A stretch of DNA of 64,000 bases from Octopus vulgaris (Eukaryota). Position 1 is the first letter of the stretch; each line of letters begins with the position of its first letter. Made by a program: the position numbers and the translations under genes. The DNA is taken from contig OX597826.1 of NCBI GenBank assembly GCA_951406725.2, positions 20,150,001 to 20,214,000 of the forward strand, given 5' to 3'. Positions 1 to 64,000 of the stretch are shown here, one piece after another. A model generated the notes under the pieces. That model did not search any database. It saw only the letters and a list, made by a program, of their open reading frames with translations, and was not told the DNA's origin.

Positions 1-561
1 GGATCCCTCGCTGGCCTTGTGCGCTTTGCGTGAGAGAGCGGCAGGCAGACAGCCAGACAGCTTCAGTGTTACTTAGTGAAGTTAAATAACAAACCGTAAC
101 CAACAGACTCCTTTGCAAACACAAAGAAATGCAAAATAAATACAAACATTATGTAAACAGAAACATGGTGACGTATTACTAAAGCGGCGGCGGTGGTGGT
201 GGGAGGGTTGACTGAATACTATTTAGTTCCTCTCTCTTTCCGATCTGACTTTTTTTTTGTTCGATCGTTTGTCTCTCATTTCACCAGGATCAATCAGAAA
301 GATAGCCATAGAGAATTATATTCAATTCTACCGGCTATACACTCTCACGTCGTATTTGTGGATTTGTTCCAATCCAGAAAATTCTGACAATTGACGAGAA
401 ACAACTTCACAACAACTTCTTTTCAGTCTTGAATATCGTTTTATTTATTTAATTCATTTATCATCCTTAAAAAATTATAATCGAATTTCTAACAAAGATA
501 TTTCTATGGTACAAGGATCTTTACAGTCCTTCAAGGATTTGTCAGGTTTAGAAGAAAATAG
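1..561 (+). promoter_or_regulatory. Putative promoter and non-coding first exon of the DUSP23-like gene
   Basis: CpG is locally retained here against a CpG-poor background. There is a GGCGGCGGTGG 5'UTR-like tract and a candidate donor ATAG|GTAAAC at 561/562 (alternative CAG|GTTTAG at 545/546). The TSS cannot be determined. Confidence 0.45.
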
Positions 562-2519
562 GTAAACGAAGCTGTGGAATTGAAACTGTATCAGTTGTAA
601 AAATAAGGTTTCTGCATTAACCACCAGCACCATCATCATCATCATCATCTTTTAACGTTCATCTTCCATGCTGGCATATGTTGTAAATATATGAGTGATA
701 GTATTAAGATCTAATCACTCAGTATTATTTTATGGCTAAATAAATGTGACTGATTCAATCCATAGTGACCACCACCTCTTCCTGTTCCTGGTGACATTTT
801 GATCTCAAATATTGCTAGTAATTCTTTTGCCTTGTTGCCAGTCATGGTTGTTTGCTTTATATCTGGGTGATTTCAGGTTCAATACTAATAATGTATGGCA
901 TTAGGGCTGCGAACTGAGGCTGCACCTTTGACCATACAAAATTTGTTAGATGGAAACTGAGTCAAAGTCTGTTGGAGGGGAGGGGCTTGTTCCCACATCT
1001 CTTCTCACAGAGAGTGAGAGAGAGAGAGAATTGACATTAGTATGTGACAGGTACTTTATTTTACCAAGCTGAGGATGAAGGCCAGTTCACCTTGGCAGGA
1101 TTTAAATTCAGAACACAATAAGTTTGAATAAATACCATCAGGCATTTGTGTGGTACTCAAACAATTCTATCAATTTCTCTGATCCTGATATAAATCTGGA
1201 AATCCTCTTTAATCACCATTGATATTCTAATATCTAGATTTTCATGCCTGTGTGGGTTGGATGGGTCTGCCACAAAACATAATGGGTTCTGATATTGGCA
1301 CAATCATTCATATTTTGGGGTATGGATATACTTGAGATTAATTTGACCCCAATATTTGGTTCTCAAATGAGGTCCTTATGAGATTTTGTTGTTAAACTTT
1401 TTGTTCAAAATGTTGGCTATACTTTTACATTGCACAAAATATTTAACCACTTTTTTTAATACAATTCTTAATAACATTTAATTATAAAAAATATAATGAA
1501 ATTTTTAAAAACACCAAATGGTTATGAGGGTCCAGTAGAGTAATATAGGAATCAAAGGGATCCATAGGCAAAAAAAGGGTTGGGAACCTCTGGTTTAACT
1601 TATTGATTCCAGAAGAATGAAACATAAAGTAGACCATGGCAAGATTTGAACTCAGAATGGCTGTAACTAAATCTCTTAGCATTTCCACCAACTTGCCACA
1701 GACTGCAAATCATTTTGGTGTATCCTGTTCTCATGTGTAAGACCCAATATCCTGAGATCTAATCCCACATCTTTTAATACAGCTACCTCTTAAGTGAGCT
1801 TATATGTGGTCACTCAATGTCAAAGAAATAACAGCTAAATTTCCCTCCCCAAGTTGTATCGTACTGCCCAGAGTAAAGGAGACACTGGATAATTGAAACC
1901 TAGAAATATAATGTCTGAACAAAAATATGGTTAGGAGATCACATCTGGAACGTCTTTGATCGGAACAAACATGAGACAACATATCTACCTCTACTGCCAC
2001 CACCACCACCACTCTAGATTTTTATTCAACACTTATTGTCTGTTCGTCTCTCGTATTCATCCAACACACTTCCTTTTGTTTTCATCAACTGATGTATTTT
2101 AATGCCTGGACAGTCTCTCTGTCCGATCGCTTGAGACTCAAAAACTACTTTACCAGATGTGTTGTGTCCTCCCCGTCTGTCATGTCTACCACTATTACAA
2201 GAACCTTTGCTCCTCGGAACTAGTTGATCTTGTGCCATGTCTGCTCAGGTGTTTCCCACTCTTCCGCCTCTAAAACAAGATCTGTTGACTTGGTAGGGTT
2301 CCACATAGTTTCCATTTACTGCTTTTCAGTGATGAGGCTTCAAGTAGAAGAGACTTGCCTAAAGAGCTCCAAACCGTGTAATTTTAAATTCCTCTTCTAA
2401 ACTCTACAACTCATTCTTCATCCACATCAAATTCCTGCAAATGACATGGGCAGAAAATTAGAGTTTTTCAAGATGGTGAATTGACAGTCATTTATATCGG
2501 ATATGTGAAGGGGTTAGGG

Positions 2520-2805
2520 GGTGAGGGTATGTGCTTCGTGACCATAAAGTTTGATTCCTGGTGTTGCATTGTGCCCTTGAGCAACACACTTCATTTCTCG
2601 TTGCTTCATTCCACTCAGCTGGCAAAAATGAGTTGTGCCGCTAATTCAAACGGCTGGCCTTGTCATATTGAATCTCCCTGAGAACTACATTAAGGGTATA
2701 TGTGTCGATGGAACTCCGTGCCATTTGTCCATTAATTTCATGAGCAGGTCGTCGTTCCATTGATCTGATCAACTGGAACCTTCATTGTCATAACCGACAG
2801 AATGT
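2520..2805 (+). mobile_element. tRNA-derived SINE family B, degraded copy
   Basis: Shares the body (TGTGCCCTTGAGCAACACACTT...CCACTCAGCTGGCAAAAATGAG...GATCAACTGGAACC) with 3595-3905 and 42757-43068. Confidence 0.7.
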
Positions 2806-3114
2806 TGGATCTTGGTGTCAGAATGCCTTGTACTATTTGTTTTGGTACACAACACTCTGAGTTCATATCCTGCTGAGGTCAGCTTTGTCTTTTGTCCTTT
2901 CGGGGGTTGATAAAAAGATATCCCTCCAGTGCAGAAAACTGACAGAACTGTAAAAATGTTGGGCCAGATAGTTTGTGGGTGCCTGTTCCATCTCTCTGAG
3001 TTTTGAGTTCAAATTCTACTGTGGCCTAATTGGCTGCTTCATTTCCCCCCCCCCCCCCCAACACTTTGGGTACTCTTTGGCATGCATTCAGGTCTCTGAT
3101 CGAAGGAGTTCTTC

Positions 3115-3145
<31 letters not shown>

Positions 3146-3538
3146 GTCACACAAACCCTGTGAAGTGTTAGGGGCACTGCTTTCCTTCTTCACTAAAATA
3201 TAAAATATATATACATAAAAAAAAAATAAGTAAATACTTAGAATAATTTAGAACTTCTGTTTTAAGTTCAAGTCCTGCCAAGGCCCACCTTACCTTTCAT
3301 CTCTATAGGGGTCAATAAAATTTATCCCCCTTCAAGGAGTGGAGTCAATTCAATTAACTTCATCATTGTATTTAATCAGAGTCTGGTCTTGAAAATTTAT
3401 TTTCTAATTAATAAACAATTATTTTGGAGTTTATTTATTTTCTTTTTCTGTCATTAAAAGTATTTTCCTGTTCAGAGTTTTCAAAGATTCTTTTGCATAT
3501 TTCATATCTGACATAAACAAACATTTGACATGACATAC

Positions 3539-3583
<45 letters not shown>

Positions 3584-3594
3584 TATACACAAGT

Positions 3595-3905
3595 GGAGGC
3601 ACAACATGACTTAGTGGTTAGGATATTCGGCTCATGACTGTAAGGTCATGAGTGCAATTCCCGGTGACGCGTTGTGTCCTTGAGCAAGACACTTTATTCC
3701 ACGCTGTTCCAGCCCCACTCAGCTGGCAAAAATGAGTTGTACCTGTAATTCAAAAGGGGCCAGCCTTGTCATATTCTGTGTCATACCTTGCTGAATCTCC
3801 TTGGGAATTACATTAAGAGTACACAGGTCTGTGGAGTGCTCAGCCACTTGCAAGTTAATTTCATGAGCAGGCTGTTCCATTGATTGGATCAAGTGGAACC
3901 CTCAT
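3595..3905 (+). mobile_element. tRNA-derived SINE family B
   Basis: A-box-like TGACTTAGTGG and B-box-like GAGTGCAATTCC, followed by a body repeated elsewhere in the window. Confidence 0.75.
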
Positions 3906-4040
3906 ACAAAGTGGTTTAGACATTAAAAATACTTCCATTGATATAACTGTTTCCCTGGCACCTCAAACATTTTACTGGATTCATAATATTAATTGTCATT
4001 TTGACTGTCATCATCATGTATCTGGATCTTATATACATAT

Positions 4041-4443
4041 ACTCTTTTACTCTTTTCAGTCAGTTGACTGCGGCCATGCTAGAGCACCGCCTTTTGTCGA
4101 GCAACTCGACCCCGGGACTTATTCTTTGTAAGCCCAGTACTTATTCTATCGGTCTCTTTTGCCAAACCGCTAAGTTACGGAGACGTAAACACACCAGCAT
4201 CGGTTGTCAAGCAATGCTAGGGGGACAAACACAGACACATAAACATACACACACATATATATATATATATACATATATACGACGGGCTTCTTTCAGTTTC
4301 CGTCTACCAAATCCCCTCACAAGGCTTTGGTCGGCCCGAGGCTATAGTAGAAGACACTTGCCCAAGATGCCACGCAGTGGGACTGAACCCGGAACCATGT
4401 GGTTGGTAGGCAAGCTACTTACCACACAGCCACTCCTGCGCCT
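4041..4443 (-). mobile_element. tRNA-derived SINE family A (octopus OK/OR-like), young copy
   Basis: On the minus strand: GTGGCTGTGTGGTAAG A-box, GGTTCAGTCCC B-box, internal (TA/CA)n and a GTAAAAGA-repeat tail. Near-identical to 5315-5732. The family name is from recall only. Confidence 0.85.
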
Positions 4444-4887
4444 ATATATATATGATTTTCTCATTTCTGTTTTATAAATATTATTTTAAGCCGTTTAGAG
4501 ATCTCTGGTCTTATCGTACTGCTTTTGATTGATCCAGTGTGGTTAGAGTGCAGTTTTATCCCAAAAAAACTAGTTTCATGTTTATTTATTCATATCCAGA
4601 AATATCTTTTCTGAACTGACTCGTTACATATGGTCGATATTAAATATACGTCAAACTCTTGCTTCATATTAGCCCAGACTTCAAGTTCCTAATGAAAATA
4701 TGTGAATAAAAGTGAATTTTAGTGAATTCAGAATTATCCAGAAATGCTTTATGCAACTAATCAGTTAGTTTGAAATCTGATTATCAATAGAGGAGATGGC
4801 TTTTTTTTTTTTTTGTTTAATTTTCACTAATCTAATTATGTGATCAATCTCTATAAAGTTTTAAACGTTTGCTTGTTTGAGCAAAGC

Positions 4888-4899
4888 TGTTACGTAACA
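4888..4899. promoter_or_regulatory. Perfect palindrome TGTTACGTAACA (PAR-bZIP/NFIL3-type site)
   Basis: Matches RTTACGTAAY. It lies in a non-repeat patch with retained CpG and forkhead-like TGTTT motifs. Confidence 0.3.
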
Positions 4900-5314
4900 T
4901 AAAAATCATAAAAACGCTGTTGTTGTTTAAAAAAACAAACAAGCAATAAAAAGGAGGAGGAAGAAAACATTGGTTTATCAACGTCCATTGTAATTTCAGT
5001 GAAAAAATATTTCACAGAAATGTTTCCCAAAAATCAATTTTGTCAATAATAACCTATATTAATAGCTCCATGTGTTGTGACTGCTAAATAGAAGAGGGAA
5101 AATTCTTGGCATGCTTCACACATGTGATATCTATATTTCCTCCATTATTTATATCTTCTACTCTTATAATGATGGTGGAACATTATCTTTTTTTTAATAT
5201 ATCCACACTGTTGTCTTAAAATGCTGGCCATTTTCTCACTGATTCAATGTTGCAGTTTCGGGAGTTCTTTGTCTCTTTTTTTTTCAATTTTCTAGGAATT
5301 TGGTTAAGGCCAAT

Positions 5315-5732
5315 ACTCTCTTTACTCTTTTACTTGTTTCAGTCATTTGACTGTGGCCTTGCTGGAGCACCACCTTTAGTCAAGCAAATTGACCCCAGAA
5401 CTTATTCTTTGTGAGCCTAGTACTTATTCTATCGGTCTCTTTTGCCAAACCGCTAAGTTACGGAGACGTAAACACACCAGCATCGAGTGTCAAGCGATGT
5501 TGGGGGGACAAATACAGACACATAAATATATATACACACACATATATATATACATATACACGACGGGCTTCTTTCAGTTTCCGTCTACCAAATCCACTCA
5601 CAAGGGCTATAGTAGAAGACTCGGCCCAGGGCTATAGTAGAAGACACTTGCCCAAGGTGCCACGCAGTGGGACTGAACCCGGAACCATGTGGTTCGTAAG
5701 CAAGCTACTTACCACACAGCCACGCCTATGCC
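5315..5732 (-). mobile_element. tRNA-derived SINE family A, second young copy
   Basis: Near-identical to 4041-4443, with an internal duplication of GGGCTATAGTAGAAGAC. Confidence 0.85.
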
Positions 5733-6639
5733 ATGGGTAATAATTTCTAAGAATTACTATCTTGATGTCTTAATGTTGTATTTTATGTTTCTCACTCTTT
5801 TTCCCAAAACACAAAGAATTTTTCCAGGTCTTTTTCCAACAATATTTCTTATATTGACTTTGTTTCCTCCTAATAAATTTCACTGACAAAGCTATTGTAG
5901 AAGGGGCATGTCCAAGGAACCCTAAACCAAATAAATGTAAATTGTTTCTTAATCCTTTTGATCCCACTTGCCTGAGATAATCCTTGATTCTGTGATGCAA
6001 ATCTTCTATTAAAATTTCATGGGAATTTATGTTTCAAATGCTAGCTTAATAACAACAAAGTTATTTTATGAATTCCTTTATTATTTTCCAAATTATTTTA
6101 AACAAAGTCCGTGTATATCCTTGGAAATATGGTAATGAAAGGGTTAAGACTTCTGGTATTCCCTCTAATCCACCTCTTGGACTACTTCTCTTCCATCCGC
6201 TGCTAATAGTGACATCAGTTATTATTGGAATTGATCCCACCAGTCTTGGAGAGATTTTGAAGACCATAGGCACAGCTCTTTCTCCAGGTCAAATCGAAAA
6301 GCAGAAAGGAAAAAAAAATGTAATTAAATGTGGAGATTGGAGCAAAGGCAGAAAATATAAAACAATTCTGTTGTGAAATTAAAGAATGGGGAAAATATTA
6401 TTGATGCTGAGTTCCAATATAAATAGCACAATCTCCTAAATGTGAAGGACAGTATTGGGGTACAGTGACCCTATTACTTCATTCATACTTTATTTTATTG
6501 GCCCTGTAAGAATGGAAAGTAAAGTCGATGAAAACAGCATTTGAACACAGATTAAATAAAGGTAACCTGGCTAAATGCTGCAAGGGCATCGTGTTCAGCT
6601 CTGAGCTATTTCTGTTGGTATTCCAGGGGTGGATTAAAC

Positions 6640-6855
6640 TGGTAATCTGGCAGAGTCATTGGCACGCTGGCTAAAATGCTGCTAAGCATTTTGTCTGTCC
6701 TTACATTCTGAGTTCAAATTCCGCTGAGGTCAACTTTGCCTTTTATCCTTTCGGGGGTTGATAAAACAAATAACAGTTGAACACTGGGGGTCCATGTAAT
6801 TGACTTGGCCCCTTCTCTGAAAGTGCTGGTCTTGTACTAAAACGTGAAATCAATA
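6640..6855 (+). mobile_element. SINE family C
   Basis: Core TTCTGAGTTCAAATTCCGCTGAGGTCAACTTTGCCTTTTATCCTTTCGGGG, recurring at ~2857, 3255, 6930, 7990(-), 11960(-), 20815, 21010 and 54120. Confidence 0.75.
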
Positions 6856-7627
6856 TAGTCGTGGTAGATTAGCAAAATCGGTTGAGCACCAGACAAAATG
6901 CATTTGGATGATTTAATGATGCTTATATTTTGAGCTGAAATCCCACAGAAAGTAACTTTGCCTTTTGTCTTTCTGGGGTCAGCCAAGTACTAGGGTTGAC
7001 TTGATCGGCTATACCCCCCCCCCCCAACAGAGAAATTGGTGGCCAATGTGTGTATGAGAAGTCAATATTGAATACAAGACCAATATGTTATAGAAATTCA
7101 TCAACAAAGCAGAAAATGACTCACATTGGTTCCTCTGTGATTAATATGAGTTCCTGGAATAAAGATGTTGGTTGATGATTGATGTTGGCACAAATATTAA
7201 ACCATAATTCTTAGTTAATCTTCATTTCATGTAAAGATATTCTTACCAAAATAGTTCTGCATTCTTTGTTATTGGATGAAGCCCCCAAATGACTATGGCA
7301 CAGGCAACAGTTTGTAAACAGAAACATTCCCTCTGGCAGGCTTCCACACAGTTTCCACTTATCAAATTCCACTTATAGGTTTTAGTCACCTTGATGCTCT
7401 AGTAGACAACATTTGCCTAAGGTGCTGTGTTTTGGAATTGAAACCGAAACCACAGTTTTGCCAATCAGTTTTCTTAGCTTCACATCCATGTCTGCATCCA
7501 TTTAAAAGTTCATGGTGCTTATGTCTTGATTTTGTCTTGGATATTTCTTTAACAAAAAATGGTATTGTTTGTTTGGTTCTATTCATGTAAAATAATGGTT
7601 TCTGATTTTTGGCAAAATTGCAGCAGT

Positions 7628-7792
7628 TTTTAGGGGGTGGGATTAACCAATACCATTGACTTTTAGGGGGTGGGTTTAACCAACACCATTGGCTTTTAGG
7701 GGGTGGGATTAACCAATACCATTGGTTTTTAGGGGAGGGGATTAACCAGTACCATTGGTTTTTAGGGGAAGGGATTAACCAATACCACTGAC
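7628..7792 (+). repeat. 33-bp minisatellite, 5 copies
   Basis: Unit TTTTAGGGGGTGGGATTAACCAATACCATTGRY starting at 7628, 7661, 7694, 7727 and 7760. It continues into SINE family C sequence. Confidence 0.9.
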
Positions 7793-7899
7793 TCCAGTAC
7801 TTGACTCGTACTTAATTTTAATGACTCTGAAAGGATGTGAAGTAACGTCGGCTCATGCTGGAATTGAACTTTGAACGTAAATGGCTAGAAGGAATATTC

Positions 7900-8115
7900 T
7901 TTTCTCCTCTGTGCACAAGGTCCAAAATTTTTAAGGAGGTGGGGGCCAGTCGATTAGATTGACCCCAGTGCACATCTGGTACTTAATTTATTGGCCCCGA
8001 AAGGATGCAAGGCAAAATCGACCTCGGCAGAATTTGAACTCAGAATGTAAAGACAGACAAAATACCGCTAAGCATTTTGCCCAGCGTGCTAATGATTCTG
8101 CCAGCTTGCCGCCTT
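7900..8115 (-). mobile_element. SINE family C, well-preserved copy
   Basis: Reverse complement of the family C core. The head GGCGGCAAGCTGGCAGAATC lies at the right end. Confidence 0.8.
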
Positions 8116-9723
8116 AGTTGGAAGGAATATTGCAATTTCTGCCACCATCATCTCTCCTCCTCCTTGTATTCATGTAAAAGAATCCAAAGTATTTTTGATC
8201 AGAATTCTATTCAAGACATTGACCTTCTCTAATTATGAAACTGCAGAATCTTTGAAATGATCTGAAACCTGTATACTTGGAACTGTGTTTCTCAAGGTGA
8301 GATTGTACCCTACCCCCACCTCCACACCTACCCCACATCTGTCAGGTGGAAAGAAGTTTTGGGATTTCTTCAGATGCTGTTTGTGACATTGCAGAGTTGT
8401 TACAAAAGTCACCGAACAATTTCAAATGGGAAATATTTATAAATTTGATTTGAAATATTATTGAATTTATCTGAAAAGATTGTTTAGGGACATAATGCAG
8501 CTGTTTTATCATTGTTGTAATTTCAGAATTGTTCATTAATTAGAAATTAATTTATTTCAGCAACATTTTATAGAAACCTGTTAAAACTGTTGTTTATTCA
8601 GTTAAACCTCATTCAATTGAGGATTTGCGGGTATTTAGGTGCTATTTGCGGGTATTTAGGTTAATTAATGTGACACAAGGTTTAACTGGGAATTAACAGT
8701 AAGACATTTCTAAAACTTGAGAATCACATCCCAGTTTGAATACCTCACAATGGCAGCCATCTTCATCATCATCATAGATATGCTTTCCATGCTGGCATGG
8801 GCTGGAAGGCTTGACAGGAGCTACTGAGCCAAAGGACTGCATCAAACTCATCTTCTTTGCCATGGTTTTTACAACTTGATGACCTTCCTAAAGCCAACCA
8901 CTTTACTGAGTGTGCTGGATGCTTTTTGACATGTTATAGATTAAAAATATCAAGAGTTACTCTATTTGAAAAGGGATTAAGTTCCTTCACTTATTCTTTA
9001 CAAACATTAATTGTACCATTTATGGAAGTTATAGAGATTTAAAATGATTCTGTATTGATAAAGGGGTGTGTGTGTGTGTGCTTGAGGAGGGCACTGTTAC
9101 AGTTTCTTGCAGTGTGTCCTACTCTTCTGGATAATACTTAGGGTAGGCGCCACAGAGTGTAAGACAAAGAAAGTAGTAGAAAAGGAAAGGTTGTGAATTG
9201 TTGATTTTAGGGCAAAGATTAGCATTGCTTGTAATGGACTACTTTTTATTTACTTTCTACATTTACCCAAAACCCACCTCTGTATTATATCATATCTTAT
9301 ATAGAAATATACTCTCTACATATCCTGTCAAAACCCCTATTTCTATCAATGGAAGTGTTAATCTAAGGAAAAGTTAAGCAATTGGTGTGACTACCTTAAA
9401 GTCATCAATGGCTCAGCAGCCCCCACAAATGCTTTTGTCAAGGACAACTGTGTCTTCCAGTTTAAAGAATGTTATGCCTATGGGTTACCAAAGAGGGTTT
9501 AAAAGGTTAACAACAAGAAGGGCATCCAGTTAGAGAGGATTTTTTGAAATAAAGGCAACAATCTCAAATTATTCTGTCAAATGTAATGCTTATTTACTCA
9601 CATTGTTTTAAATTAATCATAGATTATCTTGTAGCTTTCAGATTTTCATGATGTGATTGTTCATTTTCGAAGACATTGTAGGCTAGGTGTGAGAGGCTGT
9701 ATCTGGCTAGTTTGAACATAAAA

Positions 9724-10982
9724 TCATCCCATAAAAAATGTGTTTTTTTTTTGTACTTCTTTTATATTTTCAAAATTAAGATAAACAAAGTTCTTTTTTA
9801 ATATAAAATATACTCTCCTTCATTTTCTACAATGCTCTTCCATCTATCCAAAATTGTCACTTGTCCATGACAAAAAATACTCCTCTAGTACGGTTCTGAC
9901 CTCATCAACAGAATTCATATTTTTTCCGTCCAAATGATTTTGAAGACTGTAGAATAAATGGTAATTGGATGGGGCATCGTTTCCCATTCAAAACTGCTCC
10001 AGCTTTTGGAATGTTATTCTTGCTCTATGTGGCCAAGCATTATCCTGATGGAAGAACACCTTTCGCCTTGAAACCAAAGATGGTCATTTTCCTTCTAGCA
10101 CTGACTTAAGCTGCTCAAGCTGCTCACAGTAGATCCCCTTTGTTATCGTTTGGTTTGGATTTAAAAGTTCAAAGTGAACTAAACCTTTCATATCTCACCA
10201 AACAGATAACAACACCTTACATGGGTGAAGACCTTTTTTAGACTGGGGTGCCGGTGTTTCTCCTTTCCCTACCCACTGTCTTCAGCACCTGACATTTTTA
10301 TAGAGAACCAATTTCTTGTCATCAGTTACTATTCAGTCCCAAAAATGTTCATTCATGAGATGTGACAGCAAAGAAGGGCACACATTCACTCTCTATGTGT
10401 GATTAATCATGAAAAGTTTTTGAGGAACCCATTGACCCAATTTGCTGACTTTTCTGATGGCATGCAGGTGTTGATGAATGGTTGAATGACCAAATCCAAG
10501 CTCTTCCACTCATTCCTCAACAGTTACAATAGGATTTTGTTCCACCAGGGTTTGCAGGATATCCACGTCGAGCTCTACAGATCTTCCAAGATAAGGTTCA
10601 TCTTCAAAACTGTAGTTTCTGGCTCAGAATTTCTGGAACCACCTTTGACACTAACTTACACTTATTTTCTGATCCCCATATACTGCATTAATATTTCTCA
10701 TACTTTCCGTTGCATTGTTGCCTTTATTGAACTCATGAAGCAAAATATGCTGAATATGCCCCTTTGTCACTTCCATTTATGCCAAATATGTTCCTTTGTC
10801 ACTTCCATTATAGCTTGGCAAAAATAACTGTTGAAATCAAACTGCACTCTTCAATACTTGCACTAAGAATAAGAACAAGGTAAAATTTTATAGCAAGTTG
10901 ATGCTGGTAGTTTATTTCATCCCCCTCCAACTTTTAGTTCATATAATTGAAAAAACCCGCATTATTTACAGGATGACTCAAT
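9724..10982 (-). mobile_element. Mariner (Tc1/mariner DD34D-type) relic, copy 1, nested in a TTAA-type MITE
   Basis: Reverse-complement match to 41479-42746 over ~1.25 kb, with TIR remnants at both ends. The flanks (9560-9722 and 10983-11032) are the two halves of the MITE also seen at 19087 and 43296. Confidence 0.9.
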
Positions 10983-11864
10983 ATGTAGAATAATTTAGCC
11001 GTATATGACTGGTTTGAATGCTAAAGGTTTAAACACAGTCATGGACACCACAAGGTTGTTGACCCCTGCTTCAGAAGGGAAAATAAAATGTTCTTTAAAC
11101 ATTTGTTGTTATCAAGGACAACAATAAAATATTGTCCATCATAACTGTTAGTATCTAATAGTGATTTACAATAAAGATAACTGATTGATAAAACTGTTTT
11201 GAGAGCAGAAATTAGACAGCACCACTAATGAGACCTTTAATTTCTTAAACAATAACATAACATTAGACCAAATATTGTTGTGGAAACTACTTTCCCATAA
11301 AAGTAATTCCTGCAAATTATTATTTCCTCTTCTTTTGATGATATTTCTATATGTTCTTCGTGTTTTCTCATCATTCAAACATTGTTTTTCCATTTGTTCT
11401 TTTACAGATATTTATATGTCAGCATTTATTTTGGTTGTCAGGAAATTATTTATTGATAATTATCTTCATTAACCAAAGTGGTTAATGGAATTGTTACTTT
11501 GCTTTCATTGTCCTTGACAACTACAAATATTTAAAGATCATTTTCCCTGCTGAAGCGGAGATAAACAACTTTCTTGTTGCCATGACAGTCTTTAATTATT
11601 ACACCACGGTTACTTTTATTTAGATGGTATTTTATGGCTGGATGCCCTTCCTGTCCCCTTTTGTACCCCCACAGGGATAACATATCTTGCCTGGGACAAC
11701 TGGAACACACACTCGTCCCCCTTTTGATACACACACTTGAAAGCAGCACTGCTATCTCTCCCCCGTTTTCCTCTTCGAATGATGTTTGAAGAATTTGATA
11801 AGGGCTTGGTCAAATAGGAAGGTGCCCGTCTTCAAACCTTTCAGACAGGCCTAATAATAATAAT

Positions 11865-12082
11865 ACTCCTTTCTACTAAAGGCACAAGGCCTGAAATGTG
11901 TGGGGAGGGGACTAGTCAATTACATCGACCCCAGTGTTTCACTGGTGCTCAATTTATCAACTCCAAATCGATGAAAGTCAAAGTTGACCTCGGCAGAATT
12001 TGAACTCAGGACATAGCAATAGACGAAATAGCGCTAAGCACTTTGCCCGGCATGCTAATGTTTCTGCCAGCTCACCGCCTTT
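11865..12082 (-). mobile_element. SINE family C copy
   Basis: Reverse complement of the family C core, with a (TAA)n flank. Confidence 0.8.
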
Positions 12083-12290
12083 CTAGTAATGATTATGATA
12101 ATAATAAAATGTTGTTCAAGTCTTTATTTAATTCAGTTACACTTTAACTGGTTCTAGCTAGTAAGTGTGGCCATACTGGAGCACAACAATCACAGTTATC
12201 TCATTAATTACAACAACCTTGTTGTTTTACCTTACTCTGTACATGTTCTTATACGTTTAGATTTATAATATATTTCTTTCTTTCTTTCAG

Positions 12291-12439
12291 TTTGAATGAG
12301 TTATGATGGAAACCAGCGCCGCTGCCGTATTCAAGGGGCCTGGTCCACCGGCCCCGCCCAGGAGCAGACTGAAACACAGAGATTATGGGCAGGGCCAGCA
12401 GCTTCTCGGCCCTACTACGTTATTCAGAATGTTTCACAT
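12291..12439 (+). CDS. DUSP23: Candidate first coding exon of the DUSP23-like gene, open in two frames (ATG 12296; ATG 12303/12306/12429)
   Basis: Strong acceptor TTTCTTTCTTTCTTTCAG|, donor CAT|GTATGT, and a GC-rich island in an AT-rich intron. Frame A (MSYDG...VSH) ends in phase 0. Frame B (MMETSAAAV...RMFH) ends in phase 2. Confidence 0.7.
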
Positions 12440-12880
12440 GTATGTATAGTTTTTATATTGTTACACACTGAGCAGAGGTTCAAATCACTTGAAAATTTTA
12501 GCTTTTTTGTTTTTATGTTGTTTCTGATAAATAAATATAAAATCATGCTTAATGAATCAATTGTAATATGTAATTAACATATTTATGTAATTGATTATTA
12601 TATTTATCTAATTATCATCTGTAATATATAATTATTAACTACAATATGTAATATTAATAATTATTTGATTTTAAATCATGTAATAAAAAAACAAGTCAAA
12701 AAATTCATCAACTATTAACATTATTTTTAATTGATTTGTAAATTATGTGACATTAAAATAATTTTTATAGTTTTTAACTGATTTCTTACTGGAAATATAT
12801 TTTAACTCCTACAGATTTGTAATTTCTATTATTTGTTAAATTTTCCAATATTTCTAATGCATTTGTGCTTGTGTGTGTGT

Positions 12881-12927
<47 letters not shown>

Positions 12928-13018
12928 TTTGAGAGTGAGAAACTGTATGTGTACACATACATACATGCACATATATATAAGTGTGTGTGTATGTATATAT
13001 ATATACACATATATATAT

Positions 13019-13050
<32 letters not shown>

Positions 13051-15186
13051 GTTGCTGTATTTTATATTTGTGAGCCATTTTATAAAATTGGTTGAAACAT
13101 TAGAGTGTCAGACAAAATGCCTTGTGGTGTTTGTTCTGGCCCTTAACATTTCTGGATTCGAACCCTATCAAGGTCAGATATGCTTTTCATCCTTTCTGAG
13201 CCAATAAAATAAAGTCAAGGAACTGAAAGGCAGTTCTCCCAACTTGCAGCTGTCTTTTAGGGGTTTGGCTGTATGAGGGAGGCATGATTCAAGAGGGTAG
13301 CTGCATCTGCTTTAAACTACATGTGGACCCTAAAACAGGGGCAGAGGTGTTCAGCATGTCACTACCAAACCACATTCAGTTGTGAATGATGGCCGAGATT
13401 GACCATCCATTGAAACTGTCTCCTGGTATTTCCGCTTTGAAATATGCAGACTTGTTCAACAAAATGTGAAAGTTTTTGTTCCTGTATTCCTTTTTTTTCT
13501 TGCTGTTTGTATTCATATTCCCTGCATCAGTGTAGGAACTGAGTTGTTTAAGCTGTTAACTACTTCATTTTTTGTGGGTTTTGTCAGATAAGGGACAAGC
13601 TACACTCATAACATTCTGCAGGGGCCTCCAGAGCTGGTCGGTGGTTGGAGTGGGGAATGGTTGGAACAAGTCACGACTCCAACCACCGATATTGTGGTAC
13701 GAAACAGAATTTCAAGATTTTGAACTATTCTCAGTCCTGAAACCAGTTCTAAGTGTTTTCAATGGAATGGATGCCATTAAAGGTACCTAAAGACTTCATG
13801 ATGGTAGTAAACTGGGGGACAGATTAACTTTATGCTCTAAATCCCATAGAACTGCCAAGAGTCCATGGGCTTTGTTCCTTAAATTAGATAAACTGAAGAT
13901 TTCTATCATTGTGTGAATATTTAATTCTGAAATTCTTGAAAGAACATTTGACAAGATCTTTCAGTTTACATATACAGTGTAAAGAAATCACACTGAATCA
14001 TAGCAGCTAAACCTCCCTCAATTCACTGCCTACTGTTTTAAAAAATGGAATGGCATTTTGGATAATGTAGACCTTTTTCTTAATATTTTTAATGTATTTT
14101 TTGTTATATGACTTTGCATAAGTGGAGGGGTTGGGCCCCTGCACCATTGGGGGAAGAGAGAAAATTAAACTCAGATCAGGGTATACTACATCTGAAAAAT
14201 AAGGATAGGATAGTCACAGAAGGAATGTCTTTGATTATAGTCTATTTGATCAGGGATGGTCACAACAAGAACGTCTTTGATCATAGTTTGTTCAATTAGG
14301 GCTGTCTTGGGTCTAAGCTACACCATCTCGTATACTTATTGTTGTTTAACCCCAGGTCTTCCTTGATGCAGTAGGTTAAGATCAAAGGCACTCCATTCGT
14401 GACCATCCCATGTTTTATATAGGCAAGTAATCCAGGACAATATTATCTAATGTGTTCTTTTCTAAGACAATAGGACTAAGTGTAATTTGAGGGAGATTTG
14501 ACTGCTATTTTTAACAGTCTGACATCAGAGACTTGCTAAGTCTAGGTGTACACCGAGGTAGATGCAGCCATAAATAAAAGTCATAATGATATTTAGGTTG
14601 GAGCAATGGGAAGTTGTGATGTTCTTGCCTTTCCTACTGACACAAACAGCATTTGTGGTTTCTGAGATTGATGGTGGAGGTATAGGTTGATTTTAATATT
14701 GCTTATCATCTGATTACTCTGATCCACAAGACGTTCAATCAAAGGCATTCCAGCCATGCCTATCCTGTCTTTTTAGGATCGTGTACAACTTCATTGTCAA
14801 ATAAGTCCTTTCTTTAAGGCAGTAGGATGGTATTTCAGGGAAATTTAATTGTTGGCCATTTAAATGACCACACAGAGGCTGTCATTTCATGACTCATTGA
14901 TGTTATTGGTAGTGGAGTTGGTGGTGATGGTGGTGGTAGTGGTGGTGGTGGTGGTGGTGGTGATGGTGGTGATGTTGATCTTATTTAGTTTATTTCCTAA
15001 AGGTAGGTTCCCATATCTTATTATTGTCATATATAACGTAATGTTTGGCTTTACATCACCCCATGGCATTTAGCTGTTTGCCTCCTCCTCATCATCATCA
15101 TCATCGCCATCATTCTCATCATCATCCACCGTCTCAGCTTCCTTGTATCTTCATTTCCTGTGAAATCTTTTGAAACAAAGATGCAT

Positions 15187-15227
<41 letters not shown>

Positions 15228-15392
15228 AGAGAGAGAGAGAGAAATATAGTGTGTGTGTGTGTGTATTATTTTCTCCTTGTTTGATATCATTTCTATCGAT
15301 ATCTTCTTTTCTCTTAAAACAACAAAACTACATTTTCTTGTCCTCATTGACTCTATTCAGCAATGCAAGGCACACACACACACACACAACTG

Positions 15393-15760
15393 TATGATTT
15401 TGGGTTCAGTCCCACTGTGTGGCACCTTTGGCAAGTGTCTTCTACTATAGCACCAGGCCAACCAAAGTCTTATGTGTGGATTTTGCAGATGGAAACTAAA
15501 AGAAGCCCATTGTACACTCACTCACACACGTGTGTGTGTGTGTCTGTGTTTATCTCCCACCACCACTTGACAACTGGATTTGTGCGTTTACATCCCTGAG
15601 ACTTAGGGGTCCAGTAAAAGGGTCCAATAGAAAAAGGACCAGGCTTAAAAAATTTTTTAAAAAAACAAGTACTTGGGTTGATTCATTCAACTAAGCAAAC
15701 TTTAAGATGGTGCCCCAGCATGGCCGTAGTCTATTGATTGAAACCAGTAAAAGACTAAAA
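15393..15760 (+). mobile_element. SINE family A, older copy
   Basis: GGTTCAGTCCCACTGTGTGGCACC...GGCAAGTGTCTTCTACTATAGC...GTAAAAGA tail. Confidence 0.7.
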
Positions 15761-15928
15761 GACTTGTGGGTCACTTGTCGTACTCAGTTTTGTGCATGTT
15801 TGTGTTTGAATAATTTTGTAGGAATATTAATTCAATTTGTCTAGAAAAAAGGTCAGTATTCAAACAGTAGCAGTTGAGTTCATTATGTATGTGTGTGTGT
15901 GTGTGTGTGTGTATAAATATATATATAT

Positions 15929-15980
<52 letters not shown>

Positions 15981-16778
15981 ATGCATGCATACCTACATAG
16001 TGTGTATAGCATCGAATACTAATGGTTTTTCCTGGTACATATACACTGCTCACTAATATCCTACAGTGTCTATATCTGTTACAAGTGAGATGTTTGTCCA
16101 GTATATTACTGGTACCAGTTTCATTGACTTTATCTGGATGCTATAGAATGAAGTCCCTGCCAAAAGCTGCCAAGATCTCCCAGAATTATGACCAGCATAT
16201 TGACCAATGTGTTATTATTTTTACCCAACTTTCTGTCTCACCGCTGTCCTTTATGTATTCCTCAGTTCTCTGCTCCATATAATGTCTCTATTGATTTGTG
16301 TCCACTGGTCATGACTGTTCATGCGTGCTGTTTATTGTTTCCCTACTGTGAAGCAAATCATGTGACAGTGAGTTGTAATTCTCACTTTCAACTGTTGCTG
16401 AATTAACAACACTTGTTAATTGATGCTGTTAATTGCTTTTACATACATATGAAAACCGTAATTATTCTAGAATTTTAGAATTTATAACTTGAAAACCCCT
16501 TTTGTATTCTGTAAGTATTCTTAAGCTGTAAACTATTTAAAACATGTTATGTTCTTTCAATGTTACAATAATAATAATTTAGAAAAATCATGTCAGTTAT
16601 TCATCCTGTTGAGTTTGGGTAGGATTACGACACATGGCTTTCTGTTTCATTAATGTTCTTTTGTCATAAATAATTTAGATTAATCCTGATTAGTTGTGGC
16701 ATCTTTTTAAAGTAATTTAATGGTAATTTTAGAAATGTAAAATGAGTTATCATTAATTGGTTTTACAATTTCTATACA

Positions 16779-16838
<60 letters not shown>

Positions 16839-17808
16839 TTATATATTGTTCAAAGACTATAAAGAAGATATCTGCTTTTATGAAATTCTTTTACTAATTC
16901 TTGAATAAGCTTACATGGTTGTTTTACTTGCTAGAAATAACACCCAAATCTCCTTGAAATCATTCTTTGCCCTCTTAAAAAGGAGGACACATTGAATAAT
17001 GTAGCCCTAGACACACTGTGCCAGAAATAGACATTATGAAATGGTCATTGCTAGGACATCTTTGGTCATAGATTATCTTGAACAGGAGCGACCTGGCACT
17101 AAACACCAGTAACTGCTCACCAAAGTATCATGTTTGTTTCAACTGATTTACATCGTCCCCTCTCCGGCTCAGCAACCCCACACTTCACAGATCGAGCCAT
17201 CCAGCACACCACTCCACTGCTACACTCAGCACTCCATTCGTCATTTAGAATAACAACAACAACAATTATCTCACACTCAGTTCTACTGTGACACCATTAT
17301 GAGCAATCGATGAGGGAGTCTCTTCATTCTTGCTTGACTGGCCAGAAATAGCAGCCAAATCTCAAATCTTAAAACTGGGGATGGTACGTTAAATAATGCA
17401 CTGACATTCCTAAAAAAAAGGATAGGATGATCATGGTTGAAATGTCTTTAATTATAAGTCAATCAGGGTTGACCTGGGACAAGTATACAGAAATTGAGTG
17501 AACACAAGAGAGAGAACAAGATGTCCAGGTTGTCACCTGACACCCATTGTCAGAGTCTACAGAATCAATGGGATTCTGAGAAATAGACTGGACACTGGAG
17601 ATAATATGTCCAGACACTGCCCCACACATGACTCATCATGGTATGCTGCTGTGTGGACAATATGGGGCTTAGCTAGGCTTACCTGCAAAACTAGATCTGT
17701 GCTAATGTTTCTGTTTCAATATCAAGTTTTGTGATGTGAATATCAGATTTATTCTTTACATTTCTACTTCTGCTTCCCACCCCTACCCCCATCTTATGTG
17801 TGTGCACA

Positions 17809-17854
<46 letters not shown>

Positions 17855-18189
17855 ACACCTGTACACATACAAACCCTCACATCATTATCTACTGAAATTC
17901 TCCCACTCTCTCTACTCTACTTAATCAAAAAAGGAAAAGACCTCATCACCTTCAAATAGTATCTGGACAAATCTGTAAAGGATAGGAGCCAAGACACCTC
18001 TACCTAGGTACAACTCCCTGAATGGGCCATGATACCACAAAGTATGACTTTAAAATGACCGAACAAATTCTATCAGCTGGTGCCATAAAGTTGTATTGTA
18101 TACAGTGCCCCTGAGCACTATACAATAGGTTAATTACATATTATATATATAAATGGTCTGGGCCAATTTTAGCTGAAACAACATACCTA

Positions 18190-18455
18190 AGTTAATCTTA
18201 CACACATACATGTGCATACTAAATATGCATATATATATATGTGTGTGTGTGTGTTTATGCATGTATGTACATATGTATACATATATATGTGTGTGTGTGT
18301 GTATACATGCATATATATATATGTGTGTGTGTGTTTATCTATGTGTGTATATATATATATGCATATATATATCATATCTATTTATGTCTGTATGTACGCA
18401 TGTGTGTGTGTATATATATATATTTATATATGTATATATGATCGTGTGTGTGTTG
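18190..18455. repeat. Compound (TA)n/(TG)n microsatellite
   Basis: Read directly from the sequence; explains the cluster of spurious ORFs here. Confidence 0.9.
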
Positions 18456-19086
18456 TGGTAGTATGTACTACTATTTCAAAGATAGTAATAATTTATTGTG
18501 GGAATTGGTGATTTCAGGCTCCCACAGTTTCCAGTCATTTTCATCTGAGTTTGGGAATCTGTAGTGAAGATTTGATAAGTCTTTGTTGTATTTACAGGTT
18601 GTAGGTTTGGTTTGACTGTACCTGGATTCCTCGGTGCAGTTTTTCTTTGTTTTTGCTTTCACTGGTTTTTATCTTTTAATGTCGGTAGAATTTGTTTGTG
18701 TGTAGGGGAATGTCTGTTAGTTTTGGACAATAGTTCTGTAAAGAGATGGAACAAGATATGATTGGTCTCTACAATGGCTAATTTGGCTATTAAAAGGAGG
18801 GAAAGGGAGAGGGAGGTGTGTAGAAGAAGAAAAAGGAAGAGAGAGAGAGAACAACCTATTTTGGAAGATGGAATATAGAGAGCAGTAGAATTGTAATTCT
18901 TTTGGCTTAAGTCTTTTTTTTTTGCTTGAAGGTCATTTGGGGTCAGTGAGAATTGTGATAATATACAATGGTAGTAGAATTAGTTGGTTGCCTGGTTGGT
19001 TGGTTGGTTGGTGGGTAAGTTTTGTTGTGATTGAGGTGTATGTTAAATACATTGTGTTGGTCGTTAATTGTGGTCAAAGAATGACT

Positions 19087-19310
19087 TTAACCCTGCAGCA
19101 TTCAAATTACTCAAGCAAATGTAATGATTATCTGTTCTCATTGATTTAAGTTAATTATACGTTATTGTGTTGTTTCAGACTTTTCATCACAAGATTGTTT
19201 ATTTTTATAATGACATTGCAGGATAGGTGTGAGAGACCAGATCTGACTTGTTTGAATATAGAACAAGTAGAACATTTGGGTTGGATATGGTCGGTTGAAA
19301 TGCTAAAGGT
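19087..19310. mobile_element. piggyBac-type (TTAA-CCC...GGG-TTAA) MITE
   Basis: TTAACCCTGCAGCATT...AATGCTAAAGG ends. Homologous to 43296-43524 and to the split copy at 9560-11032. Confidence 0.65.
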
Positions 19311-20164
19311 GTGTGTGTGTGTGTGTGTGTATGTGTGTGTGTAACAACATGGGGGCATGATACCATCTTTCAACTCATTAAATTATGTTAAACCATCCAA
19401 CCCCTGCCAGTGTGGAAGGTGGAAATAAAATGAACGCACACACATACAAGATTTTTGTTATTCAGCTATACTCTACCTTGTGTAGTGAGTACGAAATTCT
19501 CCCATGTTTTTAGAACTTGTGAATTGCATCATGGTTTGTACAAGTAATGATGGTGGACATGTTGACTATTAACAATCACAAGAATAAATCTGTTGAAACA
19601 TGAAGTAAATTCTTTCATTGTTTTTCTTTACACAGATTAATTCTACCATTTGTAGAATTAACTTTATATGAATTTAAATTTGCTCAAGTACTTTATGATG
19701 GTTATGCATTATGTGGTGTAGGGTGGGGGTGGTGTGGGGAGAGGCTGTGCTTGTGGTTATTGAAGGTCCACTAAGACTGATGAGATTGATGTGATTAATG
19801 GTTTACTTTGAACACCTTCAGGAAAATATGTGAGCAAGCAGAGAATTATATAGATCTGGATGGGTTCTGGGAAGTGAGGTACTGAGAGGGTGACAAAAGT
19901 GGGGACAGAGTGAGAGAGAGAGAGTAAGAGAGTATGAAAGGAGCTAGTTCAGTGGGACAAAGTAGAGGAGGAAAAGGGAGGCAAAGGAGGATATACTGAT
20001 TGCAATTTGAAGAGCCAGTACCAATTTGAAGAATACTGGAAAATCTGTGAATTAAAAAAAAAGCAAAAAAAAAGCAAAGAAAAACAAAATCCCCTGAAGT
20101 TAGATTAGATCTTTGAAACTATTTCCATCTTTAAAAAAAAACTATACTTTCTCATCTCTTCCAG

Positions 20165-20318
20165 TCTCCTCTCGGTCTGTGTTATATTTGGAGCTCATTT
20201 AACAGCTGCTGAGTCTCTTCAGTCAAGTACTGGCACCACCATTTCAAGTGATGCATCAATAGAGGTTCCATGCTTGCCTACCATTGCTCTAGATGCAAGT
20301 TCTACACCCCTTGCAGTG
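20165..20318 (+). CDS. DUSP23: Candidate frame-switching exon (phase 2 to phase 0) encoding a hydrophobic segment and a Ser/Thr-rich linker
   Basis: Polypyrimidine acceptor CTTTCTCATCTCTTCCAG| and donor GTG|GTAGGT; 154 nt. Joined to frame B of the previous exon it reads ILLSVCVIFGAHLTAAESLQSSTGTTISSDASIEVPCLPTIALDASSTPLAV with no stop and exits in phase 0. Confidence 0.6.
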
Positions 20319-20978
20319 GTAGGTAGTAACTTTATGTCTAATTGTGCTTTTATCACCCACTTCATGTTAATGATGGGAGCCCATCAAAGCTGCACAATTG
20401 GCTGCTATCTCCCCCTCCCTCCCCCCTTTCATTTGTAGTTGATTACTCTGCTAACCACTGTAGATTCTGTTAGTACTAATTTCATGTAATACTGCTTATC
20501 CCCCTTCCCTCCACTACCACCACCACCACCACCACATCCTCACCCCCACATTCCAGTTTAGCATTTATTCTTATTTTAGAATATTATTGCATTTCAAGAC
20601 ACAAAATTATCAAAAACACAATTTTATGATTATAAAAAAAAAATCAAAAAATAAAAAAAAAACCCCCTATAAACATTACCATTCTTGCAATTCTGTTTCT
20701 TCTGGCACTTTAATGTCCTGAGCTCAAATCTGACCAGCGGTCAGCTTTTGAGGCAGCAAACTAGCAGAATTGTTTGCTGGACAAAACGTGTAGCAGCATT
20801 CAACTGTCTTTACATTCTGGGTTCAATATCTGCCAAGGTTGACTTTACCGTTCACCCTTTTGGGGCCAATAAAAATAAATACCAGCTGAGCACTGAGATC
20901 GACATCATTGACTTAGCCCTGCTTCCAAAATTTCAGACCTTGTGCCTATGGTACAATGGATTGTTAATATTATTATCA

Positions 20979-21012
<34 letters not shown>

Positions 21013-24000
21013 AATTCTGCCAAGATTGACTTTGCCTTTCATCCTTTTGGGGTTGATTAAATAATTACCAGTTATACACTGGAGTTGATATAATCGACTT
21101 AATCCCTTCCCCTAAATTTCAGGCCTTGTGCCTTCGGTAGAAAGGATTATTATTATTATTATTAATATTATTATTATTATTAATTTTATTATTATTATTA
21201 ATTTTAACCCTCAAAATTTCTCATTAATATGAAATGATCAAATTATCATTTATAAAGTGAAGCAATTACATGTAATTAAAGGATTAATTAGTTTGGCTTC
21301 TTCCCCCCCCCATGTGTTTTACCAGCTTATAGAATTATCTCAGTGTTATCTAAGACTGTTGGAACAGTTTTGCATCCTCAGAATATATTTGATGTGAGTC
21401 AGGGTAGACGAGAAAGTGTTGCTTAGTGTTCATTGAAGCTTGTGGTGTGTAGGGGTGGTACTAGTGATATATTGGGGGCTTTGTAGTTGTTTAGCCCCAG
21501 CTCAGGAGTAGGCAAACTTTGGATTGCACACATCCCAGCCTTGACCATCCTGTCTTTGCTGAAGATGTATAAATGTATCCAGGATATATTTTAGCACTGT
21601 ATACATAAGTCTTTTCTCTTTTTCAATCTGGTAGAGTGTGATTTGAGGGAGATTTGCCTGCTATTTCTGATAGATTCTTCATGGAACTGTTAAATAAAGA
21701 AGCTTAGCTGTTTGTGATGTAACAGGATTGTAAACATTTGCTGTTGTCTCTCACTATTTCATAAGAGTTATCGAATATTAAGACCAATTCTAGAAAACTA
21801 GGAATCTAGTGATAGTCTGTGTTGGTAAGAATTAGTCCAGTAGAGTTCATAGAAGTTTGGTAAATCTAGTTGCCATGAGTGATAAAGAATCTAATGTTTC
21901 AAACACTTGATGTGTGTCTGAGAGTGAAGAAGAGAAAGTGCCATTGTTGCTTTGGTTGCAAACGAGTAACAATGTCAGTTGTGTTTAGTCTGTATATAAA
22001 CATGGTTCTTCTATCAAAAATATTCCATAGAATATAATTCTGCAACTACAAGTTGCATCTGATTCTCTTTTCACTACATTGCAATCACCAGGAACTGCTG
22101 CCACATTACAAAAAACAAAAAATCGAAACAAAATCACAATACTGACATTTACTAACAAATTATAACTAATTACACAGATTTAATTTCACAAACATGAATT
22201 CCAATTAATATTATACCATTAACCTTTCATAGAATTGTTTGTAATAAAACCATGCTTTTGGAAATTTTAATATCTTAAAATCATTGATTATTGGCATGAA
22301 GTTTGCAACCATCATTAATAGCATCTTTAAAACTGTGATGTTTGGGCTATGATTCATCTCCATTTATGTGTAAAACCATTCCTTCTCAAAACTCTATCTT
22401 ATTTCCTAATATTATTCCTCTCATTAGTTTTCATCTGCTTCCCAGCCACAAGGATTTCGGTTCAGCTCCACGGTTCAGTAACATAGACATACGTCCTTTC
22501 TTTTATGGCCCTGTGCTGACCAAAGACTTCAAAGAGATTGCTGTTGGTCTGCATCAACAGGACTTGTATTTTTCAGTAAAATCAACAAAAAAGAGTTCTG
22601 TGAACTTGCCATGGAAAACCCAACATTTTGGACAGAGTTGCTCTTTGGAGAAAACTTCATAAAAGAGAAATTTCTCTCCTGCCAACTTCCCTGAAGAAGG
22701 ACTTGTTCAAAATGGATTTTCCTCTTCCCATAACATCTGAACACAACTCTTTTTGTTCATTTTATCATATATATACTCGGACATGAGTTTTTTTTTGTTT
22801 AATTTATCTTTCATTACACTGCCCCCCCCCCCTCTCTCTCTCTTCCACACACACCAATCAATTGTGTGAAGTTCAATAAAGATCAGTTATATCTCACAAT
22901 AGAAAAACTGTAATGTTGTTTAGCCCCAGGAGAGCCCTGATTGAGCAGAGTTATGATCAAAGGTGTTACATTCATGACCATTTCAGCTACATATGTGTGT
23001 CCATAACTAATTATCTAACTTGTCCTTCCATCTTGAAGACAGTAGAGTGTGATTTGATTGTTATTTCTCTCAAACTGAATGGCCACTGAGATATCATTAA
23101 GGAATTAAATTGATAGTATTTTCCCACCCCTAATTAGTAAAAACCTTCCTTTATTTCTTCAATAATTCTCAGTTTTCAGTTCCTGATGCCCAATTTTTGT
23201 CCACTCCAATTTACCATTCTGTCATGTCTCTGGTTGTCTTCTGTCTCTTTTATTGTCTCCTGGAATTCAGTCTGTTGTCACTCATCTTTGAGATGTGTCT
23301 AATCCAAATATATTTCAACAGTTTTATCAATTTAACAATGTTTGTGGGACAAACTGGGAATTACATATTCTGTCTGCTTTCATTCATTTCTGGCCATATT
23401 TCTTGTGGAACTCAATGGCCATGTTTTAATTAATTTTGAAAATAACAATTTGGAGGGATTTTGTAAAATAATAACTTTTTCTATTTGTTTCATCCATAGC
23501 TATGAGTCTGACAAAATACACTTTGTCAGAATCATGGTTATGGGTTAAACATACTGGCACTCAGATTTTTTTGAGTTCTTTGGTCTAAGTGGCCTAGCCA
23601 TGTTCCTTTGAACCTGTCACCTTTAAGAAGTTTCCCAATATTAATCTGGTTTTTGGAAAATAACAAAATGTTCTTGCATTGAGTTATGATGGAAGATTTT
23701 ACTCTTATATCTGAACAGTTTAACTTTGGAAGTTTCTGTTAAAAAAAAAGGGGGTGGCTTTGGGCAGATTAAAAGGGTTAAGCATCTCTTGCACAAGATT
23801 ACCAGTGATCATTGTTGCTTGTTGTAAAGATGAAATATTTTAGATTTTCTTATTTTTACATATTTATCTTTGTTTGTTTTTTACTAACAAACCTGGTTTT
23901 ATTCTTACCTGAATGTGATTGAGTGCTTTTTTAATGTTAAAACTTCCAATCCAGTTTATATTTGATAGTAATATTTCTGGAAACATTATATACTTTGATA

Positions 24001-25923
24001 AATTACTCACCTATTTCTAATTGCCATTTGTAAAACAATTGTTGTTATTTGAGGGAGATATGGCTGCTATTTTTAGCAGGTTGAGTGACCCTATAGAATG
24101 TCACTCATTGGCTCTGTAACATTCCAGGAGGAAGATTTCTGGTTACTGTAGTAGAATGATTTTATTACTTAATTACCTCCTGAAACACAATTAAAATGCT
24201 TTCAGGTGGGTTAATTAATTTATTCATTTGTTTATTTTTTACTACTTTAAACTCTAACTAAAACAAAAATTCTGTCCTTATGCCTAAACATAACCATTGT
24301 TTTATATTTCAGAATTCCTGAAATATCCCACAGTTGTAATGTTTAGAATGAAGTGTTATAAATAATAAAAGTTACATAGTAGAGGTAGACAATCAGAGGG
24401 AGGAGGGCCACATGACAAATAAAGAAATACCAAACCATCAAGGAATGAGGAATGTTATGTGGGTTATGATGAAAATGGAAGAGAAATAGGTTTCTTTTTT
24501 TTATTTATTAATTTTCATCATTGTCTGGAAGAACCGGCAATGGTCATGTGTCATTTCTTTTCTTCTTTGAACAAAAAGAAAAACAAATGAATATTTGGTT
24601 CGTTATTTGAATACAATTTCAATATGATTTTGTAATTTAAATATAATTTAGCTATTTAAATATTCATCCACATATGTCGATATAATATTAATATTACAAA
24701 TACCGTGAAATACTGACCACATATGTAGATATAATAATTAGTTGTATAAAAGACAATGAAACACTAATGATTCAAAATACTTTTTTAGCGGCAATATTTC
24801 TTGATGCTATTTTGTCAGATATTCTGCTTAATTAAAAAGCATGCTGTCTATTAATTATTTTAGATTAAACTAACAGTAGTAATTAGAATGAATACTCTTT
24901 ACTCTGTGTAAACATTTAAATAGATGTTTTAATATAACATGAAATAAATTTAGTACCAAATAAATTAAAAGTTATTAAATATTTTCTTAATTTTGATAAT
25001 AAATAGATTTCATACTTTTTTATTGAATAATTTATCTGTTTTGTATTTTTTGTACATTTATATATAATCTAATATATTTCTTGGATAAGACAAATCTGTA
25101 CATAATCTACAACTTTACCAAATATTATTCTTCCACAAGAAATCTGTGCAAATTCTACAACTCTTTATTTCACTCTTTATTCTTCTGCTAGCTTTAAGTT
25201 TTCCTTAAAACTTATCCTTCTCCTGCTATACTCAACACTGCCATAGTTTGAAGCTTGCTTTTAATATGTTGACATTTATTACAAGAGAAATTTATGTTTG
25301 TATGAAATTTTAAACCCTGTAACAAGATCATATTAATGTAAAGTTATTTTAATTTAACGATTTTTATGAAGATGTATCTAATGATAAATAGCAGCAAGTG
25401 ATTGGTTGGTTGGTTGGTAGCATATAAAATTAGCCCCACAATTAGTGCTTTTCTTTTTATATTCAAGAAAATCTTACTTCCACTCCTTTCATAAAGAAAT
25501 AGCTTCAGTTCCATAAAGTTTATTGCCAAGAAATACTTAATTTCCTGCTCTTAATTATTACATAATACTAATTACTAAACTTCACCAAGAGATTTGATTC
25601 TAAAGACACTTTTATGTTAGAATCCTTTTCTTCAACATTATATTATTATATATTTGTTTATTCTGATTTATTATATTCGTTTAAATTACTGTAATGTTAC
25701 CCAGTCATAAAACCATTTTTATAAATTACAATTATAAATAGGAATTAACAGAATAAGCCAGCCAGCCAACCAACCAACCGACATCTGTGAAACAGGTTTA
25801 TTTAAACTGCTACAGTTGTTATATAACATACAATTTTGTTTGTAGTGTGTTTTTTTTTGTTTTGTTGTTGTTGTTTTCCTGCCTATATATTGAACTTCTG
25901 AACAAGCTATTCGTTTATTGAAG

Positions 25924-26055
25924 ATACCAGAACGTAGTGGCAGTAATAAAGTAAGTAAAAGTACCAGTAACCCAGACATCTTCCCGTCCAGTATGAACAA
26001 CAACAACAACAACAACAATGACAGCAACCAACACACAAAGGCTAATCCAGCACAA
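25924..26055 (+). CDS. DUSP23: Candidate symmetric (phase 0-0) exon with poly-Asn; could also be an alternative first exon (ATG 25993)
   Basis: TTGAAG| acceptor (weak) and CAA|GTAAGT donor. 132 nt reading IPERSGSNKVSKSTSNPDIFPSSMNNNNNNNNDSNQHTKANPAQ, in frame with the exon at 32309. Confidence 0.6.
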
Positions 26056-27990
26056 GTAAGTGATTCCAAATTGAAATTTTTGTAAACAAGAAAATTTTTT
26101 TAATCATAATTATTCACAGACATTGTTCCAATAACTAATTAAACGGCCTTAAATTATGTTTCGAGAAAATACTTCGTTAAACGATGTTCATATTCGTTAT
26201 ATGGAAATGATTTTTTACCATTTATTTATTATTTTCGATTATTTTTACAAACTATGTTGTTTGGCCCACAGCTCAGTCTAAGCAGTCCTTCGCACAAACG
26301 TATTCCAGCCATGAGCATCCTCCCTTATTGTGTATCGGGAACAACATTATCCTTGTGCCCTTCTAGTGTCCTTCATTTTTGAAAGTGTAGTTTGAGTATT
26401 TGAGGGAGATTTGGCTACTGTTTCTGTCAGGTTGGATGCCCACTAAAGGCTTTTTGCATTAAAACTGTATAAGTTTAATTATGTGGAGAAGAAGAAATGT
26501 GTGACTGAAATGAAGGAAGCTTCACTGGAAAAAGGAAATTACTTGAGTTACATTAATGACCTACTTTGACGACAGAGAGAAATGTACTGAGTGTGAATTA
26601 TTAATAAATATCTAATTTATGTTAACAATAAAAGCTACAGAGTTTTATAAACTGACAGCCAGCCGGCCATGCCATGAAACAGTTGCTAACCACCAGACTG
26701 TAACTAAGTCTGTATATCCTATGACGGGTTCTGACTTTGTGTACCACACCCAGAATTTCATCTACCATTTCTGTTTGTATTTAGGCATGGCTGACTGGTT
26801 CAGAAGAGTTTTTCATAACCACAAGGTACCAGGTTCAATCCCACTGCTTGGCATTTTGAGTGTCTTTTAATATAGCCTTGGGTCAATACAATCCTTATGA
26901 ATGAAATTAGATAGAAGGGAACTGGGAGACTGTGTCGAAGTCTGTTTGATGAGCTGTAACTGTAATTCAATGGTTCAGCCTTGCTGCATATTGGGCCATT
27001 TTGATTCATTCTGTGAATTAAGAGTACACTTGTCTATGGGATACTCAGCCACATACATCTTAATGTAGCAACGAGTTCCGTTGGTGGAATAACTGAGTAC
27101 TCGTTGCAAAGATGGAGGGTGTCACCACCATCATCATCATCAATATCATTGCTACCATTACGAACATCATCATTACCACTACCATCATCACCACTGATGC
27201 TGCTGCCACCACCACCACCATTACCACCCCTACCACTACTAACATCATCAATTACTGTCATTACCACTTCTGTCTTCATTATCATCACCACCATCATCAT
27301 TATCATCATCATCATCATCATGTCTTGTGAAGTGGAACAAAGGCATTATTAAAATTGGGTTCAAATCTTATCTGTAGAAATCTGTTGAACCTAAACCTGG
27401 TTCCTGAATGATAATGTTTACTAAGCTGAGGATTGAATTTGTAATCTTTTCCTCTCCCTCCCCCACACTTCACCCACCCTCCCATTACATTATCTTGACC
27501 ACTAACACTCCCTCTCTCACTTCCTTCTCTATTTCTTCATTTTTTTTTCACTCTTTGTTTTTGTCACTCCCTTTTTTTTCACTCTTTTGTCTCTCTCCCT
27601 TTTTTCATTTTCTCTCTTTCTTCTCATTTTTTCTTCCTGCTTTAGATTTGACCTTTCTCCTTTTTCTAATCACACACATCTCTCCTCCCACCATCAATCC
27701 ATAAATACTACCAATACATTCTCAAATTTTCATTCACACTACAAGACCCTTTCCAATGAGCAACACTGGTTCCATGGCTCCATTCTTTGAAATGATTAAA
27801 TACGAACTGCTATTGGAACTTACATACCATGTACAGGAAACTTTGTTACCACTTCTATACACCATTTTCCTCGAATAATGCATCTGCAACTACAATATCT
27901 TTATGCACCTTATTTCTACTTTCATTCTCTTATTTCCCTCTACATTCCCCATCTTTTCCACCATAATTTGAACTCAAATATCTTCTCACA

Positions 27991-28042
27991 CCGTCTCTGA
28001 TGAAGGGATGTCCATGATATTTCAGAAACAGCTGTAAGACTG
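27991..28042 (+). ncRNA. Minimal type I hammerhead ribozyme motif (Penelope-type)
   Basis: Stem I CGTCT, CTGATGA, stem II GGGATGTC/GATATTTC, GAAA, palindromic CAGCTG, TA, AGAC. Predicted cleavage after GUA at 28036. A-A mismatch at the base of stem II. Confidence 0.65.
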
Positions 28043-28424
28043 TTTCATTATAAATGTCCTAAAAACTCCTCACAGCCTTGGATTTATTATCTCATTCAGT
28101 CTAATATCATCATCCAATGTTTTAAATCTGGGTTTTGTCCCCGTTAATGGGGGTGGCTGGATCTTCCTCAATGCCATAGCAACCAAAGTAGGTGGGTGCA
28201 GCCCACCCCAAACTTTGGGCTGGCTGGTACCCATTCTCCTTTGCTAACTTAGCAATTCTAAATCAAATTTCACATTATATAATATATGTATATAATTTAG
28301 AGAAAAAACTCTATTAAACAATTCAATAGTGAAAAACGTTATTCACATCATATAGAAAAAGTTAAATATACTATAGAAAACATTATTCTAAAAATCAATA
28401 GAGTACATGAACAATAAATAGTAA

Positions 28425-28547
28425 ATAGACTACGCACATTTCGTGGCTATATTTTCAAATAGATAATAATAATAAAATCAATTCAATTAAAACTAAATTG
28501 ATCTAAAATTAATTCTATTTAAAAATATAGTCACTCATCAGGTCTAT
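28425..28547 (-). ncRNA. Type I hammerhead motif with a very long stem II
   Basis: Minus strand: ATAGAC, CTGATGA, GTGACTATATTTTTAAATAG...CTATTTGAAAATATAGCCAC, GAAA, TGTGCG, TA, GTCTAT. Confidence 0.7.
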
Positions 28548-28624
28548 AATAATAATAATAATAATAATAACAATATAAATAATATAATAAATGTACATAT
28601 CTTGACTTATAAATTAACTAACAA

Positions 28625-28841
28625 ATATAGAAAAATACGTGTTTTAACAATAAATAATATAATAAAATTTAACAGTATTGCTTAAAATAAAACATAACTT
28701 ATCTTATCAAAGAAATTCTGTTAACTCAATTAACAGAAAATTAAAAGAATTTCTTCAATAAGATAAGTTATATTTTTATTTTAAGTAATACTGTTAAATT
28801 TTATGATATTATTTATTGTTAAAACATGTATTTTTCTATAT
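28625..28841. repeat. AT-rich foldback hairpin, ~95-bp arms
   Basis: ATATAGAAAAATACGTGTTTTAACAATAAATA... is mirrored by ...TATTTATTGTTAAAACATGTATTTTTCTATAT. Confidence 0.85.
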
Positions 28842-28854
28842 CCATCTGTATATG

Positions 28855-29115
28855 CAGTGGAACCTCTATTTACGACCAGTTTCTCAAACATTGACTGCCT
28901 CAGGTGATAAATAGAGTCTCAAGTAATGAACACGCAAGTTGGGAGTATCAGCTGGAGAGTCAGTAGTTGTCTAGCTTTCCCTCATTGCCCATCCCTCCTT
29001 GAATTCATGCTGCCTTCTCTTGAATTACCTATGGGGAAAATGGTTTTGGTTTACAAATATTTTGGGTGATAAATGGCCTTCATCAACAAATTAAATTTGT
29101 AAACAGATTCTACTG
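28855..29115. mobile_element. Tigger/pogo-type MITE
   Basis: Imperfect TIRs CAGTGGAACCTCTATTTACGA / TTGTAAACAGATTCTACTG. Confidence 0.6.
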
Positions 29116-29340
29116 TGTGTATATATATATACATAATGAAATTATTGTATACTGTGCTCAGGTGCATACATACATACATACATACACACATATATATATA
29201 TATATATATAATTTCCAATCACGATTACAGTGGCATACTCCAGATGAATGGTAACAGTAATCCGTAGGTGTAAAAATCCAGGAATTGGTTATCCAAGTCA
29301 GTCAGTAGGCTGGGGTCCATGTGAGCGTGCGGTATATAAA

Positions 29341-29595
29341 GTTAATCCAAACATGAAAACACAACAACGCGAGGACATGGACTAAGTATAGTGTTATTGG
29401 ACGCTCATGGAAAGAAACAAAGAAAGAGGATTTAACGCTTCGAGCGGAGCTCTTCGTCAGAAACATAGGAGAAGGAAAGGTCCAAGGAAGGGAAGACGGA
29501 GAAAGAAAATCGCCAACGATACACATGTGGTCACATATTGAATCAATAACACAATACTTGTTCCACGTCCTCGAGTTGTGTTTTCATATTTGGAT

Positions 29596-29599
<4 letters not shown>
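29341..29599. mobile_element. Short inverted-repeat element (Penelope pLTR-like) with a minus-strand hammerhead motif at 29429-29465
   Basis: ~57-bp terminal inverted repeats. The minus strand reads TTT, CTGACGA, AGAGCTCCGCTC, GAAG (for GAAA), CGTT, AAA. Confidence 0.65.
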
Positions 29600-29634
<35 letters not shown>

Positions 29635-29887
29635 GCATGCACACTATCTATCATCTTAATATTGAATAGACTTATTTTTCCATAATCATATAACATAGAT
29701 AGGCAACCATATGGAAGTTCAAGCAGTGGTATATACATATACACACATTTAGACTTATAAACATATGCATACGTACAGAAGTCAAATTCTACAAATTCAT
29801 GTGTGCTGTGATATGCATGAATTCATGTACACACACACACATGCAAGCAGTTACAGATACATATACATCCAGATATATATATATATA

Positions 29888-30095
29888 TAAAACTATAAAT
29901 TAGGGTATCTGAGAGATACCACCATGCTGAAATAGCAGTCAAAACCCTGACCCTAAAGCCACCTTAAATGTTCATATCGCTCCAGGAGTTTTCTCTCCTG
30001 GCGCAATATGAACATTTAAGGTGGCTTTAGGGTCAGGGTTTTGACTGCTATTTCAGCATGGTGGTATCTCTCAGATACCCTAATTTATAGTTTTA
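29888..30095. repeat. Near-perfect 208-bp palindrome (101-bp arms, 6-nt loop)
   Basis: Arms 29888-29988 and 29995-30095 are reverse complements, with only two mismatches, both near the loop. Confidence 0.95.
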
Positions 30096-30172
30096 AATAA
30101 TTATTACCTTTGTATGGTATTTATTCCCATGCTGGCTACTTGATAAGATCGATATTTGAATATCGATATTAT

Positions 30173-30231
<59 letters not shown>

Positions 30232-30297
30232 GGAGTAAACACATAAATGTGAAACAAGGTGGAAAAAAGAGTACTCAAATGCCAGGGGTAGAGTAAT

Positions 30298-32143
30298 ATT
30301 CTTTATTTAAAAGCAGCAGAAATTCAACAAAGCCTGTTACTCAGAGTTTCATGTTCCCGTTTGTCAAGACAGTTTTGTTAAAATAGAACCGATATGACAA
30401 TTCTATCAAGACTAGTATAAACATTACACCTTTAAAAATGGACTTGTTTGGTCCTTTCAAATAACGGTCATATGCGAGCGATATGTGGAATGAAACCTGC
30501 ATAGTGCGAAACAAATTCATTGGTGTGATTAAAGATACCCAGAAAATGGGAAGAAGACAGCCTGGCAAAATATGTCTGGGAACTAAAAGAAAAATAAACC
30601 CGACCTTTCAACATGTCATGGAGCATTCTAGATAGAGCGGCACCATACAGGCACGGGGCACACAAGAAAAATTTTAAGTGCAATCTCTGTTTGTTAGAGA
30701 AATATTTAATTTTATTCAAAGACAATAATTCTTTGAATCAAAGAAGCGAAATTTTGAACTCATGCAGGCACGCAACCAAATTCAAAATGTCAAACATAAA
30801 TATCCCATATGGATAGCGTATATTTTGTCTTTTTGATTCTTGGATTAGTCTTTAATCACACTGATGGAGTTGTTTCGCGCTATGCAGGTTTCATTCCGCA
30901 TAGCAAAGTCTTGTGCATATATTTTGTTTATATTTTATTTATATTTCTACATATTCCTTAGGAAAAACCTTCGACTTAGTTTATTTCATTTTATTATATT
31001 GTATAGGCTTCATTTTATTATATTGTATAGGCTCACTTTGGTAATTTAATTTATAGATAATCCAATATAGGGTGTTATATTTTGCATGTCTTTCGTCTAA
31101 ATTTTTTATTATTATGCATTCAGCAATTTTAAAAAAAATAATGTTGTCAGATCCTAGGCATTTTTATGTGAATATGTGTATTAGCATGAATATGTATTTG
31201 TAAGACTACGTCTATGTATATGCGTAAGTGAACGTATGTTTGTACTTATGCACATACATACATGAAAGTAGGTGTATGCATGTATCCACTTGGACTTGTC
31301 TGTTTGCGTACTTGTCTCTATATATGTGTTCGTATATGTATATTTACTTCTTACATAATTTGTTTACAAACATTCGTCGCGTATAGTCAGAATTTTATTA
31401 TTTTTTCTTCTTTCCTTTTCTTTTTTCTTTTTTTCTTCTTTCCTTTTCTTTTTTCCTTTTCTCTTTTTCTTTTTCTCTCTCTTCCTTTCTTTCGTTTTTT
31501 TCTCTCCCTATTCGTTTATTGTATAGAGCCCTGTAACTTTACACCCCCTTCCCCTCCCTTACTTACGCCTTTAGCTTTCTGTTGCTTAGAAGAGCGTTCT
31601 TCCCCCACCCCTCCATGAATTTTCCTTATAGTCTATATGGATACAAGTGATTTTTGCATGCGAGCAAGATTGCGTATACATATGAGTACATGCATTTGTG
31701 TGTATATTTTCGTTTTGCATTTATATGTTTGTGGTCTGTGTACATCTATCTGTGTATGTTGATGTATATATATATATTAATAGTTTAGTATGAGTATGTA
31801 CTATTGTGAAATATTTTAATATATTTTAATTTCAATTTCTATGTATTAATTATATTTTCTTTATTAATGACAATATGTATTTTAACCAAAGATTCGATTT
31901 AAGGTTTTTCCTCGACTTTTATAATTTTATATTTTATATTGAACTCATTTTTGTTTATCGCTCACATATGACCGTCATCTGAAAGGACCAATCAAACAAG
32001 TCCATTTTTAAAGGTGTAACATTTATACTAGTCTTGATAGAATTGTCATATCGGTTCTATTATAACAAAACTGTCCGACGAACGGGAGAGTGAAACTCCG
32101 AGTAACAGGTTTTCTTGAATTTCTGCTGTTTTTAAATAAAGTA
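30298..32143 (+). mobile_element. Penelope-like element remnant with inverted pseudo-LTRs and a GIY-YIG C-terminal fragment
   Basis: ~190-bp inverted arms (30298-30483 and 31957-32143). 30561-30816 encodes LAKYVWELK...WSILDRA...CNLCLLEK...LNQRSEILNSCRH, typical of the PLE endonuclease C-terminus. Confidence 0.8.
32067..32113 (+). ncRNA. Minimal type I hammerhead motif in the right pLTR (decayed inverted copy at 30333-30377)
   Basis: AAAACTGT, CCGACGA, ACGGGAGAGT, GAAA, CTCCGAG, TA, ACAGGTTTT. The core has C in place of U at the second position. Predicted cleavage after 32104. Confidence 0.6.
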
Positions 32144-32308
32144 TATATATATATATTTATATACACACACATACATACAGATATACATGTACATGTATCA
32201 TGTAAATATACATCATGAACATCTTATTTTGTAGAATTGAATTTTTGTTTTAAATTATTTTATTTGTTATGCTTCATCTTCAAAGATTTCTCTTAAATTT
32301 CTTGACAG

Positions 32309-32474
32309 ATTATACCAAAAATCCCCAAAAACTTCTCCTGGGTTGTTGATGGGTTTTTAGCAGCCCTTGGATTTCCTAATGAAGCTGCCAACATGATGTA
32401 TTTAGTAAAACATGGCATAAAATACCTCATTAGTTTAACTGCGGAACTTACCCCTTCCTTACAGGGATTCGAAG
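32309..32474 (+). CDS. DUSP23: DUSP23-like phosphatase, first catalytic-domain exon
   Basis: TTGACAG| acceptor and GAAG|GTAGGT donor. Encodes IIPKIPKNFSWVVDGFLAALGFPNEAANMMYLVKHGIKYLISLTAELTPSLQGFE, matching the PPNFSWV...G(V/I)xxLxSLT start of DUSP23. Confidence 0.92.
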
Positions 32475-32996
32475 GTAGGTTACTAACGAGTCTTTTAAAA
32501 GTTTTCTCTTCAGACAGGAACGTCGTTAAATCAGAGCTGCTCTTCTTTACTTTCTAAGGTTATCTCTTCAGGTTTTTCTATAGGAATCACAGCAATGATT
32601 CGTTACGTCATTTCGTATCCGAATATAACTGATGTAAACAATGCAATTGAAGATGGGAAAATAGGTGATGGGTGTATATGCCTATTTTAAGGGTTTTTGC
32701 TCCTCCTTCTGCCTCACATCCAATCCATTGACCATCCACAAACACACTGCTTAAATAGTCCCCAAATATAGCGATGTAACACTATTGCATTCACCAATTT
32801 CATATATTAAACACATTCCTGGCAATTGGTTGCATACATATAAACTGCTGGCAGGGACACCGTATCTCATTATGCAACCATTACATTCTACCAAATGCTT
32901 TCTATGAAATAATCTGTGGTTTGCAAAAGAAATGATTTTGTGGCGATGTTTTGATTATTTTTTATCAAAACACTATTACAGATACAAAATTACTTT

Positions 32997-33428
32997 CAGT
33001 TCTATATTTAAGAGATGAGGAATTATTTACATTTGATGGATATTTGTCCTCATCTTCTTTGTTGTTAGCACAACATTTCGGTTGATATATACCTTCCAGC
33101 CTTCATCAGGTGTCTTGGGGAAATTTCAAACCTGGGTTCTCATTCCTAAGGTATTTTTGAATGTTGTTGTTGTTGTTGCTGTTGTTGTTGTTCAGTTCAT
33201 GTGGCATAGTGGTTAAGAGTGTGGGCTACTAACCCCAAGATTCTGAGTTCGATTCCAGGCAGTGACCTGAATAATAATAATAACATCAAAAAATATCTTA
33301 GGAATGAGAACTCAGGTTTGAAATTTCCCCAAGACACTTGAAGAAGGCTGGAGGGTATATCAGCCGACACTTTGTGTTAACAACAAACAAGATTAGGACA
33401 AATATCTGCCAAATATAAATAATGTACA
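32997..33428. mobile_element. Inverted pLTR-like pair with hammerhead motifs enclosing a tRNA-like SINE head (33200-33268)
   Basis: Minus strand 33068-33114 reads GACAC, CTGATGA, AGGCTGG...CAACC, GAAA, TGTT, GTG. A decayed + copy lies at 33333-33378. A-box TGGCATAGTGG and B-box GAGTTCGATTCC sit between the arms. Confidence 0.7.
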
Positions 33429-34384
33429 AAACTACTTTGTTATAAAAAAATTTTCTTCCTGGAAGAAAAGAAAGGAAAAACATTAAAAGTGTAAAAAATC
33501 GAATTATCGAGAAAAAAACCTATAATTACCTGACCAAAGAAATGAAGAAAAGAAAAAGAAATGTTGGGTGGCTAAGCAACAGAGAACAGTGAAGGAGTTA
33601 CAGGTTGTGCACCTTAGAACAAATGGAGGGTTTAGCAATGCCTTGCAGACATAATTGCAAAGGCGTTGGCACAGAGAATGGCCAGTAACAACCACCCCAT
33701 GTCATGGGGCTTGTTTCTCACAAAGTTTGTAGTTATTCTGATCTTGTGGCACCAACTGATAGCAGCCAGTCTGGTTGCTAAGGAGCCTATTAAATTGTCA
33801 AGATATTCACAGAAAATATATAACAACATTTAATCATTCTTTTGAAAATTCTATTAATCTTGTACATTGTGCCTGTCTTTGACATTTTTCTCTAAATATC
33901 CACTTGAAGGGGATTAAAAATGCATCAAGGCATTATATATAGTCTTTCCTACTGTTTGTTCCACTCTTAACATACCTGGAATGGTTTATTTGTTGGTTCA
34001 ATTGTTTATGCAGCCAGTTGGATGTCCGCCTTTCTGTCACCATCTTCTCACCATCTTTGAAATGAAGAATTTAGTAAGAGTTCTTCAGGGCAACCAAATT
34101 GGAACAAGCAGAGTTATGTCCCTTGCTCAGCTGTAGTCAAATCTGAACTTAAGACCATTCAGTCAATAGTCTATCCCTTTAATCACACAACCGCTGTGTC
34201 TTATTCCTGTAGACAAAAATAATAAGGAAAATATTGGTTGCCTAGAAATTTGGATTATTCCAATATCAATTGATTTTTAAAATATTGACATGCATAAATC
34301 AGGATTTGTCTGATTATCTCCATGTGTTGTATAAAACCATTTTCCTGATACATAACATTATTTCTCTATTTTACTCACAAATTA

Positions 34385-34415
<31 letters not shown>

Positions 34416-34866
34416 TATTATCATCATCATCATCATCATTATTATTATTGTCACACGCCGATGACGGGTCAATACCCAGAAACTTGAGTCCGTATGTATC
34501 ATAGGTTGAAGACGGGAAGGATGGCTTCCCTTTGCAAATACTGATAGGGCACAGAATGTGTGTCAATAGCCAGCTGGAGGAGGTGTCCTCCTGGGGCTAC
34601 AAGCTACAGTAGCATTCACCCTTAGGGGTTAGCCATATTTACATGGCAAGTATACTTTACGATTATTATTATAAAAGAAATCATTATTATTGTTCTAAGT
34701 TTTTCTCCTTTCAATTTTGTTTCATTTCTTGCCAAGTGTCATCCCAACACCTAGGACCAAAAAAAAAATTGCTGTATACATGGGCCGTGACTGCTGAGGA
34801 CACGCGTAAGCTTGCAAGGAATGAAACCAGTATGTTCCACTGGATGTGTAATGTCAGTGTGCATTT

Positions 34867-35325
34867 ATCAATATGTCCCCGTGTCACAGCTTTACGATGT
34901 TCATCTACCCTTATTTTGAGGGGGTGGCATGTTTCGTCTTTGTATAACCTACCACAGCCGAATGGGATGGATTACACGCAGTTCTTGATCATATTCTCTT
35001 CTGTTGGTAGTTTTACTCGGAGATATTTGCAAAGTGTTGTATTACTTTCAAATACTGTCCTGATATCATATGGGCCGCATATCTTTTGCACCTTTTCGGA
35101 GAGGCCTTTCACATAGGGTAGACAGACTGTGGACAGTTTATTGGTTTCATCCTCTCTTTTCTTCATAATTGGAGTGGAGAGTATGCTTTTGAGGTAGTTG
35201 TTGCTTAATAGATTGTTACTGAGCTTGATCATTTCTTCGTTGTGTTAACAACAAACAAGATGAGGACAAATATCTGTCAAATATAAATAATGTACATAAT
35301 TCCTCATCTCTTAAATATAGAACTG
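34867..35325. mobile_element. Penelope-like element fragment (thumb/GIY-YIG region on the minus strand) joined to a terminal repeat
   Basis: Minus strand: LPYVKGLSEKVQKICGPYDIRTVF...KNCV*SIPFGCGRLYKDETCHPLKIRVDEH. 35238-35325 is the same terminal repeat as 32997-33075. Confidence 0.8.
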
Positions 35326-36179
35326 CATTCACAAATTGATGTTTGTGATTATGGTAGTTAATGCACCCATGCCAGTGCTGTGTAAATGCACCTGTGCCAG
35401 TGACATGTAAAAGGCACCCAGCACACTCGTTTAAGTGGTTGGCATCAGGAAGGGCATTGAGCCATAGAAACCATGCCGCAACAGGCAGTTGGAGTCTGGA
35501 CAGCTCCCGGCTAACCAGCTCCTTGTCAAACTGTCCAACTCATGTCACCATGGAAAGTGGACATTAAACAGTGATGATCATGATGGTGAATTGATGATCA
35601 AATACTCTCAGTATTAACTTGAAGGTAGCCGAGATATGTAGATTTTGGTAAGATACTTAATCATATCTCTCTCAACTTATACCGTTCCTGATGCTGATAT
35701 TAATTTATTTCTAACCTGGATAACTTTCTCACAAATTAGTTTACTGATTTCTATATCAGAACAAATATTTTCAACTTCTCTCAGCAGGTCCAAGAGTTTT
35801 CATCACTGAGGAGACCAAATTAAGTTGAAACCCCATGTTGTTTAGTGATCCATCAACATTCTGAGCAAGCCTTGTTTTATTTTTTTTCAATCATAAGTCT
35901 CTTTCACATTTGTATATTTTAATACATTACAAATTTTATATCTATCAGTATTTGAACTTAATAGTGTTTTAAGTTTGTATATTAATTTAAAACTATCTGT
36001 AACCTATAGAACCTCAGATCCAATAACGTGACCTTTCCTCTGTAAAGTCACAAAAGAACATTAGAAATCAATAAACCCCAACATGAATAATTTGAAAGAT
36101 TTTACTGAGGAAAACAAACATTTCAAATTTTAAAACTACTGGTTCACAGATATTTTTAGTGCTTATTATTTTTTTCCAG

Positions 36180-36286
36180 ATAAATTAGTTTGGTCTCAAA
36201 TTAAGATAAAAGACTTCTCACCTCCAACTCTTCAACAAGTCGATGAATTCCTGAAAGTTGTTGAAAAAGCTCGTTCTGAAAATTCG
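36180..36286 (+). CDS. DUSP23: DUSP23-like phosphatase, general-acid loop exon
   Basis: TTTTTTCCAG| acceptor and TCG|GTAAGT donor; phase 1 to 0. Encodes DKLVWSQIKIKDFSPPTLQQVDEFLKVVEKARSENS (IxDFxPP motif). Confidence 0.93.
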
Positions 36287-36504
36287 GTAAGTAAATCAGT
36301 TTTTGTTAAATGTTTTATTTAGAAAACTAACAAGAGACTAATATTTTATAATGGCAAATTAATATTATTTTGGAGATTCTCAGATGTAAATCTCATTTCG
36401 ACTTTTATGCTGATTCATTTATAAACACTTCTCATTATCCCATGAAATACTGACAATATCCATAAATCTAAAGTTGGTAACATACAAACGAACACACACA
36501 CACA

Positions 36505-37697
36505 TTTAATGATATAGTCTGCCAATGATAATACATTGTGATTTGCTGTTTCATATCCCAGGATGTTAGTTAATCATCAGATGGCAAAAATATCATTGAC
36601 AAATATCATTTGTTCCACGTAAAGTTTCTGGTATTGCATTATGTGTTATAGCATAAGGAGCATAACTCATTACATTCAGTTGGGTTCATTAGCTGTCAGT
36701 ATGGGGGCGTTCGATAGTGCAGAGATATGCAATCTTGATCTGTATATCTAAGACAACTTAAAAAAGAAATTCACCGTGGTAGATGGCAGTTCATATAGAA
36801 ATGATGGTTTAGCTATATCCCAGCATGGTGATGGACACACGTTAGATACATTTGCAAAAGACTTCACTAACATTGGCTTAAAAATAACTATCATCACTGT
36901 CTAAGTATCCGAAATATTTTTAGATGTTACTCTCAACCACAAACAAATACAAACCTAATGAAAAGCTCACATATTAACACCGAAACCTGCCAATCATCCA
37001 TAGTTTTCAAAAATCTGATTAAGAAGAATCTCTCTTTTGTCATTGAATAGAGAAATCATTGACAATGAGATTCCACACTACAATAATGTATTACAAAATA
37101 GCAGATTGCAGAATATTATTCTGTATAACCCTCATCCTCCAACAGTAAGAGATGACATAATATTACTTAGTTCTCACTTCTCTCCTCCTTGAAGATTTAA
37201 TCTAACATTACTAAAACCTTCCTAGCCTTTAATAGTAAGCGTTTTCCCATTTATCCACAGATGTACAAAACTATTCAATAGAAATAACATTAAACTGGGT
37301 TACAGCTGTGCCACTATATAAAAAAGTTATTAACAAACTGACTAAATTAATTGAAGCTAATTATCATCACACTTTGCTGCTAAATCACTATGTAATAATA
37401 CACTCATTGATTCTTTCAGGATTCCATCTTATTAACATCTGTTACTCTATAAAGTGTTCATTAAATTTAATCAGTCCAAGGGAATTAACTGACTATAATA
37501 ACGTTATGCTCCTCACCATGTTTTCAGACCCAAAATATGAAACTAGAAAACTTTGCAGGAAAAAGATAACAATTCATGTATGTTGTTGACATTCACACAA
37601 GAGGTTTTATTTCCATTTTCCAAAGATTATGTAGCATGCTGGGATATGAAATTGTAAATCACAATGTATTATCACTAACATGCTCTATCGTTAAATA
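36505..37697 (+). mobile_element. Degraded Penelope-like RT fragment flanked by ~60-bp inverted repeats
   Basis: VSMGAFDSAEIC (~36693) and YRNDGLA (~36794) resemble PLE RT motifs (MGSFDGAEVC, YRDDGL). Inverted repeats at 36505-36567 and 37631-37697. Confidence 0.65.
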
Positions 37698-40068
37698 TAT
37701 TTCACTCTATTCTATGCATTAAGTTCTCTGATTTTGTTTGTGTAAACTTCTATAATCTATTATATGATTTGGTTTTGATTTTTAAATGAGGTCTTTGTAG
37801 ATTTTGCTCACATCCCATTATGTACTTCACTTTCTGTGGACAAACATACATGGCTACATGGTCTCTGGAGAGATCCTAACTAGGATTAAAACCAGGTTAA
37901 GCCAATCTCCATTTTCTGTCCATTGGTAGATAGAAAAGTGACATTTGTTTATATTTGTCTAAGTGTATTTACTTACACATCACAACAATGGAGGAAATTC
38001 TTATACTGCTTATGAAGGAATTCCTTGAAACATGTCTCAAAGATATATCTATATCATTGTCACCATTTTATGCCCATTTTCCATGCTAACAAGACGAGGA
38101 CAATTTGACAGGTTTCAACAGGTCAGAGGAACACTTCTTGCTCCAAAATCCTATTTTTGCCATGGTTTCTATGACTGGTTGTCCTTCTTATCACCAACCA
38201 CTTTTTAAAGTGGAATTGAGTATGTTTTTTTTAGTGTGGCACCCACACTAGAGAGGTTGCCTTGCCATCAGCAGCACAAAAGAAACCTCTGAAACCCTGC
38301 TTTGTTCCTGCTTTAATCAATTACCAAACACCTACAGAGTGTATTGAGTGCTTTTTGTGGCACTGACTCTGTTGGGGTTGCATTGCCGCTTGCAAAGTAA
38401 AAGAGATCTGTTCCTCCCTTCCATGATGGAAAGATGAGATTTATTGTGAGAGGATGGTAATGGAGAGAATAACAGAGGGATCGGAATTGGAGTGGGATTG
38501 AAAATGACAGAAGAAGGAAGAAGAGGGAGTAGTGTCAAGAATTTATGTGAAGGGGGGGAAGGAAGGAGAATGTTGGAGTGGGTAGTGTAGGGGGATCCAG
38601 TGATAGGGTGGGTCCATCTACCATGCCAACTTGGGTTGGACAGTTTATTAGGGTCTGAGACAGTTCTTGGAGTTACGCAGCCTTTTGTTAGGGAAGGGGG
38701 GTAACATCATCATCATCATCACAATCATTTAATGTCCATTTTCCATGCTGGGTTGGATGCTTTGAGAGGGTCTGGTGAGCCACAGGGCCACATCAAGTTC
38801 AAAGTGTCAGCTTTGGTATGGTTTCTATGACTAGATGTCATTCCTAACACCAAATATAATGGAAGGGAAAGTGGGGAATAGTGTCAAGAGGTTAATGAGA
38901 GTAAGAGTGGTGGTGAGGAGGATGGAAGAGGTGAGGTGAGGACTAAGGAGATGCAGTTCTGCCCTTTGTTATATAGGGGTGGGTAGAGTGATGCAGAAGA
39001 GAGATAAGATGATGAAGAAGGGCCAGGGTTATATCCTTGAAGCAACATGTCCAAAGGGGCATGGTGACTGGAGAACCAGGAATGGTGGATAAAGGGTACA
39101 GAAGTGCCATCCCTCTCCACTCAAGTATCCTGATTTGGAAGGAAAGAGGAAGGAGTGGGTGGAGGTATAGGGAAGAGAAGAATTCAAGATGCATGCATTG
39201 AGTACTTTCCTCTCAGTTACGGGTGTCATGTATTGGTGAGTAGAGAAGATGAAAAGGGAGATGAAAGGGTACAGAATAGGCACAGTGGTTAGGAAAATAA
39301 CTGGTGGGGAGATGTAAGGGTATAAAATGGGCAACAGATAAGGGGAATGCATACACAAAACAATAAACAAGAAAGAGGTGTGTGCACCAAGCTGGAGCAA
39401 GAGATCAGGCCTTCAGATCCCTAGTTAACATGGTCTTTAGTCATTTCCTTCATCAGATGTAACATCTTCACATCATTTCTCACCACATCATCCTCAGTCA
39501 CTCCTTTCTACCATTCTCTTTGAGTGCTCAACATTTGTTGCACACACATCATCCTCCATCCTCATCACATACCCACACCAGCCCTCCCTCTCTTACTATA
39601 TCCAATGTCTCTTTTACCCAATTTGTCTTTCTCTTCATTTATACTTTGTATTTCATTCACACTGACTTGATGTCTTCAGGGAAGCTCACTCGCCTCATTT
39701 CTTTTTAGCCTTTGCATGTCTTTTGCACTCAAGCTGCATGTCTCACTGCATTGCAGCATTACACTTCAAATACAAACATCATACAATCTGCCGTTCGTCT
39801 TAACAAATAAACATTTCTTTGCCAGCAGAGATAATAGCATCCTAAATTTTTTCCAATGTGTTCCTATTTTTAGTTAGCATAACTTCAGAACAAACCCCAC
39901 ACTGCTAGTTTGGTCACTGAAGTCGTATAAAGTTATCAACTTCATTGAAGCCATCTGGGCATTTGAAAGAATCTATTTCCTAAGCACTCTTAGGGCTTAC
40001 TGCCCTGCTGCATCTGCCACACCTTAAATTTACCTCCTTTGTTTGCCTGACTTTGATTGCAGCACAGC

Positions 40069-40107
<39 letters not shown>

Positions 40108-40111
40108 GTGT

Positions 40112-40305
40112 CATCATCATCATCGTTTAACGTCCGTTTTCCGTGCTAGCACGGGCTGGACGGTTCGACTGGGGTCTGAGAAGCCAGGAAGCTGCACCAG
40201 GCTCCAATCTAATTTGGCTGTGTTTCTACAGCTGGATGCCCTTCCTAACACCAACCACTCCATGAGTGTAGTGGGTGCTTTTTACGTGCCACCGGCACAG
40301 GTGCC

Positions 40306-40306
<1 letters not shown>
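40112..40306 (-). mobile_element. Short 3' tail copy of the RTE LINE
   Basis: Matches 50354-50553 (CATn-CGTTTAACGTCCGTTTTCC...GGATGCCCTTCCTAACACCAACCACTCC...GTGCCACCGGCAC). Confidence 0.85.
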
Positions 40307-40339
<33 letters not shown>

Positions 40340-40828
40340 GCATGTGTGTGTGTCAATATCTATACACCCATACATGTACATAATCACATGTTCATGGTAG
40401 TCTGATGATGGCTTAGCAACATGTTTAAGAAGCCCCTTGTGTATATGTAGATATCTATGTATGTGTCTTTGTGTTTGTCCCCACCAGCGCTTGACAACTG
40501 GCATTGGTTTGTTTACATCCCTGTAACTTGGTGGTTTGGCAAAAGAGACTGTTAGAAAAAGTACCAGGCTTAAGTAAAAGAAATTAGTTCTGCGATCAAC
40601 TCGTTTGACTGAAATCCTTCAAGGCATTGCTCTAGCATGGTCACAGTCCAATGACTACTCGAAATGAGGGGTAGATAGACAGCCGACAACTGATGAAGGC
40701 TCCTTTCTCTCTGTTTACTTGTCCTGTTCTCCATTTGTTTTCTCGTTGTTTATGTATTTAACCTGTTTGTTTACGTATTTCATGTTGTTCGAACCGTTGG
40801 TGATGTCCTGTACCCATATATATATATA

Positions 40829-41046
40829 CAGCAATCCCTCGCCATATCATGGTTCACTTATTGCAGTTTATTATTTAAGCTTTTATTGATTCCTCCATGG
40901 TGCTGTTTTGCATTTATAATAAAATAAATATATATAGATTATAAAAATAATTTTAAAAAAATATACAGTACTGTTTCTACTTGGCAGATTTTCACCTATC
41001 GCAGGGGGTTTGGAACATAATATCTGCGATAGTTGATGGACTACTG
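40829..41046. mobile_element. Tigger/pogo-type MITE with TA target duplication
   Basis: TA|CAGCAATCCCTCGCCATATC ... GATAGTTGATGGACTACTG|TA. Confidence 0.65.
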
Positions 41047-41354
41047 TATATGTATGTATGTGTATATATATATAAAGTGCCAGTGTTTATCTGTTTGTCT
41101 TGAAACAGTGTTGCCATTTCTCATGACATCTTGACCAAATTTGTTGGGAGATCTAGATGGAACCCAGAATGTGTGAATAAAACCATCTGTGGCCCTAAAT
41201 TTCCTTGAGGTAAATCAGGGATGAGTCAAGTAAAGAGAGGTAGAGAGATTGAAAGTTGTAATGGGATTAATGGTTGGGTAGGAGTGTTAGTATTAGTTGT
41301 GAGGTATAAAAACATTGTTTGTTTGATCTCTGTTTTTCCTTGCTCACATGCAAA

Positions 41355-41395
<41 letters not shown>

Positions 41396-41478
41396 GTGTG
41401 TGAGTGTGTGTGTGTGCAAAAAATAAGAAATGGTTAGCAGCTCCATTGACAAGGATGGAAGTGATCATTATATATATA

Positions 41479-42746
41479 TTGGGTCAACCCATAAATGTAG
41501 TTTTTTCAATTGCATGAGCTAAAAGTTGATGGGGGAACAGGATAAACTACCTGCATCAACTTTCTATAAAAGCAGGTAGTAATTTTACCTTGTTCTTATT
41601 CTTAGTGCAAGTTTTGAAGAGTGTAGTTCCATTTTAACAGTTATTTTTTCAAAGCTATAATGGAAGTGACAAAGGAGCATATTCAGCATATTTTGCTTTA
41701 TGAGTTCAATAAAGGCAACAACGGAAAGTGTGGGGAATATTAATGCAGTATATGGGGATCGGACAATAAACATAAGCCAGTGTCAATGGTGGTTCCAGAA
41801 ATTGTGAGCTAGGAACTACAGCCTAGAAGACGAGTCACATCCTGGAAGATCTGTAGAGCTTGACAAGGACATCCTGCAAACCCTGGTGGAACAAAATCCC
41901 ATTGTAACTGTTGGGGAACTAGCAGAGTAGCTTGGATTTGGTCATTCAACCATTCACCAACACCTGCGTGCCATTGGAAAAGTCAGAAAATTGGGTCAGT
42001 GGGTTCCTCGCAAAATTTCCGAGTCTAATCATGTGCAGAGAGTGAACGTGTGCTCTTCCTTGCTGTCACATTTTTGGACTGAATAGTGACTGGTGATGAG
42101 AAATGGGTTCTCTATAAAAATGTCAGGTGCTGAAGACAGTGGGTAGGGAAAGGAGAAACACTGGCATCTCAGGCTAAAGAAGGTCTTCACCCATGTAAGG
42201 TGTTGTTATCTGTTTGGTGAGATATGAAAGGTTTAGTTCACTTTGAACTTTTAAATCCAAACCAAATGATAACAAAGGGTATCTACTGTGAGCAGCTTGA
42301 GCAGCTTAAGTCAGTGCTAGAAGGAAAATGACCATCTTTGGTTTCAAGGCGAAAGGTGTTCTTCCATCAGGATAATGCTTGGCCACATAGAGCAAGAATA
42401 ACATTCCAAAAGCTGGAGCAGTTTTGAATGGGAAACGATGCCCCACCCACCTATTCGCCGGACATTGCCCCATCCAATTACCATTTATTCTACAGTTTTC
42501 AAAATCATTTGGACGGAAAAAATATGAATTCTGTTGATGAGGTCAGAACCGTACTGGAGGAGTATTTTTTGTCATGGACAAGTGAATTTTGGAAGAGGAG
42601 CCTTGCAAGTCTACCAGACAGATGGAAGGTCATTGTAGGGAATGAAGGAGAGTATATTTTAGACTAAAAAAGAACTTTGGTTATCTTAATTTTGAAAAAA
42701 TATGAGAAGTATAAAAAGAAAACACATTTTTTATGGGATAACCCAG
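41479..42746 (+). mobile_element. Mariner transposon relic, copy 2
   Basis: TIRs TTGGGTCAACCCATAAA / TTTATGGGATAACCCAG following TA; ~1.27 kb. Confidence 0.92.
41660..42667 (+). pseudogene. Disrupted mariner transposase
   Basis: MEVTKEHIQHILLYEFNKG start, then WVP, VTGDEKWVLY, HQDNA and YSPDIAPSNYHLF motifs. Several stops and frameshifts; the third catalytic Asp reads Asn. Confidence 0.9.
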
Positions 42747-42756
42747 TTTGTGTGTG

Positions 42757-43068
42757 CATGGCTTAGTGATTAGTGTGTGTTCTGCTCACAATCCTAAGGC
42801 CACGATTTCGATTCCTGGCAGTGTGTTGTATCCTTGAACAAGTTACTTTACTTTATGTTGCTCCAGTCCACTCAGCTGGCAAAAATGAGTAGTGTCTGTA
42901 ATTCTAAAGGGTCGGCTTTGTCACATTCTGCATCATACTGAACCTCTCTGAGAACTACGTTAAGGGTACACGTGTCTGTGGAATGCTCAGCCATGTTAAT
43001 TTCACGAGCAGGCTGTTCCTTAGATTGGATCAACTGGAACCCTCATTGTCATAACCAATGGAATGCCA
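42757..43068 (+). mobile_element. SINE family B copy
   Basis: TGGCTTAGTG A-box, TTCGATTCC B-box, and the body seen at 3595-3905. Confidence 0.75.
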
Positions 43069-43295
43069 TATAAATATATCTATACATATATATCTTAAGA
43101 CTTCTCTATAGCTTACAGGGCCGTCATCTTCCCTCTGCAAATAATTGGTGTCTTCACTCTCCTCAGCTGGCTGCCTTCATTTGGGTTTTCACCATCCATG
43201 TCACTGTTATGCAAGTAAATTATTTTAGAGTTTCTGTTCCCCTAAATAGGTCACCAGCTACCATTGCAGAGTTCCCTCATCATCATCATCATCAT

Positions 43296-43524
43296 TTAGC
43301 CCTTTAGCATTCAGATTATTCTGTCAAACATAATGTTTATTTATTCAAATTGGTTTGAATTAATCATGGATTATTTCACTACTTCTAGATTTCAGTGATG
43401 TAATTGTATATTTTTAGAATGATATTATATAGTAAATATGAGAGGCCAAATTTTGGTCATTTTGAACATAAAGCATGTAGAATATTTGGGCTTGATATGG
43501 CCAGTTTAAATGGTAAGGGGTTAA
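43296..43524. mobile_element. TTAA-type MITE inserted into an RTE 3' tail copy
   Basis: (CAT)n-T[TTAG CCCTTTAGCATT...AATGGTAAGGGG TTAA]CATCCGTCTTCCA. The flanks rejoin into the RTE tail consensus. Confidence 0.65.
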
Positions 43525-43789
43525 CATCCGTCTTCCATTCTGGCATGAGTTGGACAGTTTGACAGGAACTAGCAAGCCAGGGGGGTGCAGTGTCTGCTTT
43601 GGCTGTGCTTGGAATTTCAGTTACTGATCTATGTAAATAAGTATGGTTTTTTAGCTGACTAAAATAAAGCATAATGTTATGTCAGGTATTCAATTGAAAC
43701 CAATAGATAGATATTGTTTCAGAAACTTCTTTAATATTTACTTTTTCAGTATATTCCCTTTTAAAATTATTTGAATTGGTGTTGTCTCT

Positions 43790-44400
43790 TTTCATTGGTC
43801 CTATCAAAAAAGTCGTCTCTGTGCACGCTACATGTCAGTGGAATATCATTGAGACAAATAGAGAAGTTTAAATATTTTGGGGCCGTATTCATGAGTGATG
43901 CAAAGCAAGAGTTTGAATACAATGTTAGGATTGCAGGTGCTGACCAAGAAATGCACCAATTTCAGCATTTGACCCTCAAAAGAGAAGGGATTGGTAAAAA
44001 ATGTGAAAGTTGCTCTCTTTAATTTGGCTTTTATGCCTGTCCTCATCTCTGCTCCTGACTGTTGGGGAATGGCCAAAAGAGTGAAACAATACAAATACAA
44101 GTAGCTGGAATTGGATCCTCTGAAGAATCTCTGGACTAATGCTACTTGACAGGGTGTATAGTTCAGAGATCAGGGTTCCCTCCAGCTCCAGCACATTGAG
44201 AGGTCACAGGGATTAGAGTGTCTCAGCTTGAAGAATCCATCTGAGTCAATTTGCAGGAGACGTTAGAGTAGAGTAAGAATGAGATAATTGGATAATATCC
44301 AGCAGAAAAAGTATAATGATGGTTGTTTTTGTTAGGATGATTCTACTGAGGAGGTGCTTGAGGGCTCTGCCCCTACGACTCTCCCAGTAATAATAAGTGG
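43790..44400 (+). mobile_element. Old non-LTR retrotransposon RT C-terminal fragment
   Basis: ISLRQIEKFKYFGAVFMSD...RIAGA resembles the LExVxxFKYLGxxxxxD...RI motif; heavily decayed. Confidence 0.6.
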
Positions 44401-44569
44401 AAAAGATGGATGGGTGTCATCCCACCCTGTCACTCAGATTTGTTGAATCAAGTGTTTCCTTTTTGGTTTTCACCATTATCTTCTTCACAGTTGTCATCAT
44501 CATCATTGAGACAGCTATTAGACTTTTAAATTCTTTTTCTCCTTTCTAGAATTTTAAACAATATTGTAG

Positions 44570-44855
44570 CTGTGGCCAGTGCCCCCTGACTGGCTCCTGT
44601 GCCAGTGGCACGTAAAAAGCACCATCTGAAAATGGTCGATGCCAGTACCCCTTGACTGGCTCTCATGCCGGTGGCACATAAAAAGCACCCACTACACTCT
44701 CGGAGTGGTTGGCATTAGGAAGCGCATCCAGCTGTAGAAACATTGCCAGATCAGATTGGAGCCTGGTGCAGCCACTGGCTCTCCACACCTCAGTCAAACC
44801 ATCCAACCCATGCCAGCATGGAAAACGGATGTTAAATGATGATGATGGTGATGAT
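44570..44855 (+). mobile_element. RTE-related 3' tail copy with a duplicated stem-loop unit
   Basis: Two GTGCC(A/G)GTGGCAC-TAAAAAGCACC units, then the shared tail and (GAT)n. Confidence 0.8.
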
Positions 44856-47800
44856 TGTATTTTCCTTCTATTTTTAAAAAGTTTTGTGCAGTATTTTGTT
44901 GTTTGTAATTTTGACTGTATGATGACCATGTCACATATATTTTTTAGTTTTAATGTATGTACAACCATTGATAAGATGTTAAAAGTACATTGAAATGGTC
45001 ATTTGTGCTGTCAAACATCTTCTGTATGTGTGTGCGTACACTGGGTGAAGTAAAAGAAAAAAAGATAGATATACAGAATAGGGCCTTAACATAAAAATGA
45101 AGTTTTTCTTAAGGATGTGTTAAGAAACTCTCAAGAGAGCTGAACATCAAAGGGGCTACAGAGAGGAATCCCCACCCCTCAGGTAAGTGTTTTGGCTCTT
45201 CACTCCTTACACTCTAAAGGAGCAAGGCTGTATCCGGTCATGTCCCCTGGGTACCTTTCTGCTGACATTTTTTAGCCACTTGGATATCAAAGACTTCTTG
45301 TGCATTTAATATGCTTGGAGATTTCATCTAGTTGGAACTCCTCTCCATTGACTCAGTTTTCAAATTTCATTTAAAGAACATTGGTTGTCATGGTAGCAAC
45401 CAACATTATTTCTTCTTCAAGAAAGAGTTTCTTATCACATCCTTAGAATACATGACTCAAAGAAAGTAAACTTTTTTTATGACCAGAATTTGTATGAAAA
45501 GAAGAGAAAGAGGAAAGAACGAGCATTACAAATAGACATTACCAAACAGGATAGCAAACCTGGTATAACCAAACCCTTAAGGTTTCACATAGCTTCTGAG
45601 GTGATCTTAGTGTTTTTAGCTTTGGTTGGAAGCTACTAAAAATAAATGTTGCAGAACTGGACATTAACAAAAAATTTTAAAAGAATAAAAACTAGGAGGG
45701 AACACAATAATGAGTGAGTAGTGTTTTGACTCTGACAGGAGAATTAAGTAATGAAAATATTCTTGCTAATCAAATGGGAGAAGGGTGTTAACGAGGAAGT
45801 TAATTTGAGGAGAGAAAATAAATATGGAGAAACCTTTCAACCAAGAGAAAAGGATTGAGCAAAGAAGACAAATGATTTGGCTGTGGAAGTTGAAAAGACA
45901 GAAGATTGAAGCAAAGCAGGAAGTGAAGGGAGAAGTGAGCTGCATTCTGGGAAGGGAACTAACAACAGCAGAGAGAATGGAAGAGAAAGATGAAAATGAA
46001 GATAGGGAGAGAAATAGAAGACGACAGAAAAAAAAAATGGGCTCACTGATAAACTGAACAAATGGAAATTTGAGAGACAAGAAGTAACTGCATACATTAG
46101 CAATGCAGGTACAGCACCAACTTTCCTGGTGCTCGTCATCCAGAACCATTATTTACAAATAGGAACTTCAGATTCTCGTGGCTGCAAGATTAGTCTACTC
46201 TTACCTGGCACAGACTAGTTCCTTGCCCAGAACAGTATTGGGATCTGTATTTCATTTCATTTGATATTTGTTTAATTTAGAGTGTGTTGATCCAAGTGAC
46301 TATCCCTGGTTTGGAAAAATCAGTAATCTGGAAAGATTTTAGGAAAATTGATGCAAAACTTTGTATGAGTCAAAGTAAATGAAGATGAAGCTAGACATTA
46401 CATGCATACACTTGCATATATATATGCATGTATATGTATATATGTTATAGTAAAGATTTCCAGTTCTTATCTTTAATGTTGTTCCATGGTAAAGGTTGTT
46501 TAAAGCAGAACATTGGAATATACATTGTGACAAGCAGAGTAGTACCTTGGATGTTAGGCGTTGAGCTAATATTGTCTTTTTCTCCCCACATAAATATTTC
46601 TCATTATCCTGCACACATAAGTGAAAGCAGGGTATTGTAATCACTCGTTAAATATTTAATTACTGCTCACAGTGTTAAATACAACAATAACTTTGCTATT
46701 GTTATGTTTCCTGATGGTTTCTGAGTAATTTACTAATAATTTTAATGAAGTGTTTTTGTTTTAGTTAATTATCTTTTTAAAAAATGTGACAAAGGTTTGA
46801 TTGCATAGGTTTTGGGGGGTGTTTAAAATGTAAAGAATGTGAAAGGAAGAAGTTCACTCATCACTTGGTTTTTAGGGTCAGTACCATTGTGCAGCACCTT
46901 GCACAAGTGATTCCAATATAGCCTTGGGCCAGCCAAAACCTTGGGAGTAAATTTGACGGATGATAACTGAAAGAAGCCTGTCCTGTATGTCTTTACATTG
47001 TGTGCTAATTACAAGGATCCTTAATTGGCCACTGATGTTTACTGTTCTTTAAAGATGGTCTCTGAAGATTTCAGAGACAGATATTAAATGGTGATGGTGT
47101 TGGTGGTGATGATGATGGTGGTTAGTTACAATCCATGAATAAAATATGACGGAATCTAATCCATTCCTCATCCTTCAATTTCCTCCAAATTTGATTTTCT
47201 TCTCTGACAATAAATGTGAAGATTTTACCATTTAATGAAACAGTAAAACAGTTTAGGAATGATTGTATTTTGGTTGAGTCCATAATAAGGACTTTCTCTC
47301 TCTCACACTGGTTGTTTTCCATTTCTTGTCTTTGGTTCTTTCTCCAGGAATATTTGTCATTCTTTTCCTGTGAAGTGTGTGGTTTAGGAAGTTCATTTTG
47401 TAACTATGTGGTTCCTGGTTCAATCTCACTGCTTGGTATCCAAGACAAATGTCTTGTATAACCCTTGTTGTCCAATATCTTCTGAGTGGAAATTGGTGGA
47501 GGGGAAACTGTGCTGAAACCCAGTGTGTGTGTGTGTCCAATCATGTCTGTCTCTGTGTCATGTCTGTATTTATGTTTATACTGCATAACAAAAAAAGAAC
47601 TTTGTTTTTTTGTTGTTCTTTTATATTCTCTAACTTAGAGATTTGACAAACAGGACTTGATAAAATAAGCACCAAATTGAAAAGAAATGCTGGTCAGTGT
47701 AATTGAGTCAACCCTTGATGGCACTGCCCCAACTCGGCCACATTTGAATGACTAAAATCCATGAACGAACCCCCCACACACATACATCCTTTTATGTGTG

Positions 47801-48544
47801 CTTTTCATGCTGGCATGGGTTGGCCAGGTCATCACAATCTGAAATAGTCCTTTTTTCAGAGTTAAGTTCCCAGGCTCCTTAAACAAGTCAGCTGACCACA
47901 TGTCACTCCTATATTTTATTATTGGCTTGGTTCCTATGACTGGATGCCTTTCCTGATGTCAACTATTTTAAAGAGTATATTGGGGACATTTCATGATTGC
48001 ACCAGCACCAGATAGGTTACCATGTCCTCAACAAGACTAAAGGGATCTTCACAACTCTGTGTTGTCTTGGATCATTCACCGACCATTTTGAAATGTTTCC
48101 TTATCATGGCACTGGTGCCAGTGAGGATGCTTTGTTTCCTCTGAGACAAGAGTCAACACTATTTTTCAATGTGTTTATTCACTGAAGCTGACATGTCTGA
48201 GCAAGTGAATAGAAGAGAGAGGGGGGGAGTGTGTTTGTGATGTTGATGATGATGATGATGATGAAAGAAATATAATGGTGATTGAAAGTTGATGGTAGAA
48301 AGAACAGGATTAGAGGAGGAGAGGAGAATGAAGGATAGTAATAGCAGTGAATATGGGATGTCAATTGTAAGAGACTCGGGAGAGGAAGTGATGACTGTCA
48401 GTGCAGAAATGCTGATGGGAGGGTATAGCAACAGCCCTCCTTAGTTTCTATGGCAGAATAACACAGCAAACAGAAGAGAGAGTCAATGATGGGATGTGGG
48501 ATTGAGAGGTAGAGTAGTGGGCACACTCGAAATAGTTTCTTTTA

Positions 48545-49075
48545 AATGCTTGGATGACTCACTAGAAGAAGCTGGTAAGTTTTGTTACCTAGGAGATTGG
48601 GAAGGGTGGTGGTTGCTTTGAAAGCATAATAGCCAGTGAGAATGTTCAGGGAGTTACTCTTTCTGTTGGCAACAAAGATCTTTTCCCTTAGAGTAAAGGA
48701 CAGATTGTATCACACTTGTATTAGAACTACAATGCTGCTTGATTGTGATAGATGGCCCTTGAATGTAAAAGACTTGAGAGGATTGGAAAGAAATGAAGTG
48801 AGCGTGTTCTGTTGGATGTGTAATGGAAGTGTGCATGAACGACATAGGACAAATGTGCAAGAAAGAAGACTGCATTGGTATGGATATGTGTATGAATGAG
48901 GACGGCTGTATAAAGAAGGGGCAGTCATTAAATGTGGCTGAAATGTTGCAGAAAAAGGGAGACCCCAAAAGACCTGGTCACAAAGTGGTGAGGGCTGACC
49001 TTAGGACCTTGAACTTCATAGAGGAGATGTCAAAAGAGGATGACTAGCAATATGCTGTTCTTGAGAAGACTTAGC
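48545..49075 (+). mobile_element. Older degraded RTE RT C-terminal fragment
   Basis: FRELLFLLATKIFSLRVKDRLYHTCIRTTML...QERRLHWYGY parallels the C-terminus of the 832-aa ORF. Confidence 0.8.
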
Positions 49076-50685
49076 CACCTTGATGAAACTGGGTTCTGGT
49101 AAAGCCACGTGTATGCACAACTGGGTCCTTTTCCCAATTTCCTTCCCCTTCAAGACACCCATCATCTCCCTAACTTCAGTTCTTTCTTCTTACCATTTAC
49201 TTTTCTTACTACCCAGAACCATTTCACTTGTTATCCATCCTTCATTCATTAATATTGTCATCTTCACCTCCACCTCCCAACGTGTCACCTCATTATCTCT
49301 CCTCTCCTCTCCATCACCATATGTCTCACCCTCCTCATACACTCCACCTACCTTCCTCTCTTTTCCATTCCCTCCTGTAATTTACCCAAACATCATCTCA
49401 TCTCTCTTTCATCCTTCTCCTCTCTATCATCTTTTCTATTCTGTTACACTGCGCTATCAGACATCTACTCCCTCCTCACATTCCTATCCCTCTCGTACCC
49501 TGATGGTCCACCCTGACCCTTCATCACCACTATGTTTATCAGTCCCCAGCACCACCCAACCACTCCCATCCTCTCTTCTAAAATATGAGTCAAGTCATCC
49601 AGCTCTTCTTCAGCAAGAAGCAATTTCTACTCAGGCCCTTTCCCTCATATTTTATCCCTCTTTACTCTTCGTATAAAGTTGACCCCTCAGGATTCATAGT
49701 CTTGCAAGCTGCATGGGGATCTCACATGTGCTGGTGGCATAAAAAAAAGGCCCCCAGCATACACAGTAAAAAGGAAGGGCATCCAGCTGTGGAAACCATG
49801 CCAAAATGGACGGTGGAGCAAAATGCAGTCCTCGGGCTCATCACATCCCCCCAAACTGTTCAACCCTTGCCAATAAGGAGCACGGATGTTAAGGATGAGA
49901 CCTATGTATATATGTGTGTGTGTGTGTACACATGTAATGTATATATGTAGACAAACTGTTGCATTCATGATCACAAGATCATGGTTTCAATTCCTAGACC
50001 AGGTGGTGCGTTGGCACCACCCGGTCTAGGAATTGAAACAAAATTGAGCAAAACACTTCATCTCACATTGCTTTGCAATCACTTTGACACCTGACGTGTC
50101 GTACACCGTGCACCTGTTCACGTAATGTCGATTTGACAGACAGAGTGAGCTGACGGACAGTTGATCGCTCTGCACAAAACGTTTCTGCAGATTGTTCAGT
50201 AAGGATTTGTAGAACTGTCTTTCTTGGATTACGAGAGACTGTCATATCTCTCTATCCATCTCTCTCTCTATCTATCTATCTATCTCTCTCTATCCCTATC
50301 TATATATATGTGTGTGTGTGTTTATATATACATGTATATATATATATATATATCATCATCATCATCATCATCATCGTTTAGCGTCCGTTTTCCATGCTAG
50401 CATGGGTTGGACGGTTCTACTGGGGTCTGTGAAGCCAGAAGGCTTCATCAGGCCCAGTCAAATCTGGCAGTGTTTCTACGGCTGGATGCCCTTCCTAACG
50501 CCAACCACTCCGTGAGTGTAGTGGGTGCTTTTACGTGCCACCCGCACTGGTGCCAGACAGAGCTGGCAAACGGCCACGAACGGATGGTGCTTTTTATGTG
50601 CCACCGGCACGAGGGCCAGGCGAGGCTGGCAACGGACACGAAACGGGGCGGTGCTGGCAACGGTCGCGAAACGGAAAGTTCTCTT

Positions 50686-50979
50686 ACATGCCACCGGCAC
50701 TGGTAACACATCTGCAATTTCCATTGATCGATTTCGATTCCGATCCTCACTTGCCTCAACGGGTCTTCACAAGCAGAGTTTTGACATGCCACCGGCACTG
50801 GTAGCACATCCGCAATTTCCATTGATCGATTTCGATTCTGATCCTCACTTGCCTCAACGGGTCTTCACAAGCAGAGTTTTGACATGCCACCGGCACTGGT
50901 AGCACATCCGCAATTTCCATTGATCGATTTCGATTCTGATCCTCACTTGCCTCAACACGTCTTCACAAGTAGAGTTTTG
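50686..50979. repeat. 3 x 98-bp tandem repeat in the RTE 3'UTR
   Basis: Near-identical units start ACATGCCACCGGCACTGG at 50686, 50784 and 50882. Confidence 0.92.
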
Positions 50980-51049
50980 TGTCCCAAGAAGGGAAGGTAT
51001 GCATACGTAGGCCGGCTCCATCCCATGTAGAAGGCCACGGGTTATGGAC

Positions 51050-53548
51050 TCACTTGTCCTGCCGGGTCTTCTCGCGCACAGCACACTTCCAGAGGTCTCG
51101 GTCTCTAGTCATTTCCTCAGTGAGACCTAAAGTTCGAAGGTCGTGCTTCACCACCTCGTCCCAGGTTTTCCTGGGTCTGCCTCTTCCACAGGTTCCCTCA
51201 ACCGCTAGGGTGTGGCACTTTTTCACACAACTATCTTCATCCATTCTCGCCACATGACCATACCAGCGCAAACGTCTCTCTTGCACACCACAACTGATGC
51301 TTCTTAGGTCCAGCTTTTCTCTCAAGGTACTTACACTCTGCCGAGTGTGAGTACCGGCATTACACATCCATCGGAGCATACTGGCTTCATTTCTAGCGAG
51401 CTTACGCATATCCTCAGCAGTCACGGCCCATGTTTCACTGCCATGTAGCATGGCTGTTCGTACACACGCATCATACAGTCTGCCTTTCACTCTGTGCGAG
51501 AGGCCTTTTGTCACCAGCAGAGGTAAGAGCTCTCTGAACTTTGCCCAAGCTATTCTTACTCTAGCAGTTACACTTTCAGCACACCCGCCCCCGCTGCTGA
51601 CTTGGTCACCTAGGTAACGGAAACTATCAACTATTTCTAGTTTTTCTCCCTGGAAAGTGACGGAAGTTGGTCTCAGAGCATTTTCAGTGTTTATTGTTCC
51701 TGAGCATCTGCCACATACAAAAACCATCTTCCTAGTTAGCCTTCCTTTGACATTGCTGCATCTCTTATGTGTCCATAGCTTACACTTGGTGCATCTTATA
51801 GAGTTTCTACCTACACCTATTCTACAGATCGAGCAGGGCCATCTACCTGAAGGTGTTTGTGATTTGTCTACCTTCCTACTGATTACGACTTTGGTTTTAG
51901 CTAGATTGACTCTGAGGCCCTTCGATTCTAATCCTTGTTTCCACACCTGAAACTTCTCCTCCAGTTCTGATAGCGACTCAGCAATTAGAGCAAGGTCATC
52001 AGCATAGAGGAGCTCCCAAGGGCATCCTGTCTTGAATTCCTCCGTTATTGCCTGGAGGACTATGATAAATAGGAGGGGGCTGAGTACTGAGCCTTGGTGG
52101 ACTCCTACCTCTACCCGGAATTCTTCACTGTACACATTTCCAACCCTCACCCTACTAGCGGCGTCCCTATACATGGCCCGCACAGCTCTCACTAACCATT
52201 CATCTATCCCTAGTTTCCTCATTGCCCACCAGATAAGGGATCGGGGGACCCTGTCGAAGGCTTTCTCCATGTCAACAAAAGCCAGGTACAGGGGCTTATC
52301 TTTGGCTAGGTATTTCTCCTGCAGCTGCCTTACCAGGAATATAGCATCAGTAGTACTTTTCCCTGGCACAAACCCAAACTGCATCTCATCTAAACTAACT
52401 CTCTCTCTAATTAGTTGGGCTATGACCCTCTCCGTAACCTTCATCACCTGGTCCAACAGCTTGATACCTCTGTAGTTATTTGTATCTAGGGCATCACCTT
52501 TACCTTTGTAGCAGTTGACTATTATACTGCTACACCAGTCATTGGGTATGACCCCTTTGTGTATCACCTGATTAACTATACGGATGACTAGGCTATAGCC
52601 GACACTACCAGACATTTTGAGCATCTCTGCAGTGATTCCTGATGGGCCTGGGGCTTTCCCTGTCTTCATGCTTCTAATTGCCTTAGCTACCACGGAACTA
52701 TCAACTCGGATAGCTGGTCCCTCTGTTGGGTCAACATTCGGCAGACTCTCTTTATCCCATTCATTTTCTTCATTCAGCAACCTTTCATAGTGGCATCTCC
52801 AAACCTCTCTCTTTGCATCCTCATTTAGCGCAAGTGAACCATCTTCCATGCGAACACACTTCTCTCCTACCACATCATGATTCTCTCTCACACACTGTCT
52901 TGCAACACGAAACACCTCCAGTCTTTGGTCCTCACGGCGCAGAACATTGGCAAATTTTTTCTTATCTGCTTCCCCTCTGGCTAAATAAACCTGTCTCCTA
53001 GCTTCTCTTTTGGCAGTCTGATACAATCCCCTGCTACCCCCATTTTTCCAGACCTTCCAAGCCTGTCTCTTTTCTCTAATAGCCCTGTCTACAATATTGT
53101 TCCACCACCACGTTATTCTAGGTCGAGAGGGGACTTTGCACCAGCCACAGATCTGGTCAGTGGCTCTCAGCAGGTTGTCCCTTAGAAACGTCCAGCTGTC
53201 TTCTACCCCCTGTGATGCTCTATCCCCTTCTACTTCGTCAGAGGCTTCAAGTAATATGTCCCTAAATCTCTGTCCATTTGCAGGATCTTTAAGCTTCCAG
53301 ATCCTTCTTCTCCATATTTGTCGTCTTCTGGTTGTCCTCCTAGTCCTGATCCTAAAGTCACTAACTACCAGTCTATGTTGTGGGGTACATTCTTCACCTG
53401 GGAAGGTTTTGGCATTTATAAGCAGCCATCTCTCCCTTTGCCTTGTAAGGATGTAGTCAATTTGGCTGGTATGTTGGCCCGATTGGTAAGTGACTAGGTG
53501 GCTGGTAGGTTTCCTGAAGTTAGTGTTGCGGCATTTATAAGCAGCCAT
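51050..53548 (-). CDS. RTE ORF: APE endonuclease C-terminus, reverse transcriptase and embedded PHD-type finger (832 aa)
   Basis: SQIDYIL and QHRLVV (APE end); KAPGPSG, YRGIKLL, QFGF, FVDMEKAFD, GVHQGSVLSP, YADD, FRYLG and RRLRWYGHV...GRPRKTW (RTE RT). Confidence 0.95.
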   Translation of the reverse strand: MAAYKCRNTNFRKPTSHLVTYQSGQHTSQIDYILTRQRERWLLINAKTFPGEECTPQHRLVVSDFRIRTRRTTRRRQIWRRRIWKLKDPANGQRFRDILLEASDEVEGDRASQGVEDSWTFLRDNLLRATDQICGWCKVPSRPRITWWWNNIVDRAIREKRQAWKVWKNGGSRGLYQTAKREARRQVYLARGEADKKKFANVLRREDQRLEVFRVARQCVRENHDVVGEKCVRMEDGSLALNEDAKREVWRCHYERLLNEENEWDKESLPNVDPTEGPAIRVDSSVVAKAIRSMKTGKAPGPSGITAEMLKMSGSVGYSLVIRIVNQVIHKGVIPNDWCSSIIVNCYKGKGDALDTNNYRGIKLLDQVMKVTERVIAQLIRERVSLDEMQFGFVPGKSTTDAIFLVRQLQEKYLAKDKPLYLAFVDMEKAFDRVPRSLIWWAMRKLGIDEWLVRAVRAMYRDAASRVRVGNVYSEEFRVEVGVHQGSVLSPLLFIIVLQAITEEFKTGCPWELLYADDLALIAESLSELEEKFQVWKQGLESKGLRVNLAKTKVVISRKVDKSQTPSGRWPCSICRIGVGRNSIRCTKCKLWTHKRCSNVKGRLTRKMVFVCGRCSGTINTENALRPTSVTFQGEKLEIVDSFRYLGDQVSSGGGCAESVTARVRIAWAKFRELLPLLVTKGLSHRVKGRLYDACVRTAMLHGSETWAVTAEDMRKLARNEASMLRWMCNAGTHTRQSVSTLREKLDLRSISCGVQERRLRWYGHVARMDEDSCVKKCHTLAVEGTCGRGRPRKTWDEVVKHDLRTLGLTEEMTRDRDLWKCAVREKTRQDK

Positions 53549-53651
53549 CTCTCCCTTTGCCTAGCCATCTCTCCCTTTGCCTAGCCATACAGATATGCTG
53601 ATGCAAAGAGGAAAAATAGAACTCAAAATATGAGTATATGTATAGTTTTAT

Positions 53652-53781
53652 TAATCTTTAGCAGAAGCAACAAAGTGATATATAAGGGTTGAGAGATTCA
53701 TACATTGGCACTTACCAAAGTTGATAAGTGCCAATGCACGGAATTCTCGGCCCTTGAGTCACTCTGTTGCTTCTGCTAAAG

Positions 53782-53785
<4 letters not shown>
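53652..53785. repeat. ~134-bp imperfect foldback hairpin
   Basis: TAATCTTTAGCAGAAGCAAC...CATTGGCACTTA / TAAGTGCCAATG...GTTGCTTCTGCTAAAGATTA. Confidence 0.85.
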
Positions 53786-53824
<39 letters not shown>

Positions 53825-54262
53825 GAGCTCTCTCTCACATGTATGCATGCATGCACACACACACACACACACTCACAGGCCTCTGCACATCTTCTATTCA
53901 GCACAAAGCTTGGATTGACCTGAGCCTACTGTAAAAGATGTTTGCCACATGGGACATAGGGATTGAACCTGGCATTATGTGCTTGCAAATTACCCTCTCA
54001 ACTTTTATGGAAAGTGTTTTAATATAATGGAACCCAATGCTATTGTTAGTATTATTATTAAGGCAGTGAGCTGGCAGATTCGTTACCAACGCTTAAATGG
54101 CATTTTGTCTATCTGTACGTTCTGAGTTCAAATTCCACCAAGGTTGACACTGCCTTTCATCCTTTCAGGATCAAGACAATAAATACCAGTTGAGCAGTGG
54201 GGTTATTGTAATCCACTAGTACCTTCCCCCAAAATTTGCTGGACTTGTACTAAAATGTGAAA

Positions 54263-54305
<43 letters not shown>

Positions 54306-54359
54306 CATTATTATCATCATTATAATTATTATTATCATCATCATTATAATTATCATTAC

Positions 54360-54404
<45 letters not shown>

Positions 54405-54533
54405 CATTATTATCATCATTATAATTATTATTATCATCATCATCATTATAATTATCATTATTATTATTATTATTATCATTATTATCATCATTATAATTAT
54501 TATTATCATCATCATCATTATAATTATCATTAC

Positions 54534-54584
<51 letters not shown>

Positions 54585-54626
54585 CATCATCATCATTATA
54601 ATTATCATTACTATTATTATTATTAC
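54263..54626. repeat. (ATT/ATC)n array
   Basis: Read directly from the sequence; continues at 55012-55126. Confidence 0.95.
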
Positions 54627-55011
54627 TTTTTTTTTTCTTCTTTCAAATTTGCTTCCATTTCTTGCCGAGTGTCTTCCCGACTCCTAGGGCAAAGAAACTC
54701 ATAGTATACATTGGTAGGCCATTAAACCAAACTCAGTAGTTCGTTCATTTTTTTTTTAATTTTTTTTTTAAGTTAAATTAAAATACATGAGCAGCAACAG
54801 TTCTCACATTGACAATGCTCTTCTCAATACGTGTGATGTACCAGTTAAGACAATCTTTTGCACTTCTTGCAGGGATGGTAAGCCAGGGATCATTCTCATA
54901 TAATTTTCGGTTCCCTTCTTGATCATTCCTAGTGCTCCTACGATCACTGGTATTGTAACTGCCTTGAGATGCCACATTTTCTCAATTTCAATGAGTAGGT
55001 CTTTATATTTT
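54627..55011 (-). mobile_element. 3' fragment of an R4/Dong-like (restriction-like endonuclease) non-LTR element
   Basis: Minus strand 55010-54804 reads KYKDLLIEIEKMWHLKAVTIPVIVGALGMIKKG...EVQKIVLTGTSHVLRRALSM*, followed by a 3'UTR and an A-tail. Embedded in (TAA)n. Confidence 0.8.
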
Positions 55012-55085
55012 CATTACTATTATTATTATTATTATCATTAATATTATTATTATTATTATCATCATCATTAGAATTATTATTATTA

Positions 55086-55125
<40 letters not shown>

Positions 55126-55339
55126 CCTTAGAAATTCGAAGCTTATCCTTTTAATGTCATTATTCAAACATACATTTTATTTATTGTTGATATTTACTTA
55201 TTTTTCTTGCTGCTGCTGTTAACCGCTTTCAATGCCATTTGATACAAGGGCCTCTCTATATTACTATATATACGTGTGTGTGTGTCTGTCTGTGTGTGTG
55301 TGCATGTGTATATATGTATATATATGCATATACATATAA

Positions 55340-55375
<36 letters not shown>

Positions 55376-55669
55376 TATAATGTATATACATACATATGTG
55401 TATGTATATATATATAATGTGTTTGTGTGTGTGTATGTATGTATATATATATATATTTATATATGCGTGTATACATACATACACACATACATAGTACATA
55501 TATATGATGAACTAACTGTTTCTCAGATGCAGCACGGATTTTTGTCAGTGAACAGGTCGCGGATTTTAGCGACGAAAATATTTTGACAAATTAAACTTAA
55601 ATGTTGAAGTGAATCGAACGGCTTTTGTGTGTTTCTTAAATGGCTTACAAACACCTTCCACGCTGCAAT

Positions 55670-55738
55670 TGTTTATATATATATATATCTATATATATAT
55701 ATACATATATATATAATGTATATATATTTATATAATGA

Positions 55739-55770
<32 letters not shown>

Positions 55771-56486
55771 GCATATATATAAGTATGTATGTATGTATGT
55801 ATGCATATATATATGTATGTATGCATATATATATGTGTATGTATGTATGTATGTATGTATGCATATATATATGTGTATGTATGTATGTATGTATGTATGT
55901 ATGCATATATATATGTATGTATGTATGCATATATATATGTATATGTATGCATATATATAATGTATGTATATATATATATATAATGTATGTATATATATAA
56001 TGTATGTGTATATATGTATATATATATATATATAATTTATATATATGTAATGTATATATATATATATATACATAATGTATGTATATATATAATATATGTA
56101 TAATGTATATATATGTATAAGGTATATATATATGTATATAATGTATATATATATATAATGTATGTATATGTGTATATTTATGTGTATGTATATAATATAT
56201 ATATATGTGTGTGTATATATATAATGTGTGTATATATATATAATGTATATATATATCTAATGTGTATATATGTATATATATGACTATATGTGTGTATATA
56301 TATGTATATATGATGTGTATATATATATATAATGTGTATATATATTATGTATATGTACATTATATTATGTAAATATACTTTATATTATGTATTACATATA
56401 TATATGTATATATGTATATATAAGTATATATATATGTATGTATACATATATATGTATGTGTGTGTATATATATATGCATATATATA

Positions 56487-56579
<93 letters not shown>

Positions 56580-56666
56580 TATATATAATGTGTGTATATA
56601 TATATATGTGTATATATATATATTTCTATATGTAATGTATGTGTTTATATATATGCATATATATAA

Positions 56667-56723
<57 letters not shown>

Positions 56724-57039
56724 GTATGTATTTGTCCCTTCCTTCCTTCCTTCAAAATGCTGAGTAGATGAAATGGGGCAACTGATGAAGGGAATGTTCT
56801 TTATGTCACGTGTCCTGTTTCTCTGTTTGCTTCATTCATTGTTCATTTTCTTCTGTTTTTTTTTGTATGTTCTAGTTTCTCATTTTGTCTACGTTTTTTT
56901 ATATCCTCTACTCATATATGCATATATATACATACATATATATGTAGGTATATACATATGTGTATGTATATATGCATATTTATATATCATTTATATGATA
57001 TATATATATTATGTATTTATATATATATATATATATGTG

Positions 57040-57082
<43 letters not shown>

Positions 57083-57153
57083 TATTTATGCACATATATG
57101 TATATATGCATATTTATATATCATTTATATGATATATATATTATGTATTTTTA

Positions 57154-57185
<32 letters not shown>

Positions 57186-57309
57186 ATGTATATATATATA
57201 ATGTGTATATATATATATATATATATATATGCATATTTATGCATATATATGTATATATGCATATTTATATATCATTTATATGATATATATATATTATGTA
57301 TTTATATAT

Positions 57310-57351
<42 letters not shown>

Positions 57352-57370
57352 GTATATATACATATACCTG

Positions 57371-57407
<37 letters not shown>

Positions 57408-57413
57408 ATATAT

Positions 57414-57456
<43 letters not shown>

Positions 57457-57479
57457 GTATATATATATATAATGTATAT

Positions 57480-57562
<83 letters not shown>

Positions 57563-57916
57563 GTATATATATATATAATTGTATATATATATATATATAT
57601 ATATATAATGTATATATATATATGTATATATATATATAATGTATATATATATATAATGTATATATATATATAATGTATATATATATGTATAATGTATATA
57701 TATATATATAATGTATATATATAATGTATATATATATATAATGTATATATATATATATAATGTATATATATATGTATATATATATAATGTATATATATAT
57801 ATATTATGTATTTATATATATATATTTTTGTATATATATATATATGTATATATATATATTATATATTATATATTATGTATATATATATTATTGTGTATAT
57901 GTATATATATTATATT

Positions 57917-57947
<31 letters not shown>

Positions 57948-58010
57948 GTTTAATGCATATTATGTATGTACCTGTATATATATATATATGATGATATGTA
58001 TATATATATT

Positions 58011-58041
<31 letters not shown>

Positions 58042-58194
58042 TCAATTATGTATATTTAATGCATATATATTATGTATGTATCTGTATATATATATATGAT
58101 GATATGTATATATATATTATGTATATGTATGTATATATATGTATGTATCTGTATATATATATATATATGATGATATGTATATATATATATGATG

Positions 58195-58226
<32 letters not shown>

Positions 58227-58925
58227 TATGTATATGTATGTATATATATTATGTATATGTATGTATATATATTATGTATATGTATGTATATATATGTGTA
58301 TATATTATGTATATGTATGTATATATATGTATATATATTATATATATATATGTTATATATGTATATATATATATATATATATGTATAATATATATATATA
58401 TGTATATATATTATTTATATATATTATATATATATATTATGTATATATATATATATTGTATATATCTATATATATATATATATATTATGCTTATATATTA
58501 TATATATATATATCATGTATATATATATTATATTATTCATATATATTATGTATGTATATTATATGTGTATATATATATTATGTATATATATTATATATAT
58601 ACATATATTATGTATGTATATATTATATATATTATGTGTATATATATATTATGTATATATATTATATATATACATATATTATGTATGTATATATTATATA
58701 TATTATATATATACATATATTATGTATGTATATATTATATATATTATGTGTATATATATATTATGTATATATATTATATATATACATATATTATGTATGT
58801 ATATATTATATGTATATATATTTTGTAACTGGTAAGGTATATGTATATATATATTTGCATACATACATATATATGTATGTATGTATATATATACATATAT
58901 ATGTATGTATGTATGTATATGATAT
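55670..58925. repeat. ~3.3-kb complex (TA)n-derived satellite
   Basis: TA/TATG/TAATG/TATTATG sub-arrays, interrupted by a short repeat fragment at 56730-56915. Confidence 0.95.
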
Positions 58926-59250
58926 CTATGAAGCAAACAGCTTAAACTTTCGTATGTTTTTTTTTTGAAATATTTGTTTTGTTATTTTCTTGAAACATTT
59001 CCATGTCACTGAATATCTTTGTTCACAATTGTTTATATAATTACTTTCTGAAAATCCCTGAAACTAAATTATGACCAGACAGGTTTCAAGCCAAACTGTA
59101 ATAAATGTTCAGTTAATTTTTCATAATTCCATTTGCAAAAATATTCTTGTGTTTTGATTGTTGCAAGGAATGGTGATATAATCTTCATTGCTGTAGTGTG
59201 CACAAAATCGCCCTTTATCTGGTCTTAACCAGATGTTTCTTGACTTGTAG

Positions 59251-59454
59251 GCTGTAGCTGTACATTGCCTTATGGGAAGAGGTCGGACAGGCTGTATGCT
59301 GGCTTGCTATTTTGTGAAGGAATGGGAACTGCCTGCCGAAGATGCACTTCGCTACGTGAGGGAATTGAGGCCCGGTTCCATTCAGACTAGAGTACAAGCT
59401 GATGTCGTACGGAAATTTGAGGAAAATTTCAAAGGAGCTCGCGGTATAACATAA
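59251..59454 (+). CDS. DUSP23: DUSP23-like phosphatase, last exon with the catalytic CX5R
   Basis: TTGTAG| acceptor, phase 0. Encodes AVAVHCLMGRGRTGCMLACYFVKEWELPAEDALRYVRELRPGSIQTRVQ...GIT*, matching the DUSP23 VHCxxGxGRTGxMLACY...LRPGSI pattern. Confidence 0.95.
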   Translation, partial: AVAVHCLMGRGRTGCMLACYFVKEWELPAEDALRYVRELRPGSIQTRVQADVVRKFEENFKGARGIT

Positions 59455-59581
59455 AGCTGTGTATATTAGTTGTTAGGACTTTTACTGATTTTTTCCAAGG
59501 AACCCATGGGATAACATAACGCTATGTGTGTTAGATGCTAGGATACACTTTTTTTTTTGACTGATTTTTTTCAAAAAAAAT

Positions 59582-59587
59582 AATAAA
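59582..59587 (+). terminator. First candidate polyadenylation signal AATAAA (another at ~59615)
   Basis: About 130 nt after the stop codon. The AT-rich context makes chance occurrence likely. Confidence 0.3.
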
Positions 59588-61243
59588 AGGAGAAAAAAAT
59601 GAAAATGAGATTTGAATAAAAACTGACAAACTTCACATGTAAGGCTTCACATCATATCTTGTATGCGAATGTTTGAGTTCTGAAATGGACCTTGTTCTTC
59701 AAAAGAATGAGTAAATTAAAAAAAAAAAATGAGACATCATGTGTTGAGGCTTTTTGAAGCTAAGTGCTTAAAAAACAGGAAAATAAAAGCCAGAAAGAAA
59801 AAATACTAAATCTACAACAGAAGCACTTTGGTAAATGTAAATTAATCTATTTTATTTTTATTGGAAAAAGGTTTGTGAGATGTTTTTTATTTCTGTCCAA
59901 AGTTTTCTTCAGAAATTCAACTTAGTGGTGCATCCCTTGTTGAATTTTATTTTCAGCAAAATCAGGGAATTTCTGGAATGGTTTCAGTTATAAATATGTG
60001 TGTGTGTGCCTGTAAATATATGTATATAACTACATATATCTATGTATGACTGTGTATATTTGTGTGCGTGCCTATATATATATATATACACACACACACG
60101 TGTGTGTATGTATGTGTGTCTATATGTATACTTTTTCTTTTTGGAATTTTAGTGTGTATTTGAACTGGTCACTTGTTCTGTGCATGTATAAATGCATGTG
60201 TGTGTGTATACATACATGTATACACATAAATGTATATACATAAATGCATGTATGTGTGTGCACACATATATATCTTTATATATGCACACACACATGCATG
60301 TGTGTGTATGTGTCTGCATGTACATATGTATATATGTATGTATGTATAAATTAATATATATGTATGTACACATGCAAAATATATTTAACAGTAGATAAAT
60401 TATTGTTAGCTGCACCCATTAAAGCTGTCTAATTATCAATTAAACTAAAATATTTCTTGCCAAAATCTAGTTCAGGAATCCTAGAAACATAATTATTTTC
60501 CTGAATTAACATTTAAATTAGTAAATTTAAGTCTTTGTTCTTTCAGCGGAATATCTTAATCTTTAACTCATAATTTTAGTAATTTTTTTTTCTTCGCAGA
60601 ACATAAATTAATTTGTAAATGTAATTAACAAAACAAAAATTTAAAAATTAAAAAAAACCCAAATTACATTTTAAAATTTATTTCTTCAGGCCTTTTTTAA
60701 AAATTTGATGTTTACTAAATAGAAAATTCTTTTGGAAGTTTTGAGGTTGAAAGTTGTGTTTCTTTGGTCTGAATATTTTAACTTATTTCATTAAGAAATT
60801 TCTCAAAAAATACCAGTAAAATGGTATCTTCTGATTTTATACGATCTCAGTCCATTAACAATTAACTTAAAAGTATTGATTTAATTGTAAGGTATATTAT
60901 TTTTTTAAATATATGTTCTAATTAATGTTATCATTTTATTCTATAATTGTTGTTTCTTTAAATGATTTTTCCCAAGTTGCTGTTTTTGGAATTTTGCTTT
61001 CTGTGATTCTTTTGAATATTTTTCATGCTGAGAGATGAAAAAAAAAAAATAAGAGCCCCAAAATTTTAACTTTGAAAGGAAACTTTTATTGTTTTTCTTT
61101 ATTTGGAAACTATAAATGGCTCCATGCATTGGAATTCTTCATGATTTAAATATGAGGGAGCCATTATGTGTTCCTTTTGTTGAACATGCATAAATGGGGA
61201 CACACACATGGACCCAGAGACACAAGCATATGACACACAGATA

Positions 61244-61285
<42 letters not shown>

Positions 61286-61491
61286 GATAAGCAAGCAACT
61301 GCTTATCACACACATGTGTACCCTCTCATTATCTCTCTCTTCTTTGTGTGAATAATGATATAAACACCATTAGGAAGATCAGCTGACTCTAAAAAATATA
61401 TATAACTGATTTAAAATTATATTTAGATTTAAAAAAACCTTTTTTGAATTCACAAAATAATTATCAAATAACTGATTTGAAGAAAGTAATA

Positions 61492-61542
<51 letters not shown>

Positions 61543-64000
61543 GCTTGTACATGCTAATTTAATTAGCCAGAATTTTTGTCTTGAGGTTTGGTGACAAGAT
61601 GTCTTGTCAAACCTCAAGGACCTTCCTTATTATTATTATCATCATTAAAATGAAAAATCTTGCTAAGATATAAAAGGAAATGAGAAAAAAAACCCAAAAT
61701 ACAGTCTGTTAGGTGGTAGTCAAACCTTGATTGTTTGGTAATTAAGTGCCATGAAATGCCACCAAAAATGAATTCAAAGTCAAAAGTTCCAATGGAAATA
61801 ATTTCAGAAAGATATATGTCAGAGTTAATTAAATTTTAAGAAAATATATTTATTAATAATATTCATTTCACTCTGTAAATGGGTGAAAGAGCAAGAAGAA
61901 AAAAAGAGGAGATAGATAATAAAACTAAACCAAGAAATTTAAATTGCAAAATCAGTCCAGCTTTGAGGCGAAGCTAACGTTAACAGTTTATTCTGCTAAA
62001 ATAAATGGTGCATATATAATGAAAGTGACTTTGAAGTCATCTAAAATGGGAAATCAAAGTAAAAAAAAAAAAAGCATCTTTGCTTATATCAAATATGAAA
62101 AGTGATTTTTTTTCTTTTTCATCAAGGACATGATCACATCGCAGTTCAACTGTAACAACAATACTTTAGTATTTCTGCTATGTTGCAGTCCATTGTGCAG
62201 TATGTTAACATTATGTGCAGCAGAAGGCTGGTGCACATTGCTGACAAATGATCTTAACAAGAGCAGGTTTGCAGAGGAATTATACTTTTTAGTGTAAAAT
62301 GGGTGAATGTGTATTTTCTCAGAGGAAGTTGTCCTGTTACTAGTTATTGGAGAGTTTAGAACAAGGAGTATTCCATGTGGAGTATCATCTCATCAGAGTC
62401 TCCATTAATAACAAAATGGACAAAGGCTTTTTAGAATATATCTTCTTTAACTTCATCAAATGGAGTGTTCTTGTTGCTTGTTACTGGAGAGTTTGGAACA
62501 AGGAATGCTCCATGCAGAGAACTCATCCATCAGAGTTTCCAGTCATTTTTTAAAAAACAATATTCCTGAGTGTAAGTTTCTTACACATGGAGATTTACAC
62601 AAGTTGAATAACAACGAAGATTTTGGTGAGACATTCTCTGAAAAGAGAGTCTTTGAATAGGAGAAGTGGGTGATGCTAAGAAATGGCTATCAAACTCAAA
62701 CTACAAGAAAGAACTGGATTAATGGCACTATATATTGAGTCTTAACTGGTAAATAAACGAGAATAGTTGATTGCATATTGAGAGATCTAGGCGTGAGCCT
62801 AGCTTGTATTCCTTGTTTTTACCTTTTTAGTAAAGAATACTCCAAATGGCAGTGAGATTTATATTGAAAATATTCACCGATATTTACTGCTAGAAATATA
62901 TTCCTCCTCCTCTTATCATGAAGGCCCCTACCTTTGTTCAAAATAGTTGTACCAACCTTCTTTTCCACATAGTAATAATTTCTGTTTGTCTTGTCTCTCA
63001 ACTCTATAAATTATGTTAAACGGTAACCAATGGCAAACACTTTAATGAATGACTACCCATTGTTGCTTTTGTGGTTATTGTAATCAAACTCCAAATACTT
63101 TAGCATGTCCCACACATCAAGAACATACAATACAACTTAGAATATATTTAGTTTCCCAACAAAGAATACTGAAATTATATTTTATATTAAATTGGAGGAG
63201 GACAAAACAAATATAAAAAAGGCAAAACCCCTGAAATTTTTACTTTAATTTTAAATAACATTTATTTTAGATAAATAATTGTATAAACTTCGAAGATTAA
63301 AATAAAATGAATATTTAAAAGTTTGCTGTAAGTTCAGTCACAACTTCTTTATAACAAAATTTTAGCAGATTTTAAGTTTGTGTAACGTTATTTATGTGGC
63401 TCTTTGTAATTAAAATTGGTTGGATGTTTATAAGTTGGGGCTCTTACTAAGCAGCAGCTTGTTATGGAAGTTTAAACCCTAGAAAATAAAGTGAGAGGCT
63501 GATATATGTATATAATATAGTGAATAAATATTGTGTAATCCATTAAAACTACATCTTATAGATGAAAAGGAAAATCATTAGTGTTAATGATAATTCATGT
63601 CAAGGAAAGTAAGGGAGACAAATCTCAAATCTAAATTGATTAAAAATTAAATGTGGACATGCAGTGGTGAGTGAATCTGATCTTTTGTACATGAAAAGAG
63701 ATAACGTCAAACATATTTCTGTTTTATTAGTCCTCCTCAGTAAAACATTTTCAATCTTCCTTACCAGACTTTAGAATGACTGTGACAATGATAAGTTTTT
63801 CACTGAAAAAAATGTTCATTAATTTAGTAGTGAACAAAAAATGATGGAAAATTTGCTAGAAATGTCTTCTGTGAGAAGACTACATAGTTAACTGGTAACT
63901 AATGTTTTTAATTTGGTGAGCCTAAAACACAGAATGTGGTTAGGTGGTGTTTATTACTATCAAAGCAGTTTCCAAAAATTTCTCTCTCTCTCTCTCTCTT

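What the first reader, a model, noticed from the sequence alone, without database searches (positions are those of the whole stretch)
12429..26055. Signal-peptide/anchor-like segment and S/T/N-rich stalk ahead of a normally small soluble phosphatase
Seen: the 12439/20165 junction builds MFHILLSVCVIFGAHLTAA-ES, a hydrophobic core ending in small residues, followed by ~80 aa of Ser/Thr/Asn-rich linker. Established: vertebrate DUSP23 is a ~150-aa protein that begins a few residues before NFSWV. Inference: starting at ATG 12429 gives a cleavable signal peptide (257 aa), and starting at 12303 gives a signal anchor. Either would imply a secreted, lumenal or membrane-tethered cysteine phosphatase.
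Basis: partly seen in the sequence, partly recalled or inferred. Interest (0 to 1): 0.7.

Follow-up and report, generated by a model that had tools for sequence, protein, structure and literature searches.

The report
Octopus phosphatase with splice-switched export signal
In octopus and cuttlefish, one exon of a phosphatase gene holds two overlapping reading frames, and an optional exon swaps the enzyme's ordinary water-soluble start for a conserved water-repelling segment that likely sends it into the secretory pathway, where this kind of enzyme is rarely found.

Summary
The six-exon model gives 299/257-aa ORFs with MFHILLSVCVIFGAHLTAA and an 80-aa linker, 44% S/T/N. Exon 20165-20318 is spliced in 4 of 4 runs laid. 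Exon 12291-12439 holds two frames. Skipping the 154-nt exon uses ATG 12296 and gives a soluble 250-aa form whose N-terminal motif also occurs in abalone and a bivalve. Including it stops that frame and joins the +1 frame (ATG 12303/12306) to the phosphatase. Both forms occur in Octopus records and in a cuttlefish cluster. The cassette exon changes conservatively at protein level (p=0.0003) and its hydrophobic core stays hydrophobic despite 7 of 10 changes (p=0.004); the +1 frame of exon 1 does not (p about 0.2). A 9-11-residue core plus [T/S]-A-A fits a cleaved, long signal peptide better than an anchor; a start at 12429 lies behind four upstream AUGs. ER entry is inferred, not shown; no signal-peptide predictor was available. 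The catalytic last exon also exists in two alternative versions. Verdict: new variant of a known kind.

The parts
12291..12439 (+). Exon E1, dual-frame coding exon. Frame C from ATG 12296 (48 aa, ancestral soluble N-terminus); frame A (+1) from ATG 12303/12306 (n-region and first residues of the hydrophobic core)
   Evidence: both frames fit one DNA with 0 of 45 violations in octopus and 0 of 44 in the cuttlefish cluster; shuffled null at least 25
12296..12298 (+). ATG of the E2-skipped soluble form (250 aa); T at -3, A at +4; becomes a 63-aa overlapping ORF when E2 is included
   Evidence: P0123, P0002, P0122, P0103 begin here or at the same place
12303..12308 (+). ATG ATG of the E2-included form (299/298 aa); 12306 has A at -3, G at +4; a Met at this place in Argonauta and cuttlefish
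12429..12431 (+). In-frame ATG just before the hydrophobic core (257-aa form); fifth AUG of the exon; Thr in Argonauta
20165..20318 (+). Exon E2, 154-nt (3n+1) frame-switching cassette: hydrophobic core LLSVCVIFGA, c-region HLTAA, then 36 conserved residues with an invariant Cys; stop codon of frame C at 20210
   Evidence: one match in the own genome
25924..26055 (+). Exon E3, Ser/Asn-rich linker shared by both forms; in-frame ATG 25993 would give a 179-aa short form
32309..32474 (+). Exon E4, start of the DUSP23-like domain (PKNFSWV)
36180..36286 (+). Exon E5, general-acid loop (KDFSPP)
59251..59454 (+). Exon E6a, one of two alternative last exons carrying the catalytic loop (HCLMGRGRT); E6b (HCAHGKGRT) lies 13.9 kb beyond the window end at G000:C13:20227853

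Best explanation
This octopus DUSP23-like phosphatase gene has a dual-frame first coding exon and a 154-nt cassette exon that swaps the N-terminus: skipping gives a soluble-type enzyme from ATG 12296, while inclusion gives a protein from ATG 12303/12306 whose conserved hydrophobic segment likely acts as a long, cleaved signal peptide and would carry the phosphatase into the ER lumen or out of the cell. Shown: both splice forms, both open frames, conservation in three coleoid genera, protein-level selection on the cassette. Inferred: leaky scanning past the weak-context AUG 12296 to the strong AUG 12306 seven to ten bases on; SRP recognition of ILLSVCVIF; cleavage after T-A-A (residue 61); activity in the lumen. 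In each splice form the other AUG yields only a 54-63-aa dead-end peptide, so splicing would decide the compartment. Choice between two last exons would independently decide which active-site loop the enzyme carries.
For: Both forms as proteins: Octopus +E2 P0113, P0121, P0120 and -E2 P0123, P0002; cuttlefish cluster 3 of 7 members +E2, 3 of 7 -E2, 1 fragment. RNA-type contigs: E2/E3 joint in 4 of 4 runs; E2 contig of 214 = 30+154+30 letters in 3 of 4 runs, the shape of a cassette bubble; a contig starting exactly at 25924 in X1 and X17, which needs a second upstream partner not ending in G (E1 ends in T; E2 and the intron end in G). Selection on E2: 30 of 51 residues identical to cuttlefish; substitutions conservative against 3000 neutral simulations (mean BLOSUM62 0.67 vs -0.64, p=0.0003; Argonauta p=0.007); core changes at 7 of 10 places yet mean KD 3.06 vs null 0.95 (p=0.004). 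Control: frame A of E1 is not conservative (p=0.19-0.22), 21 of 44 frame-C third positions differ. Signal anatomy in 3 of 3 genera: net charge +4/+5 before the core, -2/-3 in the 20 residues after, Thr/Ser at -3 and Ala at -1 (small residues at P3/P1 per PMC2638155, passages). Long signals of 40 or more residues can export proteins (PMC2447879, abstract). AlphaFold helix 37-64, disordered 64-135, domain at pLDDT above 90.
Against: No signal-peptide predictor was run and no protein was detected. From 12303/12306 the signal would be 60-61 residues, beyond the 13-36 given in PMC2638155. The hydrophobicity test is significant for cuttlefish only (Argonauta p=0.066; first 15 codons p=0.18). An open frame A with both ATGs kept arises in 18-28% of simulations without selection on frame A. 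All 3 of 3 O. bimaculoides records seen lack E2. No E2 relative was found outside three genera; no squid or nautilus record was seen. The catalytic domain is shared with the soluble form, and a catalytic cysteine would be prone to oxidation in the lumen (recalled). The null model is crude (fixed transition bias, no base-composition bias).
Confidence: 0.55

Rival explanations
1. The splice switch is real and the +E2 protein is made, but helix 37-64 is a membrane-binding or protein-binding element (possibly acylated at its conserved cysteines) and the phosphatase stays facing the cytosol.
For: The core is only 9-11 residues and sits 45 residues from the likely start. AlphaFold makes one 28-residue helix rather than a short core. 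Cys51 and Cys82 are invariant in 3 of 3 genera. The 36 residues after the putative cleavage site are the most conservatively changing part (p about 0.001), which suits a binding motif. Human DUSP23 is cytoplasmic and centrosomal (PMC2893100, passages).
Against: The charge pattern (+4/+5 before, -2/-3 after) and the [T/S]-A-A motif are kept in all three genera. The core is hydrophobic at nearly every position, not on one face only (sequence).
Confidence: 0.24
2. E2 is a poison exon: inclusion puts a stop in the ancestral frame and sends the mRNA to nonsense-mediated decay, and the 299-aa ORF is only the longest ORF that annotation pipelines pick.
For: E2 is non-triplet and the frame-C stop at 20210 lies 106 nt before the next junction. 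Frame A of E1 shows no sequence-level selection. Non-triplet poison exons are a common class (PMC13247117, abstract and section list).
Against: E2 changes conservatively in frame A, also downstream of the frame-C stop. The +E2 form assembles in 4 of 4 runs and runs unbranched through E2-E5 in X12 (762 = 198+154+132+166+107+5). Contig depths of 43 vs 134 (X1) and 28 vs 65 (X17) hint at a third or more, though the tool calls depth a poor measure.
Confidence: 0.1
3. The basic 43-residue N-part plus short hydrophobic segment is a bipartite mitochondrial signal that delivers the phosphatase to the intermembrane space.
For: Basic N-part followed by a hydrophobic stretch and a small-residue cleavage motif. 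N-domains of long signals can act as mitochondrial signals (PMC2447879, abstract).
Against: The N-part is Pro/Gly-rich, disordered in the model (pLDDT below 50 over 1-36) and not conserved in sequence (24 of 46).
Confidence: 0.07
4. The segment is an uncleaved type II signal anchor that holds a lumenal phosphatase in the membrane, as the first reader proposed for the 299-aa form.
For: Upstream start is favoured; charge difference points to N-in, C-out (rule recalled); best 19-mer KD 1.69-2.04.
Against: His, Arg or Glu-Val-His interrupts the stretch after 9-11 residues, and cuttlefish has Glu there. A rough insertion-energy sum for the best 19-mer is unfavourable (+2.2; scale values recalled).
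Confidence: 0.04

Closest known systems
Human DUSP23/VHZ (PDB 2IMG, 4ERC)
   Same: Best solved match, E=2e-33 over residues 147-290; NFSWV start, general-acid Asp and HCxxGxGRT loop align.
   Different: 150-151 aa with the domain starting at residue 5-6; cytoplasmic and centrosomal (PMC2893100, passages). No N-terminal switch; one catalytic exon version is recalled, not checked.
PTEN-Long (PTEN-L)
   Same: An animal cysteine phosphatase whose alternative N-terminal extension is reported to bring about secretion (PMC5706501, passages).
   Different: Made by an upstream in-frame CUG start adding 173 aa, not by a frame-switching cassette exon; a different phosphatase subfamily.
TpbA of Pseudomonas aeruginosa
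   Same: A DUSP with a 28-aa signal peptide, working in the periplasm, core broadly similar to DUSP23 (PMC4409338, passages): the fold can work outside the cytosol.
   Different: Bacterial, constitutive signal, no splicing.
Non-triplet alternative splicing with dual-coding regions (Athavudeen 2026, PMC13247117; INK4a/ARF appears in its reference list)
   Same: A non-triplet event decides which frame of a shared stretch is used.
   Different: Its three classes are NMD, alternative C-terminal length and dual coding downstream of the event; 'N-termin', 'start codon' and 'translation initiation' occur 0 times in its main text. Here the dual-coded exon lies upstream, has two AUGs, and the cassette picks which one reaches the enzyme.
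Long two-domain signal peptides (NtraC model, PMC2447879)
   Same: 40 or more residues with an export-competent C-domain (abstract).
   Different: Described for vertebrate single-pass membrane proteins; here the N-domain is the by-product frame of another isoform's coding exon.

Membership tests
DUSP23-like atypical dual-specificity phosphatase | HCxxGxGR(T/S) catalytic loop | tested here: met
   HCLMGRGRT in E6a, HCAHGKGRT in E6b; Pfam DSPc above its cut-off on E6a
DUSP23-like atypical dual-specificity phosphatase | General-acid Asp loop and NFSWV start aligned to human DUSP23; best solved match is DUSP23 | tested here: met
   top 2 of 9 matches, E=2e-33
DUSP23-like atypical dual-specificity phosphatase | Single small DSP domain, no other folded domain | tested here: met
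DUSP23-like atypical dual-specificity phosphatase | About 150 aa with no N-terminal extension, as in human | tested here: not met
   250-301 aa in coleoids; extensions also in other molluscs
DUSP23-like atypical dual-specificity phosphatase | One-to-one orthology by phylogeny | not tested
   no tree built; molluscs hold several paralogues and tandem domains
DUSP23-like atypical dual-specificity phosphatase | Phosphatase activity | not testable with these tools
   needs an assay
Cleaved eukaryotic signal peptide | Basic n-region, hydrophobic h-region, polar c-region | tested here: met
   3 of 3 genera
Cleaved eukaryotic signal peptide | Small uncharged residues at -3 and -1 | tested here: met
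   T-A-A, T-A-A, S-A-A; rule as in PMC2638155
Cleaved eukaryotic signal peptide | Length 13-36 aa from the start codon | tested here: inconclusive
   19 aa from ATG 12429, 60-61 aa from the better-placed ATG 12303/12306
Cleaved eukaryotic signal peptide | Predictor score; ER entry and cleavage | not testable with these tools
   no SignalP/DeepTMHMM; Atlas look-up gave only scores under 0.8
Type II signal anchor | Uninterrupted hydrophobic run long enough to span the membrane (about 17-21 aa, recalled) | tested here: not met
   run broken after 9-11 residues by His/Arg/Glu
Poison (NMD) exon | Non-triplet exon with a premature stop more than about 50 nt before a junction (rule recalled) | tested here: met
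   stop at 20210, 106 nt before the E2 end
Poison (NMD) exon | No protein-level selection on the exon | tested here: not met
Poison (NMD) exon | Included form unstable unless NMD is blocked | not testable with these tools
   contigs show presence only
Dual-coding class of PMC13247117 | Dual-coded stretch lies downstream of the non-triplet event | tested here: not met
   here it lies upstream

The most novel reading that the evidence does not exclude
Coleoid cephalopods evolved a secretory-pathway or secreted cysteine-based tyrosine phosphatase by overprinting an ancestral exon: a 154-nt cassette exon toggles one gene between a cytosolic and an exported enzyme, while two alternative last exons toggle the active site, giving four enzymes, with the exported ones acting on phosphotyrosine or phosphoserine of lumenal or extracellular proteins in a tissue-dependent way.
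Probability: 0.35. Interest if true: 0.85.

Novelty: new variant of a known kind. Interest (0 to 1): 0.68.

Why it matters
Catalytic domains of animal cysteine phosphatases normally face the cytosol (recalled); PTEN-Long is the main reported exception. A conserved, splice-controlled exported form would be a direct candidate for removing phosphate from lumenal or extracellular proteins, and can be tested with two tagged constructs. The gene is also a clean, dated example of overprinting: the old frame stays conserved (40 of 48), the new frame drifts (24 of 46), and a new non-triplet exon under protein selection decides which AUG reaches the enzyme, a layout that classifications built on downstream frame shifts would file as decay. 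The protein sequences are already in databases under routine names; I found no paper on them.

Tried and rejected
Homologue search with the E1/E2 region (P0113 residues 30-100) among 30-163-aa proteins: no candidate. Search with the soluble N-terminus (P0103 residues 1-90): 2 hits among 12 candidates, both coleoid; the motif RxR[VI]Q[GS][AG]W in abalone P0132, Solemya P0094 and P0005 was seen by eye and has no E-value. ESM Atlas on residues 43-141: best 0.78, below the tool's 0.9 mark, not used. Pfam on E1, E2, E3: nothing at the cut-offs; one chance-level row on E3 (E=0.44) ignored. E2 as a repeat-derived exon: one match only in the own genome, which the tool says does not prove rarity. A second copy of E4/E5 between the two last exons: none by own-genome search or tblastn on 20 kb downstream. 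The look-up of sequencing runs listed no holder on record as RNA; RNA is inferred from the spliced joint. 'Open frame A proves selection' rejected (18-28% by chance). 'S/T/N stalk implies glycosylation' rejected (shared with the soluble form; sequon absent in cuttlefish). Earlier findings of the scan: none. Paper searches gave no case with this layout by their listings (titles and abstract starts only). No fold search or complex job was run. No supplements were read; those of PMC13247117 could list similar events.
Full report
Locus. The window is G000:C13:20150001-20214000 of a 2.8-Gb genome; database matches make it an Octopus. Six exons with GT..AG introns build a DUSP23-like phosphatase. 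The domain's best solved match is human DUSP23, E=2e-33, and AlphaFold on an 18-sequence alignment gives a confident domain from about residue 141, a helix at 37-64 and disorder elsewhere.

Is exon E2 real? Contigs of 4 of the 21 listed runs were laid on 19900-26500. The joint 20318/25924 (GT..AG, 5605 skipped) stands in 4 of 4, from four studies. The runs are only guessed to be RNA, but a spliced joint is what RNA gives. In X1, X5 and X17 the E2 contig is 214 letters, exactly 30+154+30, as a cassette exon gives in an assembly graph with 31-letter words. In X1 and X17 the next contig starts exactly at 25924, which needs a second upstream partner not ending in G; E1 ends in T, while E2 and the intron end in G. 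That contig is 410 letters: E3+E4+E5 plus the five bases shared by the two last exons. In X12 one 762-letter contig runs unbranched through E2-E5, so the skipped form is rare there or was dropped.

The missed mechanism. A search with E4 found 98 representatives. P0002 (O. sinensis) is identical over E4 but begins MSYDGNQRR: it starts at ATG 12296, reads E1 in another frame and skips E2. The window's skip model equals P0123 and its inclusion model equals P0113. All four combinations of E2 and last exon are annotated in Octopus. The cluster of the cuttlefish record P0004 has 7 members: 3 with E2, 3 without, 1 fragment; the skipped form P0103 is on 33 contigs and the full included form P0104 on 3. 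The two cuttlefish N-termini fit one DNA at a +1 offset with 0 of 44 violations, against at least 25 in 500 shuffles, so the dual-frame exon is shared by octopus and cuttlefish, lineages that split very long ago (about 270 million years, recalled). Argonauta has the included form (P0114). Frame C is the old one: 40 of 48 residues match cuttlefish, against 24 of 46 for frame A, and its motif RxR[VI]Q[GS][AG]W is visible by eye in abalone, Solemya and an unnamed mollusc-like protein.

Selection. E2 is 30 of 51 identical to cuttlefish and 37 of 51 to Argonauta; the catalytic part is 140 of 153. Against 3000 simulations of unselected change with the same number of differences, E2 substitutions are conservative (p=0.0003 and 0.007). 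The ten-residue core changes at 7 places in cuttlefish but stays hydrophobic (KD 3.06 vs 0.95, p=0.004); in Argonauta the same test gives p=0.066. The same kind of test on frame A of E1 gives p=0.19-0.22, and keeping that frame open with both ATGs happens in 18-28% of simulations. So E2 is under protein-level selection in frame A, while the 43 residues before the core look like passengers. The null is crude, and hydrophobicity alone is common in this AT-rich DNA (4.6% of 47003 windows).

How it most likely works. In the included mRNA the AUGs come in the order 12296 (T at -3), 12303, 12306 (A at -3, G at +4), 12385, 12429. By the usual scanning rules (recalled) many ribosomes would pass 12296 and start at 12303/12306; few would reach 12429. 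The product has a basic N-part (+4/+5), a 9-11-residue core, then [T/S]-A-A and an acidic stretch in 3 of 3 genera. Small residues at -3 and -1 are the cleavage rule (PMC2638155, passages), and signals of 40 or more residues can export proteins (PMC2447879, abstract). His, Arg or Glu after the core argue against a stable anchor. I therefore favour a long cleaved signal and a lumenal or secreted enzyme (0.55). Rivals: cytosol-facing membrane or partner binding (0.24), poison exon (0.10), mitochondrial intermembrane space (0.07), uncleaved anchor (0.04). In the skipped mRNA only AUG 12296 (250 aa) or 25993 (179 aa) reaches the domain; 12303/12306 end after 54-55 residues.

Against. No predictor, no protein evidence. 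All 3 O. bimaculoides records seen lack E2. No E2 relative appeared outside three genera among 852 candidates of 159-508 aa or among shorter proteins. The stretch after the putative cleavage site is the most conserved part of E2 and has an invariant Cys, which a plain spacer would not need. A catalytic cysteine may oxidise in the lumen (recalled), although a bacterial DUSP with a similar core works in the periplasm (PMC4409338, passages).

Second switch. A second catalytic last exon lies 13.9 kb past the window. The two share 29 of 60 residues, no more than either shares with other molluscan domains (24-34), yet each is conserved within coleoids (56 and 57 of 60). No second E4/E5 was found between them.

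Literature. 'octopus' + 'DUSP23': 0 papers. 'DUSP23' + 'signal peptide': 5, none on this by listing; one (TpbA) read in passages. Cephalopod + dual specificity phosphatase + secreted + signal peptide: 1, unrelated by title. PTEN-Long is the nearest animal precedent (PMC5706501, passages). A 2026 survey of non-triplet splicing lists NMD, C-terminal and downstream dual-coding outcomes and does not mention start codons or N-termini in its main text (PMC13247117, abstract and passages). The library lacks most subscription journals, so absence from print is not established.

Verdict. Real, conserved, and more intricate than first read: a splice-controlled, frame-switching N-terminal swap that likely exports a DUSP23-like phosphatase. 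New variant of a known kind; interest 0.68.

Noticed in passing
window 59251-59454 and L002 (G000:C13:20227853-20228059): Two alternative last exons each carry the catalytic loop (HCLMGRGRT vs HCAHGKGRT); 29 of 60 residues identical, each conserved within coleoids; RNA-type contigs end exactly at their branch point.
   Followed up: partly
window 59233-59250: An upstream acceptor gives MFLDL-stop, a form lacking the catalytic loop, annotated as P0120; the 410- and 762-letter contigs show no branch at the end of E5.
   Followed up: partly
L012 1682-1732: A further short terminal exon used by the O. bimaculoides record P0099, also without the catalytic loop.
   Followed up: no
window 1-561 and L011: CpG-undepleted stretch with a possible donor at 562; may be the promoter and first exon of this gene and holds several ATGs; CpG is also high over much of the 9 kb upstream, so the sign is weak.
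   Followed up: partly
proteins P0069, P0015, P0117: Other DUSP23-like proteins with N-terminal hydrophobic segments (a marine sample protein and two prokaryote-like ones, one resembling a lipoprotein signal), suggesting export of this fold arose more than once.
   Followed up: no
proteins P0128, P0129: Mytilus DUSP23-like isoforms end in a hydrophobic C-terminal tail, a possible tail anchor.
   Followed up: no
proteins P0132, P0001, P0008: Abalone has four tandem DUSP23-like domains, the first lacking the catalytic Cys motif, and a feather star has two.
   Followed up: no
window 51053-53560, minus strand: An 836-codon stop-free frame that reads like a LINE-type endonuclease/reverse transcriptase inside the last intron; the family name is recalled, not tested.
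   Followed up: no
window 32309 acceptor: Cuttlefish records differ by one Gln at the E3/E4 joint (P0004 vs P0102, P0107 vs P0103), a likely tandem-acceptor choice.
   Followed up: no
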